DNA of 64,000 nucleotides from a virus (Duplodnaviria > Caudoviricetes), in the IMG/VR virus record IMGVR_UViG_3300032007_000015; one strand, given 5' to 3'. The notes beneath the pieces are model-generated. The model worked only from the letters and a program-made list of their open reading frames with translations, had not been told where the DNA came from and did no database searches. This document shows positions 1 to 64,000 of the stretch, in pieces. Each line of letters opens with the position of its first letter. Position 1 is the first letter of the stretch. Both the position numbers and the translations under genes were made by a program.

Positions 1-744
1 TTTAAATTTATTTCTAAATCCAGAATATATAATTGCTTTAAATGCATTTGAAACAAATACAGGATTATTTTTAAATACACCGCAACCAAAAGCTCCAAGT
101 ATAATAGTGTCTTTATTCATATCTGATGCAGCTTTTAATATTCCATATATTCGTTTTAACATTGCATCATTAAATTCTTCATCTAACATATTTAAATAAT
201 CATTTTCATAATTATTAAAATCTAATACTAATTTATTTGGTGCAGCACAAGTAATAACGTCTGCAAATTTAACATTAAAACCATCTGCAAATAATATATC
301 TTTTGAATATATCAATCTATTTGAATACATTCCATAATTAAGGCTCTTTAAATTCTTTTTATAATATTCATTAGTAAAATGACATAATACATTATAAAGT
401 ATACTGTGATGACATAAGTATTCTTCTTGTGCCATTGAACCCTGAAGAAATTTACCACCAGGATTTTTATATGATGCAAAATTTAATACACAAATATTAT
501 CACTCTCAGATGAAAATAATGCAGTAACAGTATCTGTAGGTAATACTTTAATATTTTCAGATAATAATGAAATTTCTTTATTTTGATATATTATATCCTT
601 TGCTTCACGAATGATATTCTCATCAATTGCATCATTTATTATTCTAGAACTCTCTACAGATTTTTCAATATATTCACTATAAACTGATTTGCAATGATTA
701 TACCAATTCCAAGCATTTAAACTTCTATTTTTTCTTGTTGACAT
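1..744 (-). CDS. TIGR02452/DUF2263 microbial PARG-like macrodomain protein (runs off the window start; not in ORF track)
   Basis: Manual translation from ATG 744 (RBS GGAGG): MSTRKNRSLNAW...VLNFASYKNPGGKFLQGSMAQEEYLC...ITCAAPN...ILGAFGCGVFKNNP; NFA..PGG...AQEE and GAFGCGVF are family signatures. Confidence 0.88.
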   Translation of the reverse strand, partial: MSTRKNRSLNAWNWYNHCKSVYSEYIEKSVESSRIINDAIDENIIREAKDIIYQNKEISLLSENIKVLPTDTVTALFSSESDNICVLNFASYKNPGGKFLQGSMAQEEYLCHHSILYNVLCHFTNEYYKKNLKSLNYGMYSNRLIYSKDILFADGFNVKFADVITCAAPNKLVLDFNNYENDYLNMLDEEFNDAMLKRIYGILKAASDMNKDTIILGAFGCGVFKNNPVFVSNAFKAIIYSGFRNKFK

Positions 745-763
745 TAGTTTTCCTCCTATAACT

Positions 764-859
764 TTATTTTTTCTTTTTCTTCTTCTTTTTAATTAGTGAT
801 GTAATGTAGTTTAGAAATTCAATAATATCAAAAGATTCATAATTAAATTTCTTTTTCAT
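764..859 (-). CDS. 31-aa basic peptide MKKKFNYESFDIIEFLNYITSLIKKKRKRKK
   Basis: Strong RBS GAAAGGAG upstream of ATG 859; lies between an early-type promoter motif (945-959) and the macrodomain gene. Confidence 0.55.
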   Translation of the reverse strand: MKKKFNYESFDIIEFLNYITSLIKKKKKKKK

Positions 860-892
860 ATAGTAATCTCCTTTCTATAATTTTGATAAAAG

Positions 893-924
893 AGATAGAT
901 ATACTTAAATAAGTATATCTATCT
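893..924. terminator. Inverted repeat / probable intrinsic terminator
   Basis: 15-bp arms AGATAGATATACTTA/TAAGTATATCTATCT. Confidence 0.65.
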
Positions 925-944
925 TAAAATATTTTTATTTATAT

Positions 945-959
945 CATATAAATAATATA
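945..959 (-). promoter_or_regulatory. Putative early promoter TATATTAT-N5-TG
   Basis: Minus strand reads TATATTAT TTATA TG; same spacing recurs at 1303, 3819, 9712, 44366, 45563. Confidence 0.55.
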
Positions 960-1232
960 TCAGTATTTATTATTTTTCATTTCTTGTAATATTTTTATAT
1001 ATGCTTTATTATCTGAAACTCTAATTATACTTTCTAATAAATAATTAGATATTTTCTTTTTAGGGATAATTTTTTTAGATGACATATATATTATATATTT
1101 TGCTGTATTAAAATTATTTATGTGTGTATGACCATTAGCAAATTCTTTACGCTTATTGTGAACTATGAATTCTGAATGTTTACCGCCAGTAGAATATATA
1201 ACAAAGTTATTTTTCTTAAATACTTGAACCAT
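960..1232 (-). CDS. Hypothetical phage protein (90 aa)
   Basis: ORF with RBS GAAGGGA; variant late motif GACA-N6-TA upstream. Confidence 0.75.
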   Translation of the reverse strand: MVQVFKKNNFVIYSTGGKHSEFIVHNKRKEFANGHTHINNFNTAKYIIYMSSKKIIPKKKISNYLLESIIRVSDNKAYIKILQEMKNNKY

Positions 1233-1302
1233 AATTCTATGTTCCCTTCTGTAATTTATTAATATAATGTCATAAATAATAATCGTAAACTATATATATA
1301 TT

Positions 1303-1317
1303 GATATAATATTTTTG
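1303..1317 (+). promoter_or_regulatory. Putative early promoter
   Basis: GATATAAT ATTTT TG, directly upstream of the structured leader. Confidence 0.45.
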
Positions 1318-1334
1318 TGAATAAAATAAATATA

Positions 1335-1407
1335 AAAGGTTCCGTAGTCATCCTTTAAAAAACTACGTCACTTAACTTCCATATGGCTAAGTGGGAAAGG
1401 AGTTAAT
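1335..1407 (+). ncRNA. preQ1-I-riboswitch-like pseudoknot leader with expression platform
   Basis: AAAGG(1335-39)/CCTTT(1352-56) stem, 12-nt loop TTCCGTAGTCAT, tail AAAAAACTACG; CGTAG(1343-47) pairs with CTACG(1363-67). Confidence 0.55.
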
Positions 1408-1593
1408 ATGGAAAAAATATTATTTTCAGCTGCAGCAATTGCTGCAGGAGCATTAATTAATAAATTATACAAAGATAATAAGGAGCTGAAACGTCAGCTC
1501 CTTTATAAAGGAATTGATTGTCATGCACTTGAAAAAATGTATGACAATCTAATAAGGGAGAACATGAGTCTTAGACACTCATGTTCTTTGTAA
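1408..1593 (+). CDS. Small protein with hydrophobic N-terminus and coiled-coil-like tail (61 aa)
   Basis: RBS GAAAGGAG; ILFSAAAIAAGALI segment; terminator follows immediately. Confidence 0.75.
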   Translation: MEKILFSAAAIAAGALINKLYKDNKELKRQLLYKGIDCHALEKMYDNLIRENMSLRHSCSL

Positions 1594-1638
1594 AAAATAA
1601 CGATAGAGATTCTAAAAAAATCTCTATCGTTATTTTTT
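1592..1638. terminator. Bidirectional intrinsic terminator
   Basis: 20-bp arms, A-run on the left and T-run on the right. Confidence 0.8.
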
Positions 1639-1689
1639 CTTTATCTTATTTTTTTGACATTAATTTAATAACATTAAAAAGGATGTGAA

Positions 1690-2935
1690 ATGATGAATAT
1701 TTTTGAAACTGATAAATATATTGTAACGAAAGCATTTAATGAATGGGAAAATGATAATTCCAGATTATATTCTGAAAAGAAATCAAATGAATATTTTCCT
1801 GTTTTTATTATAAGTGATTATGTCGGAACTCCTCTTGCACCTTTTATTAAAGTTGTAACTAAATCCGATGTAAATCATTCACTGATTTCATTTGATTATA
1901 AACTCAAAACAATGTTTTCATATGGAATAAGAACTATAAGTAATAAAAAGATTGGAGGATTTCAAGTAGAAGATATTTATACTAATACAAATAAAACCCC
2001 TGAGAAGAAATTATGTGTAAATGTATTATTTATACCTGAATATAAATATCATAAATTAAAATCTATGATTAAATCTTTTTTTTCTTAATAAAAGAGGTGG
2101 AGGATATTCAATATTTAGTTTATTTGATTTTATAACAAATAAAAGTAAAGAAATAGATGATGATTCATTAGTTTGTAGTACATTTGTTAATTATTGTTTA
2201 AAAGAAGTTGGTATTGATTTAACAGGTAAACCTGATAATTTAATTTCACCATCTGATTTAGCAAATTGCTATGATAACAAAAAATGTTTTAATATATATG
2301 ACGGTAATTATAAAAACTATAGTCCAAAAAGAATAAAGAATAGTTTAAATACATTATCTAAAAAGATACATAAATCTATTATATATGACACATCTTCTAT
2401 AACTGAATCTACTATAAATGATTTGCTAAAATATGATATGAATATGTTTTATAAAGAAAGTGTTAATATATCAGATTTACATATAGAGAGTGATAAAGAT
2501 TTGTTAAAATGGATGGAAACGAATATAAAATATAAAGATTTTACAAGACTAATGAGTAGTGATGATGTATATAAACTTAAAAAAGGTTCCTGTCACGACC
2601 AAGTCCATCTAGAATATGATTTATTATCTCAATTAGGATATAAACCACGTAAATTATTTTTTATAGAATATAACGATGATAGTAATATTGGTGGAAGAAC
2701 ACATACATTAGTATATTATGTAAAAGGTAATTATTTATATTGGTTTGAAAATGCTTGGTCATCACAGAAAGGAATTCATGGACCTTATAAAACAATATCT
2801 GAACTCAAAAAAGATATTATTAATATTCATGATAAAGAAGGTAGTACATATAAGAAATTAAATTTCTCAACTATTTCAGAAAATATTGAAACTGGTATAA
2901 CATTGGATGAATATGTTAAAAGATGTTTAAAGTAA
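1690..2935 (+). pseudogene. Frameshifted gene: permuted papain-like (YiiX/YaeF-type) domain fused to a transglutaminase-like domain
   Basis: ORF 1690-2088 has the His motif (KSDVNHSLISFD) and stops just after T8 (2076-2083); the +1 frame is open from 2084 (LNKRGGGYS...SLVCSTFVNYCL...ISPSDL) into ORF 2423-2935 (GSCHDQV...THT...WFE). Confidence 0.7.
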
Positions 2936-2940
2936 AAACA

Positions 2941-2983
2941 AAAATAAGATGGATAGTGGATTTTCCACTATCCATCTTATTTT
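2941..2983. terminator. Bidirectional terminator between convergent genes
   Basis: 20-bp arms AAAATAAGATGGATAGTGGA/TCCACTATCCATCTTATTTT. Confidence 0.85.
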
Positions 2984-3341
2984 ATTTAATAAGTTTATTT
3001 TCTATTAAGTCTTTAATATCTTTATTATTTTGAATTTGCTCATTTAACCATACTAAAGCATCATCAACCCATTTGCTAAATGTATCAAATGATACGTGTT
3101 TAGCAATTTTAGGAAATTGCTTTAAGAACATATCATATACTTTTCTAAGTTTAAGTTTACCTGTATTAGAGCCTAATTCAGATTCGGCATATGCAACTGC
3201 ATATTTAAGCCACTCTTCTATTTTTTCAATTTTTTTACTTTTTGGAAGTTTAATGAATTTTTCAGCATTTACAAATAGATATAATGCTCCTACTGCTACA
3301 ACTAATACACATAATAAAACTATTAATACAGTATTATTCAT
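2982..3341 (-). CDS. Holin, LL-H-like
   Basis: One N-terminal TM helix then WLKYAVAYAESELGSNTGKLKLRKVYD; ATG 3341 fits RBS AAAGGTG better than the track start at 3350. Confidence 0.7.
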   Translation of the reverse strand: MNNTVLIVLLCVLVVAVGALYLFVNAEKFIKLPKSKKIEKIEEWLKYAVAYAESELGSNTGKLKLRKVYDMFLKQFPKIAKHVSFDTFSKWVDDALVWLNEQIQNNKDIKDLIENKLIK

Positions 3342-3361
3342 AAATATCACACCTTTCTTTT

Positions 3362-3754
3362 TTATAAATCACTGTTTATGAATTCTGAAGCATCAGATTC
3401 ATTATTTATATTTTCCGAATTGCCATTGGTAGAATTGTAATTCATACCTTTACCACCAAAATCATTATATTTAAATACATTTTCTACACAAGCTTTTACA
3501 ACATTAGCACCTACAATAAGTCTAAATGTTTCATTAGTTTCTGTTATAAATGAATCTAAGTACATTAATGAACTTGTAAATTTTAATGAGTAAAATATTA
3601 TAAATGCAGAAAATATCATTTGTAAAATATATACAATCGTGAGGATGACAATAATAAGTTTAGTAAATTCCCAACTCCAAAATAATGCATTTTTGAGTTT
3701 TGAATTTCTTTTTTTATCTTTTTTAGATAATTTTTTATCTTCTTGAATATTCAT
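3362..3754 (-). CDS. Membrane protein adjacent to holin
   Basis: Hydrophobic LIIVILTIVYILQMIFSAFIIFY; ATG 3754 follows AGGAAAGGAGG; late motif at 3778-3789. Confidence 0.7.
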   Translation of the reverse strand: MNIQEDKKLSKKDKKRNSKLKNALFWSWEFTKLIIVILTIVYILQMIFSAFIIFYSLKFTSSLMYLDSFITETNETFRLIVGANVVKACVENVFKYNDFGGKGMNYNSTNGNSENINNESDASEFINSDL

Positions 3755-3777
3755 TTTAAATCCTCCTTTCCTGTAAT

Positions 3778-3789
3778 TATACAAATGTT
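3778..3789 (-). promoter_or_regulatory. Putative late promoter AACA-N6-TA
   Basis: AACA TTTGTA TA; one of 15 exact intergenic copies. Confidence 0.7.
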
Positions 3790-3831
3790 TTTTAAAATCG
3801 TGCTGTCTGTTTTAATTATATAATATTAATA

Positions 3832-4020
3832 TGTGAATGAGTAGTTATTATATTCATTCATAATACAAATATTAATTTTGTTTTACTCTGATATGTTTTT
3901 GATATATCAGAGGCATTTTCTCCTTTACATTATACTTACATTATACAATGTAATATAAAATAAAACGATTTTGTCGTTTTATAAAGACGTATTGGTTCCA
4001 TCCCCAATACGTCTTTTTTT
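3832..4020 (+). ncRNA. Candidate structured small RNA
   Basis: Early motif 3819-3833, four hairpins, no credible plus-strand ORF, terminator 3983-4016 with T7 on the plus side. Confidence 0.4.
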
Positions 4021-4021
4021 A

Positions 4022-4987
4022 TTATTTATTTATTAAACCAGATGCATAAGCATTTGCAATTTTTTTACTTGTATATTTATTAACTTTTTCAAGATTAAAT
4101 GTAGATACAATATTCCATTTAGTTAACTCTTTGACAGATTCAATAAATGCAAGTTTATTAAGTGCATCTGCATCAATACTTACTGATTCATTTGTATTAT
4201 CATCTTCAGGTGAATATTCTTTAATAACATTTTCACTTGATTCTTTTAATGTATTTAATTTATTAACCATAATTCCTTCTATTAATGATGGAGTATATTC
4301 TTTCTTTAATCCTATTCCTCTTAGATTTAAAGCTTTTTCAATAGCTCCTTCAGAAGTAATTGTAGGATCATTGTTTAATTCATCTTGAAGATTTTTCATA
4401 TCTTCATCTTCTTTTTTACTTTTTTCGATTTCTTCTCTAACCTGAGCTTTTACATTATCTTTGATAATCTCAGATATTTCTGGTAAATTCATATTTGAAG
4501 ATATTACTTTAAGTCTATCTTGAACGCTATCAGAATTAACATCGAAAGGAATTTCATTTACATTAGTATCTTTAATATTTAATTCCTTATCCTGATACTC
4601 TTCTTTTATAAGTGTATTGACAGCTTCCATTAATCTCTTAGCAGGTTCACTACCGTTTTTAATAGCTTCTTTAATATAATATTCCATACCCTTATGGCAT
4701 CTCATATTAATGAAATCATTAAATTCAGTATCTAAATCTTTACCATGAGAAATCTTATAGGAATCATCCATTGGAATTGCATCTTTGTATATTTTAGAAA
4801 ATATTGCATCTAAACATATACCTTTTGCTTTTTCTTTCTCATTTTTAATACATTTAAGTTTATAATCATCAGTCTGCTTATACTGCTCTTCTGCATTTTG
4901 ACTATTTTTTATTTTTTCAACTTCATCCATAAAGTTAATAACTTTAGATTCTCTATCATTTAAAGTTGTGTCCATATGCAAATACAC
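4022..4987 (-). CDS. Hypothetical protein, probably virion-associated (321 aa)
   Basis: Long ORF; late motif at 5010-5021. Confidence 0.7.
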   Translation of the reverse strand: MYLHMDTTLNDRESKVINFMDEVEKIKNSQNAEEQYKQTDDYKLKCIKNEKEKAKGICLDAIFSKIYKDAIPMDDSYKISHGKDLDTEFNDFINMRCHKGMEYYIKEAIKNGSEPAKRLMEAVNTLIKEEYQDKELNIKDTNVNEIPFDVNSDSVQDRLKVISSNMNLPEISEIIKDNVKAQVREEIEKSKKEDEDMKNLQDELNNDPTITSEGAIEKALNLRGIGLKKEYTPSLIEGIMVNKLNTLKESSENVIKEYSPEDDNTNESVSIDADALNKLAFIESVKELTKWNIVSTFNLEKVNKYTSKKIANAYASGLINK

Positions 4988-5032
4988 ATCCTTTCTTATA
5001 ATTTTAGTTTAATTTACTGTTTTTCATTGTTT

Positions 5033-8000
5033 TTAATTATTCTCATAAAATTCTATATTTATCTTAGCTTTATTAATCACCAATAAATCTGGTACATAAT
5101 ATCTTCTTTCTTCTTTAGTCAAATTATCTAATTTTATTGCATTATTTTTTACTGTTTGATAATCGGAAGAATAATTATTTATACCCACAAACTTAATATG
5201 GTCTACATAAGCAAATTCATTTTCAACCTTTCTCATTAAGTTAGATATAAATAAATTATTTGTTCCTTCTTTATTGATACTTTCAATGGTTGATTTTATG
5301 AATGTTCTTAATTCTGATAAAGCGTTTATTTTATCAGTACCTGTAACCAACCATACTTTGAAATTGATTGAAATATTGATAGTATCAATAATTTCAGAAT
5401 TATCACCAATAGTAAAGTTAGTACTTTTACCATAAGTATTATAGAATTTAACATCTATATTTGATGCATTTTTGAGTTTTGTTTTTTCTTCACTTAATAC
5501 ATCATAATTATCCATAAAAGCATCCATTAAATAATAAAACTGACCAATATCATCAGCAAGGGTTTCATCTGTTACAATCATATTAGTATCTTTATATGCT
5601 AATATAGAATATTTTAATACTGGTATACCATATATCATACAATCACAAGGTTGTACATCTTTTTGATACCAATCTTTATATACGATATTACTTGTTAACA
5701 TATTTAATGGTTTTATAAATGTAATAGGGTCCGATATTGATTCATATATATTTGTCCATACATATTCTTTATATGTTTCATCATATTGAGCAAATACGTT
5801 GTTTGTTGGTTTATTCTCATTAGTTCTATCTTTAAATAAAGTATATACCCTAATATCACAATCAGTAATATCAAATAATAAATCATCTGATTCTTTTATA
5901 TTGATAAAACCTTCTTTAAACATTTTTCCACAACCACCATCATCAACATTACAAATATATCTACCATATTTATCTGAATTATTCATAGAATTAATTATTG
6001 TATGACCACAATAAGGGCATCTATGAACAGTTCTAAATTTACCACTTGATGTTATAAAGTCATCAGTATAAAATGTACCTTCAAATCTTACAGTATCCGT
6101 AAGTTTATTATATTCAGTAGGAATTAATTCCATATATGCAATTTCATCTCCGTCATTTACAATTGATATTATCACTCTTAAACAATTCTCTTTAAGTTTT
6201 GATTTGTCAAATGTAGATAAATCTATTGTATTAGATAAGAATTGTGATGGGTCACTAAAATCACAAATTTTAGTAATGAAATCTCTTGTTTCTATATCTG
6301 ATGATGTTGATGGCATAAATTCAATAGAAATATTGTATTTCTTTTCAGAACTTAAATCTCTATTAACTTTTAAATTATAAGTAATAAATTGAATAAATGA
6401 ATCAGCATCATTCTGATTAATAAAATCAAGTAATGAACTTTGATTAATATATGTTAAATAATAACCAACACTATTAGGAGATTTTGTTATATTTATCATA
6501 AATGGATTTGTATATAAGAAATCATAATCTTTTGCAAAATCATCTATACTTTTACCAGTTTTTTCAGCTACGTTATATATTGTGATTCTATCATCAATAT
6601 TATTCATAGCTTTCCATTCATCATAATATACATCTGGAAAATTACCATCAGCATCAATATTATCATATAAATACAATAAATATTTTTCATAATTTTTACA
6701 TTTATCTCTATTTAATGTAAATTGGTTACTATATTTAACCCATTCTTTATATGTTGGTGTTCCTTTTTCAACAGCTCCTGATACAATTTTTTCATCAAGT
6801 TCTTCATATGATATATTTTTACTAGCATCAGCAAATACATCTTTTTTATAATATGCACCATTGTTATCATAAAAATCACCATTTGAACCTACGATATAAT
6901 AAAAATTATATCCATTATAATCAGCATTTTTTAAATACTCTTTATACTCTTCAATAAATCCATATTCATCATTTTCATTATAGATAAATTGCATATCTTT
7001 TGTGCTACCTTTTTTATAAGTAAATAGATATCCTGGATCAATTACATGCATACCTTTAGATACTTCAGTAATATTATAAATATTTGTATCTAAATTTAAT
7101 GTATTTGTAGGGAAGAAATAATCATCATTTTTAATAAACATGAATGCCGAAAATAATCTTTCAACTGCATCATCTCTTTTTTTGATAAATAATACTTCAT
7201 TGTCATATCTATATTTATAATTATTAAAATATATTTGTAAGTCTGATTCAGTTGATAAACAAGTTGCCGTTGAAAAGTTTTCAACTGTTAATGCTCTTAA
7301 TCCATCATCATCTAACGGATTTTTACCACCTTTAGAAGATGATACTGATTTTGCTGTTATAGCCCATGAATAATTATAATAATAATTATCATTATTTTTT
7401 GTTATTGTTATATCATCACCATTATAAACTTCAAAATTACCAGATTTGCCAAGAGTTGTATACATAACAATTTTTAGTTCTGAATTAAATTTTGGTTGAA
7501 AATATCCATCTTTAGTTGTAAATGATAATTCTATTGTACTATCATCTATTGCTTTATAATAACAAAATGGATTTTTTGTAGGTAATGAGTATTCTACTTT
7601 TGTTTCGAGTTTAGTATTAAAATCACTGTCTCCTGGTGCTTTATAATATACATCAAATCCAGCTAATTTATCTGAAAATCCAATTTTTACAGTTGGATAA
7701 TTTAATTTAGCATTATCTATAATGGTTTCATAATGAGTATATCTTTTATATTGTCTCATATCAACCTGTAATGCAATTAAGCCATTAGAACTTCTTCTAA
7801 CTTTAATATATGGGTCATTTATCTTAGAAATAGAATTTCTGAAGCTATTTTCTATTTTATATTTTGCACTAAATAATCTTTTATTATTTCTAACAGTAGA
7901 TTTTATTTCAATATCATAATCTAACTGAAAAGGTATATCTTCTATATAAATAGTAGTATCTTTGTCTATATAAAAATAATCAAAAGAATTTTTATGAACA

Positions 8001-8350
8001 AAGTTTTTTATTATATCTTCTTCAGATAAAACTAATAAAAAACTACATGTTGCAGCATCTGCAATTATATTAGATAACTGAAATATTGCTGCATGTGAAT
8101 ATATACTAGAAGTCATTTTAGCTCGGTTTGGAAATGCTTCTAGTAATAAAACAGACGCTGTATTGTAAACATCTTCTGTTGTTGTACCAATTAATTCAGT
8201 TACCATACCAATTTCACCAACGGTTAAGTTTGATGTTTCTTCTGAAAAGAACATTGGCATTATTTGATTTAATGTCATATCTTTTATAGAGAATATATCG
8301 GTATAATCCCTATTAACAGTAATATTTTCGTCATTCATTTTTATATTCAC
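5033..8350 (-). CDS. Baseplate wedge-like protein (1105 aa)
   Basis: N-terminal EAFPNRAKMTSSIYSHAA and SSKGGKNPLDDDGLR resemble T4 gp6/gpJ-type wedge motifs; tail-module context. Confidence 0.65.
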   Translation of the reverse strand: MNIKMNDENITVNRDYTDIFSIKDMTLNQIMPMFFSEETSNLTVGEIGMVTELIGTTTEDVYNTASVLLLEAFPNRAKMTSSIYSHAAIFQLSNIIADAATCSFLLVLSEEDIIKNFVHKNSFDYFYIDKDTTIYIEDIPFQLDYDIEIKSTVRNNKRLFSAKYKIENSFRNSISKINDPYIKVRRSSNGLIALQVDMRQYKRYTHYETIIDNAKLNYPTVKIGFSDKLAGFDVYYKAPGDSDFNTKLETKVEYSLPTKNPFCYYKAIDDSTIELSFTTKDGYFQPKFNSELKIVMYTTLGKSGNFEVYNGDDITITKNNDNYYYNYSWAITAKSVSSSKGGKNPLDDDGLRALTVENFSTATCLSTESDLQIYFNNYKYRYDNEVLFIKKRDDAVERLFSAFMFIKNDDYFFPTNTLNLDTNIYNITEVSKGMHVIDPGYLFTYKKGSTKDMQFIYNENDEYGFIEEYKEYLKNADYNGYNFYYIVGSNGDFYDNNGAYYKKDVFADASKNISYEELDEKIVSGAVEKGTPTYKEWVKYSNQFTLNRDKCKNYEKYLLYLYDNIDADGNFPDVYYDEWKAMNNIDDRITIYNVAEKTGKSIDDFAKDYDFLYTNPFMINITKSPNSVGYYLTYINQSSLLDFINQNDADSFIQFITYNLKVNRDLSSEKKYNISIEFMPSTSSDIETRDFITKICDFSDPSQFLSNTIDLSTFDKSKLKENCLRVIISIVNDGDEIAYMELIPTEYNKLTDTVRFEGTFYTDDFITSSGKFRTVHRCPYCGHTIINSMNNSDKYGRYICNVDDGGCGKMFKEGFINIKESDDLLFDITDCDIRVYTLFKDRTNENKPTNNVFAQYDETYKEYVWTNIYESISDPITFIKPLNMLTSNIVYKDWYQKDVQPCDCMIYGIPVLKYSILAYKDTNMIVTDETLADDIGQFYYLMDAFMDNYDVLSEEKTKLKNASNIDVKFYNTYGKSTNFTIGDNSEIIDTINISINFKVWLVTGTDKINALSELRTFIKSTIESINKEGTNNLFISNLMRKVENEFAYVDHIKFVGINNYSSDYQTVKNNAIKLDNLTKEERRYYVPDLLVINKAKINIEFYENN

Positions 8351-8356
8351 CTTCTT

Positions 8357-9637
8357 TTAGTCTTTTCGTTTAAATCTTAATTTAAATACAGATTTTATTA
8401 TTTCTCCATCATCTGTATATATTCGAGGTACATATTCTATATAAGGAGTTCCAACCCAAGTTCTACCTGTATGTCCATAATTTTCATTAAAAGTTTTTTC
8501 ATATCTATAATTTTGTCCAGATTTACTATTTAATGAATTTCCTCCACGAATAGTATTTGAATTAAATTCAATAAGTGTATATGGATTAAAATCTTCTTTA
8601 AATGAATATTGATATGTTATACTTAGAGGTACTGCTGTTATTACACTACCTGAATCCCAAGAAAATGAACTTGATGGTATATTTACAGGGAATACCCCAT
8701 AATACTTAGACCAAAATAAAATTGTTTCACCATCTTCCGCCACCAAAATATAGTATAATGCACAAGTATAATCTATTATTTTCTGATACATATATTCAAT
8801 CTTTGGTATCCATTTTCCTCTATATACATTATTTATATAATCTGTCCATATTTTATGCATATGATAAATATGCAAGTCTCGGTCATCTGTATATTTTATT
8901 GAGAAATCTCCATTAGCTTTAGATGCTGAATTATTTCTTCCATATGTTACACCTGTATGTTGATAACTTTTTCCATATGTATCATATGTTAAGCTTTCGT
9001 CAGATAAACTAAATCCTTCAGCTTTATTAGATAATAACATATTAAATTCATCTGTAAAGTTATCACCCGAAGATTTTAATTGTAATTCTCTTAATACTTC
9101 TGGGCAATGAGAAAATGCATATACCATATTTGGATCATTTTTCATTTGAGTAGTTAAACTAAAACTTCCTGTTTCATTTAATATATTACAATCTGGTCTT
9201 GTAAAGAAAATATGTGCAAACCCTTTTGTTAATATTTCATCAGGGTGAGATAATTTAAATCTATTATAGTAATTTACATTTTTATTGAATAAATCGTTAA
9301 TTCCCTCAGTATCCATATTTAAAGATTTTCTTAATAAATCATCATATGGATAATTTATATTTAATTTATAGTCTGGTATATATTTACCATTAGCCTGTTT
9401 ACTTAATGGAGGAAACGAAACATAATTATTTGGATTATTACTTTTTTCTGTAAATGCTTTATGCCAAATAATAGTGGGATGATTTCTATTAATCCTTGAT
9501 TCTAATGATAAATTATCAGTACCTTGAATTGATGAATTAACCTGAATATCTTTTGGTATAGAATCATTAATAGCAGGAGTACTGCTTTTTGTAGAATTAC
9601 CAAAATTTATTATTTGTGACATTTGAAATTTCACCAC
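8357..9637 (-). CDS. Tail-tube-fold baseplate/tube initiator protein
   Basis: HIFFTRPDCN...FSIKYTDD...WTDYI...WSKYYGVFPVNIP...LSITYQY pattern of gp19/gp48/gp54-like proteins. Confidence 0.55.
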   Translation of the reverse strand: MVKFQMSQIINFGNSTKSSTPAINDSIPKDIQVNSSIQGTDNLSLESRINRNHPTIIWHKAFTEKSNNPNNYVSFPPLSKQANGKYIPDYKLNINYPYDDLLRKSLNMDTEGINDLFNKNVNYYNRFKLSHPDEILTKGFAHIFFTRPDCNILNETGSFSLTTQMKNDPNMVYAFSHCPEVLRELQLKSSGDNFTDEFNMLLSNKAEGFSLSDESLTYDTYGKSYQHTGVTYGRNNSASKANGDFSIKYTDDRDLHIYHMHKIWTDYINNVYRGKWIPKIEYMYQKIIDYTCALYYILVAEDGETILFWSKYYGVFPVNIPSSSFSWDSGSVITAVPLSITYQYSFKEDFNPYTLIEFNSNTIRGGNSLNSKSGQNYRYEKTFNENYGHTGRTWVGTPYIEYVPRIYTDDGEIIKSVFKLRFKRKD

Positions 9638-9749
9638 CTTTCAAAAAGGTATAATATTAAGTTTACGCTTTTAGTTTATTGTTTTTTGTATATTATTGGT
9701 TGAAATATTTATATATCATCTATTTGTCAAGAAAGGAAGGTGAAGATAA

Positions 9750-10079
9750 ATGGGAAAAAAGAAACTTACTAAAACCATTATCAAGGCTGGAGGAGAACTC
9801 TTACTTAATGATAAAACACAGAAATTCCTTTGTGGTACTTATTCAGATGGTACAACAAGATCACTAGCAGATGTAATGAATGAAGAATTTTTATCTCCAG
9901 CTGATAGAGAGAAATGGGAAATAATGAAATTTGAAAGAAGCAGATTAGTAAGACCTGAAATGATGGTTGATAACATCTCAATGCTTTCTCAATTGCCTAA
10001 AGATGTAAGAAAGAAATCTAAGAAAAAGAAGAAAAAAGACAAAAAGAAAATCAAAAAAGATTTCTATAAACATCTATAA
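9750..10079 (+). CDS. Hypothetical protein with Lys-rich C-terminus (109 aa)
   Basis: RBS GGAAGGTG; early motif TATATCAT-N5-TG at 9712-9726; terminator 10087-10123. Confidence 0.8.
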   Translation: MGKKKLTKTIIKAGGELLLNDKTQKFLCGTYSDGTTRSLADVMNEEFLSPADREKWEIMKFERSRLVRPEMMVDNISMLSQLPKDVRKKSKKKKKKDKKKIKKDFYKHL

Positions 10080-10086
10080 AGGGAAT

Positions 10087-10123
10087 AAAAATAGTAGTAC
10101 CATAATTTGGTACTACTATTTTT
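10087..10123. terminator. Bidirectional terminator
   Basis: 16-bp arms between convergent genes. Confidence 0.8.
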
Positions 10124-10131
10124 AATTATAG

Positions 10132-10401
10132 TTATTTTATTTTTTTTCTTACATAGACTTTTCCGTTTACTTCAAAAACGTCTAAAAGTAAGAGAAATAA
10201 TACATTTGATATAGGTAAAGATAAAATAAGGCTATTTACTTCTCGCATATTTGAGTCTTTTATGATTATCTCTGTTTTAGGTGCATTTGTTATGTAATTT
10301 ATATTATTATCATCCAGTATACTTTCAATATTATCCATTATATTAGATATAGTATCCATATTTTCGGATAAATATTCTGAAAATTTTTTTTTACTTTTCA
10401 C
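10132..10401 (-). CDS. Hypothetical protein (89 aa)
   Basis: ORF with RBS AAAGGTAGTG; variant late motif AACG-N6-TA upstream. Confidence 0.65.
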   Translation of the reverse strand: MKSKKKFSEYLSENMDTISNIMDNIESILDDNNINYITNAPKTEIIIKDSNMREVNSLILSLPISNVLFLLLLDVFEVNGKVYVRKKIK

Positions 10402-10464
10402 CTTATTTTTTCACTACCTTTCTTTTCTATATATTTAGAATAACGTTTAAAAGTGAATATTTTT

Positions 10465-11013
10465 TTATTTAAATATCCAGTTTTTTTCTTTTATCATTCT
10501 TTTATCTTCTTTCGTTAGTTTACGCATATTTTCTTTACCAATTATTAATGTATAAGGCTCTGAATATGCTAAGTTTTTTAATTTACTTATTATATCAGAC
10601 AATGTTTCATGTGTATATTTTGTAGATGCTGATATATTTAGATTATTACATTTAAATTCATTATCTATTATGACATTTTCAAGATTTTTACATTCAATAA
10701 ATGCTGTTTCATCAATTTTTCTTACTGAATTTGATAGATAAATTGTTTTTAATTTTTCAGAGTTTGATATATACATACCAATTTCTCTAACACCTTCTAA
10801 AAAATATATTTCTTCAAGATACATTAATCCATAAAAAACATAATTACGAATTATAGCATTTGATAATTGAATATTTTTTAAAGTTCCAAAAATAATATCA
10901 TCAAAATCTTCTTTATATTGATAAAGTGCTTTTATTTCTTCATCTTGATTTTCAGATTTATCACATAGATAACTAAAATAATTACCTAATGATGTCATAA
11001 AGTCAATCACCAT
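10465..11013 (-). CDS. BspA-type leucine-rich repeat protein
   Basis: LEEIYFLEGVREIG...LKTIYLSNSVRKIDETAFIECKNLENV matches LRR_5 periodicity. Confidence 0.65.
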   Translation of the reverse strand: MVIDFMTSLGNYFSYLCDKSENQDEEIKALYQYKEDFDDIIFGTLKNIQLSNAIIRNYVFYGLMYLEEIYFLEGVREIGMYISNSEKLKTIYLSNSVRKIDETAFIECKNLENVIIDNEFKCNNLNISASTKYTHETLSDIISKLKNLAYSEPYTLIIGKENMRKLTKEDKRMIKEKNWIFK

Positions 11014-11035
11014 CCATAACTTATTTACCTCCTTT

Positions 11036-11081
11036 AAAGATTAAGGTCTTAATATAATGTTTTATTAAGACCTTAATCTTT
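11036..11081. terminator. Terminator hairpin with embedded late promoter
   Basis: 19-bp arms; minus-strand AACA TTATAT TA at 11050-11061 spans the loop. Confidence 0.7.
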
Positions 11082-11086
11082 TATTT

Positions 11087-14000
11087 TTATGAAACATAAT
11101 TGAATAGGTAAGGGATTTTAGTTATACAAAAATGATCCCCGGTATCAGGATTTTCGGTACCATCATTATAAAATTTAACTCCTGAAAATTTTACATCAGA
11201 TTCTATTATGAAATGACATTGTAATTTACAATAATCACCACCAGCACTATCACCGGTATACCAATTAAATATATTTGTAGAATATCTTGGTTCATAACTT
11301 GCACTACAAAATAAAACCATTGGTTTTATTTTATTACTTATTACGGCATCTGATAATGTATAATAATTGCCATCCAAATTTAATTTAAATTCTTTAAATG
11401 ATAATCCTCTCCATAACACACCACCATAAAAAGTTACACCAATAGTAAATGTCTCATCACCAATGACAGGAGTATCAAATGTTATTTCAGTATAAGAACT
11501 AGCTGGAATTTTATTTGATTTACTTCTATATACTAATAATTCTTCACCATTACTTGATTCTGATTCAATTAATAATGTATCAAAATTTCCAAAATAATAT
11601 GTATAATCTGGAAATGGAGATAACAATGACGTTGATGCATTAATTATAGCATTTTCACCAGTTGTTGGATTGTAGAAATATACTTTATTTTTATATGAAT
11701 CATTCGTTGTATTTAATGAAGCATTACCAAATTCAAAGCTACCAAGTTCTATTAAGTTATAAAAATAAATATCATTCGTATTTGATTTTATAACAATTTC
11801 ATTATCAACTCCAACATTTAAATTCTCTAATGTATATTTAATTTCACTTATACCATTACCATCAGCTGCTATAGTTGAATTTGTCATTGAAGTTTCGGTA
11901 TCATTACTTTTTATTATATAATTTCTACCTTTATTTGCATAAAAGAATGCTTTAAATCGTATTTTAAAGACAGCAGCTCTTGGATTTATTTTAGTTGAAA
12001 GAATATTTCCATATCTTATACTATCTTTAGGTAAAGCTGATAAATTTTTTATATTATTAGCCATTACTTGAAATGTCGCATCACTAGATGTTTTAATACC
12101 TTTGTCAGTAATTGCTGATGCTAATAATTGTTTACCATTACTGACAGATTGAAAAACCTGATTTAATTTAGTATCTATTTCTGATTTTGTATAATCACTT
12201 GTCCAAGCAGACCAAGTATCATCAGACAAATATCTTGTATATGTTTTACCACTATTATCATAAATATATTGATAAATATTATCAGATTTATAAACTAACA
12301 TAAAGAATGAATATAATGTTGGTTTATTTAGAATTGTACTATCTTCAGCATTTAAAAATGTAAATTCTTTATTATCACCAATAGTTTCCCAAGTAATTTG
12401 TTTAGTTGTTGAATCGTATTCACCAAAATATATATTCAATCCACGACCTAAATTATAAATATCAATATATTTACTTTCAGTTGAATTTATTAAATTTGCT
12501 GAATAATTACCCATCTTATAATGATAATGTGTAAAATGTATATCTTTTGTATCGCCATTCATTATAAATTGATATTCAATATATCCATAATACCCATCAA
12601 CCATTCCACAACTACCACCATTAAGATAATCTGAATTTGGAGTAATACTAGTATCTGGGCTTCTATAATATAGATATCCAATACCTGTTGCAGCTACATT
12701 TTCTCCAACTCGCCTATTATTAATATATATATTGATATCATTATTTTTATCGTAATTAACAGCTCGTTCTACAAATGTTTTTGCAGTATCAGTTGATACA
12801 TATAGATTATCATCAACCTTTAAGCAATATAAAACACTCTTTTTAATTGAAAACGTTCGTGAATATAAAGAATTATGAATAGTAAATCTTGTTTCATCAT
12901 CAGTATTAGTATTATTAGTAATACTAATAGAATCAAGATTCATAAATTTTTTCATAATTTCAGAATATGCTTCTTCATTAGAAAGTATTCCATTATAAAA
13001 TCCAAATTCTTTATAATTATTTAAATCTGAATTAAGTGGGATTAATTCAATGGAAATTTTATTATTTAATCTATCTATCGTTGCTTTATCATAATAATCA
13101 TCAAACTTAGCAGTAATTACTCTATTTTGAACAGGATTAGTTGATTCTGAACTAAGTTCATTGTCAATTGTAATTCCATTACTTAGTGTTTCAACAATTT
13201 CATTTATTGCACCGATAATATTTTTATTTTGAGTATTTAAACTTGTAATCTTTCCAGATGTTAAATAATCTAAAATTAATGATTTAATTTTAGATTCATT
13301 TATATTTGTATTAATATTTTCCCAATTTCCATATGATTCCCCATTATAATTTCTAACATAAATATTAGGTTTATATAACTTATCTTCAATGGCTATTTGA
13401 GAGAATCCACTATGTCTGCCAACTATCATAAAAAATGGATATTTTGTTGGTTTATTTGTGATGGTATCTACAGTTGAGTTCATGAAACAATATCTACCAT
13501 TTGTACCATATGTTGTATATTTTAATTCACCATCATCATCAACTGTCATCATTATTATATTACCAGTCGCACCGTTATTTACGATATAAACATAATCAGT
13601 ACCAAAAACAGCTCTACCCCAATAATAATCTACTAAAATATTAAATTGCATATTATCACCAGATGAGTTGATTTCAATGCCATTCAATACACCACTTTGA
13701 GCTTTAACTGTGCCACCATTTAACTTATTCCTGTCAAATCTACTATAGTATAGTTCTATACTTCCACTCATTTTACTAGTAAAAACATCAATTGATTTGT
13801 TTTCAGCATATGTTCTTTTTAATGTTAAAAATTCGTCAGTGGTAAACATACCATAATAATTTATACCATTATATTTTAATTGTATAAGTAATCCATAAAA
13901 TGAAAATGCTCCAGGAGATGGAGAAGAACTTCTATTAGTATTTACATATACAGTAGTTTTATTATCAAATAATGTATGGGCATTAGGTATTCTAAGTGTA

Positions 14001-14593
14001 TCCCATATTGTATCAGTATAATCGGTCATATTGATTTTATCACCATTGATAATATCTTCAAAATCTATTATGTCTTTATAATTTTCATCTTCAGGCATAT
14101 AATAATAAAATCCTTCAGTAGAATAATCATTTAAACTAGTATTAGGTTCTATCTGTTTACATATGATTGATGTATCACCAGAAGGTATATTTTCCATTAA
14201 TTTATCTATTTCATCTTTAGTATAATCATTTACAACTTTTTCTTTAAGGTCATCAGTAAAATCATTACTACTTAATCCTTTACCATCTTCTTTGTCAACC
14301 TTATTAGCTAAAGATGTTATTAAATTTATATATACATCTTGATGCTCTTCTATCCAATCACCAACTTCTTTTAATGTATCATATAGTTCTGGTGCACCTT
14401 CAACTAATGTATTAAATCTATTTTTAAGTTCTTCTAAATCTGAATTTTTTGCAAAATCATTAAGAATATCAGTTAATGTATTTCCATCACGATCTTTTAT
14501 TATATCGGTATGAGAACTAATTAATAGATTATATATAATTCCATTAAAATTCTTTTTTAAAATAATTTTTTTATTATCCATATATTTATTCAC
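11087..14593 (-). CDS. Tail fibre / receptor-binding protein (1168 aa)
   Basis: APELYDTLKEV, KVDKEDGKGLSSNDFT, IDNELSSESTNPVQNRVI and FQSVSNGKQLLASAITDKG are recurrent Firmicute phage fibre motifs. Confidence 0.7.
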   Translation of the reverse strand: MNKYMDNKKIILKKNFNGIIYNLLISSHTDIIKDRDGNTLTDILNDFAKNSDLEELKNRFNTLVEGAPELYDTLKEVGDWIEEHQDVYINLITSLANKVDKEDGKGLSSNDFTDDLKEKVVNDYTKDEIDKLMENIPSGDTSIICKQIEPNTSLNDYSTEGFYYYMPEDENYKDIIDFEDIINGDKINMTDYTDTIWDTLRIPNAHTLFDNKTTVYVNTNRSSSPSPGAFSFYGLLIQLKYNGINYYGMFTTDEFLTLKRTYAENKSIDVFTSKMSGSIELYYSRFDRNKLNGGTVKAQSGVLNGIEINSSGDNMQFNILVDYYWGRAVFGTDYVYIVNNGATGNIIMMTVDDDGELKYTTYGTNGRYCFMNSTVDTITNKPTKYPFFMIVGRHSGFSQIAIEDKLYKPNIYVRNYNGESYGNWENINTNINESKIKSLILDYLTSGKITSLNTQNKNIIGAINEIVETLSNGITIDNELSSESTNPVQNRVITAKFDDYYDKATIDRLNNKISIELIPLNSDLNNYKEFGFYNGILSNEEAYSEIMKKFMNLDSISITNNTNTDDETRFTIHNSLYSRTFSIKKSVLYCLKVDDNLYVSTDTAKTFVERAVNYDKNNDINIYINNRRVGENVAATGIGYLYYRSPDTSITPNSDYLNGGSCGMVDGYYGYIEYQFIMNGDTKDIHFTHYHYKMGNYSANLINSTESKYIDIYNLGRGLNIYFGEYDSTTKQITWETIGDNKEFTFLNAEDSTILNKPTLYSFFMLVYKSDNIYQYIYDNSGKTYTRYLSDDTWSAWTSDYTKSEIDTKLNQVFQSVSNGKQLLASAITDKGIKTSSDATFQVMANNIKNLSALPKDSIRYGNILSTKINPRAAVFKIRFKAFFYANKGRNYIIKSNDTETSMTNSTIAADGNGISEIKYTLENLNVGVDNEIVIKSNTNDIYFYNLIELGSFEFGNASLNTTNDSYKNKVYFYNPTTGENAIINASTSLLSPFPDYTYYFGNFDTLLIESESSNGEELLVYRSKSNKIPASSYTEITFDTPVIGDETFTIGVTFYGGVLWRGLSFKEFKLNLDGNYYTLSDAVISNKIKPMVLFCSASYEPRYSTNIFNWYTGDSAGGDYCKLQCHFIIESDVKFSGVKFYNDGTENPDTGDHFCITKIPYLFNYVS

Positions 14594-14606
14594 CTTCTTT
14601 TAATAA

Positions 14607-14640
14607 AAAGCTTCATAGTTTATATAAACTATGAAGCTTT
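14607..14640. terminator. Perfect 34-bp palindrome / terminator
   Basis: AAAGCTTCATAGTTTAT|ATAAACTATGAAGCTTT. Confidence 0.75.
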
Positions 14641-14644
14641 AAAA

Positions 14645-15706
14645 TTATATTAAATATTTTTTCAGAGCAACATATTCGCCCTCTTCTATATCCGTAATGT
14701 ATTTCTTGATTTCTTCTAATTTAACCATTGTATTTTCATTATATACACCGTCAAGTGTATTATTTGAAACAACTAATTTAGCGAATAAATCATTTCGTTT
14801 AACCCTACAATACATAAAATAATAACCTTTATTATCAGGGTCTAATACATCTTTTGATACTGAAGATGAATCAAATGTAGAACCATCACCAACAATAATC
14901 GTTGGAATTGTCTCATCATCATCCGAGCCATTATATAATTCATTTGTAATAATATCAGTATCATTTACGATAAAGTAATTATCTAAATCTAAAGACACAT
15001 CTATTTCGATATTTCTTGGTTTAAAGTTTATGTTAATTGGGTCAAACTTAATTCCTTCAGCTTTGCTATCATAAATTATAATATATTTAGTTTTATCATC
15101 AGGGCATGGTATAGGATGAGAAACACCATTCATACTTCTATCATCAAATACAGGATCAACAACTTCATATACATGCTCAAGAATCATTATATTATCAATG
15201 ATTAATGTAAATTTAGTCGAATCTGAATAATGTAATCCAAATGGAGATGTCATTGATCTATATATTAAATTAAATGAACCCATAAATTTTTTACCAATTT
15301 TATATGATAAATCATTATTTTCATTTATTACTAATGGAATTACCATATCGGATGTATTAATTCTAACATAATTAATACCTGAATCAACTGGTTGATTATC
15401 TTCAGATAATAAATGATATTCTATTGCTAAATCATATCTATCAAGTAATTTATCAATTGTTTTTACTTTATTAGCTTTAATAAGAGTTAATACGTTATTA
15501 ATGATTTCATTATTTGTATATGGTTTTTCGAGTATGTTTGATAAAGAAACTTTTACTCGTAAATTATTTTCATTAGTAATTATTTCACTTGTGACGCTAT
15601 TTGGATTATAATCACTATAAAATGCTTTATCATACATATCTTCAATATGAACATTATCATTTATTTGAAAAAGTGTTTTATTAAAAATACCATAAATACC
15701 TTTCAT
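14645..15706 (-). CDS. Hypothetical late protein (353 aa)
   Basis: ORF with RBS; late motif at 15735-15746. Confidence 0.7.
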   Translation of the reverse strand: MKGIYGIFNKTLFQINDNVHIEDMYDKAFYSDYNPNSVTSEIITNENNLRVKVSLSNILEKPYTNNEIINNVLTLIKANKVKTIDKLLDRYDLAIEYHLLSEDNQPVDSGINYVRINTSDMVIPLVINENNDLSYKIGKKFMGSFNLIYRSMTSPFGLHYSDSTKFTLIIDNIMILEHVYEVVDPVFDDRSMNGVSHPIPCPDDKTKYIIIYDSKAEGIKFDPININFKPRNIEIDVSLDLDNYFIVNDTDIITNELYNGSDDDETIPTIIVGDGSTFDSSSVSKDVLDPDNKGYYFMYCRVKRNDLFAKLVVSNNTLDGVYNENTMVKLEEIKKYITDIEEGEYVALKKYLI

Positions 15707-15766
15707 TTATTTTCACTACCTTTCTTTTTTATATTAAATGATTGTTTTTTATGCTTAGAAAAATAA

Positions 15767-15800
15767 AAAGAGAATGCATAGTTAACTATGCATTCTCTTT
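15767..15800. terminator. Perfect 34-bp palindrome overlapping the rusA stop
   Basis: AAAGAGAATGCATAGTT|AACTATGCATTCTCTTT. Confidence 0.75.
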
Positions 15801-16384
15801 GACTTGTTTAAATTAAACTGACTATCATATTCTTCCATATATTCTATTTTAATTTCTATCCTTGGTTTAACTGAATAATATTTATATGAATAACCTTCAA
15901 TAATTAATTGGTCATCATATAATAATGAACCTTGAATCATATCTGAATAAGTTTTAGCAAGATTATCAAAATCTGGTTTTGATATTGGTCTTATATATCC
16001 TAATTCAGCCAATATTTTTTCTAAATTATTCATAGAATTAGGTATTGGAAGATATGATGTACAATAAAATTTACAAGGTGTATATATCATAAATTCATTA
16101 TCTTTAAAAAATTTTTTAAAAATTTTTTTATTATCGGCAGCACCTTTGACGTAAAATATACCATTACTTGTAGACCGTGGTCTTGGCGTTGCTTTTGGGA
16201 TAAGATATATAGTATAACTTACTTCATTCCATTTGATATTTTTTATTTTATTTATTGAACTTAAAATTTTTCCTTTTAAGTTATTAGTACTTTTAAATAC
16301 TGATAGCAAATAGTCTAATCTTCCAGTATCTGAATTTGGTATATTACCATATAAATTATTATATTCTAATTCTTGTTTTGTCAT
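15782..16384 (-). CDS. rusA: RusA-family Holliday junction resolvase
   Basis: PKATPRPR...KPDFDNLAKTYSDMIQGSLLYDDQLI...PRIEIKI. Confidence 0.85.
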   Translation of the reverse strand: MTKQELEYNNLYGNIPNSDTGRLDYLLSVFKSTNNLKGKILSSINKIKNIKWNEVSYTIYLIPKATPRPRSTSNGIFYVKGAADNKKIFKKFFKDNEFMIYTPCKFYCTSYLPIPNSMNNLEKILAELGYIRPISKPDFDNLAKTYSDMIQGSLLYDDQLIIEGYSYKYYSVKPRIEIKIEYMEEYDSQFNLNKSKRMHS

Positions 16385-16391
16385 AGTTTAT

Positions 16392-18395
16392 TTACCCCAT
16401 AATTTGTAACCAACCTGAAATTCTACTATCAATAGACTCAGTTGCTTTACCAACAACGTTTGGAATATATTCTTTAACATTTTCTTTTACGTTGTTAATA
16501 GTTGCACTAAGTTTAGTAGCTAATCGTGGTTCAAGTGAATTTAATCCGCAATTAATAGAAAGATAATCTATTAAACTTGAATTATTTAAAAATAACAATG
16601 GATTATTACTAGGTGTCATCATTAAGTCAGAATATAAGTCAGCTATATTTAGCGTTATATCCCATTCTGTAAATAATCCATCTGTATTTCTTGAATCAGA
16701 TGACACTTTTTTATTTATTTGTATTCCTGTAACTAAACCTAAATTACAAGCAAATTCACCATCCATCAGTACTTTTACCAAAAATGGTGATTTATATGAG
16801 TTTGCTGAATTTTGCCTTGGTAAAGCTAATGCTAACAAATGCATTGCTGGAACTAAAATATCCATATAATATGATGTTAAGTTACCATACAAAGCTTTTA
16901 AATGTACAGTTATGCTGTAATCTTTTGAATAACTACTTCCCTGATATATATCAGGCATAATAACATTATTACCTGTTATAATATTATTAGCAACGTCGGT
17001 TATTCTTGATAATACCGATTGTATATTATTCGAACCAGATGCCTCATTTAAATTAAGAGCTGATTTAAAGCTATCCATTATACTTGTACTATATTCTTTC
17101 ATTTTATCATCGAGTTCAGCAAGACCAGCACTATTAGCCATAAACGATACATCCATCATTTTTTGGGAACCAGAACTTAATAAGTCTTTTAATGACGAAG
17201 AACCTGAAGAGTTGCTTAAACTTTCACTAGATGATGAATACTCAGGGTCTACATAGAACTGTACATAATTAACTTGTCTAAATGCATTTTCCATAGAATC
17301 AGATGCTTCTGCATCATTCTCTAAATCATCAGTATCTGTTTGTAAGTTTAAACTTTTGCTACCATTTGAGTTTTTATTTCCGGTTACAACTCCGACCATA
17401 CTGGAACCGAATGATTTAAGTTTATTAAACATTGATGATACGTCATCACTTGCATTACGTAATACATTCTGTGTTATTGATGAATATTTTACGCCATCCC
17501 AACGATAGTTTTTCCAGTCAAAAGAATCAAAATCAATACTTGACCAAGTTGCATCACCTGAACCATTTCTACTAGATATATATTTATACCCAACATCATT
17601 TACTTCTAGTAAAGTTGCACAAGTTCTACATAAAATATTTACATATCTTATATATGCTAAATAGTTTGATTTAAAATCATACAATCTTATTTTATCACTT
17701 TTAGAATCAGAATTATTTGAATCTGATATCAATTGTTCAATCTGGTCTAGTGAACCAGATGCACCTTGAAGAAATGCATCAGTATATGTATTTCTTTTAT
17801 CTTTATTAACACCCGGTAAATAATATGGTTCACCCGGAATAATAGTAACAACAGGTGCTTCAAGCATTACCCTATTTATAAAATTTCTACCGACATATTT
17901 ATTTATTTCATTTACACGAGGGTCAACCGAGTTCAAAAATTGATATGGTAATCCAAATAGTTGCATCGTTTTTTTATATTTTTCATTACTTGTGTCAACT
18001 GAATTAATCAATGATGTATTATTAAACATATTAGATGCCATATTATATATCATTGTATTATTTGCATTTTTAGATATATTTGTTGTATCTACATACCAAT
18101 CAGTTTTTGTGATGTATTTTCCATTATTATCTTCATTGGTAGTTACGAATAATAATACACATTTACCACTTGATATTATTCCCCATTTATATGTCACATA
18201 TACAGTTATTTTTTTCTCTGTATTTGTTTGATAATCATAATATGATGAATCGTAAGTATCTGTTGTTACTTTTATATCGGTGATAAGAAATTCTTCACCA
18301 GCTGCTAAAGTTCCAACAACAGAACTTGATATACTACAAGAAGATCTTATCTTAACACTTTGTCTTGGTATACCGGTATATTGTTTTGATGCCAT
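16392..18395 (-). CDS. Tail/baseplate structural protein with SH3b-like N-terminus (667 aa)
   Basis: VKIRSSCSISSSVVGTLAAGE N-terminus; tube-initiator-like C-terminus (MPDIYQGSSYSKDYSITVHL...SPFLVKV); follows the tape measure gene; late motif 18422-18433. Confidence 0.55.
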   Translation of the reverse strand: MASKQYTGIPRQSVKIRSSCSISSSVVGTLAAGEEFLITDIKVTTDTYDSSYYDYQTNTEKKITVYVTYKWGIISSGKCVLLFVTTNEDNNGKYITKTDWYVDTTNISKNANNTMIYNMASNMFNNTSLINSVDTSNEKYKKTMQLFGLPYQFLNSVDPRVNEINKYVGRNFINRVMLEAPVVTIIPGEPYYLPGVNKDKRNTYTDAFLQGASGSLDQIEQLISDSNNSDSKSDKIRLYDFKSNYLAYIRYVNILCRTCATLLEVNDVGYKYISSRNGSGDATWSSIDFDSFDWKNYRWDGVKYSSITQNVLRNASDDVSSMFNKLKSFGSSMVGVVTGNKNSNGSKSLNLQTDTDDLENDAEASDSMENAFRQVNYVQFYVDPEYSSSSESLSNSSGSSSLKDLLSSGSQKMMDVSFMANSAGLAELDDKMKEYSTSIMDSFKSALNLNEASGSNNIQSVLSRITDVANNIITGNNVIMPDIYQGSSYSKDYSITVHLKALYGNLTSYYMDILVPAMHLLALALPRQNSANSYKSPFLVKVLMDGEFACNLGLVTGIQINKKVSSDSRNTDGLFTEWDITLNIADLYSDLMMTPSNNPLLFLNNSSLIDYLSINCGLNSLEPRLATKLSATINNVKENVKEYIPNVVGKATESIDSRISGWLQIMG

Positions 18396-18446
18396 TTTTA
18401 CACCACCTTTTATTTTTACGTTATTATTTTGTTATTTTTGTAATTA

Positions 18447-18480
18447 AATCGAGATAATGGAAATATCCATTATCTCGATT
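18447..18480. terminator. Inverted repeat after tape measure gene
   Basis: 15-bp arms. Confidence 0.7.
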
Positions 18481-18486
18481 CATTAA

Positions 18487-21400
18487 TTATCCAAGAGCTA
18501 TTAATGACGCAAGGTCATAATTTCTTGTATCTTTTTTCATATCAATATTAGAAATATCATTTGAATTTTCTAATACATTTTGTATAGTTGAATTATTTCT
18601 TCCATTATTACCTGATACAATAATATTGTTATTAGTACGAATATTATCAAGTTTCTTAGAAGAATCATTTGTATTAGTATTAATACTCTTAAGAACATCT
18701 ACAACATCAGATAATAAACGTTCCATTTTAGAAGTATCTACTATTTTATTTAATTGATTTTGATTTGTTATTTTATTAGTTATTTCTGATGATCTAGCTT
18801 CATTTCTGAGAACATTACTTGGTAATCTTGTAAAACTATTATCATCAGATTGTACATTTGAACCTTCACCCATTCCTGATATATCAACATCTTTATACTG
18901 ATTATAGTATTCAGTTGCCTTTGGAATACGTGTTGCAGCTAATCCTGGTTTTCCAGCACGTTCAAATGCTTTCTCAAATTGTATAGCTGCATTTGTTGGA
19001 TCTGTACTATTTTTAAAGCCCTCTATAGTTGTTGCAGGAGCGTTATAATGATTGACTTTATCTCGATCATTTATAGTTTTTGATAAACCAAAATAATATC
19101 CAAGACCATTAATTTCTTGATTTGCATAATCTAACTGTGTTTGTAAATCTGTCCATGTTGTATTCCTCTGTGAAGCGAGATTATTTAATCCACCAAATCT
19201 TCCAGATTTTGTATTATAGTTTTCCCATTGGAATAATCCAGCTGCAGGTCCAACCTCTTCACCTTTACTATTTTTTTGAATAGAAGATGGATCGAAATGA
19301 GATTCCTCTTCAATATTACCCATAATACCGGCTGTAGCAGCTGCTGAATATCCATTAGATCTAAAATATTTCCATACTGCTTTTTTAACGGCATCCTGGC
19401 TTGAAGTATCTGTATTGGAAACATCTGCAGAACCAGTTGTATTATTACTACTTGTTCCTGTTCCAAAATCTATATTTTTATTATCAAATGCATTACTATT
19501 ACCATATAAGTAATTATTTCCTGCAGTACTAACTGCGTCAAATACAGATGATAAACCATTAGAGAATGAGCTAAAGAAATCATTTCCTTCTGTTGTTGTA
19601 GATGAAGTATTTTCTACTGTAGCATCACTATTGCTAGGAACGAATGATTCTTTTCCATCAGGGAATTTGATTTTTCTACCTTTTATGCTTGTTTCATTAA
19701 TGAAACGTCTAGCTTTAACAAATCCGCCACCCATTTTCTTAAAGTATGCTGTATTTCCACTAACCGTTGATTCATAGGGTCCTTTTGCAGTTCCTCCATT
19801 ACCATCAGATTTACCACCTTGACCCATAGTTTTATCAAACGTTCCATCGCCAACATACATTTCTACGTGAGATACTTTTCTTCCACCTTCGTTGAAGTAA
19901 ACTAAGTCACCACATTGTAATTGAGATATATCACAAGTTCCATCTGATGATGGGAAAATATCCTTAACACCAGATATGCTGTTATTATCAATCTGTGAAG
20001 CTGTAGATGTACCAAATGAGAAATCACTACCAAGTGCTTTATGATATGCCCATCTTACGGTTGATGAACAGTCACCACTACCTTCACCAGTTAATCCTCT
20101 TTCACTATCTGCATCACTTCTATTTGATTGACTATATACATTTTTTTCTTTAATAGCATACATCCATGCACATACTGCACGTTGAGCTTTTTGTACAGCT
20201 GTTTCATCACCAAAACCTATTAGCTTTCTACGAATACCTCTCTTTATAAGTCTATTGACAACTTTTTTACCGACAGGTGTTTTGTATATTGCATGTGCAA
20301 CTTTAGCAGCAGTTGTAATAGTTTTACCTACTGAACCACCTGAAACATTTTTATTCTTAAATGACCAAGCAGCCCTAGATTCACTATCAATAATTTCTGG
20401 TGAAACTGTACCTGAGTAATTTATTCCTCGTGGGTCATTTACTATAATATTACCATTTTCATCAGTACCAACAGCAACGATATAATGACCACGCTTTGTG
20501 TATGGTGAATTATAACTTCCATCACTCATACCATTAAGTATAACAGGATTTCCATGTTTTAATTCATTTATAACACTTTGAGATGTAGGAGTTACCCTCT
20601 TATCTGATAATCCAAATTTATCACTAGCTGAATCAATGAATTTAGAGTTTGTACCATTAGAATCTCTATATCCAGAAGAAAGTGCAAATTTAGACATTTT
20701 ATCAGGTGTTACATTATTACCTGTTAATTCTGAGACAACCATTGACATAGATGTTGGTGCACAACCAGCATCACCAATAGTTGCGTTATCATTAGTTGTA
20801 CTATTTGCATATTTATTATTTCTCCATTTAGAATCATTCTGAGAAAAATATTTAAAGTCATTTACAGTGTCTGGACCGTATCCAGATAAATTACTTTGTA
20901 ATTTATTTTTTATTGTATTATTTTTTCTAGTAGTATTAACTAATTTAAATGCACCATTACCAGAACCTGATGTATTTGAAGTAGAACTAGTTGTATCTGT
21001 AGTTTTTTCAGCTTCTGTTACGAAGTTTTCATAGATTTTATACATCATATCATCAGAAGAGAGTTTACCACTTTTAATCATTTTTTTGATTTTTTTAGCA
21101 AATTCTTTTCCTTGTACAGATATTGTTATCATTTTCTCTTTTACCCAGATACCCATTGAACGTTCTTTCATAAATGTATCGAGTTCGCTTCCTGTTACAT
21201 TTTCTTTAATTAAATCTCCAGTTGCGGCATAATGATTCCATGTGCCATCAGTCTGCTCAACATAATAAGAGAAATCCTTATTTGAGAACCATGCATAACC
21301 AGATTCTTTACTGTTTTTAGTATTTTCTACATACTTATTATAGAAGTCTTCTTCGGAATCACTATATTTTTTCTTTAGTTTTTCGGCTGCTTTAGGATTT

Positions 21401-24400
21401 ATTTTACTAAGCATATCTACATTTTTTAAATATTGGTTTAGATATTTAACTGGGAATGTTGCAACTTCATATACTCCATTCTCAATATTCTTTATAATTT
21501 CTTTTACTTTTTTGGTTTTAGATATTGTCTTTATATACTTTTTGGTTGATAATGAATATACTTCAAATGAGTAACCTGAACGTATATAAACTTGATCATT
21601 ATCTTTGTCAACCCAACATTTAACTTCTTTAGTTGATTTAGACATTTCAGCAATGTCCGAAATTAAATTATTTTTATTGACTTTTCCGCCAGTAAAGAAC
21701 TTCTTAATATTCTTAGCAGCTTTCTTAGTTTTACTAACAGCCCATTTGGTACCTTTCTTTATACCTTTTCCAGCCTTAACTACTCCACTCATAATATGAG
21801 CTCCAATAGTTTTATTTTGGTCAGCGTTCCAATCTTCATAAGATTTCACTTTAACCTTATATTTTCCACTTTCAACACCTTTTAAATAATCATCATATGA
21901 TAAATCATCTTCAGATTTATTATTCTTCTTAAGGTATTTTTTATAGGCTTCTTGATATTTCTTATCTTTGTAATCCTCATATTTCTCTTTTTGTTTTTCC
22001 TGTTTTTCAACAAGTTTATCGTATCCTTTTGTATCACCAGTAAGTTTACATAATCCTTCATATAAAACCGAAGCTAATTTTGTAAACATATTCCATTGAA
22101 GCACACTTGCAACAAGACTATTGATTACATCAAGAATACTACCGGTTGTAGTTCCTTTAAACATACCAAAACACGTTGCAATTACTTTCATTTTCCAATC
22201 GACTTTTGAACCTTTTGGAATTTGGAATAATCTTCGTGGATTTGATAATTCATTAAGACCTAATATTAATGATTCCGTTGAATGTTTGATAAGAGTACCA
22301 AGACCAGCTGTTGATGCAGCTAATGTTGACTCACCAGCTAATTTCGCAGATACAAATGCTGATATTGCTGGGAATTTTTTATTAAGTAAAGCAACTACTT
22401 TACTTGCTATTGGTCCAGTTTGATTTTTAGCCATCTGTTCAGCACCTTCAGTTGCACCTTTTTTAGCAGCTTCTTTACCAAACTTAGAACATAATTTGCT
22501 TATAAAGCCTTCAAACATTTTAATTACTTTACCTTTAAGTCCGCCAGCAGCTTTTTCGGTTACTTCACTTGCAACTGTATTTGCTACTTTTGATGCAGCT
22601 ACTTCACTACCTTCCTTGACTAATGTTTCGGTTCCATATTTGGTTATTGCTTTAGTTGCTGTTTTAGTTGCATATCTTTCTGCAAACTTTTCAGCACCCT
22701 TTTCACCTAATGTATTTTTTGTCTTTTTTATTATTTGCTCTTTAGCAACATCTTTAATGGTATCCGTCGTTAAATCAGTACCAGCATTTAAAACGGCTTC
22801 TTTCGCAGCTTTTTTTGCAGCCACTTTACCAGCAGTCTTAACAATGACTTTCTTAGCAGCTTTACCAGCAACTGAATTTTTTATTCTGTGATATAAAAAA
22901 TTCATTTTAGCACCAGATTGTGCGTCATATTCGCCATCTTCATTTAAAACATAATCTTTTATATTTAAATTAGCTAAGTTAACATCTCTTTTAACATTTT
23001 CTTTTATACTTTCAGCAGCATTTTGACCATCTTTTCTATCACTATCTTTACCTTTATCACTACTTCCAAGTAATGAATCCCATAGTCCTTTACACATATC
23101 TTTCCAACCACCAAGACTTCCTAAGAAATTCATAAGTGGTTTAGCAACATTAACTAATCCTTTACCGACAGTTGATACCAAAGATACTACAGTAGGGCCA
23201 ATTGATTTAATTAGGCTAGCAATTTTTGGTAAAAATAATATAAGTCCAGCACCTATCAATCCTTTTTTACTAAATAATCCCATTATTGGTGAGATTAATT
23301 TAAATAATTTAGATTGATGTTTATTCATCTTCTTCATCTGAATTGTTTCAGGTGAATCAGTTGGTTTTATATCATCGGTGTCATCATCTTTATTTTTATT
23401 TGTATAACTTCCTTTTTTACGTGCTTCATCTAATTCAGCATCTTCTTTTTTCTTTTCTTCTTCACGTTTATTAAATTGAGCATTTATAATACTCTTTCTA
23501 GTAATTTTAAGAGGGTCTGCCAATTCAGCATTTAATTTATCTTGTGCTTTTTTTGATACATCATCAATTGCAACTCTGATCGGTTTATACATATCAGAAT
23601 GTACTTTTTCGCCACCCCTAAATGTTACAATTTCTGGTTTGTTTTCACCAACTACGGCTTGACCAGGTTTTGCATTATCAGTACCTTTAGCATAGTGAGG
23701 TAAACTTTCAAAAGATTCAAGATAATCATTATATGATAAATCATCTTTAGTTAGACCTTCTTTTTTAAGATAGTTTTTCCATTTACGTAAACTTGGTTTA
23801 TCTCCTCTTTGATAATCACCAGAAGCCATTGCTTTTATAGTATCAATTGGATGTCTAGATAAATCTTTTATACGTCTATTTGTATTATCAAACCAATTTG
23901 AATGACTATCAACAGTTTGCTTGAAATTACGTAATGCACTATATACAGGTGTTCTCTTAAAAGCACGAGTTAATAGACCATCACTTGCATTGATATTATA
24001 AAGTTCTTTATCTATATCTGCAAGTGATTCATCTTCTTGTACAGGAGAATCATCTTCTTCCTCACCTCTACGTTTACCTGTAGGTGATTTACCTTGCAAG
24101 AAATTGTAAATCTTTTGTAAAATACTTACTTGCCTTTCTTCAACAGACAAATCAGTATCTTTCATTCCAGCTAATTGATCATTAGTTTTTTTCTTTAATA
24201 TTTCTGCTTTCTTTTCAGCAGTTGTTAAATCTTTTTTAGAAGCTTTCCAGTTTATTGACTTATGAGCTTTTCTAGCATTCATTTCGGCTAAACGAATATT
24301 CTCATCAGTATAATCTGTACGCTCACCATTTGTCCATTTATAGATAAGCTGTCTATTCTTATCAAGATTTTTATTATCTCTGAGTTCAGTTTTATTTCTT

Positions 24401-27400
24401 GCACGAGCAGCTTTTCTACGTTTTTTCAAACTACTATAATTGTCTGGCATATCAGATTGTTCGATTTCTTCACGTTTAGCATCACGTCTGACATTCCAAT
24501 TATGAATTACGTTTCCAATTTTGTTATTGGCTTTACCGGTTATATTTAAAGTTTTACGACCAAGAAATTTGGTTCCAGACCATAATAATCTAGGTATAAC
24601 CATATATGCATTAAATATAGTTTTTAATCCTTTAAATATAAATCTTCTAACAGGTTTAATTAAGTATTTATGAACACCACCAACTATTTTTCCAACACCT
24701 GATGTTGTTGCTTTTGTTATTAATCCTAATACTTTGAATGGGAAAGTTGCAATAGTTTTGCTTCCTTCATATAATAATGAAGCTGCAGAGTCAACAACTT
24801 TTGCAATAGGTTTTGTTATAGCTTCAAAAACCGGTTTAATTTTATTAGCTACAGTTTCTCCAATCTTTGAGAAAACTTCTTTTCCTTTTTTCTTAGTTCC
24901 AGTAACAAAATTTGCTATACCATCTGCTAATGGTTTAAAAGCTAATCTGGTAACTTCAAGTACATCATATTTTATAGTATTTTGAATATCTTTATAAATA
25001 TATTTAGCCCTTGTTGCAATTGGACTGAAAACATTTACTTTTAAGTAGTTTCCAAACTTTTCAAGAACACCAACTTTTTTCTTATTACCATTCTCATCTT
25101 TTTCTTTACTACCAAAAAGCCATTCTCTAAATCCAGATTCCTGAGCTTTAATTGACAATCCCAATCCGACTAAAGCACCACCAATAAGACCACCAGGACC
25201 AAGCATAGCACCCATTATACCAACTTTAGATATTAATGCTCCAGTTAATGCACCACCTGCAGCACCTACTATACCCATACCTAGTTTTTTCTTCATACTA
25301 GTATTTTCTTTGCTATCAGATTTATTAAATTTAGTAAGAATTCCTTTAAAACTTCCTAAAAGTCCTTTTCGTCCTTCTTCTTCATTACCAAATAAAAATT
25401 CATTAAATGTTTTTGATTTAAATAGCATTGTTGTTCCAATACCCATTATTGCACCAGCAATTGGACCACCAACTAATGCACCTAATATTCCACCACTTTT
25501 ACCAAGTATGACATTTTTAGCCATACCAACGGCAGCACCACCAATTAATAAATTTTTATTTTCTTTTACAAAAGTTTGGACTTTATTTGAGATGATTCCG
25601 CCTAATCTTTCACCAGTTTCTTCATCTTTTTCACCAAACAGAAATGTTTGGAATCTTTCAGATTTTCTAAAGAATCCTGTTAAAGTACCGATTGCCATTC
25701 CACCAAGAGGACCACCTATTAATGTACCTAGAAGTCCACCTGACATTGCTCCAACACCAAGACCAACTATACCACCTGTTATTGAGTCTGGCATTCGATC
25801 CATTATCATTTTTTTAATATTGTCAGCTGTTTGTTTTTCATCTTTTTCTGGATCTTTACCAAATAAAGCTTCACTCCATCCAGCTAATCCAGAACGAATA
25901 GTGCCAATAAATCCTGTTATTGATTTACCAGCCTTTTCACCAGCTTTTTTTATCTTTTCTCCCTTTTCATCTTCATCACCCTCAACTTTTTTCCCAAAAA
26001 GCTTTTTTGTAATTCCATCACGAATACTTGTAAAAATATTCTTCATGTTACTTATTACAGATTCTTTTTTAGCAGCGTGTTTCTCACCTTTACTATCAAT
26101 ATATTCTTTACCATTTATTTGACTCTTAAATTCATTCATTATATCTTTAAATGAATTAGAAGCAGATGCAAATAAACCGTTTTCTTTATAACCTTTATCA
26201 TTCTTTTTACCAAAGATACTTTCTTTTAAAGGATTAAAGAAATTTTTCTTCATTGAATCATGTAGAGACTTTAATTGGTCAGTGAATATTGCACTAAATT
26301 CAGACATTGCTGTTTTAGGATCACCAAACATCATTCCCCACATTGTATTTTTAATATGTCCTGTAGTTCTTGTGATTATGTCTTGTTCATCACTAACTTG
26401 GTCTGCTTTGATATAACGATTATATGATATACCAGAACCAGCTATATTACGAATCTGATTTTTAGACATTCTAGAAAGGTTCTTTTTACCTTTCTCATAT
26501 TCTTTTATTTGTTTATCTTCTTCTCGATTAGCCGATTTTCTAGCTTTTTCTTGATTTTCGAATAATTTAGTATAACCTTTCTTTTTATATACCGTTCCAC
26601 GAATATCATCATTGTTATTATAAGAAGAAGAATAAAGATTACCATACTCATTATTTTCTATTTCTGTAAGAGCTTGATTAAATGCATCTTTAGATTTGAG
26701 ACGTAATCCTCCTAGTGATAAACTAAAACTTTTATTATCAGCAAGTTGTGTTAAAATCTCACGTAATAATAATTCTTGATTTTTAGTTTTATAGTTAATA
26801 TTCTTGAGAATATTATCCATTTCACTACCAGAACGTAAATCTCCAGCATTTATATTAGCAGAAGAATTTTCTATCATCATTGCTAATTGCTCTAATACAG
26901 GTTCGAAGTTTTTCTGGTCTTTTACTTTTAATTCAGATATACCTTGTTCAATAGCTTTTCCAAACTCTGATGATCTAAATACACTAACAACAGATTCAGT
27001 GATTTTATTTGTTATATCCTTATCTATATCAGAATATTTAATATAACCACCTTTCTCTATACTAAATGTATCAGAGTCATTAATATTTCTTTCTGCACCT
27101 TTTTTATCAAAATGCATTGCTATTGTTTTAAGATATGCAGTACTTTCTCTTAAATACTTTGGTATAACCTCAACAACGGCATTTTGTGTACGTTTATCAA
27201 ATATAGCTGCATCTTTATTTACTTTTCTTTCAGATGAAATAGAATTTAATTGTTTTACATCTATACCGAATATATTACCAACAGCACGTTTAAATATACC
27301 TTGAAGACCACCATTTTTGTCATTTTTCCAAAGAGCTACCTTAGATAACATTTCAGGCATAAAGTCTGCAAATGCTTGATCCATACTTTTAATATTTTGG

Positions 27401-28335
27401 GCTATCATATTAGGAATCATTTTCTTAACGATAGTATCGGTCATCATTCCTAATGGATTTGATACAAGATGATTTAATAAATCTTCATCATTTAACATAT
27501 CACCCATAAACCCAATTGGACTATCTTTTAATGTCTTTGATATTGATTTCTTAAGATAATTCTTATATTCATAAGTACTGAATCCATTTTTTACAAATCT
27601 TGATCCATTTCTCCAATCATCGCTTGATGAGTCGTTATCATCTATCTTAGAACCAACTTTTTCAAAATATGCAGTAGCTGTTTCATACATCTTCAGTGTA
27701 TTTTCTTGTTGGAATGAAAGCATAGATGCCAATGTTGAATTAATATTTGTAAGATGGTTTAATATCTCATTACCCATTTGCTGATTTTGTAATAAACCAG
27801 CAGAACTTACAGATATAATAGTATCTATTGTAGCTTTACTAGCTTTTAATGTAGATTCAGTTTGCTTATTTATTGATTCATTCATCAATAATGTTGCTTC
27901 TGAAGAAGCAGTATCATTATAATTTATAGTAACATCAGAATCTATATCGCCAAATGAACTTTCAAATTCATCCAGATTATATTCTTTTTCCATTTCTTCG
28001 GCAACTCTATCCTGATTGTTAAATTTACCTGATTTAAGGTCTGCTAAAGAGTTATCTATAGCTTTTTTACCATACCGTATAAATTTATTTTTTTCTAATT
28101 CTGAACGTATGATATTAATATTAGCATTTTTACGTATTAAATCTTTAGCACTCTTAGCAGAGCTTCTAACAGTTTCACTAGCATCAAATATGTTTGGTGC
28201 TATATCTTTAAAAACTTTAGAAGATGAAATACCGATAGATTTAATTGCGTTATTAATCCATTTAGTATTCATATTTTTAACCTTTTCGGTTTTATAAGGT
28301 TTAGCAAACGCTTTAGCTCTAGAAGAACTACTCAT
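18487..28335 (-). CDS. Tape measure protein with C39-like peptidase, NlpC/P60 and phage tail lysozyme domains (3282 aa)
   Basis: Long helical Gly/Ala-rich body; FSQNDSKW..GCAPTSMSM..GHYIV..NDP; GDCSSTVRWAY..GDLVYF..HVEMYVG; AATAGIMGNIEEES..GLFQW..FEKAFER; late motif 28367-28378. Confidence 0.88.
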   Translation of the reverse strand: MSSSSRAKAFAKPYKTEKVKNMNTKWINNAIKSIGISSSKVFKDIAPNIFDASETVRSSAKSAKDLIRKNANINIIRSELEKNKFIRYGKKAIDNSLADLKSGKFNNQDRVAEEMEKEYNLDEFESSFGDIDSDVTINYNDTASSEATLLMNESINKQTESTLKASKATIDTIISVSSAGLLQNQQMGNEILNHLTNINSTLASMLSFQQENTLKMYETATAYFEKVGSKIDDNDSSSDDWRNGSRFVKNGFSTYEYKNYLKKSISKTLKDSPIGFMGDMLNDEDLLNHLVSNPLGMMTDTIVKKMIPNMIAQNIKSMDQAFADFMPEMLSKVALWKNDKNGGLQGIFKRAVGNIFGIDVKQLNSISSERKVNKDAAIFDKRTQNAVVEVIPKYLRESTAYLKTIAMHFDKKGAERNINDSDTFSIEKGGYIKYSDIDKDITNKITESVVSVFRSSEFGKAIEQGISELKVKDQKNFEPVLEQLAMMIENSSANINAGDLRSGSEMDNILKNINYKTKNQELLLREILTQLADNKSFSLSLGGLRLKSKDAFNQALTEIENNEYGNLYSSSYNNNDDIRGTVYKKKGYTKLFENQEKARKSANREEDKQIKEYEKGKKNLSRMSKNQIRNIAGSGISYNRYIKADQVSDEQDIITRTTGHIKNTMWGMMFGDPKTAMSEFSAIFTDQLKSLHDSMKKNFFNPLKESIFGKKNDKGYKENGLFASASNSFKDIMNEFKSQINGKEYIDSKGEKHAAKKESVISNMKNIFTSIRDGITKKLFGKKVEGDEDEKGEKIKKAGEKAGKSITGFIGTIRSGLAGWSEALFGKDPEKDEKQTADNIKKMIMDRMPDSITGGIVGLGVGAMSGGLLGTLIGGPLGGMAIGTLTGFFRKSERFQTFLFGEKDEETGERLGGIISNKVQTFVKENKNLLIGGAAVGMAKNVILGKSGGILGALVGGPIAGAIMGIGTTMLFKSKTFNEFLFGNEEEGRKGLLGSFKGILTKFNKSDSKENTSMKKKLGMGIVGAAGGALTGALISKVGIMGAMLGPGGLIGGALVGLGLSIKAQESGFREWLFGSKEKDENGNKKKVGVLEKFGNYLKVNVFSPIATRAKYIYKDIQNTIKYDVLEVTRLAFKPLADGIANFVTGTKKKGKEVFSKIGETVANKIKPVFEAITKPIAKVVDSAASLLYEGSKTIATFPFKVLGLITKATTSGVGKIVGGVHKYLIKPVRRFIFKGLKTIFNAYMVIPRLLWSGTKFLGRKTLNITGKANNKIGNVIHNWNVRRDAKREEIEQSDMPDNYSSLKKRRKAARARNKTELRDNKNLDKNRQLIYKWTNGERTDYTDENIRLAEMNARKAHKSINWKASKKDLTTAEKKAEILKKKTNDQLAGMKDTDLSVEERQVSILQKIYNFLQGKSPTGKRRGEEEDDSPVQEDESLADIDKELYNINASDGLLTRAFKRTPVYSALRNFKQTVDSHSNWFDNTNRRIKDLSRHPIDTIKAMASGDYQRGDKPSLRKWKNYLKKEGLTKDDLSYNDYLESFESLPHYAKGTDNAKPGQAVVGENKPEIVTFRGGEKVHSDMYKPIRVAIDDVSKKAQDKLNAELADPLKITRKSIINAQFNKREEEKKKEDAELDEARKKGSYTNKNKDDDTDDIKPTDSPETIQMKKMNKHQSKLFKLISPIMGLFSKKGLIGAGLILFLPKIASLIKSIGPTVVSLVSTVGKGLVNVAKPLMNFLGSLGGWKDMCKGLWDSLLGSSDKGKDSDRKDGQNAAESIKENVKRDVNLANLNIKDYVLNEDGEYDAQSGAKMNFLYHRIKNSVAGKAAKKVIVKTAGKVAAKKAAKEAVLNAGTDLTTDTIKDVAKEQIIKKTKNTLGEKGAEKFAERYATKTATKAITKYGTETLVKEGSEVAASKVANTVASEVTEKAAGGLKGKVIKMFEGFISKLCSKFGKEAAKKGATEGAEQMAKNQTGPIASKVVALLNKKFPAISAFVSAKLAGESTLAASTAGLGTLIKHSTESLILGLNELSNPRRLFQIPKGSKVDWKMKVIATCFGMFKGTTTGSILDVINSLVASVLQWNMFTKLASVLYEGLCKLTGDTKGYDKLVEKQEKQKEKYEDYKDKKYQEAYKKYLKKNNKSEDDLSYDDYLKGVESGKYKVKVKSYEDWNADQNKTIGAHIMSGVVKAGKGIKKGTKWAVSKTKKAAKNIKKFFTGGKVNKNNLISDIAEMSKSTKEVKCWVDKDNDQVYIRSGYSFEVYSLSTKKYIKTISKTKKVKEIIKNIENGVYEVATFPVKYLNQYLKNVDMLSKINPKAAEKLKKKYSDSEEDFYNKYVENTKNSKESGYAWFSNKDFSYYVEQTDGTWNHYAATGDLIKENVTGSELDTFMKERSMGIWVKEKMITISVQGKEFAKKIKKMIKSGKLSSDDMMYKIYENFVTEAEKTTDTTSSTSNTSGSGNGAFKLVNTTRKNNTIKNKLQSNLSGYGPDTVNDFKYFSQNDSKWRNNKYANSTTNDNATIGDAGCAPTSMSMVVSELTGNNVTPDKMSKFALSSGYRDSNGTNSKFIDSASDKFGLSDKRVTPTSQSVINELKHGNPVILNGMSDGSYNSPYTKRGHYIVAVGTDENGNIIVNDPRGINYSGTVSPEIIDSESRAAWSFKNKNVSGGSVGKTITTAAKVAHAIYKTPVGKKVVNRLIKRGIRRKLIGFGDETAVQKAQRAVCAWMYAIKEKNVYSQSNRSDADSERGLTGEGSGDCSSTVRWAYHKALGSDFSFGTSTASQIDNNSISGVKDIFPSSDGTCDISQLQCGDLVYFNEGGRKVSHVEMYVGDGTFDKTMGQGGKSDGNGGTAKGPYESTVSGNTAYFKKMGGGFVKARRFINETSIKGRKIKFPDGKESFVPSNSDATVENTSSTTTEGNDFFSSFSNGLSSVFDAVSTAGNNYLYGNSNAFDNKNIDFGTGTSSNNTTGSADVSNTDTSSQDAVKKAVWKYFRSNGYSAAATAGIMGNIEEESHFDPSSIQKNSKGEEVGPAAGLFQWENYNTKSGRFGGLNNLASQRNTTWTDLQTQLDYANQEINGLGYYFGLSKTINDRDKVNHYNAPATTIEGFKNSTDPTNAAIQFEKAFERAGKPGLAATRIPKATEYYNQYKDVDISGMGEGSNVQSDDNSFTRLPSNVLRNEARSSEITNKITNQNQLNKIVDTSKMERLLSDVVDVLKSINTNTNDSSKKLDNIRTNNNIIVSGNNGRNNSTIQNVLENSNDISNIDMKKDTRNYDLASLIALG

Positions 28336-28401
28336 TGTTTGTTTCCTCCTTTCTCATTTAAATCATTAAAGTAATGTTTTCAATACCAAAATGATGGGTA
28401 A

Positions 28402-28438
28402 AAAGAAAGTATATAGGTTAATCCTATATACTTTCTTT
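28402..28438. terminator. Inverted repeat / terminator
   Basis: 16-bp arms. Confidence 0.75.
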
Positions 28439-28446
28439 GTTTAATA

Positions 28447-29136
28447 TTAGAAAATATCCATTTTATCTTCATCTACTTCAGGTTTTTTAACAACGGATTC
28501 TCTAACTTTTACACTTTCTTTTATATTATCAAAGCATTTGAATATTGATTTTAATAATTTATGAACAAATTTACCTGTACTTTTTGCATAAAGTTTTTTA
28601 CATAAAGATTTAAGGTTATCATCACATTCATATTTATTAAATGAATCAATAGATGATATATATGAATTGATATCTTTATTTAAATCTATTAAATATTCAA
28701 TATTCATCATAGCTTCATTTATTGTATATTCACTTTCAGTTTCATCAAATAAATCATCAATAAATTCTTTATCTCTTTTAATAGCTCTATTAATTTTATC
28801 TTCAATGATTCCATCTACATCTCTATTAGTATCTAAAATTTTATTTATAAATGTAATCATTCTAGTATTATATTCTTTATAAGTTGCAACAATTTTATTT
28901 ACATCAATAGTTTCAACTTTATTATATGGAATTTCATTATTACGAATTTTACAATAAATATCTTTTATTGTTGATTTACAATCATTACAATAAAAGAATT
29001 CTTTTATATGACAAGATTCTTTTTCTAATTCATTTATAAATCCTTCTTCAATACAATCATCATCAATTTCATCAAAATCAACAGAAGAACTATCAACCAT
29101 TTCTAAAAATGAATTTAAATTATTTTTAATATACAT
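28447..29136 (-). CDS. Hypothetical virion-operon protein (229 aa)
   Basis: RBS AAAGGAGGAG; acidic N-terminus. Confidence 0.7.
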   Translation of the reverse strand: MYIKNNLNSFLEMVDSSSVDFDEIDDDCIEEGFINELEKESCHIKEFFYCNDCKSTIKDIYCKIRNNEIPYNKVETIDVNKIVATYKEYNTRMITFINKILDTNRDVDGIIEDKINRAIKRDKEFIDDLFDETESEYTINEAMMNIEYLIDLNKDINSYISSIDSFNKYECDDNLKSLCKKLYAKSTGKFVHKLLKSIFKCFDNIKESVKVRESVVKKPEVDEDKMDIF

Positions 29137-29156
29137 TTCAACTCCTCCTTTCTCAA

Positions 29157-30188
29157 TTACATAAATGAATAATCACTATTGTCAACGTCATCTTTAAGTG
29201 AATCCATTGATATAACTTTATTATCATTTGATAATGTTTTTTTAGACATCTCTTCAGCTTTTACACTAGAAACACGCATTTTATCAGATATCTTAAGGAG
29301 AGTTGTACGTAATTTTTCCTGTTTAGATATAATCTTCTTTTTCTTATCAGGTTTTATTTCTGCATTGGCTTCGACAACTGATTTATTCATTTCAAGATAA
29401 TAAGCCATTAATGCAGTAGATTCTGATAATCGTCTTTTTAATTCTTTAAAATTGTAAATTAATGATCTAGTTACAGGTACTATAGATAATGCTATAGCTG
29501 TAACTGCTCCAATACCAATTATCATTGCATCATCAACACCAAAGAAATTCTCTTTACCAGAATTAATAGTTGTTGATAAGAATTTTGAATAATTTGAGTT
29601 GTTATTAACTCTATTAAACTTTTCAAGCTGTTCAATATAAAATAAATCTGCACGATATTTAGTATTCTTTAATACGATATTATATGATGGTGATGAAGGT
29701 GTTTTAACAAAATCTATGAAATTATATAACAGAGATGTTGTTGCTTCAACACAAGTAAATACGAAAGTATTATATTCAACGATAACATAGTCATTATTTG
29801 TACTAAAGCCTTTTTGATATAAAGATTTAAGTCGTTCAATATTTTGAATTGATACCATTATCGTATTAATATATGACTTAAGTTCTTTTGAATTTTGGTC
29901 ATTTGCAAATTTAAGCAATGTGTTAAGAGTTTCAGTCATTGCTCCATATCCACTATAAGCTTTTATATCACCTTTTGATTTTGGTATATCTCCAAAATCA
30001 ATATGTGATTTATCAATTACAGATTGATAAAGTTTTTCTCTATATTCTCTGGTAATTGGAGAGTTAGCATCTTCAAGTACTGCTAAAATATCGTTATATT
30101 TATCAGTTGTTCCTTCTTTGATAATCATTACCGAGTCATTTAATAATGCATTCATTTCATAACACCTCCAATCATTAGTTTGTTCCAA
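29157..30188 (-). CDS. Putative virion structural protein (343 aa)
   Basis: Coupled to upstream gene; hydrophobic MIIGIGAVTAIALSIVPV segment. Confidence 0.65.
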   Translation of the reverse strand: MEQTNDWRCYEMNALLNDSVMIIKEGTTDKYNDILAVLEDANSPITREYREKLYQSVIDKSHIDFGDIPKSKGDIKAYSGYGAMTETLNTLLKFANDQNSKELKSYINTIMVSIQNIERLKSLYQKGFSTNNDYVIVEYNTFVFTCVEATTSLLYNFIDFVKTPSSPSYNIVLKNTKYRADLFYIEQLEKFNRVNNNSNYSKFLSTTINSGKENFFGVDDAMIIGIGAVTAIALSIVPVTRSLIYNFKELKRRLSESTALMAYYLEMNKSVVEANAEIKPDKKKKIISKQEKLRTTLLKISDKMRVSSVKAEEMSKKTLSNDNKVISMDSLKDDVDNSDYSFM

Positions 30189-31497
30189 GCATTCTTGTTA
30201 ACTCTTTACCAAGTTTATTTGAACTCATAGTTACTTCTCTTTCAAGAGATTCTAATGAATATGTCTGGAATCCATAAGTATAATGATCAAATAAAATATC
30301 AATTGTTTGTGTACCTTCATCTACTATAATGAATGTCATTAAGAATAATTCATTCATAAGTTTTTTAGCAATAGCTAAATTTTTAAGGTCATAACCATAG
30401 TTATTTAAAATATCATTATATTCTACAGACGAAATAACTAAAGTTGCAAATGGTGCTTTATTAGTAACACCTTTTGAACCTGAAATTTTAAGTCTGTTCT
30501 GTTTAAGTTTCTTTAACATTGGGAAATACTTATTTCCACCTGATTTATTAACCATATCAAAGTTCATATCATCTATATGGAAAATTAAATCTTTGAATAA
30601 TGATATTTCACCAGTTGTCCATCTTAAGAAATTAAACATCTTATTATTATTTTTTAATACATATGCAATATTCATTGACATATCATTAGATTTAATAAGA
30701 TGTAAAAATGTTTTAACACCTACGTTAAATGTTATATACTGACCTAAAGATGATTCACCTTTTGTAGCAAAAACTTTTAATTCAAGTGAAAATGGTTGCA
30801 TATCATTTACTTTTTTAATATCACCATTTGAAATCTGAGGAACTTTCGTATTTTGTGACTGCTTTATAAGTATTTCAGATTGTTTTAAATCTTTATCTGC
30901 AGTTTTATTATTTAAATACGCATTAATCATATCAGCTCTTGAATTATCAGCTTCTGTCATAATTCCATCTGTATTAAAACCTGAAAGATAAGGTCTAGAA
31001 TTTTCTCTATTCTTTATAGATACAAATACTGGAACTGTCTCAGATTCTGTAAATATTAATCCAGCAGTCCTATTTTTATTCATATATATTACAGGTTCAC
31101 CTGTAAATACTGATTCGTGCAAATATTCTACTGCCTCATCATAAATTAAATCAGCAACTTCGTCACTAATTTCATCTTCAGTAGATTCAAAATTAAAATT
31201 AGACTGATATTGTGCAATAAACTGTCTAGGGTTCTGTATTAAATCAAGATCAATAATACCAACACCAGATAAATAAATCTGGACAAATTGTGCATACATT
31301 CTGTCAAGCATTCTTGTTAATGTCGTTGCTGTACTTATTTCAATAGAATCTGAAATTAAACAAGGAAACTGAAAACTTTGATCGTTTGCACCACGAGCAA
31401 TACTTTTTGTTCTCTGATTATTTATTGTATTACTAACCTTTGAAAATGATTTTAATATTGATTTAATATCTTCTACAACACTACTCAATCCAATCAA
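30175..31497 (-). CDS. Putative virion structural protein (440 aa)
   Basis: Late motif 31517-31528; internal acidic linker with FNFES/YLHES/IMTEA. Confidence 0.65.
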   Translation of the reverse strand: MIGLSSVVEDIKSILKSFSKVSNTINNQRTKSIARGANDQSFQFPCLISDSIEISTATTLTRMLDRMYAQFVQIYLSGVGIIDLDLIQNPRQFIAQYQSNFNFESTEDEISDEVADLIYDEAVEYLHESVFTGEPVIYMNKNRTAGLIFTESETVPVFVSIKNRENSRPYLSGFNTDGIMTEADNSRADMINAYLNNKTADKDLKQSEILIKQSQNTKVPQISNGDIKKVNDMQPFSLELKVFATKGESSLGQYITFNVGVKTFLHLIKSNDMSMNIAYVLKNNNKMFNFLRWTTGEISLFKDLIFHIDDMNFDMVNKSGGNKYFPMLKKLKQNRLKISGSKGVTNKAPFATLVISSVEYNDILNNYGYDLKNLAIAKKLMNELFLMTFIIVDEGTQTIDILFDHYTYGFQTYSLESLEREVTMSSNKLGKELTRMLGTN

Positions 31498-31560
31498 CTC
31501 CTTTCTAGATATAATTTATATTATTGTTTTTAATAGGATTAATAAGTAAATATTAGTAAA

Positions 31561-31598
31561 AATGTACTGAGAGACATAAAAAAATCTCTCAGTACATT
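31561..31598. terminator. Inverted repeat / terminator
   Basis: 14-bp arms. Confidence 0.7.
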
Positions 31599-31606
31599 AA
31601 TATTTT

Positions 31607-33307
31607 TTATAAACTTTCTACATATAATTTACTCATTAAATCGTTAAGTACTTCATCAGATGATTCTACTAATTTAACATCATCTTTTTTATCTTCTTCA
31701 CCATATTTTGGAAGTGAATCTGCCCAAGATTTTAAATTATACATATATTTTGCTTTCCATTTATAAAAGGCATCTTTTGGTAAACCATCTGTAATTTTAT
31801 ATGTTGGATTAATAACATATAATGCAATCTTATCACCATCTAAAATCTCAGATCTCCAATGTTTAGGAATTTCCTTAAATTCATATATCTTGGCAAATAC
31901 AACTCTTGCTGTTGTATATAATTTATCTTTATATATACCATCACGATACATATCTTTTTTTATTCTTTCTGATGGATAACCTGGAGATGAATATTTTGTT
32001 TTATATCCTTTTTCATTTAATGTCTTAATAATATCAACCATATCATCTGCAATATTTTTAGATTCCTTAACTAAATCATCATCATTGCTATACCAATCAA
32101 TATCTTCAACTTTTTCAAATGAATATATATCTAATGTATTTTCTTTTAAAAGTGATTTTGGTACAGGAACTACACCAAAGAATTTTTTACAATCTTTGTT
32201 TGTGCATAAATAAACTGGTTCACCCTTACTAAATATACCGATTTTTGAACCACATTTTGGACAAACATCTGGAACTATTTCCCCTTTATCATTCTTTTGT
32301 TGTTTTCCTTTAGTAGCCTCTACAAAAAAATCTCTTTCTGCAGATAATAAATTAGTATATTCAGTCATTAATGTATCAATATTATTTCCATTAAGTAAAG
32401 ATTCATACATTTTTTTATATAATCTATCTTTCTTTTGTTTAATGGTATTCATTTCATTAATAACTTTTTCACTAAATATTATTGATGAATCGTTAACATC
32501 TTCTTCAGTCATAATATTCTTTGAATCTAATGATAAAGAATTATATGCTTCGTTAATATTTTTATTTACTATATCTGATTTTGTTTTTTCTCTATACTTT
32601 TCAATAATATCATCTGCCCAAACTCTAATATTTCCAAGTTCTTTTCCAGTTTTTAATGATACTAGAGCATAACAATAATCTTTATGTTTCTGCATTTCGC
32701 TATCTATTATTTCAACATATAAATTATTAGCATTTTTATTATTGGCGTTATTATAAAATCTAAATATTGGACGTTCTTTATCATCTTCACCCTTCAAAAC
32801 AGCCATTGTACAAACTGAATTATATGTTATTTTTTTCATAAGAGCTGAAATCATATTTAATTTTTTCGTAGTTTCAATTTTATCTTTAAATGGTTTCATG
32901 CTAAATTGTTGATATTTTAATTCTGTTGATTTAAATGGAAGTTTATTATTCTCTTCATAAAGTTTTATGGCTTTTCTGATTTTTCCATAATCAATTGATA
33001 GTTTAGTTGATGTAACAGCACTTACTAATCCTACTGTTGTAAAATATCCTATAAAATAAGCTGCAGTTGCAGATTCATTCATATTAGCAACTCTATCTAA
33101 ATCATCAAAAGAATATTCATGAATATCAATTATTTCATTATTAAATTTTGTATTATCTGGTAAATCTATAATTTCAGCATTATCATTATCCATTAAATTT
33201 TCTATATCATTTTTATTTTTAGATATTATTCCTTCTTCACCACCTGTTACTGGAACTACTGGTGCCATATTAGCAATAGAAAATTCTTCAGTAATGTCAT
33301 TATTCAT
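31607..33307 (-). CDS. Multi-module putative head protein with Zn ribbon (566 aa)
   Basis: Acidic leader ending NMNES; module shared with 47651 and 56632; CPKCGS...CTNKDC. Confidence 0.6.
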   Translation of the reverse strand: MNNDITEEFSIANMAPVVPVTGGEEGIISKNKNDIENLMDNDNAEIIDLPDNTKFNNEIIDIHEYSFDDLDRVANMNESATAAYFIGYFTTVGLVSAVTSTKLSIDYGKIRKAIKLYEENNKLPFKSTELKYQQFSMKPFKDKIETTKKLNMISALMKKITYNSVCTMAVLKGEDDKERPIFRFYNNANNKNANNLYVEIIDSEMQKHKDYCYALVSLKTGKELGNIRVWADDIIEKYREKTKSDIVNKNINEAYNSLSLDSKNIMTEEDVNDSSIIFSEKVINEMNTIKQKKDRLYKKMYESLLNGNNIDTLMTEYTNLLSAERDFFVEATKGKQQKNDKGEIVPDVCPKCGSKIGIFSKGEPVYLCTNKDCKKFFGVVPVPKSLLKENTLDIYSFEKVEDIDWYSNDDDLVKESKNIADDMVDIIKTLNEKGYKTKYSSPGYPSERIKKDMYRDGIYKDKLYTTARVVFAKIYEFKEIPKHWRSEILDGDKIALYVINPTYKITDGLPKDAFYKWKAKYMYNLKSWADSLPKYGEEDKKDDVKLVESSDEVLNDLMSKLYVESL

Positions 33308-33312
33308 AAAAT

Positions 33313-33576
33313 TTAACCTTCCTTTCTATTTAAAATTTCTTTTATCTCTTCTTCTTTAAGTAGGCAAAAATAAGGTTGCGATGTATTCGTTGTTACACAA
33401 AGATAATTTATATTACCATCTTTATTAATACTAGAAATTATATTGGCGTTAATATTATCATTATTCAAATCATCATTATTGATTTTTGAACTTTCTATGA
33501 TATTATTATTATAATATTCTGAATTAATTATTTTATCTAATGGTATATTTATATTTGTATTTAAATATTCACTCAT
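33313..33576 (-). CDS. Hypothetical protein (87 aa)
   Basis: RBS GAGGTG; late motif 33627-33638. Confidence 0.7.
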   Translation of the reverse strand: MSEYLNTNINIPLDKIINSEYYNNNIIESSKINNDDLNNDNINANIISSINKDGNINYLCVTTNTSQPYFCLLKEEEIKEILNRKEG

Positions 33577-33710
33577 GTTTTCACCTCACTAAATATATTA
33601 CTTTATATACTGAAAATAAAGTACTTTATACCATTGTTTTTTATATCTGAATTTTTTAATTATAATATTTTATTTTACGTTATATTAATTATATTATATT
33701 TAAAGGAGAA

Positions 33711-34196
33711 ATGATGCATATGTATACGAAAAAATTATTAAATGAAAAATCTATAGATAAAATGTCAAAACCATATATAATATATGGTATAACATATAGT
33801 GGTGATGTAATTGTAATAGGATATGTTGATAATGTAATAATGGCAAAAGAAGTTGAAAAAATGGTTATTAATAAAATAAATAAAGCTACGATATGTAACT
33901 CAATATGTCCAATGAATGGTCTATCTCTAGTTTCTAATGGTGAAACTAAAAAAGAATTGAAAAAGAAATTACAAACTTTAATGAAGAACGCATACCATAA
34001 TATTAATACAAATAAATCAGAAATAAAATGCGATAAATGTAAATTTAAAAATATTAAAATTAAAGAAACTGAAAATGGATATAAATCATATTGTAAAGCA
34101 GCTACAATAAATGATTTATATTATGATATACATACAATAAAATATGAACCAATTAACAAGGTTTCATCTGATCTTATTCAAGATTTAAAAAGATAA
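33711..34196 (+). CDS. Hypothetical Cys-containing protein (161 aa)
   Basis: RBS AAAGGAG; TATATTAT upstream; CNSIC and CDKC. Confidence 0.7.
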   Translation: MMHMYTKKLLNEKSIDKMSKPYIIYGITYSGDVIVIGYVDNVIMAKEVEKMVINKINKATICNSICPMNGLSLVSNGETKKELKKKLQTLMKNAYHNINTNKSEIKCDKCKFKNIKIKETENGYKSYCKAATINDLYYDIHTIKYEPINKVSSDLIQDLKR

Positions 34197-34233
34197 AAAA
34201 GTAGTACAGTGAATATTCACTGTACTACTTTTA
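34196..34233. terminator. Perfect 38-bp palindrome, bidirectional terminator
   Basis: AAAAAGTAGTACAGTGAAT|ATTCACTGTACTACTTTTT between convergent genes. Confidence 0.8.
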
Positions 34234-34260
34234 TTATTCATAATAAATCCAAACTCTTTT

Positions 34261-35175
34261 TTATAAATCTCTACCTTTTGTAGTATAAGATGGAGTTGTT
34301 TTATTATATGTGTCATAGTCATATGACTTATCAGCATTACGGTAGTTGATAACACTCTGGTTTTCAATTTTACCTGTTTTCTGATTATATCCTGTTGGTG
34401 TTAATACACCATCAGCTGTACTTACTACATCATCGAGACCAGAGTTAAACTCAAGTGAGTTAACGAGAATCTGATAATTCTGAAGTAATATAGCAGCTTT
34501 AGCATTGATTTCAGCTGATTCATATTTTGTTCCATAGAATTCAACTGTTGTATCAACATACTCGTGGCTGCCTGCATCATAGTTGAACTGGTCGTTTTTA
34601 TATCCCTTAGGGAAGCAGTTACAGAATTGGCAAGCATATTCAACTTTCATACCTGTTCTATCAGTTACAACATATATAAACTCTGCTGTATGGTTAGCCT
34701 GTTTATATGCTAATTTACCATCTTGAATAAGTCCGCCATAATGAGCGAAACCTGATTGTAAATCTGATATACCATTAACCCAGAAGTGAAGTACTTCACG
34801 AATTGGTGAACCAGAGAATTCAAATGTTTTAATTGAAAATCCATTTGTACTATCTGTTGCAAGTGTTGGAATATCGAATTCACGTCCAACATATCCACCT
34901 TTAATCTGTGTACTACTAAGGTCAACATCGTTAATACCTGAAATACCAGTATTACCATACTCTAGGATATGTTTAAATTTATTAAATTCATCACTGAGAA
35001 TCTTATTAAATAAGTTTGGCTTACGAACCATAAATAAACGTCCGTAACCAGTAATCAGTGGGTCATACTGATTTAATGCATCACGAGTAACATTTAATCC
35101 ACCGAGCATTAAACTATATTTTGTAATGTCGGCGTTGTCCGCTTTATGTGCATTTGTCTGAATTGTAACAGCCAT
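34261..35175 (-). CDS. Tail tube protein
   Basis: Directly downstream of sheath; FSIKTFEFSGSPIREVLHFWVNGI...NCFPKG...VEFYG tube-fold pattern. Confidence 0.75.
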   Translation of the reverse strand: MAVTIQTNAHKADNADITKYSLMLGGLNVTRDALNQYDPLITGYGRLFMVRKPNLFNKILSDEFNKFKHILEYGNTGISGINDVDLSSTQIKGGYVGREFDIPTLATDSTNGFSIKTFEFSGSPIREVLHFWVNGISDLQSGFAHYGGLIQDGKLAYKQANHTAEFIYVVTDRTGMKVEYACQFCNCFPKGYKNDQFNYDAGSHEYVDTTVEFYGTKYESAEINAKAAILLQNYQILVNSLEFNSGLDDVVSTADGVLTPTGYNQKTGKIENQSVINYRNADKSYDYDTYNKTTPSYTTKGRDL

Positions 35176-35194
35176 AATTTACACACTCCTTTCT

Positions 35195-37279
35195 TTATTC
35201 TGTAGCATTTTCAGTTTCCTCATCATACTGACGTCTATTAACATCAATTTCAAGGATTGTCTGTTTTGCTAATGGTCTAAATGTAACTGCAAGATATGCA
35301 TGTACAATAGATCTGTTATATTCAAATTCGTTAACTTTATACTGAATATCTAATGACTCAAGTTCTTTACCAACCATACTACGATATTTCTGCTTAATAT
35401 ACTGAGCAAAATCTGTTCTGGTTGTTGCTGAAGTAAATTTATAATGCTGGTCTCTAGCATCTTCTTCAACATGTCTCTTTAACCACATAAGAACACTTAC
35501 ATTATTTTCTTCAAGTAAATCAGAATCTTCCTCTTGGAAAGTATTCTGTGTTGCACGAACAAATGTATCTTCATCAACACATTCAAAATAGTTAAATCTG
35601 CTTAAATATAATCTATCCATTAAATCTTTTTCATATAATTCAACAGATGGTTTAAGTGAATTTCTAATATGTCCTGATAATGTGCAATATTCATTAACCA
35701 TTGGAATATGTCTACCATTATTAATAACATGTGATGGATGACGTAAAGCAAGATAATATGTTGTTGTTACAGCTACACGTTTTCCTGTAGATGATTCTTT
35801 AATCTTATAATCCTGTAAGTTCATAGAGATTAATTTAGAAGCAAATACTTTGTACTGCTCATCCATACTATTAATAGTATCATCAAATATACCTTCCATT
35901 GAATTTACATCAGACTCTGTTAATGTATCCATAATACCTGCATCCATATAACAAATAGCGTCTTTTCTGAATAATGCTAATTTAACAAGACATTTCTTTA
36001 CAGAAATATCATAGTTAGCATCAAATAATGCTTCAGCCTGAATACGTCTAGGAGCCATAATTAATTTATCATATTCTCCACTAAATGCTTTGATATATGC
36101 TTCATTAATAGCCTGAGTTCTAGCTTCAGAATCATTAGAAGCATCAAATGCACCATCTGTACCACCATTTAATGCATTACCTGTAACATCATCAACATAA
36201 ATGAATTTCTCATCTGTGATGTTAGCTTCTTTCTTTGGATCAGGAACAGATGTATATTTAGTTGCATCGAAATCTTCTGCTTCCTGATTAATTTCATCTG
36301 TTAACTGTTCAACAAATGTAATATATGGCTGATTAGCAGCAACTTTAACTTTGTTTCTAGCTATATCTTTACCGAATAATGGGTCAAATTCATCTAAAGA
36401 TGGAATTACAACTGATTCAAGAGGATTATCATCTTTAACTTCTTTACAGAATTTAACATATTCGTCATACATTGCTTCAATATTTTCTTCAAATACATGA
36501 ATATATACTGGAGCCAATCCAATAGTTACATCTTCAAGAACATCATTGATTAATGTAGCTTCTGTTGTTTTTGATGATGTTGTTAATCCACCAACATATC
36601 TTGCAATTGTTTCAGAACCATTTTCAGTATCAATAATTTCAAAAGAATATAATTTAACACCATACTTCTTTTCGTATTCTGTGTTTAATGCAATTCTCCA
36701 TCTTATATTATTACCATACTTACCTCTACCATCTGAATTAACAACCATAAATGGAACCTGAGTATATCCTTCAGTATCTTTATAAACACCACCAACATCA
36801 GCACCATCTAATTTTAATCCACCCTTTCTGATAGATTCAATATTAGTAAGGTCGACATCTCCACCATTTGCAAGTGCTTTTGATGTCATTTTAATATTAA
36901 ATTTCTTATTTTCTTTATCTGCCTTATACCAGAGTGAAACAACTGCATGAGAGTATGTTGCATCTTCAGGCATAACACGCATACACCAAACGTTTGTGTT
37001 TGGATTTGATAAAAGAGCTTCTGCCATCATAAATGGCTGACCATAAAGTTTATAATTAGAATAACCATAAGCTGAATGGAATGAACTTAAAGCACTTTTA
37101 CGTATTAATTTATTATCTACACCCTTACTTGATGTAAAAACAGCGATATAATTAAGATTCTCAATTGTTGAATTAGAAATAGCATCATCATCAAGTGTAT
37201 TTCTAACAGTATTATCATTGAGAACAGTCTTTACGTAAGGATATGAGTAATCTGGTACGATTTGTACTGTATTAGGCAT
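35195..37279 (-). CDS. Contractile tail sheath protein (694 aa)
   Basis: YPYVKTV, SSKGVDNK, WCMRVMP, GRGKYGNNI, ALNGGTDG, FDANY, RKDAICYMDAG and C-terminal LAVTFRPLAKQTILEI. Confidence 0.88.
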   Translation of the reverse strand: MPNTVQIVPDYSYPYVKTVLNDNTVRNTLDDDAISNSTIENLNYIAVFTSSKGVDNKLIRKSALSSFHSAYGYSNYKLYGQPFMMAEALLSNPNTNVWCMRVMPEDATYSHAVVSLWYKADKENKKFNIKMTSKALANGGDVDLTNIESIRKGGLKLDGADVGGVYKDTEGYTQVPFMVVNSDGRGKYGNNIRWRIALNTEYEKKYGVKLYSFEIIDTENGSETIARYVGGLTTSSKTTEATLINDVLEDVTIGLAPVYIHVFEENIEAMYDEYVKFCKEVKDDNPLESVVIPSLDEFDPLFGKDIARNKVKVAANQPYITFVEQLTDEINQEAEDFDATKYTSVPDPKKEANITDEKFIYVDDVTGNALNGGTDGAFDASNDSEARTQAINEAYIKAFSGEYDKLIMAPRRIQAEALFDANYDISVKKCLVKLALFRKDAICYMDAGIMDTLTESDVNSMEGIFDDTINSMDEQYKVFASKLISMNLQDYKIKESSTGKRVAVTTTYYLALRHPSHVINNGRHIPMVNEYCTLSGHIRNSLKPSVELYEKDLMDRLYLSRFNYFECVDEDTFVRATQNTFQEEDSDLLEENNVSVLMWLKRHVEEDARDQHYKFTSATTRTDFAQYIKQKYRSMVGKELESLDIQYKVNEFEYNRSIVHAYLAVTFRPLAKQTILEIDVNRRQYDEETENATE

Positions 37280-37376
37280 AATTAAAGACCTCCTTTTTTG
37301 AAAAATGTATTTCTTATTTATAATTATTGTTTTTAAATAATAGGGAATTCTTGCTATGAAGAATACATATCATTTT

Positions 37377-37388
37377 TAATTATTTGTT
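37377..37388 (-). promoter_or_regulatory. Putative late promoter of sheath-tube operon
   Basis: AACA AATAAT TA; a second near-match lies about 55 nt closer to the gene. Confidence 0.6.
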
Positions 37389-37506
37389 TTTTATATAAAA
37401 TAATGAAACTTTAGAAAATAATATATTCATAAACAATATATCCTTCAGAACCCAAATATTAAAGAACAAATATTTAAAAAATTTTATTGTGAGGTGAGAA
37501 ATATAA

Positions 37507-38157
37507 ATGAATAATCAGATAATATCATACCTGAATCATTTTCAATTAGGTACCGCACTAGTTATTATTACTGGATTTATTAGTGGAATATTTGCTTTTT
37601 ATAAAAAAGCAAAAAAATATAAAACTATGTATGATAATGAAATGAGAGGTAAAATAATTAAAGAAGAACACGAAGAAAATGACGAAGAAAACTATAAGAA
37701 AAAAGTTGATGACGTATGTTCAAATATAGAAATCATAACAAAATCTATAGAACAAATGAGTGATGACATTAAACAGTTTGAATCTAATGTCAAAAATGAA
37801 CTTAAAGAGAATGCTAGTTTAAATAAGAAAAATATTGATTCACTTAGTTTAGAAATAGAAAAGCATACTGTTGCATTAAACAAGGTAGAATTGTCATTAG
37901 ACTCTACAAATAAAAATGTGTCATTATTAATAGAATCTGATAAAGAAGATATTAAAGCATATATAACCGATGAATATAACAAATGGAGTGAAAAAGAATA
38001 TATAGACTTGATATCACTCCAATCTATAGAAGCACGATATGCTAAATATGTTGAAGAGAAGGGAAATGGTTTTGTTAAAAAACTAATGACTGAAATTCGA
38101 AATCTTCCAACAGAACCACCAAATAAACATAAAAATGATAATAAAGAAGATAGTTGA
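37507..38157 (+). CDS. Membrane-anchored coiled-coil protein, possibly lysis-related (216 aa)
   Basis: N-terminal TM helix; C-terminal YAKYVEEKGNGFVKKLMTEIRNLP; late motif 37465-37476. Confidence 0.65.
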   Translation: MNNQIISYLNHFQLGTALVIITGFISGIFAFYKKAKKYKTMYDNEMRGKIIKEEHEENDEENYKKKVDDVCSNIEIITKSIEQMSDDIKQFESNVKNELKENASLNKKNIDSLSLEIEKHTVALNKVELSLDSTNKNVSLLIESDKEDIKAYITDEYNKWSEKEYIDLISLQSIEARYAKYVEEKGNGFVKKLMTEIRNLPTEPPNKHKNDNKEDS

Positions 38158-38177
38158 CAAATGTCAACTATCTTCTT
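38144..38177. terminator. Inverted repeat containing both stop codons of convergent genes
   Basis: 16-bp arms AAGAAGATAGTTGACA/TGTCAACTATCTTCTT. Confidence 0.75.
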
Positions 38178-38904
38178 CTTTTGTCATTCTTAATTTATAA
38201 AATCTATCTTTCATTTTATAAATATTTTTATTTGATGCTAAATCTTGTAATTCTTCTAGATGCTCTCGATAATATTCATTATATTTGGGTAATGTCAACA
38301 ATGCTAATTGTAATGAATTAAAAGTACCAGATTCATATGCATAAATATATCGTAATGTATTATTTAATGGGAAACAACCATCATATGCATATGTAAAAAT
38401 ATTATAAGGATATACTGGAAATATCACAGGACAAACTCTACTTACATTTACGATATTATCAGGTTCGTTTTCAAAAAGTATACTTATTTCATTAGCGACA
38501 CAAGTTTTTGCTTTATCTTGACAACCGAAAAACATATTTTCGGGCTCTATAGGTATTTTATTTAAATGAAACCATTTTATTGTATCTTGATACATTAATT
38601 CTCCAGTATATGCTGTTTTATTATAATTTCTATCTCTTTTTGTAATTATAAAAAGTTCAAATCCAAATTCTATAAGTACTGTCATGAATTCTTTAATATA
38701 TAACATCGGTGGTACTGAATTTACTACTCTTGGAAATGAAAAACTTTCATATTCTTCTTTATACCTATTATTATTTGATATAAATTCATCTTTTGTTATT
38801 CCTTTCATCTTTATAAATTCAGAAGTAAGAGAATAATTATAAATTCCAACAGCGTTTGTTATAGTATCATCTATATCAAAAGCAATTCTGATATTTTTAT
38901 TCAT
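38164..38904 (-). CDS. HAD-superfamily phosphatase (5'(3')-nucleotidase-like)
   Basis: IAFDIDDTIT motif I, IITKR motif II, DK motif III. Confidence 0.75.
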   Translation of the reverse strand: MNKNIRIAFDIDDTITNAVGIYNYSLTSEFIKMKGITKDEFISNNNRYKEEYESFSFPRVVNSVPPMLYIKEFMTVLIEFGFELFIITKRDRNYNKTAYTGELMYQDTIKWFHLNKIPIEPENMFFGCQDKAKTCVANEISILFENEPDNIVNVSRVCPVIFPVYPYNIFTYAYDGCFPLNNTLRYIYAYESGTFNSLQLALLTLPKYNEYYREHLEELQDLASNKNIYKMKDRFYKLRMTKEEDS

Positions 38905-39148
38905 TTTTTGATTCCTCCTCTACTTTAGATAATTTAATAATCACATTATGAATAATATTATGTAATATTAAATTTACACATCCGAGCATCACATAAAATA
39001 AATATATATTATATTTCTCACCAAAATTATTCAATGTGAATAATGAAAACAAAAATTCAATTCCTATAAATAATAAAAATGTTGATATTATTAAAAATAC
39101 AAATTTTAAGAATATAAGAAATTTAATTTTTTTATACTTTTTTACCAT
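38897..39148 (-). CDS. Small two-TM membrane protein
   Basis: Two hydrophobic segments; ATG 39148 follows AAAGGAG. Confidence 0.65.
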   Translation of the reverse strand: MVKKYKKIKFLIFLKFVFLIISTFLLFIGIEFLFSLFTLNNFGEKYNIYLFYVMLGCVNLILHNIIHNVIIKLSKVEEESKNE

Positions 39149-39233
39149 ATAAATAACTCCTTTCATCATTAAATATTATTAAAAACAAGTTTTTAATAAT
39201 ATTATTAAATATGAAAAAGGCTGGTGAAATAAA

Positions 39234-40478
39234 GTGTTTTTTAATGAAAACTTTAATGAAAGTTCATCATTTATGTTTGATGAATTATTTATGGAAGCTA
39301 ATGGTGAATTACATATAATGAAAGATTATCTTGCCCCAATAGTTGATGGAACTCTTGCAGATCCACAAAAAGATAGAACTTTTAAAAAAGAAATAGGTAA
39401 TTATATAAATAGAAATATAACAAAATTAACAGAAGCTGGACCAATGGATTTAATTCCATTTGGTGATGATGATAAACGAATATTTTTCAGTATATTTAAT
39501 TTAGATTCAAACGATGTCATAAGTAAAACAAAAGAAATGACAAAAGTATTAAATTCAAATGCTAAAGATTTTAAATATCTTCATGGTAATCCTGTTTTGT
39601 TTTTATTTTATTTTTGTATACGATATTATTATATGAAGCGTGATGTTAAAGGACTCAATTCAGCATTATCTATTTATGCATTAGCTGTATATCCATCTGT
39701 ATTTAATATGAGTTTTAAATATGGTGTTAAACGTCCAGTTATGCAATATACAATGGATAATTTGACTGATAAATTCTTAATGAAGAAAAAAGGAAATCTT
39801 TTTGCTACATTAGTTGAAAGTATTCAAAGAAGTTTTAAGTTCTTACAATCTGAATTTAATGAAGCATATGATACTGAAATTGTACGTTTTATTCAGCGTA
39901 TTCATAATGACCAAAAATCAATGATAAAAAAAATAGCTACTGAATATTATAAAAATAATGCTAAAGGATTAGCTGTTTCAATAACAAATGATACTTATGA
40001 TGATGATACACCTATTTTAGATGATGTTACAAATGCAACATCACAAGTTGAAAATATATCAAGACGAATATTATTACCAATATTAACAAATGGTGTTGAT
40101 ATTAAACGTGCTGAAGCAGCTGCTAAAATATGTGGAATTGGTGTTAGTGATTGTAGATATTATTTGACGTTAATACTTGTTGATAAAAATAGCGATAGTT
40201 TACAAAAGTTTTTAGAAGCAGTATTATTTTTATATCTTTATGATGAACATAAGTCTCCACAAAATATAAATAGTTCATATTTTTTAACATGGGGTATGGC
40301 TATGTTTAAAAAGACTAATTCTAATAATAAAAATATAAAATTAATAAAATCAACTCTTGATAAATGGGCTGAAGCATCTGGTATACATAATAAATATACA
40401 AGAGAAGCTTCAAGAGTAAATTATAAAAAAGCTATATTTTTATATATACTTCTTTCAATTCAAAAATATAATAATTAA
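39234..40478 (+). CDS. Hypothetical alpha-helical late protein, probably head-packaged (414 aa)
   Basis: Late motif 39184-39195; short acidic leader ending LFMEA. Confidence 0.7.
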   Translation: MFFNENFNESSSFMFDELFMEANGELHIMKDYLAPIVDGTLADPQKDRTFKKEIGNYINRNITKLTEAGPMDLIPFGDDDKRIFFSIFNLDSNDVISKTKEMTKVLNSNAKDFKYLHGNPVLFLFYFCIRYYYMKRDVKGLNSALSIYALAVYPSVFNMSFKYGVKRPVMQYTMDNLTDKFLMKKKGNLFATLVESIQRSFKFLQSEFNEAYDTEIVRFIQRIHNDQKSMIKKIATEYYKNNAKGLAVSITNDTYDDDTPILDDVTNATSQVENISRRILLPILTNGVDIKRAEAAAKICGIGVSDCRYYLTLILVDKNSDSLQKFLEAVLFLYLYDEHKSPQNINSSYFLTWGMAMFKKTNSNNKNIKLIKSTLDKWAEASGIHNKYTREASRVNYKKAIFLYILLSIQKYNN

Positions 40479-40486
40479 TAGTGATA

Positions 40487-40524
40487 GATAAGAAAATAAT
40501 ACCAAATAGTATTATTTTCTTATC
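40487..40524. terminator. Inverted repeat / terminator
   Basis: 16-bp arms. Confidence 0.7.
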
Positions 40525-40588
40525 ATTTTTTCATTATTTTATATAAAAACAAATAATTAAATATTATAAAAAGAAAGGTGGTATATAC

Positions 40589-41887
40589 ATGTATAATATT
40601 ATGTATGAAAATATGATGGATATTCAGGATGATGCAATTACTGGATACTTGGGTACACTTAATGATTGTGTACTATGTATGGAATCTTGTATTGAATCTG
40701 ATGATGATGATATGTTATATGAAATTACCGAATCAGTAGCAGATGTTCTTAGTAACATATACAATGCAATTGTACAAATTTTTACAACTATTAGAGATGG
40801 ATTTTTATCATTTTTTAAGAAAAATGAAAAAAAAGAAAAAGAACTCGCAGAACAGATCCAAAAAAATCCTCAAGCTGCTAAACAAAAAATAAAAGTTGTT
40901 GATCAGAAGAAGCTTGAGGATGCCTATAATGAAGGTAAAAAGAAACTTGAGAATGGTGAAGACTATGAAACAGTTCATAAAGAATATAAGAAAAAGAGCA
41001 CAAAACTTATTAAAGGTGTTGCAATTACAGGAGCTGTTATAACAGTCGGTGCTGGATTTTATGCATATGGAAAACATAAAAATACACAAATTAAAAAAGC
41101 TGAAAATGACGTATTTGTTTATAAAAAAATTGCTGCTTCTAGAAGAAAAGCTCTTGACGCTGAGATGCGTAAAAATAGAGAATTAGAAGATAATAATAAA
41201 GCATTATATGATTATGGTAAGATGGCTCAACAAGAAATAACTTCACTTAGAAAAGATTTAAATGTAGCAGAAAATTTATCTAGTAAATTACAAGGTGATG
41301 TTGATAAGTTATCTGAAAAAATTCAGAGTTTAACTAAAACCGGTTTAAATAAAGATAAACAAATTAATTCTTTACAGGTAGAATTAAATAAAAAAGTTGA
41401 TCAACTTCAAAAAGCTAGAAGAACTGAGGGTGAATTTAGAAAGAAGTATTCAATTGCTTCAAAAAAATATAATACTGTAATGAATTCTGCTAAACACGAT
41501 GCCGAATTTGGTACACATGGTGTTGCTAATAGACTTGCTCATGATGCTAACGTTGCTGCTAAAAATGCAAAGAATCATGAAAATCAATTAGCTGCAAATA
41601 AGGCTAAAAAAGATAAAATGAACGCATCATCTGTTATTGGACAATATCAGAAAGATGCTGAGATTCAGCAGAAGATTGCAAGATTAAATAGAGAATTTGC
41701 TATTGATATGCAGTCTGCTAATAGTCTTATGCTTAGTGAAATGGCTAATGCAATGAATAAAGCTAAAAATAATGAACCTGCATTAAATATTAATATGGGT
41801 AACATAAAAGTTGGTGCTATGAATAAAGCATTAGATCAAAAGACACAAACGCCGAATATGCGTGGTAGACTAAAAGAAATTGTATAA
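40589..41887 (+). CDS. Putative internal head protein, paralogue family (432 aa)
   Basis: Acidic leader (CMES, CIES, ITES), IYNAIVQIFTTIRDGF helix, hydrophobic GVAITGAVITVGAG, long coiled coil; late motif 40548-40559. Confidence 0.6.
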   Translation: MYNIMYENMMDIQDDAITGYLGTLNDCVLCMESCIESDDDDMLYEITESVADVLSNIYNAIVQIFTTIRDGFLSFFKKNEKKEKELAEQIQKNPQAAKQKIKVVDQKKLEDAYNEGKKKLENGEDYETVHKEYKKKSTKLIKGVAITGAVITVGAGFYAYGKHKNTQIKKAENDVFVYKKIAASRRKALDAEMRKNRELEDNNKALYDYGKMAQQEITSLRKDLNVAENLSSKLQGDVDKLSEKIQSLTKTGLNKDKQINSLQVELNKKVDQLQKARRTEGEFRKKYSIASKKYNTVMNSAKHDAEFGTHGVANRLAHDANVAAKNAKNHENQLAANKAKKDKMNASSVIGQYQKDAEIQQKIARLNREFAIDMQSANSLMLSEMANAMNKAKNNEPALNINMGNIKVGAMNKALDQKTQTPNMRGRLKEIV

Positions 41888-41923
41888 ATAAATTTATATT
41901 CTTTTTCAACTTTTAATATATAA

Positions 41924-41961
41924 AAATAAGATAGTATGGAAAAATCCATACTATCTTATTT
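41924..41961. terminator. Bidirectional terminator, copy 1
   Basis: 17-bp arms identical to 43158-43196. Confidence 0.8.
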
Positions 41962-43114
41962 ATTCTTTTAATATATCTTGTAATTTTTCTGTATTATATT
42001 TTTTAATTTTTTCTGATGATAATTCGTAATTATCATGTTCGATTAAATATAATCTTGTTTTTTCTTCTAAAGGTAATTCTTTATCAAATAAAAATCCATA
42101 TAAATTCATAAAGTCTTTTACTTTTTGTTTTGATGTTTCCCTTAATTTTTTAATATATCCATTCACAATATTTACTTTTATTGTATCATCATTTCTAAAA
42201 GTATCTTGTAATATTTTTAATATAAAATCTGGATTATCATGATCTTCAGGAATATTTACCATAATTCGTAATTTATCATAAACTAAATTTTTATTATCTT
42301 TTATTTTTTGAAGTTTATCATAAAAAGCATTTTCATCATATAATATTTTATCATTAAATCCAAATCCTATTGTTACATAATTTAATGCCTCTGTATTATT
42401 TACCAGCATTTCACTGTATTTCTTTTTATTATATTTAAAATATATAAATCCTTTTTCTTTTTCTTCACCGAATTTATATCTCGAAAAACTACCACAATAA
42501 AAAATTTTATCATCTATATTACTATAAATATGATAATGTCCAAAATATACTTTTCCTTTACATATTCTACTTAATTCAGATGATTTAAAGATTGGTACTC
42601 TTAATCTTTCAGTTTTTTGGTCGGTATGCCTAACTGCTTCTGTCATAACCTCTTCTATTACACCATGCCCAAATACATAATCGTATCTATTATCTTCATT
42701 AAAGTATTCACTGTAATATTCCGTTTTATCATAAATATGTTCTTCTGGTAAATAAAGTATATTAAATCCAAGTATTTCTTCAGTCATCGCATGTTTAATT
42801 ACTTTATAGTCACAAGAATTTATTAGATTAAAAATTGTATATTGATCCCATTCGTGTGATTTTGTTCCATAAATAACTCTAACATATTTACTATGATTAC
42901 AAATAAAATTCATAGCATATAATGCAAATGATATATATTCACTATTTGCATATAGTTTATGATCAAAAAAATCACCACCAATAACGGTTAAATCAATTGA
43001 TTTATTTTTATTATAAAAATCTTCTATTATTGTAAATTCTTTTTTAGTCTGTTCTAGAGGCATAGCCCCAATATGTAGGTCTGCTATAAATGTAGCATTT
43101 ATATTTTTTTCCAT
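41960..43114 (-). CDS. SbcD/Mre11-like metallophosphoesterase nuclease
   Basis: ADLHIG, GGDFFD, YGTKSHE, FGHG, GHYH, YCGSF motifs. Confidence 0.85.
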   Translation of the reverse strand: MEKNINATFIADLHIGAMPLEQTKKEFTIIEDFYNKNKSIDLTVIGGDFFDHKLYANSEYISFALYAMNFICNHSKYVRVIYGTKSHEWDQYTIFNLINSCDYKVIKHAMTEEILGFNILYLPEEHIYDKTEYYSEYFNEDNRYDYVFGHGVIEEVMTEAVRHTDQKTERLRVPIFKSSELSRICKGKVYFGHYHIYSNIDDKIFYCGSFSRYKFGEEKEKGFIYFKYNKKKYSEMLVNNTEALNYVTIGFGFNDKILYDENAFYDKLQKIKDNKNLVYDKLRIMVNIPEDHDNPDFILKILQDTFRNDDTIKVNIVNGYIKKLRETSKQKVKDFMNLYGFLFDKELPLEEKTRLYLIEHDNYELSSEKIKKYNTEKLQDILKE

Positions 43115-43157
43115 TAAATTTCACCTCAATAAAAATATTAAAAATATGTGAAAAATA

Positions 43158-43196
43158 AAATAAGATAGTATGGATTTTTTCCATACTATCTTATTT
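43158..43196. terminator. Terminator, copy 2
   Basis: AAATAAGATAGTATGGA-ttttt-TCCATACTATCTTATTT. Confidence 0.8.
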
Positions 43197-43200
43197 CTAA

Positions 43201-44283
43201 TTAAATGACATAATCAAATGTAATATTTTTAACTTCATCAATCGTAGTACAATTTTTAATTTCTTTTTCAATTTTTTGTTGTTTAGAAATTAAAGGTCTA
43301 ACGACTGTTTCTATTTCAATAGCTAATTGTTGTAATTCATCTAATGCCCAATCGTATGTACAAGCTTCTCCAGTTGCATTCCACGATGGCTGATATTCAA
43401 TACCTTTTTGAACAGCTAAAGATGTCATCATAATCATCATTGATAAATATTGTTGTTTATCAGATGTTATAGAATATTTCTTTTCAGTTTTTCCATGACA
43501 AGATGATGTTATTGGATTTGCTGCAAGAAACTCTTCTAGAGTAATTTTTGATTGATTAATTTTATATTCTTTGGCTTCCTCTAATGACATTGAATTTATA
43601 TCAGGAACTGTAGTTATTTCATTGATTTTATCTGTTATATCATTAATCTTATTAGTAAATATATTTGTTGTTTTATCAGTTTCTTGATTCATATTATCAA
43701 TATTTTTATATATATCTTTAATTGAATCATCTGTTGAATTTTTTAATTCAGATACGGAAGTATTAATTTTACTGATATTATCATCTAAATTAACTGTATT
43801 TTCGTTAATAGTTTGAATATCTTTATTTATATTACTCATACCTAAAGTTAAATTTTCAGTAACCATATTAAATTGAGCCATCTCACTACTATGATTCTCA
43901 ATGAGGATATTTGTTGAATTCATATCTCTCTTAATATCTTCAATCGTATTAGAAATACTATTGATGAGGGATTCAATATCAACTGGTAATGACATTGTTA
44001 CAATATATACTTCATCACTGGATGATACTGAAGGATCATACGAAATGCTCACTAAATTAGTATATCCACTATACTCATTAACTACTCCAGTATCTTCATT
44101 TCGTATTTTAATTAATGATGTTCGAACTGTATCTGTGAATGCTTTTTTAATACTCATTAATGAATCGGCAACTGTTATTATTATGGCTTTAACACCTTTA
44201 CCTTTTACCTCAACCATTGTTTGTTCTGGTATATCTGTGATACAATTCATTGATGTAGCATCATTGAATATAATTTTATTCAT
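43201..44283 (-). CDS. Coiled-coil tail-associated protein with DUF4376-like C-terminus
   Basis: Likely start MNKIIFND at 44283 (RBS AAAGGTGG; late motif 44320-44331); heptad-rich middle; LEEAKEYKI...EIKNCTTIDEV end. Confidence 0.6.
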   Translation of the reverse strand: MNKIIFNDATSMNCITDIPEQTMVEVKGKGVKAIIITVADSLMSIKKAFTDTVRTSLIKIRNEDTGVVNEYSGYTNLVSISYDPSVSSSDEVYIVTMSLPVDIESLINSISNTIEDIKRDMNSTNILIENHSSEMAQFNMVTENLTLGMSNINKDIQTINENTVNLDDNISKINTSVSELKNSTDDSIKDIYKNIDNMNQETDKTTNIFTNKINDITDKINEITTVPDINSMSLEEAKEYKINQSKITLEEFLAANPITSSCHGKTEKKYSITSDKQQYLSMMIMMTSLAVQKGIEYQPSWNATGEACTYDWALDELQQLAIEIETVVRPLISKQQKIEKEIKNCTTIDEVKNITFDYVI

Positions 44284-44491
44284 ATATATTATCCACCTTT
44301 CTTTTATATTTTTAATTATTAGAAAAATGTTTTTTAAGCATATTTTTAGAACTGAGATATGTTTATATATTATATATATGGAGTTCATATGTAAGTTATA
44401 ATTTTGAATATATAATATAACAAATTTATAATTCGCGAATATTATAACAAAAGGACCTAGAAAACAAAACACAGAAAGGAGATAGAAAAAT

Positions 44492-45370
44492 ATGAAAGAC
44501 CAAAAGTCGATCGAAATATCTATCAATGAGAAAGTGGTTGATCACGAAAAGGTAAGAAAGGAGAGATTAAAGAATTTAAGTATATTTATAATTCTTTTCG
44601 TGACTATGGTTTGGTGTCATAATATTTCATTTGGAAAAACAACAAATGAGGCACAAACTAAAGAAACTAAAGAGACAACTAGTTTATCGTTAGATAAACC
44701 AGAAGTTAGTAGTGAATTAGTTAAGGCTATTATCACTCCTGTCGAGAAACAACAATTAAGAGCTGAATTATTTGATACAACGAATAATTCAGAAGAAACA
44801 ACGGAAGGAGAAGAAAAAGAAACTTCAACTGTAGAGGAAATAATGATCGAAGAATCTACATCAGAAGAAACAACAATTGAAACAACAGAATTAACAACTG
44901 AGGAAACAACCACTGAAGAAAATACAACCGAAGTTGAGACAACTGTTGAAGAAACTATTAATAATACAGATTACAGATACATAATCCAATCTGAAGAAGA
45001 ATGGAGAGTGTTTACAAAATGTGTAGAAGCAGAAGTAACAGGTGATGATCCTGAAGGAGTCAATTATGATACTGCTGTTAAGTGTAAATTACACGTTGCA
45101 CAAGTAATTTTAAATAGGGTTGAACATAAAGACTTCCCTAACAATATAGTTGATGTTGTATATCAACCGCACCAGTTTAGTCCAGTATCAGATGGACGAA
45201 TTTCGAAAGTCGAGGTTAGCCAATCAACAATTGACGCTTGTAATCTCGCATTAATGTCAAGTACAGAAGATACCGTGTATGGTTCATTATATTTTAGATT
45301 TGGTGGTGACTGGTCATATTTAAATAAAATATTTACTGATGAAGTTGGACACCAATTTTATACACGATAA
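44492..45370 (+). CDS. SleB/CwlJ-like cell wall hydrolase (Hydrolase_2) with TM anchor and Glu/Thr-rich linker
   Basis: VEAEV...VAQVILNRV...FPNNIVDVVYQPHQFSPV...SLYF...GHQFY; early motif 44366-44380. Confidence 0.88.
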   Translation: MKDQKSIEISINEKVVDHEKVRKERLKNLSIFIILFVTMVWCHNISFGKTTNEAQTKETKETTSLSLDKPEVSSELVKAIITPVEKQQLRAELFDTTNNSEETTEGEEKETSTVEEIMIEESTSEETTIETTELTTEETTTEENTTEVETTVEETINNTDYRYIIQSEEEWRVFTKCVEAEVTGDDPEGVNYDTAVKCKLHVAQVILNRVEHKDFPNNIVDVVYQPHQFSPVSDGRISKVEVSQSTIDACNLALMSSTEDTVYGSLYFRFGGDWSYLNKIFTDEVGHQFYTR

Positions 45371-45407
45371 ATTCTTTTAAATATAAATTCTATATAGATA
45401 AAATAAT

Positions 45408-45447
45408 TATTGTATATCCATAAAAAAATATTTATGGATATACAATA
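45408..45447. terminator. Inverted repeat before tRNA
   Basis: 17-bp arms. Confidence 0.65.
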
Positions 45448-45466
45448 TTTTAGTAAAAAAAAATAA

Positions 45467-45539
45467 TGGGCTATCGCCAAGCGGTAAGGCACAGGACTTT
45501 GACTCCTGCATTACGTTGGTTCGAATCCAACTAGCCCAG
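45467..45539 (+). tRNA. tRNA-Gln(UUG), no encoded CCA
   Basis: TGGGCTA/TAGCCCA acceptor stem, GCCAAGCGGTAAGGC D-arm, CAGGA-CTTTGAC-TCCTG anticodon arm, GTTCGAATCC T-loop. Confidence 0.96.
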
Positions 45540-45647
45540 TTAAGAGATATTAAAAATATCTATATAATATATTAATGTATATAAGTATATACAAATGATA
45601 AATGTATATAATTTATATAAAAAATAAAATTAAAGGAGGAATTTGAA

Positions 45648-46367
45648 ATGAGTGATTTATTCGATTTCAAAGCAAAGGTTAGCATCGACCGTAATGATGC
45701 AAAGTTAACAATTACAACAAAGGATTGTGAAAAATTCATCCAGGACAATTTTAACAGAATTACGAAAGATATTCGTAATAGAGGTTTAAAAGATGAGCCT
45801 GAAGTAAAAATCCATTTGAGTTCATTAAAGTTTAATAAGAATTCAGGATTTATTCCATTTATCATTATTATGAGTAAAGATGTAATGGAAAAAGAAAAAT
45901 CAATGAATGATATCTCTTCTATCTTTAGAGAAGATGAAGAAGATAAAACTTGTTCATTAAAGAGTCCATATTGGGCATTATTATGTAAGTATGCTTTTGA
46001 TAAAAATGACTTAGGTTATTTTAGAAGCACAAGTTGGAGAAGAGATTACAGAATGACATCTCAGTCTGTAAATGAGCTTACAAAATTATGCAAGCCTATG
46101 AGAAGAGAAAATAAAGATGATGATTTAGTAATTATGATTATTGATCCAATTCGTGTAATGCATGATATGTTGATTGATACATCTAATCCAAATCAGAAAT
46201 TTGTTGTAGAGATTAAGAAGGATAAAACAAAATGGATTTCCGATGCAGAAGGTAATGTAGAATATGCGGTAAATCGTATTGTACAGAAAAAGAAAGACCA
46301 GTATTGTGGTGAAAATGTATATAGTCAGATACAGCGTCAGATTATTCGTAATGGTTCTATCCATTAA
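45648..46367 (+). CDS. Hypothetical protein (239 aa)
   Basis: RBS AAAGGAGG; early motif 45563-45577; terminator 46392-46419. Confidence 0.8.
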   Translation: MSDLFDFKAKVSIDRNDAKLTITTKDCEKFIQDNFNRITKDIRNRGLKDEPEVKIHLSSLKFNKNSGFIPFIIIMSKDVMEKEKSMNDISSIFREDEEDKTCSLKSPYWALLCKYAFDKNDLGYFRSTSWRRDYRMTSQSVNELTKLCKPMRRENKDDDLVIMIIDPIRVMHDMLIDTSNPNQKFVVEIKKDKTKWISDAEGNVEYAVNRIVQKKKDQYCGENVYSQIQRQIIRNGSIH

Positions 46368-46391
46368 TACTAGAATGAACAAATAAATATG

Positions 46392-46424
46392 AACTCGTGA
46401 GAATAATTTCTCACGAGTTTTTTT
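46392..46424 (+). terminator. Intrinsic terminator
   Basis: 12-bp arms followed by T-run. Confidence 0.8.
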
Positions 46425-46464
46425 ATTCGTAAAACTGTGTATTAAAATAAAAATATAAAAGAGG

Positions 46465-47568
46465 ATGGTAATTATTATGATGGAATTAGTTAATCCATTT
46501 GGAGTTTATTTTAATATGATAAAAATGAAATATGTTGATTATGATAGCCTCATATCAACATTAAATTTTTTATCACCATCTGATAAAGTTTCTTGTTTTA
46601 TAAATTTAGAAACTGTTTGGAAATATCTTACAACGACTAAAGATTTAGAAAAAAAATTAATATCGTATCCAAATTTCAAAACGACAATGGTTGCAGATAT
46701 TATAAATATTGCAGCTCATTATAGAGAATTTTTTAGAAATAATGGTTTAGATACAAAGATATATTTGTATGCAACAAGTTTTAATTCAACAATTGGTAGT
46801 TATAATGAAAGTAAATATAATGAAGACTATAGATCTTATTATTATACTAAATATAATACTAATCCTAATATAGTTCTTTTAACAGAATCATTACAAGAAG
46901 AAATATTAAAGAATGTAAAAACAATATTAGATTTTGTTCCAGGTGTATATATGATAAATTCTGAGAATATAGATTCAAATTTGGTACCGTATATTGTATC
47001 TAATATAGAGCCTGAAAGAAAAAATTTAATTATAAGCGGTGATATTTTAGATACACAGTATTATTATGTAAAGAATTTTTTAGCAACGTATATTAATAGA
47101 GGTATAAATACTGGATTAACCGTTTCATACAATCCAGAATCATATATTGCAATACTTAATAAAACTCGTGTATTAACACCACAACCAGAAATAAATAATA
47201 ATAGTTCTTTTTATTCGTTAATTCTTTCTTGTATAGGAGAAAAATATAGAAGCATACTATCTATTAGAGGTATTGGCGTTAAAACTATAATATCTATGAT
47301 AAAAGATGGAATTAATAATAATACTATAACAGCAAATACAAAATCAATAGAAATTCTTAAAAATATTTTTAAAGAAGACATACAAGAAGATATAATTAAT
47401 AATTTTAAGTCAATTGATTTATTTAGTAGAATAGATGAATTAAATGATTCTCAAATTTTAAGTATAAAAAATCAATTAATTGATAGAGTTGATATAAATT
47501 CATTGATGAAGATAAATAAAGAATTATTTAGTGAATCACCTTTACGAATTGAGAGTTTATTAAATTAG
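46465..47568 (+). CDS. 5'-3' exonuclease / T4 RNase H-like (FEN/PIN fold) protein, possibly degenerate
   Basis: YNEDYRSYY, IISGDILD and helix-hairpin SIRGIGVKT. Confidence 0.6.
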   Translation: MVIIMMELVNPFGVYFNMIKMKYVDYDSLISTLNFLSPSDKVSCFINLETVWKYLTTTKDLEKKLISYPNFKTTMVADIINIAAHYREFFRNNGLDTKIYLYATSFNSTIGSYNESKYNEDYRSYYYTKYNTNPNIVLLTESLQEEILKNVKTILDFVPGVYMINSENIDSNLVPYIVSNIEPERKNLIISGDILDTQYYYVKNFLATYINRGINTGLTVSYNPESYIAILNKTRVLTPQPEINNNSSFYSLILSCIGEKYRSILSIRGIGVKTIISMIKDGINNNTITANTKSIEILKNIFKEDIQEDIINNFKSIDLFSRIDELNDSQILSIKNQLIDRVDINSLMKINKELFSESPLRIESLLN

Positions 47569-47598
47569 AAAAGAAGACAACCTAGGTTGTCTTCTTTT
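47569..47598. terminator. Perfect 30-bp palindrome / terminator
   Basis: AAAAGAAGACAACCT|AGGTTGTCTTCTTTT plus T-run. Confidence 0.8.
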
Positions 47599-47650
47599 TT
47601 TTTATTTTTACATTAAATTAATAAACTAAAACGAAAGGTGTGAAGAAATA

Positions 47651-49447
47651 ATGAATTTATATGCATTAAATTTAGAAGATGAGATTACATATGAACAAAT
47701 GAATGGTATCATATATAATCTAAATGCATCTATAGATATTTTTTATGAATCTGAACAAAATGAAGAAAAACAAAGTTCTGGCATATTTACAACTATTATC
47801 AAAGCTATACAAAACTTGATAGAGAAAATTAAGACACTTTTTACAGGTGGATCAAGAAGGAAAAAAGAAGAAGAGCATAAAAACCTTGTAAATAGTAATC
47901 CAGATGCAGAAGTTCCTGTTCAGTCTGCTAGAGTTGAAGAATTACGAAAAGCACGTGAACAAGCTATTAGTGATGTAGAAGCTGGAAAAGAACCTGAAAG
48001 TGTTATTGAAAAATATAAAGGTACATTAAAAGCTTTAGGTATTGGAGCTGCTATTGTTGCTGGTACCGCTGTTGTGGCTACAGGCGTAAGTAAAAAAGTT
48101 GCAAAAAATAAAGCATCTAAAGAGTACGAGAATTATCTTAAACTTGGTGAAGAAGAAGTTGCAACAAGTAAATATCTCCAAAATTTAGAGAAAGTTCTTA
48201 ATGAAAAGAATTCTAGATATTTGAAGTTTAATACTCAGAAAGATGCAAAAACTTTGTATAAAGCTGCAACCGGAAAGCATTTTTTAAATAAAGAAGATAA
48301 AGAATACATTAATCAGGTTAAAGCTATTATGGAAATAAGTAACATTAATGCTCAAAGTTGTAACTGGTGCCGTAGTAAAATTGAAACTGATATAGTTTCA
48401 GTTATTCAACGTAATGGTAGTGTTAATGATTTAAAGGCATTAGGTGGTGTTATGAGTCAGAATGCTGCTGATATTCAAAATGCAAATAGAAGTGATAGTT
48501 TAAAACTGAGAAGAGCAAATGTGACTAAAAGTGGTAAATCATATAGAGATGAAGAGTTTAAGAAAACTGCAAAAATGAAAAATGAGCAACATGAAGCTGA
48601 ACTTGATATGAAAGCAAATAGCAAAGCTATTAGAGAGAAGAGTAAATTATTTGGTAATGATATAGTTAAGTCATCAGAAGAAACCGGAAGTAATAAAAAA
48701 GATGGAAAAATTAGAAAATTTTTTGGTGATAAAAAAGAAGTTAAAAAAAGAGCTAATGATAAACTTGCTAACGAATCAGTTTTTGATTTTGATGATTATC
48801 TTGTTGAAGACTCTGAAACTCAAGAACTTGTTATACTCGGTGCGTTAACCCTTGCCGTGTTTGCTCCTCTTGTTGTAGGAGGCGTAATTGGTTTAAAGAA
48901 GAAACGTGAATTAAAGAACGTATTTAAACTATATGAAAAAATTTATCCAAATTGTATCCCTTTCAATGAATTAACAAAGCAAACATACGGTCAAGATGAA
49001 GTAAATATGATTGGTTGTATGATTAAACCTATTAAATCAGATGATAAAAAGAATAATAAATATATTGTGTATAAATATAAAAATAAACCCGTGATGTATA
49101 TAGCATTAACATATAGAAATAATGGAACTATAAGATATAATGCAGGAACATCTAATGACTTTTATGGAGATTATATTAGTACTAGTAGAAATTCTAGTAC
49201 AAGTAGAGAAGTTATAGATTATAAACCTGAATTTACATTCGTTATAGTCGATTCAAGTTTTAAGAAATACTATAATTATTATATGGCTGAAATGGCATTA
49301 AGTACGGGCATTGCACATGAATCTATAAATAGATTTTTAGCTGAAATGAAACCTATATACAAAAAGAATAAAGCATTATTAAAAGAATCAGTTGAATATA
49401 CTAGAGCATTAAAGATTTCATCTTATATTGATGAACTGAAAAAATAA
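47651..49447 (+). CDS. Two-module putative head protein, paralogue family (598 aa)
   Basis: FYES leader, IIKAIQNLIEKIKTLF helix, acidic linker LANESVFDFDDYLVED, second module shared with 56632. Confidence 0.6.
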   Translation: MNLYALNLEDEITYEQMNGIIYNLNASIDIFYESEQNEEKQSSGIFTTIIKAIQNLIEKIKTLFTGGSRRKKEEEHKNLVNSNPDAEVPVQSARVEELRKAREQAISDVEAGKEPESVIEKYKGTLKALGIGAAIVAGTAVVATGVSKKVAKNKASKEYENYLKLGEEEVATSKYLQNLEKVLNEKNSRYLKFNTQKDAKTLYKAATGKHFLNKEDKEYINQVKAIMEISNINAQSCNWCRSKIETDIVSVIQRNGSVNDLKALGGVMSQNAADIQNANRSDSLKLRRANVTKSGKSYRDEEFKKTAKMKNEQHEAELDMKANSKAIREKSKLFGNDIVKSSEETGSNKKDGKIRKFFGDKKEVKKRANDKLANESVFDFDDYLVEDSETQELVILGALTLAVFAPLVVGGVIGLKKKRELKNVFKLYEKIYPNCIPFNELTKQTYGQDEVNMIGCMIKPIKSDDKKNNKYIVYKYKNKPVMYIALTYRNNGTIRYNAGTSNDFYGDYISTSRNSSTSREVIDYKPEFTFVIVDSSFKKYYNYYMAEMALSTGIAHESINRFLAEMKPIYKKNKALLKESVEYTRALKISSYIDELKK

Positions 49448-49454
49448 TAATTAC

Positions 49455-49484
49455 AAAGAGAGTACATAAAAATGTACTCTCTTT
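49455..49484. terminator. Inverted repeat / terminator
   Basis: 13-bp arms. Confidence 0.7.
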
Positions 49485-49531
49485 TATAACCATTGAAACT
49501 AATAATTAATATTTTAAACGAGGTGAAATTT

Positions 49532-50776
49532 ATGCCATTATTAGATGAAAATGACAAAATTGTAAGATATAAATATACGATAACAGAATTTTATATTTTA
49601 TATGAAAATGAAAAAGAAAAATATGTGTTACCCAATACACGTATTTCAAATATTAATATTTTAAACAGATACTTATCTAATGCTTTTCCAATATTTAATA
49701 TAAATTTAGTATTAGAATCTTCTATATATTATAAGATATTGAAGAATAAAAATACAGTTAAATTTAAATTAAGAATGCAAAAATATGAAATAAATGAAAT
49801 GGGAGAACGTTCATCATATTATAGTGATTTTATCAATGATACATTTTCTTTAATACTGGATGATGATGATAATGATTTAGAAGAAAAACTCAGAAATCAG
49901 ATATATTCTGATGGAGATGAAAATGAGTTAAATGCTACAATAAATAATATAGAATTATACTTTTTTAAATCATCACTCATAAAACGTACTAAAGAAAAAA
50001 TGAATTGTGTATTAAGAGATGCAACTGTAACAAATGCAATTGCATATATGTGTACAAGATCTTCTATAAATAATGTATTAATGTCACCAATAGAAAATAA
50101 AACTATGTATAAACAACTTATAATTCCTCCTCTTACATTAACACAATCATTAAAATATTTAGATGCATATTATGGTTTATATAAAAGAGGAAGTCTTATA
50201 TATTTTGATTTAAATTATACGTATATATTAAATTTTAAATCAGAATGTACAGCATACCAAAAGAATGAAAAAAAGAATACGTATATAATTATACCAGAGT
50301 ATGGTGGTATTATGACAAAACAAGTAGGAAGTGTTAAAAAATATAATAATAATACTGATAATTATATAGTGATAAATTCTGAAACGATGAAAATATTAAA
50401 TGAATCAATTAGTAATGATATAATCGTTGGTAATGATGTTACATTTATATCTTATAATAATGATGATGTAAAATTTACAAAGAGTGACAATGATGCTGTT
50501 CAAAATTCAATAATAGAAAATCTTGGTTTAAATGAATATTATTTATCTGAATATGATGCACAATTAAAAAGTAAAGAAGTTAAAATAGTATTAAATATGG
50601 TTGACATAGATTTATCTGCTATAGAACCAAATAAAAAATTTATTATAGAATTTGAAGATACAAAACTAAGTAGAAAATATAAAGGAACATATATTTTATG
50701 TAGTAAAGATATATATTTTAAAAAAAATGGTGATGAATTTTCACCATATGTTTCTTGTACATTTGTAAAAGGATAG
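49532..50776 (+). CDS. Baseplate hub-like protein
   Basis: Start MPLLDE after GAGGTG; C-terminal DIDLSAIEPNKKFIIEF..YKGTYILCSKDIYF resembles the end of gp27/gpD-type hubs. Confidence 0.5.
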   Translation: MPLLDENDKIVRYKYTITEFYILYENEKEKYVLPNTRISNINILNRYLSNAFPIFNINLVLESSIYYKILKNKNTVKFKLRMQKYEINEMGERSSYYSDFINDTFSLILDDDDNDLEEKLRNQIYSDGDENELNATINNIELYFFKSSLIKRTKEKMNCVLRDATVTNAIAYMCTRSSINNVLMSPIENKTMYKQLIIPPLTLTQSLKYLDAYYGLYKRGSLIYFDLNYTYILNFKSECTAYQKNEKKNTYIIIPEYGGIMTKQVGSVKKYNNNTDNYIVINSETMKILNESISNDIIVGNDVTFISYNNDDVKFTKSDNDAVQNSIIENLGLNEYYLSEYDAQLKSKEVKIVLNMVDIDLSAIEPNKKFIIEFEDTKLSRKYKGTYILCSKDIYFKKNGDEFSPYVSCTFVKG

Positions 50777-50777
50777 T

Positions 50778-50811
50778 AAAAGGATACTGGAAATATTTCC
50801 AGTATCCTTTT
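50778..50811. terminator. Perfect 34-bp palindrome, bidirectional terminator
   Basis: AAAAGGATACTGGAAAT|ATTTCCAGTATCCTTTT. Confidence 0.8.
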
Positions 50812-50814
50812 TTA

Positions 50815-53559
50815 TTAACCATTATTTTGTGAATTATTGTTTTGATTGTTATTATCGTTATTCTGGTTGTTATTATTTTGAGAATTGTTGTTATTCTTTT
50901 TATTTGGATTTTCATTTGCATACTTTTCCAAAATTGCAAAATATTCATATGCCTTATCACGATAAGCATTAGTAATAGCACCAATATCTGTTTGAACAAT
51001 TCTTGATAACTCAGTCATAATTCCAGAATTATTTTTATCATTAAGTTTATCATTCAATGACGTAATTTTATTTTTAATATTATTTTTTGAGTTTTTAACA
51101 GTTGTTGTGTAATTATTGAAGAAATCTTTACAATAAGCTATCATACCATTTTCACCTTTAATGGTATTTTCTAATTCTCCATTTGAAATAGTTACTACAT
51201 CTTGACTACCATACATAAACTTATAATACTCAGTCATTGCCTTACCCATATTTTTTTCTCCGTTATTAATATTATTTATTAACTTACTAGAATCAGTTTT
51301 TCTAGTTTTATCTAAATAAACAGATAAGACATTATCCTTATTAATATTATTAACATCAATTGAATTTAACCCATCAGCTATATTAGATAATGCTGTCTGG
51401 AACGTGATATTTGTCTGATATCTATGGAAATTATCAATTGAATTATTAATATATTTTCTAGATGTTAAATAAGATATATTCTCTTCATTATTAATAAAAT
51501 TACGTTGTTTTACTGTATTCTTAGTTAATTTATCAACTATTGTATCTAAAAACTTAAGAATCCTGTCAATAATATTATTCTTTTTATCTTCATTAGTTTT
51601 ATTATCATTTTGATTATTATTTTGTGAATTATTGTTCTGGTTTTGGTTATTGTTTTGATTGTTATTATTATTCTGGTTGTTATTATTTTGTGAATTATTG
51701 TTAGTATTCTGATTATTATTATTCTGATTTGATGTATTATTGTTATTTTGTGTATTATTCTGATTATTATTTCCATTATTATTAGTATTATTATTCTGAT
51801 TTTCATCAGCCTCACTAAATAATGAAAACTCACTTGTATCTATAATTTTATTCATAGATTCATTCATTGTATCACAATAAATTTTATTAACATCAATAAT
51901 ACCTTCCTCTTTTATAATATCATACATACTTTCAAATACATAGTCTAAGTAATCAACAGATTCATGAAGCAAATCATCTATACTAGTTGTATAATTACCA
52001 TTATCAATTCTTTCAATAATACTACTTAAATTTAAAACACGATTTATCAAAGCTTTACCTATTAATAACACAGAATTTCTATAATCACTTTCAAACTTTC
52101 TAAGCCATTCAAGTGTTTCAATATTTCTTGTTTCATTTTCATAATGGTTATTAGTATTATCAGAAATAGCTTTCTGAATACCTACTAATTTATTATATAT
52201 AAGCTCAAAACTACGAGCAAACTTACGAATATATTTATCACCATCTCGTAATTCACTCATTATACTCATAAATATATCTGCTGAAGTAAAAGATTCGTTC
52301 TCGTCATAATATCTAACTGAATCAATTGTTTTAAGTACAGGTAAAATCATTTTAGATATACCTGGATACAAAGCTGAACCAGCAATAATCTTATCAAGTG
52401 GTTCATCAGGATCTTCAAGATTTTTTATAATATAATATAAACCTGAATCAATTTCTACTAGAATATATCCGATATTTTTATATGGAATTTTATCATATTC
52501 ATATGCAGACACTTCATCATCAATGATACTATGAAAATAATCACCTAAATCATTACCCTGAGCAACATTTAAATTTGATTTATAATAATCATATGTTTTA
52601 GAATATAACACTGAAAAGATATCAGAATTACCCCTAAGTAATGAACATACAATTTCTTCATCTCTTAAATCTGGTTTACCATCAATAACAGATTCATGAA
52701 GCATATGTTCTAAATCTGGAAAATATCTTGATAACTTAGCGTTCAATTCAAAGTATTCTTTTGTATTATTTATTAAAGCAGAAATTTTTCTCATATACAT
52801 ACTAATCATATATATAGAAAAATCATATGTTAGTTTTGCTCCAACACTTAATACTTCAGAAGTTTTTTTAGGATTTAAATTAAGATTTCTTTCTGTTAAA
52901 GAAGTTACGGTTTTAGAAAATAGTTCAATACTTGTAAAAGCATCTATAATATCATTTTGAATATCTTGTGATAATTTACTCATATTATTAAAAGTATAAT
53001 CATAAGAACGTAAAAATGGTAATATTACAGTAGAAATATATTGACTATTTACTTGTTGAACCATTTTATTATCGTATAAAACTATATCTTTTTCTGATAC
53101 AAATTCTGGCAATGTTGTTTCAACTAATTGACATTTTACAGCATTTTCAAATTTTGCCGATTTTAATCTAATTAAATTCTTATCATTTAATTTATCATTA
53201 ACAGCATCATTTAACATTTTTTGTAATGTTTTGATGAATTCCAGAAGATATTTTGGTCTAATTTTAGATACTTCTGAAATATCATATACAAGTACTGATA
53301 CTGGTACTTCATTAATCTTTGGTGATGTATAAATTTTTGTAAAAGAATCATTAAGTTTTTCATTATATTCAGAAACATCTTTATATGAATTTAATATTTT
53401 ATCCATAAATTCTAATGGTAAATCTAATCTATTAACTAATGTTGAAGAGTATTGTTTTTTCAATATTTCATTAGAAATACGCATACTTTCAAGTACATTA
53501 AATTCATTAAATTTTGATAAAGAATCTAATACAAAACTTTGTAATATATTATTATTCAT
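50815..53559 (-). CDS. Large multi-module putative head protein with Asn/Gln tracts (914 aa)
   Basis: LHESV twice, LFSEA, N/Q tracts, IIDRILKFLDTIVDKL family helix. Confidence 0.6.
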   Translation of the reverse strand: MNNNILQSFVLDSLSKFNEFNVLESMRISNEILKKQYSSTLVNRLDLPLEFMDKILNSYKDVSEYNEKLNDSFTKIYTSPKINEVPVSVLVYDISEVSKIRPKYLLEFIKTLQKMLNDAVNDKLNDKNLIRLKSAKFENAVKCQLVETTLPEFVSEKDIVLYDNKMVQQVNSQYISTVILPFLRSYDYTFNNMSKLSQDIQNDIIDAFTSIELFSKTVTSLTERNLNLNPKKTSEVLSVGAKLTYDFSIYMISMYMRKISALINNTKEYFELNAKLSRYFPDLEHMLHESVIDGKPDLRDEEIVCSLLRGNSDIFSVLYSKTYDYYKSNLNVAQGNDLGDYFHSIIDDEVSAYEYDKIPYKNIGYILVEIDSGLYYIIKNLEDPDEPLDKIIAGSALYPGISKMILPVLKTIDSVRYYDENESFTSADIFMSIMSELRDGDKYIRKFARSFELIYNKLVGIQKAISDNTNNHYENETRNIETLEWLRKFESDYRNSVLLIGKALINRVLNLSSIIERIDNGNYTTSIDDLLHESVDYLDYVFESMYDIIKEEGIIDVNKIYCDTMNESMNKIIDTSEFSLFSEADENQNNNTNNNGNNNQNNTQNNNNTSNQNNNNQNTNNNSQNNNNQNNNNNQNNNQNQNNNSQNNNQNDNKTNEDKKNNIIDRILKFLDTIVDKLTKNTVKQRNFINNEENISYLTSRKYINNSIDNFHRYQTNITFQTALSNIADGLNSIDVNNINKDNVLSVYLDKTRKTDSSKLINNINNGEKNMGKAMTEYYKFMYGSQDVVTISNGELENTIKGENGMIAYCKDFFNNYTTTVKNSKNNIKNKITSLNDKLNDKNNSGIMTELSRIVQTDIGAITNAYRDKAYEYFAILEKYANENPNKKNNNNSQNNNNQNNDNNNQNNNSQNNG
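51590..51805 (-). repeat. Asn/Gln low-complexity coding repeat
   Basis: (AAT/AAC/CAG)n encoding NNNQ-type units; a second tract lies at 50818-50895. Confidence 0.9.
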
Positions 53560-53581
53560 TATATCACTTCCTTTTTATAGA

Positions 53582-54637
53582 TTATTTTTTCGCAGTAGGA
53601 TAATCATTTGAAAATTGATGAATACCTACACGCTTAGCATATTCAGTTGCTCTAGCCTTATCAAGATTTTGTTTATCAATTTTAGTATAAGTATTTTTTG
53701 CAGCATTTGCAATATTTGTATATTTTGTTTGAGCATTATTCATTATCTTTTTAGAATTCTTTTCTGATGCTTTTGGAAGAACTGTTGAATACATCTTATC
53801 AACCATAGATGTTGCTTTCACTTTAAGAGATGCCATTTTAGAAACATAACCTTTAGTGATTTTTTCATTGTCAGCAGCCATTTCGGCTAACATATAACCC
53901 TTCCAATGTGGAACCTCTAAGCCATCTTTTTTTTCATTCATCTTTTTGAGAGCATCTATCTTACGTTCTGTTGCTTCATGAGTAACTCTAGCTTGATCAG
54001 CCATCTGATTAATATCGACTTTATTTATGTCATTTCTAATCTTTTTACCAAGAGTCAATAAACCAGCAATTGTTATAATTGCAGTAGCAACTTGACCTGC
54101 TTTAATAATTGTATCTGCATTGTCACTAAATTTTTTCTTTAAACCTTCCCATTTTTTTCTAAACTTACTTTCATCTTCAGCTTTATCTATTTCATCTAAC
54201 ATTCTTAAATAGTTTTCATTGAAATCTTTAAAGTCTTTTAATGAACTTAAATCAATAACATTTTCATCCAATGCTACTTTAACACGTTCTGAAAGATTAG
54301 GGCATTTTTTAAGTATCATCTCTTTTTTATCAAGGTCAGATTTTCTATTCCAAGAAAATTGTCTGATAGCATCTACCTTTTCTTCAATAAATTCACGACA
54401 ACGTTTAATAATTTTTATTATGGTATTACCAATTCTAGTAAAGAAATCTTCCTTCATATTTTCATACATAACAAGGTCTTCATCTATACTTTCATTAAAG
54501 AAAATTTCATTTTCAATTTTTTCTTTTAAAAAAAGAATTGGTTCATAAATAGAATCTATTTCATTTTTAGCTTCCATATAATCACTATTAATCTTATCTA
54601 TTTCATCAAACTGATGAATATAACTTACGTTAATCAT
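53582..54637 (-). CDS. Putative internal head protein, paralogue family (351 aa)
   Basis: FFNES leader, FFTRIGNTIIKIIKRCREFI helix, VATAIITIAGLLTLG; late motif 54675-54686. Confidence 0.6.
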   Translation of the reverse strand: MINVSYIHQFDEIDKINSDYMEAKNEIDSIYEPILFLKEKIENEIFFNESIDEDLVMYENMKEDFFTRIGNTIIKIIKRCREFIEEKVDAIRQFSWNRKSDLDKKEMILKKCPNLSERVKVALDENVIDLSSLKDFKDFNENYLRMLDEIDKAEDESKFRKKWEGLKKKFSDNADTIIKAGQVATAIITIAGLLTLGKKIRNDINKVDINQMADQARVTHEATERKIDALKKMNEKKDGLEVPHWKGYMLAEMAADNEKITKGYVSKMASLKVKATSMVDKMYSTVLPKASEKNSKKIMNNAQTKYTNIANAAKNTYTKIDKQNLDKARATEYAKRVGIHQFSNDYPTAKK

Positions 54638-54717
54638 AATTATATTTCTCCTTTCATTAAATTAATATTTATCTTATTTTAATGTTTTTTAATAAAAATG
54701 GATATAATATAGGAATA

Positions 54718-54750
54718 AAGAAAAGAGGTGCATAAAACACCTCTTTTCTT
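54718..54750. terminator. Inverted repeat / terminator
   Basis: 13-bp arms. Confidence 0.7.
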
Positions 54751-54751
54751 A

Positions 54752-56551
54752 TTAAAATAATGATTCTAAAAATTGATCATCAAAATCAGTTTCTTCTAAC
54801 ATAAAATCATCATCATATACGGATTCTGTTTTAATTGTTTGAATTTCGTTCAAAAGTTTTTCTCTAGATTCATCATATTTTTCTTTTTCTGCAGGAGTCA
54901 TTAATTCAACATATCTCTTTTCATAAATACCAGCATCTAATTTAGCCACTGCGTCAATAGTTTTATTGAATAAATTTTCTAATTTATTAAGTTCAGCTCG
55001 TACTCTATTTAGATATGGGTTGAAATTTGCTATAGTTATGTTTTCACTTTGATCTACTGAATTTTTAAACATTCGTATTTCATTAACAAGTTTAACAAAT
55101 ACAAATGCTAATCTTTGTATATTTTGAATATATTTCATTTTACTTACATTAACTAATGATTCTAATGCAAGTACTGCACAAAGATCTAAGTCATCCGAAA
55201 AATCATGTATTGCAGAAAATAAAATTCCGATAGCAACTTCTGTAATTGTTGAATCTGGATTATTAACTGTTTCATTAAGACATACTTTCAATTCAGTTAT
55301 TGATTCCTTTGCGTCAGCTAAATATTTAACTGATTCTTTGTATTTTTTTTGTCTTATACATTTTTTTGCAAGATAAAATTTACGTCTACATTCATGTTTA
55401 ACATCTTTAAATTTAGTTGCAACATTATAGTTTGCACCTTCATTATAATATTCATCACCAAGGAAATTCATAGCTTCCTCTTCGAATTCTTTAAATATAT
55501 CTTCATTATTATACATAGAATACATATCATCACCACTTTCTTTAGATGTAAAATTACCTAAGTTTGAAAATCCTGATTTTAATATATCACCACTTTTTTT
55601 TATTGAATTACCCATTGCATCAATACTATCTATGGTGCTATTAACTTTTTTTTCATAACGTTTATTTTTCATTCTTGTAATAGGATTTGCTTCACTCATT
55701 TTACGTTTTATAGATGATCCAGCACCTATTTTAGCAACATCAATACCAGCACCTATTATCTCTTTAGTTTCATCTGGAGCAACTTTTGCTGCAGATCTAA
55801 CAAGTCCGATAGCATCAGTTAAACTTCCTTGAACTGATTCAATTAAACATTTCGATTCATCTCTACGTAATGTAGCAATAAATCTTCTCATACCAATAAG
55901 ACTTGATCTTGATTTAGCAACACGTTTAATCTTTTTAGCACCTTTTTCACCAAATTGATCTTCAAGATAATCAAGAACACGATTATCTGATTTAATAGCT
56001 GTTGTCATTAATTTAGCGGCATTAATGTCATCATTTATTATATGAAGTAATGCATTTAATGTGACAGTTTTTGTCACAACTTTAACACCTTTTTTTACAT
56101 CACCCTGAATCTCTTTCATCAAATCAGGTCTATTAGCAGCTTCATCCTTTTTATATGCTTCATATGCATCTTCAGCTCTTTTAATTGCAGCATCATATGT
56201 TTTTGTAATATCTTGGTATACTTTTACAGTAACCTTTTTATTTCCAAGTTCTGGATCATTTTTAATCGCATTTTTAAATTTATTATATGCTGATTTTTCA
56301 TTTGTTGATAATTTTAGATAATCAAAGAAATTAGTTATTGCATCTCTGATTTTATCTAATATACCTCTAATTACATTAATAGCTTTTTTAAATAAAGATT
56401 CAGATTTTTCAACGGCTTTTTTATTATTAACTTCAATTTCAGCGATTTCTTCTGATTTTGTAGCTTCAAAAAGTGATTGATATTCACTAAGTTCTGTATA
56501 ATTATCTAAAGCTTTATTTGCTTCTATTAAATATTCATAGAAAATATCCAT
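54752..56551 (-). CDS. Two-module putative head protein, paralogue family (599 aa)
   Basis: LFEA leader, LFKKAINVIRGILDKIRDAI helix, acidic linker EFEEEAMNFLGDEYYNEG. Confidence 0.6.
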   Translation of the reverse strand: MDIFYEYLIEANKALDNYTELSEYQSLFEATKSEEIAEIEVNNKKAVEKSESLFKKAINVIRGILDKIRDAITNFFDYLKLSTNEKSAYNKFKNAIKNDPELGNKKVTVKVYQDITKTYDAAIKRAEDAYEAYKKDEAANRPDLMKEIQGDVKKGVKVVTKTVTLNALLHIINDDINAAKLMTTAIKSDNRVLDYLEDQFGEKGAKKIKRVAKSRSSLIGMRRFIATLRRDESKCLIESVQGSLTDAIGLVRSAAKVAPDETKEIIGAGIDVAKIGAGSSIKRKMSEANPITRMKNKRYEKKVNSTIDSIDAMGNSIKKSGDILKSGFSNLGNFTSKESGDDMYSMYNNEDIFKEFEEEAMNFLGDEYYNEGANYNVATKFKDVKHECRRKFYLAKKCIRQKKYKESVKYLADAKESITELKVCLNETVNNPDSTITEVAIGILFSAIHDFSDDLDLCAVLALESLVNVSKMKYIQNIQRLAFVFVKLVNEIRMFKNSVDQSENITIANFNPYLNRVRAELNKLENLFNKTIDAVAKLDAGIYEKRYVELMTPAEKEKYDESREKLLNEIQTIKTESVYDDDFMLEETDFDDQFLESLF

Positions 56552-56585
56552 TTATAATTCCTCACTTTCATAGAATATACTTTAA

Positions 56586-56627
56586 AAAATACAAGTGTGT
56601 GCTTTTTAATTCACACACTTGTATTTT
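56586..56627. terminator. Inverted repeat / terminator
   Basis: 16-bp arms. Confidence 0.7.
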
Positions 56628-56631
56628 AATA

Positions 56632-58518
56632 TTAGTCTAAAATATTATCTAAATCTGCTAATAATGAATCGGCATCGAGTTCATCATCATAGCTTTCTTC
56701 ATAGTAATCTTCTCCAAGAAAATCCATAGCTTCCTCTTCGAATTCATTATATGTTTCTTCACTATCAATTCTATCAATAATATCATCGGCACTTTCATAT
56801 GTGTCAATAATATCGTTAATATCATCATTATAGCTTTCTTTTAACATATTAGTTTCCTTTATGAATTTTTTATTAGCATTATAAACTTTTTCCATATCGT
56901 CAGTAAATCTATTGAGTGCTTCATGACCGATACCTTCACTCAATGCCATTGCAGCCATATAGTAATCACGATGCTTATTGTAACTATTATTATTAATGAA
57001 TAATTCATATTTTCCTTTATTGAGATATAATTTATTTTTCTGAATATACATTACAACTTTATCATGATCATCCTTAAATACAATAAATTTAGTATTGTAT
57101 TTCTTATCATTTGCATATGCATTTTGTTCAGCAATTCGTCCTAATGAATCATTAGGAAGTTCTTTATAATTTGCTAATGCATATTTTATTTCTGAAGCTT
57201 CATCATAATTATATGTCTCTTTAGTTAAATTTCCAAAAGGAATACAATCTGGATGCATTTTTTCATATAATTTAAGAAGTTTTCTTATATTTGATTTAAT
57301 TACTGCAGGAATTATAGCACCTACAACTACCTTAGTTCCAACATATGCTCCTATAGCAGAAATAGTAAAAATTTCTCCTTTTGACATTTTATGTTTTTTT
57401 AATTTATCAAAAAATTTATTATCTTTAATTTCTTTATAATTACCATCAATAATAAGTTCTTTCTTACTTGAAGGAATGATTTCATTTTTCTTTCCAAGAC
57501 TTGAAGGAATGATTTCATTTTTCTTTCCAAGACTTGAAGGAATGATTTGAGATCTACTATATGATGCTAATGATGTATCTGATTCTAGCATTGCTAATGC
57601 TTCATCAAAATCAAAATCACCATATTCAGACTCCATTGTATAATCGTCATAATCCTCATCTTCAACTGATTCACCAGTAAGAGTATTCTTTGCAGTTACA
57701 GTTTTATCTATCTTTAATGCTTTTTTAGCAACAGCAATATTATCTCCTAAAGAATCAACATATATATTTGCTTCTGTTTTTGCTAATTTTGTTCTAAAAT
57801 TAGCAGCAGCTGTCATTGCAGCTTTGCATGTTGCAGCGGCTTCATCATCAATCGCACTATCCATAAGTTTTTTCAGTGCACCTGAATTTTCTCTTTCGAT
57901 ATCTGTTATTGCTGATGGAAGAGATTCAATCTGTTTATTAATAATTGAAACTAACATACCTAATGTTACAGTTGTTGCAGCAGCTGATGCCATACAAACT
58001 TTTCTAAACTTATTATCAAATGTATCTCTTAAAGCACCGATTTGAATATCGTCAGCAGATTTGAGTTTAGAAAGAGCTTTAGCTGTTTCTTTATCGCATT
58101 TTGCTTCGAATTCTCTAATAACTTTAATCTGATCTTCGACTTTGTCAATCTTAACTTTTCTCTTTGACAAGAAAGGAGTTAATTTAACTTTCTTTTCAAT
58201 CTGTCTTAAAGTATTTCTAGATTTCTGTGTAACAATAACTCTTACAACTCTATCTTTAAGATCTGTCATGAATTTAACGAAAGCATCTATAATTGCTTTA
58301 ATTGCAGATTTTATCTTAGCGACAAATCCTTCTTCTGCAGCTTCTTTAAGTAAAGTTAAATCATCATCTGTACCAGATTCTTCAATTACTTTAAGTTCTG
58401 ACTGCTTTAAATTGATTAATAATTCTCTTTTAGCATTTTCAAGATATGCATCTATCTTTTTTGCTTTAATATCATACTCATTAGAAATTTTTAAATATTC
58501 TTCAAATGCATGTATCAT
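56632..58518 (-). CDS. Two-module putative head protein, paralogue family (628 aa)
   Basis: LKEA leader, FVAKIKSAIKAIIDAFVKF helix, acidic linker with TGES/TMES/MLES, second module shared with 47651, acidic tail. Confidence 0.6.
   Translation of the reverse strand: MIHAFEEYLKISNEYDIKAKKIDAYLENAKRELLINLKQSELKVIEESGTDDDLTLLKEAAEEGFVAKIKSAIKAIIDAFVKFMTDLKDRVVRVIVTQKSRNTLRQIEKKVKLTPFLSKRKVKIDKVEDQIKVIREFEAKCDKETAKALSKLKSADDIQIGALRDTFDNKFRKVCMASAAATTVTLGMLVSIINKQIESLPSAITDIERENSGALKKLMDSAIDDEAAATCKAAMTAAANFRTKLAKTEANIYVDSLGDNIAVAKKALKIDKTVTAKNTLTGESVEDEDYDDYTMESEYGDFDFDEALAMLESDTSLASYSRSQIIPSSLGKKNEIIPSSLGKKNEIIPSSKKELIIDGNYKEIKDNKFFDKLKKHKMSKGEIFTISAIGAYVGTKVVVGAIIPAVIKSNIRKLLKLYEKMHPDCIPFGNLTKETYNYDEASEIKYALANYKELPNDSLGRIAEQNAYANDKKYNTKFIVFKDDHDKVVMYIQKNKLYLNKGKYELFINNNSYNKHRDYYMAAMALSEGIGHEALNRFTDDMEKVYNANKKFIKETNMLKESYNDDINDIIDTYESADDIIDRIDSEETYNEFEEEAMDFLGEDYYEESYDDELDADSLLADLDNILD
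57466..57548 (-). repeat. 33-nt in-frame tandem repeat (about 2.5 copies, IIPSSLGKKNE)
   Basis: ACTTGAAGGAATGATTT starts at 57466, 57499, 57532. Confidence 0.9.
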
Positions 58519-58541
58519 TTCAAATCATCTCCTTTTTTATT

Positions 58542-59807
58542 TTATAAAATAGACTCAAATAAATCAAGAATTTCATTTCTGTCATCTTCAATAGCACCTT
58601 CACTAATGATTTCATCAGGAATGTCGAATCCGAGAATATCTAATACTGATTCATTTGTATTCTCATCATCATTATCTTCTTCATTATCCTTATTATTTTT
58701 CTTTTTGTTTTTCTGTGCTTCTTTTTTATCCATCTTATCTTGTTCTTTTAATGCCTTATTTTCAGCTTCGCCTCTTAACGCATTAGCTTTGTTTATTGTC
58801 GATGCATTCTTTTTACCATTTTTTACATTTTGGTTTTTAAGTTGCATCGTTTTTTCTCTAAGGTCTTTATCTAATTTATCAATTTCTTTTTGAAGGTTTC
58901 TCTTTTCTTTGGTATCAGTAGAATTCTTTAACTGAGATTTCTTTTCATTTAATGTATATTTAATTTTATTAATTTCATATTTTAAGTTTTTAGAATTCTT
59001 TTGTGTATTTTCAATATTTTTTTCTGCTTTTTTATCTAACTTTTCAGCTTCTTCTAATAACTTTTCTGAAGAAAGAACTGATCTAATAGCTTTACAAATA
59101 AGACTAGTAAATTTAGAAAATATCTTGAATAAATTACTAGCAACATTTTTAGTGAATGCTTTTAATTTACCATCATTTTCAGTTTTAGAAAACTCTTTAG
59201 CTTTTCCTGATAAAAAATTTGTAGCCGTATTGGCTAAATTATAAATATTACCAAGTTCTTTAACAGTAATAGCTACGGTTGCGGCACCAGCCACAGCAAC
59301 AAGACCAACTTTTTTTAACTTTTCGTTATCACTTGTTACTTCAGATGCAATTTTTGTTCCTTCTTCAATATCTTTATTTTCAACAGCTTTCTTAGTTCTA
59401 TCAAACAAGCCAGTGAATTTTTTAATAATACCACAGCCTTCACTATTAACGTTTACTGATTCGTCACCATGTTCATTTACTGCATTATCAATATCTACTT
59501 TCTTTTTACCAAATAAAACTTGTTTGATACTTGTAAACAAACTTACTATAGCATCCCAAATTCTACGAATTAATCCTTTTTCGTCATTATTTGTTTTTTC
59601 AGCTTCTGCTTCAAAATATGCTTGTAAATCATCATATGTTGCAGATTCACATGTACATCTTAATTCAATATCTCTAATTTTAAGATCTCTCATATTTGAA
59701 AATGTATTATAAGCTAAGCAAGCTTTATCAAGATTAATATATGCATTTTCTAATGCAATATAATCAGCTTTTTCAGCTTCACTTAAATATCCATTAACTA
59801 TATTCAT
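58542..59807 (-). CDS. Putative internal head protein, paralogue family (421 aa)
   Basis: YFEA leader, LIRRIWDAIVSLFTSIKQVLFG helix, VGLVAVAGAATVAITV, acidic tail. Confidence 0.6.
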   Translation of the reverse strand: MNIVNGYLSEAEKADYIALENAYINLDKACLAYNTFSNMRDLKIRDIELRCTCESATYDDLQAYFEAEAEKTNNDEKGLIRRIWDAIVSLFTSIKQVLFGKKKVDIDNAVNEHGDESVNVNSEGCGIIKKFTGLFDRTKKAVENKDIEEGTKIASEVTSDNEKLKKVGLVAVAGAATVAITVKELGNIYNLANTATNFLSGKAKEFSKTENDGKLKAFTKNVASNLFKIFSKFTSLICKAIRSVLSSEKLLEEAEKLDKKAEKNIENTQKNSKNLKYEINKIKYTLNEKKSQLKNSTDTKEKRNLQKEIDKLDKDLREKTMQLKNQNVKNGKKNASTINKANALRGEAENKALKEQDKMDKKEAQKNKKKNNKDNEEDNDDENTNESVLDILGFDIPDEIISEGAIEDDRNEILDLFESIL

Positions 59808-59826
59808 TATTTTTCACACCTTTCTT

Positions 59827-60579
59827 TTATTTTGAATATTTATTAAATAATTTAATTGAACTATTCAATGAATTCATTACTTCACCAGAAAGTCTTGAAA
59901 GTCCAAATATGCTGTTTGCAAATTTACCAATAAGACTTACATGTGCACCTTCCAAGTTTTTTCCTTTAATTTGATTTAATATATCTTGAGTTTCATCACT
60001 AAGATTAAGAAAATCATTCATTCTTTTTTTAAGAAGTCTTGCTAAAGTTAAAATTGCACCGACTTTAAGTATAGTTTTACCTTTTTTATGCACAAAATTT
60101 GTAACTGAATCACAAAACCTTGCGACAGATTCAGCATCTTTATTTGTAAGTTTAGCAATTTTTTTAACTAATGGTCTAGCTTCAAGATATTTCTTATCTA
60201 TAAAATCTGTTATATATTTTATATCAGTAGAAAATTGTGCTTGAGCCGTACTTGATTGCATATAGTCAGCTGTTGTAAGCTTATCACCAAAACTTGTAGA
60301 GAAACTTTCTAATAAAGTTTTTATATAATCTTTTATATTCTTTAAAATTTTAAGAACTCTATCAATAGCGTTTGATATAAATGATTTCTTTTTAAGTTCA
60401 ACTTCAGTATTTTCATTTCCATCTTCAAAAAATGAATTGCATGATTCTTGATATTCTATAATATTTAGAAAATTAAGATCATTTTTCATTTCATTAAGGG
60501 ATCTATCAATACTTAATTGAGTCTTTTCTGTTAATAAATACATATCAACATTTTCTATATCATTTATAAATGATACCAT
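59827..60579 (-). CDS. Putative internal head protein, paralogue family
   Basis: Start MVSFIND after AAAGGAGG; FISNAIDRVLKILKNIKDYI helix; late motif 60616-60627. Confidence 0.6.
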   Translation of the reverse strand: MVSFINDIENVDMYLLTEKTQLSIDRSLNEMKNDLNFLNIIEYQESCNSFFEDGNENTEVELKKKSFISNAIDRVLKILKNIKDYIKTLLESFSTSFGDKLTTADYMQSSTAQAQFSTDIKYITDFIDKKYLEARPLVKKIAKLTNKDAESVARFCDSVTNFVHKKGKTILKVGAILTLARLLKKRMNDFLNLSDETQDILNQIKGKNLEGAHVSLIGKFANSIFGLSRLSGEVMNSLNSSIKLFNKYSK

Positions 60580-60653
60580 CTTAATGATACCTCCTTTCAT
60601 TCTATAATTTTAAATTAATATTATGTTTTTACCATTTACTTATAATGTAAAAA

Positions 60654-60690
60654 TGATGAATGTATAGAGATTATCTCTATACATTCATCA
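60654..60690. terminator. Inverted repeat / terminator
   Basis: 18-bp arms. Confidence 0.75.
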
Positions 60691-60695
60691 ATATA

Positions 60696-61007
60696 TTAAT
60701 CAACTAGTAATCCAAATATTATATTATCTGGTAATGAAGATGGAACTTCATTTCCAATAATTAACGACACTTTATTTTCTAATGAGTCATCTACATATTG
60801 TTTTAATCTTGTTTCAACGCCATCTATAGATAATAATGTTTTATCATACTTTGCATTTTTATTTTTTTGAGTTTTCAATACAGAATCAAGATATTCGTCA
60901 TTACCAGTAATTACATTAGAAGAATATGTTAATGGATATAAAGACATATCTTCATAACTAGTTTTTTTATGCAATTCAACATTTAATTTTTTACTCATTT
61001 CAATCAC
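60696..61007 (-). CDS. Small tail-fibre-associated protein
   Basis: Directly downstream of the fibre gene; LYPLTYSSNV motif typical of fibre N-termini. Confidence 0.55.
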   Translation of the reverse strand: MIEMSKKLNVELHKKTSYEDMSLYPLTYSSNVITGNDEYLDSVLKTQKNKNAKYDKTLLSIDGVETRLKQYVDDSLENKVSLIIGNEVPSSLPDNIIFGLLVD

Positions 61008-61012
61008 TCTCC

Positions 61013-64000
61013 TTATGATATAGAAATATTTGTTGTATCATTATCATATTCAATCATTATATATGAATAAGAATTCATTTTAAACTTTAACGAAAATGTT
61101 ACTGCTCCAGGACTTGTAGTACTTGGAACCGTATGGAATCCTGGATTCCATGTTAAGTTAGTTAATGGAGCTGTTGATAAATTCATAATACCTGGAGAAC
61201 TAGCATATGTTAAATATTCAAGAATTCCACAATAATACTCAGGAATAGTTTTACTAGTGTTACATATTCTAAATCCAGTAATTCGAAGTAATCCTCTAAG
61301 GTATCTAGTTGTATTACCAGTTACGTTAAATACAGATGTTGTTATTGATAACGTTTTATTCATAGCTGAAGAGTCATTTACATATTTAAAATAATGGATA
61401 TCATTATGTTCATGACTTGCTTTTGCAAAATCTGATTTAGATATAGCTCTCAATTCATACCCATTCCATGCTGCCATATATGTGTAGTCATTATATGCAA
61501 GTGTTGCTTTTGAATATGACGCACTTATTGTTTTACTGTTATTGGTATCTAATATACTAGTATGAGTATGATTAGTTGTACTATACTGTGAATGCGTATG
61601 ATTCGTTAATGAGTAATTACTATGGCTATGATTCGTTGGTGAATATATACTATGAGTATGTGTTGCTAACGAATAATTAGAAAATTTATTATTCAATTCA
61701 GTATATAAGTTATATGCACCCAATTGACTTAGAGCTAATTTATTACTGGCGAGTGATGTATTATATTCACTTGTAATTGACGTTGTAGTTATATACTGTG
61801 AATGACTATGGTTCGTTAATGAGTAATTACTATGTGTGTGATTTGTTGGTGAATATATACTATGTGTATGTGTTGTTAATGAATAATTAGTGAATTTATT
61901 ATTAACTGCTTGCACCACAGTATATAAATCATGAACGCCTGCTTGTGTCACAACTTTTGTAGTACTCGTTGCATCAGTTGCTTTATATTCACTCGTAAAT
62001 GATGTTGTTGTTATATACTGAGAATGTGTATGATTCGTTAATGAGTAATTACTATGGCTATGATTCGTTGGTGAATATATACTATGAGTATGTGTTATTA
62101 ATGAATAATTAGAAAATTTATTATTCAATTCAGTATATAAGTTATATGCACCCAATTGACTTAGAGCTAATTTATTACTGGCGAGTGATGTATTATATTC
62201 ACTTGTAATTGACGTTGTAGTTATATACTGTGAATGACTATGGTTCGTTAATGAGTAATTACTATGTGTGTGATTTGTTGGTGAATATATACTATGTGTA
62301 TGTGTTGTTAATGAATAATTAGTGAATTTATTATTAACTGCTTGCACCACAGTATATAAATCATGAACGCCTGCTTGTGTCACAACTTTTGTAGTACTCG
62401 TTGCATCAGTTGCTTTATATTCACTCGTAAATGATGTTGTTGTTATATACTGAGAATGTGTATGACCTGATGTTGCAAAATCATTTTTACTTGCAGATCG
62501 TAATTCATATCCATTCCATACTGTTAACCAATCATAACTATCATATGCAAGTTCAGACTTTTTATATGTTGCAGTTATAGGCTTATTATTTTCACTATCT
62601 AATATACTAGTATGAGTATGATTAGTTGTACTATACTGTGAATGCGTATGATTTGTTAATGAATAATTACTATGGCTATGATTCGTTGGTGAATATATAC
62701 TATGAGTATGTGTTGTTAACGAATAATTATTGAATTTACTATTTAACTCAGTATATAAATTATAAGCACCAACCTGTGAAAAGACCTTACTACTATTAGA
62801 ATTAATATCCTTATATTCACTACTTAAATCATCACTACTTAATATCTTTTCATAATTTAAACCGCCATCTTTTATTGTATAACCATCTTTTCCAAATACA
62901 ACAATATTATCTTCAGTTGTACCTTCTGATAATCCTTTAACCTGTGTATCATTAGTAACTTTATCTAAACCTATCTGAAATGCTGTTACATTATGAGGAT
63001 TATTTTTATTATTAGTATGCTCTGTAAATTTAACTGAATTTATTTTTCCATCTAACTGGTCTTGAATATTATTTTCAACACCTGATAATTGATTAATTTC
63101 TGTATTACTTACAGTTATTCCTAAATTTTTAAGAGCATCCGATGCATTATTAGCACCTGTACCACCTTCTGTAACTGGAATTACTGAACTATCTCCACTA
63201 ATAACATGACCATATTTATCAATAGTTACTTTTCTATAGCTACCTACCGTTGCGGTTGTTAATGGGTGAACATAATTATTAGCATTATCTTCAATATTAA
63301 TTAATTTATTATATAATTCAGCTGTTAATAATCCAGAAGTTGTTTCACTAGCATCTGGAATTGTTTGAGACTTTGGAGACTCAATTTTAATATTTCCATA
63401 TGCATCTCGACTTACAGTTGTTCCACCTGAACCATAAACTGATATATCATTTTTTACACCATCATTATTAATTAATCTTAATAAAGGTTTTGAGTTCTCA
63501 TCAACTTCAGTTTTAAATTCATATGTTGTATCGGTGAATTTAGCATTTTCAGGTACGTTAGCATTTACCTTATATTTACCATCTTTTATTGTATATCCAT
63601 CTTCTCCGAATACAACAATATTATCTTCAGTTGTACCTTCTGATAATCCTTTAACCTGTGTATCATTAGTAACATTTTCTAAACCTACTTGCTTAGCTGT
63701 TACATTATGTGGATTTTCTTTATTATTAATATGATTAACTGATTTTGTAATTGATGATTTATCTTCGTCAGAAAAATCATTACTACTTAATCCTTTACCA
63801 TCTTCTTTATCAACTTTATTTGTTATAGATTTTTCCATTAAATCTACTAATTTTTTATTATCAGTTACGGCTTCAGCAAGTTCATATATGGTATCTAAAT
63901 TTTCACTTGCAGTACCTACCAAATCACTGATTTTTGTATCTACATATTTTTTTACATTTTCATCACCAGTTCTTACTTGTGATGGCGTTAATATATCATT
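61013..64000 (-). CDS. Tail fibre with HxH repeats (5' end outside window)
   Basis: Frame is open from 64000 (NDILTPSQVRTGDENVKKYVDTKISDLVG...); KVDKEDGKGLSSNDF, NPHNVTAKQVGL, KVTIDKYGHV, PVTEGGTGA and many THTHS motifs. Confidence 0.85.
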   Translation of the reverse strand, partial: NDILTPSQVRTGDENVKKYVDTKISDLVGTASENLDTIYELAEAVTDNKKLVDLMEKSITNKVDKEDGKGLSSNDFSDEDKSSITKSVNHINNKENPHNVTAKQVGLENVTNDTQVKGLSEGTTEDNIVVFGEDGYTIKDGKYKVNANVPENAKFTDTTYEFKTEVDENSKPLLRLINNDGVKNDISVYGSGGTTVSRDAYGNIKIESPKSQTIPDASETTSGLLTAELYNKLINIEDNANNYVHPLTTATVGSYRKVTIDKYGHVISGDSSVIPVTEGGTGANNASDALKNLGITVSNTEINQLSGVENNIQDQLDGKINSVKFTEHTNNKNNPHNVTAFQIGLDKVTNDTQVKGLSEGTTEDNIVVFGKDGYTIKDGGLNYEKILSSDDLSSEYKDINSNSSKVFSQVGAYNLYTELNSKFNNYSLTTHTHSIYSPTNHSHSNYSLTNHTHSQYSTTNHTHTSILDSENNKPITATYKKSELAYDSYDWLTVWNGYELRSASKNDFATSGHTHSQYITTTSFTSEYKATDATSTTKVVTQAGVHDLYTVVQAVNNKFTNYSLTTHTHSIYSPTNHTHSNYSLTNHSHSQYITTTSITSEYNTSLASNKLALSQLGAYNLYTELNNKFSNYSLITHTHSIYSPTNHSHSNYSLTNHTHSQYITTTSFTSEYKATDATSTTKVVTQAGVHDLYTVVQAVNNKFTNYSLTTHTHSIYSPTNHTHSNYSLTNHSHSQYITTTSITSEYNTSLASNKLALSQLGAYNLYTELNNKFSNYSLATHTHSIYSPTNHSHSNYSLTNHTHSQYSTTNHTHTSILDTNNSKTISASYSKATLAYNDYTYMAAWNGYELRAISKSDFAKASHEHNDIHYFKYVNDSSAMNKTLSITTSVFNVTGNTTRYLRGLLRITGFRICNTSKTIPEYYCGILEYLTYASSPGIMNLSTAPLTNLTWNPGFHTVPSTTSPGAVTFSLKFKMNSYSYIMIEYDNDTTNISIS
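61590..62465 (-). repeat. 432-nt (144-aa) period in-frame tandem duplication in tail fibre
   Basis: AAAATTTATTATTCAATTCAG at 61681 and 62113; copies look nearly identical over about 360 nt. Confidence 0.9.

Follow-up and report, generated by a model that had tools for sequence, protein, structure and literature searches.

Repeated cassettes in the phage genome

The window analyzed here is a stretch of 64,000 nucleotides from an IMG/VR virus record that comprises 158,316 bases, is approximately 66% complete, and has a G+C content of approximately 25%. A one-gene cassette lies near its left end. The promoter, transcript, gene, and terminator of this cassette are as follows.

1283–1316, + strand: early-type promoter, with an upstream element CGTAAACT at 1284–1291 and an AT-rich core ending in TGATATAAT at 1302–1310, then 6 nt
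1317–1407, + strand: predicted 5′ UTR, with its probable start at G1317, the first base of the conserved GTGAATAA
1408–1593, + strand: open reading frame (ORF) of 61 amino acids (aa), hydrophobic at the N-terminus and without a family match
1592–1638, + strand: intrinsic terminator at the end of the one-gene cassette, with a stem of 20 bp and then a T run

The promoter is present in approximately nine near-identical copies in the genome record, and GTGAATAA is conserved among these copies. The published AR9 work (PMC5312081) gives the early promoter consensus of that phage as AAATATATATTAT-N6-G(+1), with an upstream CCGTAT element in many promoters. We compared positions 1283–1317 with AR9 Table S2 and with the published consensus. 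The long AT-rich element, the 6 nt, the G, and the upstream CCGTA-type element all match. By analogy, the promoter at 1283–1316 may be read by a virion RNA polymerase. Because the AR9 rule is N6 followed by G (+1), the start of transcription is placed at G1317, and the motif at 1335–1367 would begin 18 nt into a 91-nt leader. In the pig-gut run X4, the promoter segment 1287–1327 has approximately 27 times the contig depth of the neighboring single-copy DNA. This depth, together with the breaks of the Logan contigs at the promoter, shows that the promoter occurs in many copies and fragments the assemblies. The RNA run X20 yielded just short fragments, which carry nothing on where transcripts start. 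The 61-aa ORF is uncovered in runs X9 and X17, but the Logan contigs break at repeats, and this is not evidence of absence. Terminator sites of the kind seen at 1592–1638 were found twice, compared with 0.0 expected. At one site, a terminator abuts the next early promoter directly.

The stretch 1300–1420 (approximately 120 nt) is present six times in the 158-kb record. The covariance model R1, built from the copies, recovers exactly these six and none further at E ≤ 0.1. Each copy consists of an early-type promoter, the motif, a second hairpin, the invariant GGGAAAGGAG (a strong Shine–Dalgarno sequence, SD), a short spacer, and an ATG. The six downstream ORFs are mutually unrelated (61, 130, 111, 113, 47, and 70 aa). 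One of them contains a LysM domain, and the other five have no Pfam or PHROG match. The 113-aa ORF (L004:1172–1513, − strand) belongs to a large uncharacterized family of at least 460 proteins. It adjoins thymidylate synthase in the relatives of the phage (L056–L065), and more distant homologs lack the leader.

Orthologous leaders were recovered through protein look-ups in ENA gut-metagenome contigs. With the paralogs they make up 12 distinct versions in three classes (A, B, and C). Homologs of the 113-aa protein outside the phage lineage (L058 and L065) have upstream DNA that is unrelated to the leader, so the leader goes with the phage rather than with the gene. As judged by comparing these sequences, leaders have been exchanged between genes and between genomes. 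One leader subtype precedes the 47-aa ORF in the 158-kb record and the 113-aa ORF in L059, and, ahead of the 111-aa gene, hairpin 2 is swapped as a whole between the 158-kb genome and L052/L053. The repeated promoter–leader units may serve as recombination points that shuffle accessory genes.

Within the collections searched, the leader motif is confined to one phage lineage. A BLAST search of positions 1000–2200 against cultured phages gave no match. Two scans of viral contigs for the leader pattern gave 0 and 31 hits, the latter all in GC-rich, unrelated contigs. The same kind of scan gave one chance match in JGI metagenomes, in GC-rich coding DNA, and one among 185,579 species genomes, in an Oscillospiraceae MAG that does not match R1. 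R1 found nothing in AR9, Machias, and LPJP1, and nothing in the sole IMG/VR relative found by the tail sheath (34% identity). By its tail sheath, the phage is a distant relative of AR9, PBS1, and phiR1-37. The nearest cultured relatives for this protein are PBS1 and AR9 (Bacillus), Yersinia phage phiR1-37, and jumbo phages of Staphylococcus and Listeria, all at approximately 25% identity. Metagenomes from the guts of cattle and pigs often contain the phage, with at least half of the sampled words present in 18 runs.

Structure and covariation of the leader RNA

The motif reads AAAGG (1335–1339), TTCCGTAGTCAT (1340–1351), CCTTT (1352–1356), AAAAAA (1357–1362), and CTACG (1363–1367). This agrees letter for letter with the initial annotation of the locus. 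T1351 lies directly 5′ of the 3′ strand of the first helix (P1). The 12-nt loop opens with TTC, and CTACG is complementary to CGTAG in this loop. The initial annotation described an H-type pseudoknot that stands out in AT-rich DNA. Taken as a single sequence, the motif is not beyond chance. We scanned both strands of the window for the same geometry (two 5-bp Watson–Crick stems with at least two G–C pairs each, and loops of 2–4, 2–6, and 4–8 nt) and found 3 distinct sites, compared with a mean of 0.85 in 20 dinucleotide shuffles. The local fold is also unremarkable (z = −0.86 for the 95-nt fold around the motif). The motif is counted as real because it is repeated with covariation, and not from the single-sequence pattern. 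The elements of this predicted pseudoknot (pseudoknot 1) are listed below.

1335–1339, + strand: 5′ strand of P1, AAAGG, pairing with 1352–1356 (support weak to moderate)
1340–1342, + strand: loop L1, UUC, of which the first two U are invariant
1343–1348, + strand: 5′ strand of P2, CGUAGU, pairing with 1362–1367, with 100% of cells paired
1349–1351, + strand: loop L2, CAU here and CAU, AAU, or UU across classes, with the last U (U1351) invariant
1352–1356, + strand: 3′ strand of P1, CCUUU, also complementary to the SD at 1396–1401
1357–1361, + strand: A-rich loop L3, 5 nt here and approximately 7–10 nt in classes B and C
1362–1367, + strand: 3′ strand of P2, ACUACG, pairing with 1343–1348 and covarying

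The second hairpin and the translation start follow directly.

1368–1394, + strand: hairpin 2, stem 1368–1377 with 1385–1394; the copy that contains 1335–1367 has an A1375/C1387 mismatch
1378–1384, + strand: 7-nt loop of hairpin 2, UCCAUAU, with CAU in the center (UUCAUGU in class B)
1377–1384, + strand: hairpin-2 loop segment, predicted stem 2 of pseudoknot 2, pairing with 1406–1413
1394–1402, + strand: Shine–Dalgarno sequence GGAAAGGAG, invariant, in the connecting loop of the predicted pseudoknot 2
1406–1413, + strand: start-codon region AUAUGGAA, complementary to the hairpin-2 loop

In an unfitted MAFFT alignment of the six paralogs, RNAalifold predicts two abutting helices, one formed by 1343–1348 with 1362–1367 (P2) and the other being hairpin 2 at 1368–1394. 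The P1 pairing and the loop–start pseudoknot pairing were added to these helices for the pairing counts. In this six-sequence alignment, 94.8% of the cells are paired, compared with 32–43% when the partners are slid, and 10 pairs are changed on both sides (0–3 when slid). In the alignment of the 12 versions, which was fitted to P2 and hairpin 2, 98.9% of 276 cells are paired (29–44% when slid) and there are 9 double-sided changes (0–3 when slid); three sequence classes amount to few independent events, paralogs may homogenize by gene conversion, and the shuffle control overstates significance for related sequences.

P2 occurs as CGUAG/CUACG, CGUGG/CCACG, and CGUAA/UUACG, with two compensatory positions (A–U to G–C and G–C to A–U). 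The loop–tail pairing of the initial annotation covaries, but its length of 5 bp is better taken as 6 bp, through one further U–A pair (1343–1348 with 1362–1367). A G–U wobble at G1344/1366, arising from C1366 to U, is present in four distinct versions from two classes (A′ and B) and counts as two independent wobbles. The same C to T change at 1366 is found in contigs from pig-gut runs. On the opposite strand this wobble would be an A–C mismatch, and thus the structure is one of the sense-strand RNA.

In hairpin 2, four to five pairs are changed on both sides with pairing kept. The complementarity of its loop to the start region is 8 bp in the class A copy and 7 bp in classes B and C, and 7–8 bp are available in every version. 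Two of these pairs are compensated (start-codon −1 and +4) and one is a U–G wobble. We predict that this loop–start pairing forms a second pseudoknot. Two covariations, in P2 and in the loop–start pairing, arose in the same class B lineage. As a result of this shared origin, P2 is at one position inseparable from an alternative pairing of its 5′ strand with the start region. The comparison of homologs shows P2, hairpin 2, and the loop–start complementarity to be a covarying sense-strand RNA structure. Covariation in related phages was the check proposed in the initial annotation; the helices do covary in the homologs, and the element is indeed phage-borne, with structure at the RNA level on the + strand.

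The 5′ half of pseudoknot 1 (1340–1347, UUCCGUAG) resembles the hairpin-2 loop (1377–1384, UUCCAUAU), and the start region is complementary to each of them. Their class B counterparts both have G where class A has A.

P1 is the least supported helix. Its inner GG/CC is invariant in 12 of 12 versions while the neighbors vary. The third pair changes from A–U to U–A in class C. The fourth is A–U, U–A, or a mismatch, with U–A restored in one class B subtype, and the fifth is present in class A only. Beyond GG/CC, one clean flip and one partial compensation suggest the helix with weak to moderate strength. The 5-bp P1 of the initial annotation applies to the copy at 1335–1367, but not to the other classes, in which P1 has 3–4 bp. 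The length of L2 is 2–3 nt across classes. L3 varies in sequence as well as in length, with single-base insertions in orthologs and indels even between close ones.

The single-helix energies are −0.8 to −2.9 kcal mol−1 for P1, −1.9 to −6.9 kcal mol−1 for P2, and −3.8 to −7.3 kcal mol−1 for hairpin 2. These energies are small, so tertiary stacking or a partner would matter. In class A, the minimum-energy nested fold (−17 to −23 kcal mol−1) occludes the SD and the AUG with the strands of pseudoknot 1, which act in it as anti-SD and anti-start. The pseudoknotted form is therefore a candidate functional conformer. We considered the closed nested fold as a conserved state and rejected it, since the predictions show it for class A, just in part for class C, and not at all for class B. 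An alternative pairing of TTAACTTC with GGAGTTAA was set aside as specific to class A. A leader peptide from the AUG in the hairpin-2 loop was also rejected. Inspection of the alignment by eye showed that it lacks an upstream SD and varies in frame and length from class to class.

A second leader type is found behind the same promoter. It consists of compact H-type pseudoknots of 26–28 nt. Together with related pseudoknots at the 3′ ends of cassettes, these make up 8 sites, compared with 0–1 in shuffles. The following sites carry them.

L008:1545–1572, + strand: compact pseudoknot
L007 (genome 11423 and 11024), − strand: compact pseudoknots
L004 near 1164 (genome 142752), − strand: compact pseudoknot
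Genome 5561, 103423, and 158016: compact pseudoknots

The 5′-leader form reads GUC-CA-GCUC-AU-GAC-UUAAAACC-GAGC. In the form found at 3′ ends, stem 2 is reversed, and one copy also has stem 1 flipped (GUC/GAC to GAC/GUC). The 3′-end copies lie at the ends of cassettes and have a small terminator hairpin with its T run just downstream.

Comparison with preQ1-I riboswitches

The initial annotation read the motif as a preQ1-I-like aptamer. The likeness of layout is upheld. Like preQ1-I (RF00522, types I–III), the leader has a predicted H-type pseudoknot of approximately 33 nt with an L1 that opens with UU, an A-rich L3, and a loop–tail P2, and P2 of the copy at 1335–1367 contains UAG/CUA. The identity as a preQ1-I aptamer did not survive. 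At Rfam gathering thresholds, a tRNA is the sole match in the window. At permissive settings, the search with the Rfam PreQ1 model proposed in that annotation gives a sub-threshold 12.9 bits, compared with the threshold of 39 (E = 3 on 201 nt), and most of this score comes from UAAAAAACUA. Across the 158-kb record, the PreQ1 model gives two copies 12.9 bits, leaves four unlisted at E ≤ 10, and scores an unrelated site best, at 16 bits. Sub-threshold PreQ1 matches are present in 14 of 14 control genomes. Rfam searches of the other five paralog loci (L002–L006) at E ≤ 10 gave no riboswitch match.

In the preQ1-I types, the C on the 5′ side of the P1 3′ strand sets specificity, and it is part of UC in type I and of AC in types II and III (PMC11625349). 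The corresponding dinucleotide in the leader is AU or UU in 12 of 12 versions, and the preQ1-I cytosine is absent. The U that the initial annotation placed at 1351, where preQ1-I has C, is thus confirmed and extends to every copy. Its alternative register, with C1352 as the reader of the ligand, fails because P1 falls to at most 2 bp in classes B and C. The other pocket-equivalent bases are U1340 and the A residues on the 5′ side of the P2 3′ strand (A1361/1362), which are the equivalents of U6 and A30 of preQ1-I. Together with U1351, they are invariant in 12 of 12 versions.

The leader also departs from preQ1-I in its helices. P1 varies from 3 to 5 bp, L3 is variable, and the 6-bp P2 would be stable without ligand. 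The SD, at 1394–1402, neither overlaps nor adjoins P2. It lies 27 nt past P2 and beyond hairpin 2, and there is no terminator after the motif. The leader is present in multiple copies ahead of unrelated genes. QueC, TGT/DpdA, and PurZ were sought in the 158-kb record (approximately 66% complete) and were not found. The statement in the initial annotation that the downstream gene is not a queuosine gene agrees with the 61-aa ORF, which has no family match. The leader is not a member of preQ1-I, because the score, the specificity cytosine, the expression platform, and the gene association all fail.

A ligand sensor could still be built on a related fold. It would be a C-to-U variant of preQ1-I that binds a purine with an adenine-like face, such as adenine, 2,6-diaminopurine, or a deazapurine. 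Binding would stabilize P1 and P2, release the SD and AUG from the competing closed fold, and so switch on an early-gene regulon. The C17U mutant of the B. subtilis aptamer reportedly shifts specificity towards 2,6-diaminopurine, as Roth and co-workers are said to have found in 2007. The shared layout is consistent with such a sensor. The equivalents of U6, C17, and A30 (U1340, U1351, and the A on the 5′ side of the P2 3′ strand) stay invariant though the rest of L2 and L3 varies, and a stabler nested fold of class A uses the pseudoknot 1 strands to mask the SD and the start, which resembles the design of a switch. We nevertheless consider this sensor highly improbable. Beyond the sub-threshold scores, P1 shrinks to 3 bp, L3 ranges from 5 to approximately 10 nt with indels between close orthologs, and class B lacks a predicted closed fold that would compete. 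The six genes that it would regulate are functionally unrelated, and searches of the incomplete 158-kb record for Que, DpdA, and PurZ genes found none. The motif occurs only as chance matches in the species genomes, IMG/VR, and the JGI metagenomes. In addition, this genome has pseudoknot modules of unrelated sequence at the equivalent position in other leaders and at 3′ ends. These points and the varying L2 also argue against the metabolite sensor inferred in the initial annotation. The space of the preQ1-I ligand could be filled without ligand by a U1340/U1351 layer and a U1348–A1362 pair. If true, the sensor reading would give the first natural specificity-switched aptamer of preQ1-I type and the first phage riboswitch regulon. 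The case also calls for caution. In AT-rich DNA, a single sequence may look convincingly like a riboswitch of very small size at close to the chance level, and only the comparison of paralogs and orthologs settled the matter here.

Possible function of the leader and related systems

On balance, we think it somewhat probable that this stretch of approximately 75 nt is a modular 5′ leader with two pseudoknots in tandem, which influences translation initiation in cassettes of early accessory genes. Each gene would form a unit of its own, with promoter, leader, SD, ORF, and terminator, and at least six unrelated small accessory genes would be served in this way. P2 would close into a small H-type pseudoknot through GG/CC and one to three further P1 pairs, with an A-rich third loop. 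Pseudoknot 1 may act as a scaffold or recognition module and not as a small-molecule pocket. The invariance of the pocket-equivalent bases counts against the scaffold, since a ligand pocket would explain it as well. The hairpin-2 loop would present CAU at a place like that of a tRNA anticodon. Pseudoknot 2 would hold the AUG and leave the SD exposed. All mRNAs with the leader could then share one setting of initiation, which would come from the fold alone or from a phage or host factor that recognizes it in trans.

The main rival is a role in RNA stability or processing, in which the pseudoknots are barriers or sites for ribonucleases (RNase J1, RNase Y, or a phage nuclease) and set the half-life of the transcript. 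Compact pseudoknots are found at both transcript ends, and the 3′ ones lie just before terminator hairpins, which suits a role linked to ends better than translation. The structure is also kept while its sequence is free to change. Against this, pseudoknot 1 starts approximately 18–21 nt past the inferred 5′ end and would not give 5′-terminal protection, and the compensated loop–start pairing with the invariant SD between its strands points to initiation. We regard stability or processing as an unlikely main role, though one to be taken seriously. We are equally doubtful that there is no pseudoknot at all, and that the leader has only two adjacent hairpins, P2 with a loop of 13–15 nt and hairpin 2, with AAAGG/CCUUU being incidental. 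The 5-bp P1 is confined to class A, its extra A–U pairs lie in flanks so rich in A and U that pairing by chance is likely, the isolated P1 hairpin contributes −0.8 to −2.9 kcal mol−1, and the single-sequence pattern is near chance. The GG and CC are nonetheless invariant in the 12 versions, the third pair flips in class C, and the fourth is restored in a class B subtype. The sister compact family has a clean flip of stem 1 (GUC/GAC against GAC/GUC), and an L1 of 3 nt with an A-rich L3 fits an H-type knot. It is very improbable that the repeats are only a recombination scar, copied recently with the promoter as PeSL-like shuffling units that have no RNA function. The leaders do move together with a promoter present in multiple copies and have been exchanged between genes, and the elevated depth of the promoter segment in run X4 fits such copying. 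However, the classes differ widely and yet nearly all stem changes are compensated across the 276 cells, whereas drift after copying predicts otherwise.

Rfam and literature searches returned no family that matches the leader. The closest arrangement at the level of the cassette is that of the PeSL elements of T4-type phages, mobile repeats of terminator, early promoter, and stem-loop, which lie on either side of small variable ORFs and act as points of exchange (PMC2839356, PMC4122927). The phage resembles them in its multi-copy promoter (approximately nine) with six type-1 leaders, in the terminator that runs into a promoter, and in the swapping of leaders between genes. It differs in having an AR9-type early promoter where PeSL elements have a T4 sigma-70 early promoter. 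Moreover, the repeat here runs through a covarying tandem-pseudoknot leader to the SD and AUG.

For the second pseudoknot, the best parallel is the E. coli rpsO (S15) operator. In this operator, the region of the start codon reportedly pairs with a hairpin loop, leaving the SD in the connecting strand, and the ribosome is entrapped, as is said to have been described by Philippe and co-workers in 1993 and Marzi and co-workers in 2007. The 30S subunit can dock on the rpsO operator while the AUG is still held. The leader likewise has a hairpin loop complementary to the start-codon region and the SD in the connecting strand, here deduced from sequence alone. Whereas rpsO is one autoregulated gene whose protein ligand is known, the leader serves six unrelated genes and has an extra, predicted pseudoknot upstream. 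The leader of T4 gene 32 has a compact H-type pseudoknot, which is the nucleation site for translational repression by the product of the gene. The pseudoknot predicted here is likewise compact, of H-type, and on the 5′ side of a phage mRNA leader, but gene 32 stands alone in being repressed by the protein it encodes, with no start-codon pairing. The early transcripts of AR9, from the nearest phage group studied, share a 5′-UTR motif whose function is unexplained (PMC5312081, Fig. S3). Its likeness to the leader is by description only, namely that of a shared motif in early-transcript leaders.

The best-supported analogy is that the leader would act most like a translational operator pseudoknot inside a PeSL-like mobile regulatory cassette. 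If the translational reading holds, the phage has a regulon of accessory early genes run by one portable RNA operator of two tiny pseudoknots. It would also offer a handle on how early expression is coordinated and accessory genes are shuffled in AR9-like jumbo phages, where the early 5′-UTR motifs are unexplained. The leader would then be a compact, transferable part for translation control, with CAU in an anticodon-like 7-nt loop that faces the AUG of the gene it precedes.

Several other features of the window were recorded. An ORF on the − strand at 1–744, which runs off the window end, encodes a macro domain of the microbial-type poly(ADP-ribose) glycohydrolase (PF10021, E = 1.3e−23), and its product may counter host ADP-ribosylation. 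A phage tRNA-Gln with anticodon UUG lies on the + strand at 45467–45539 (61 bits). A single ORF of 3282 aa occupies 18487–28335 on the − strand, amid virion-protein genes.
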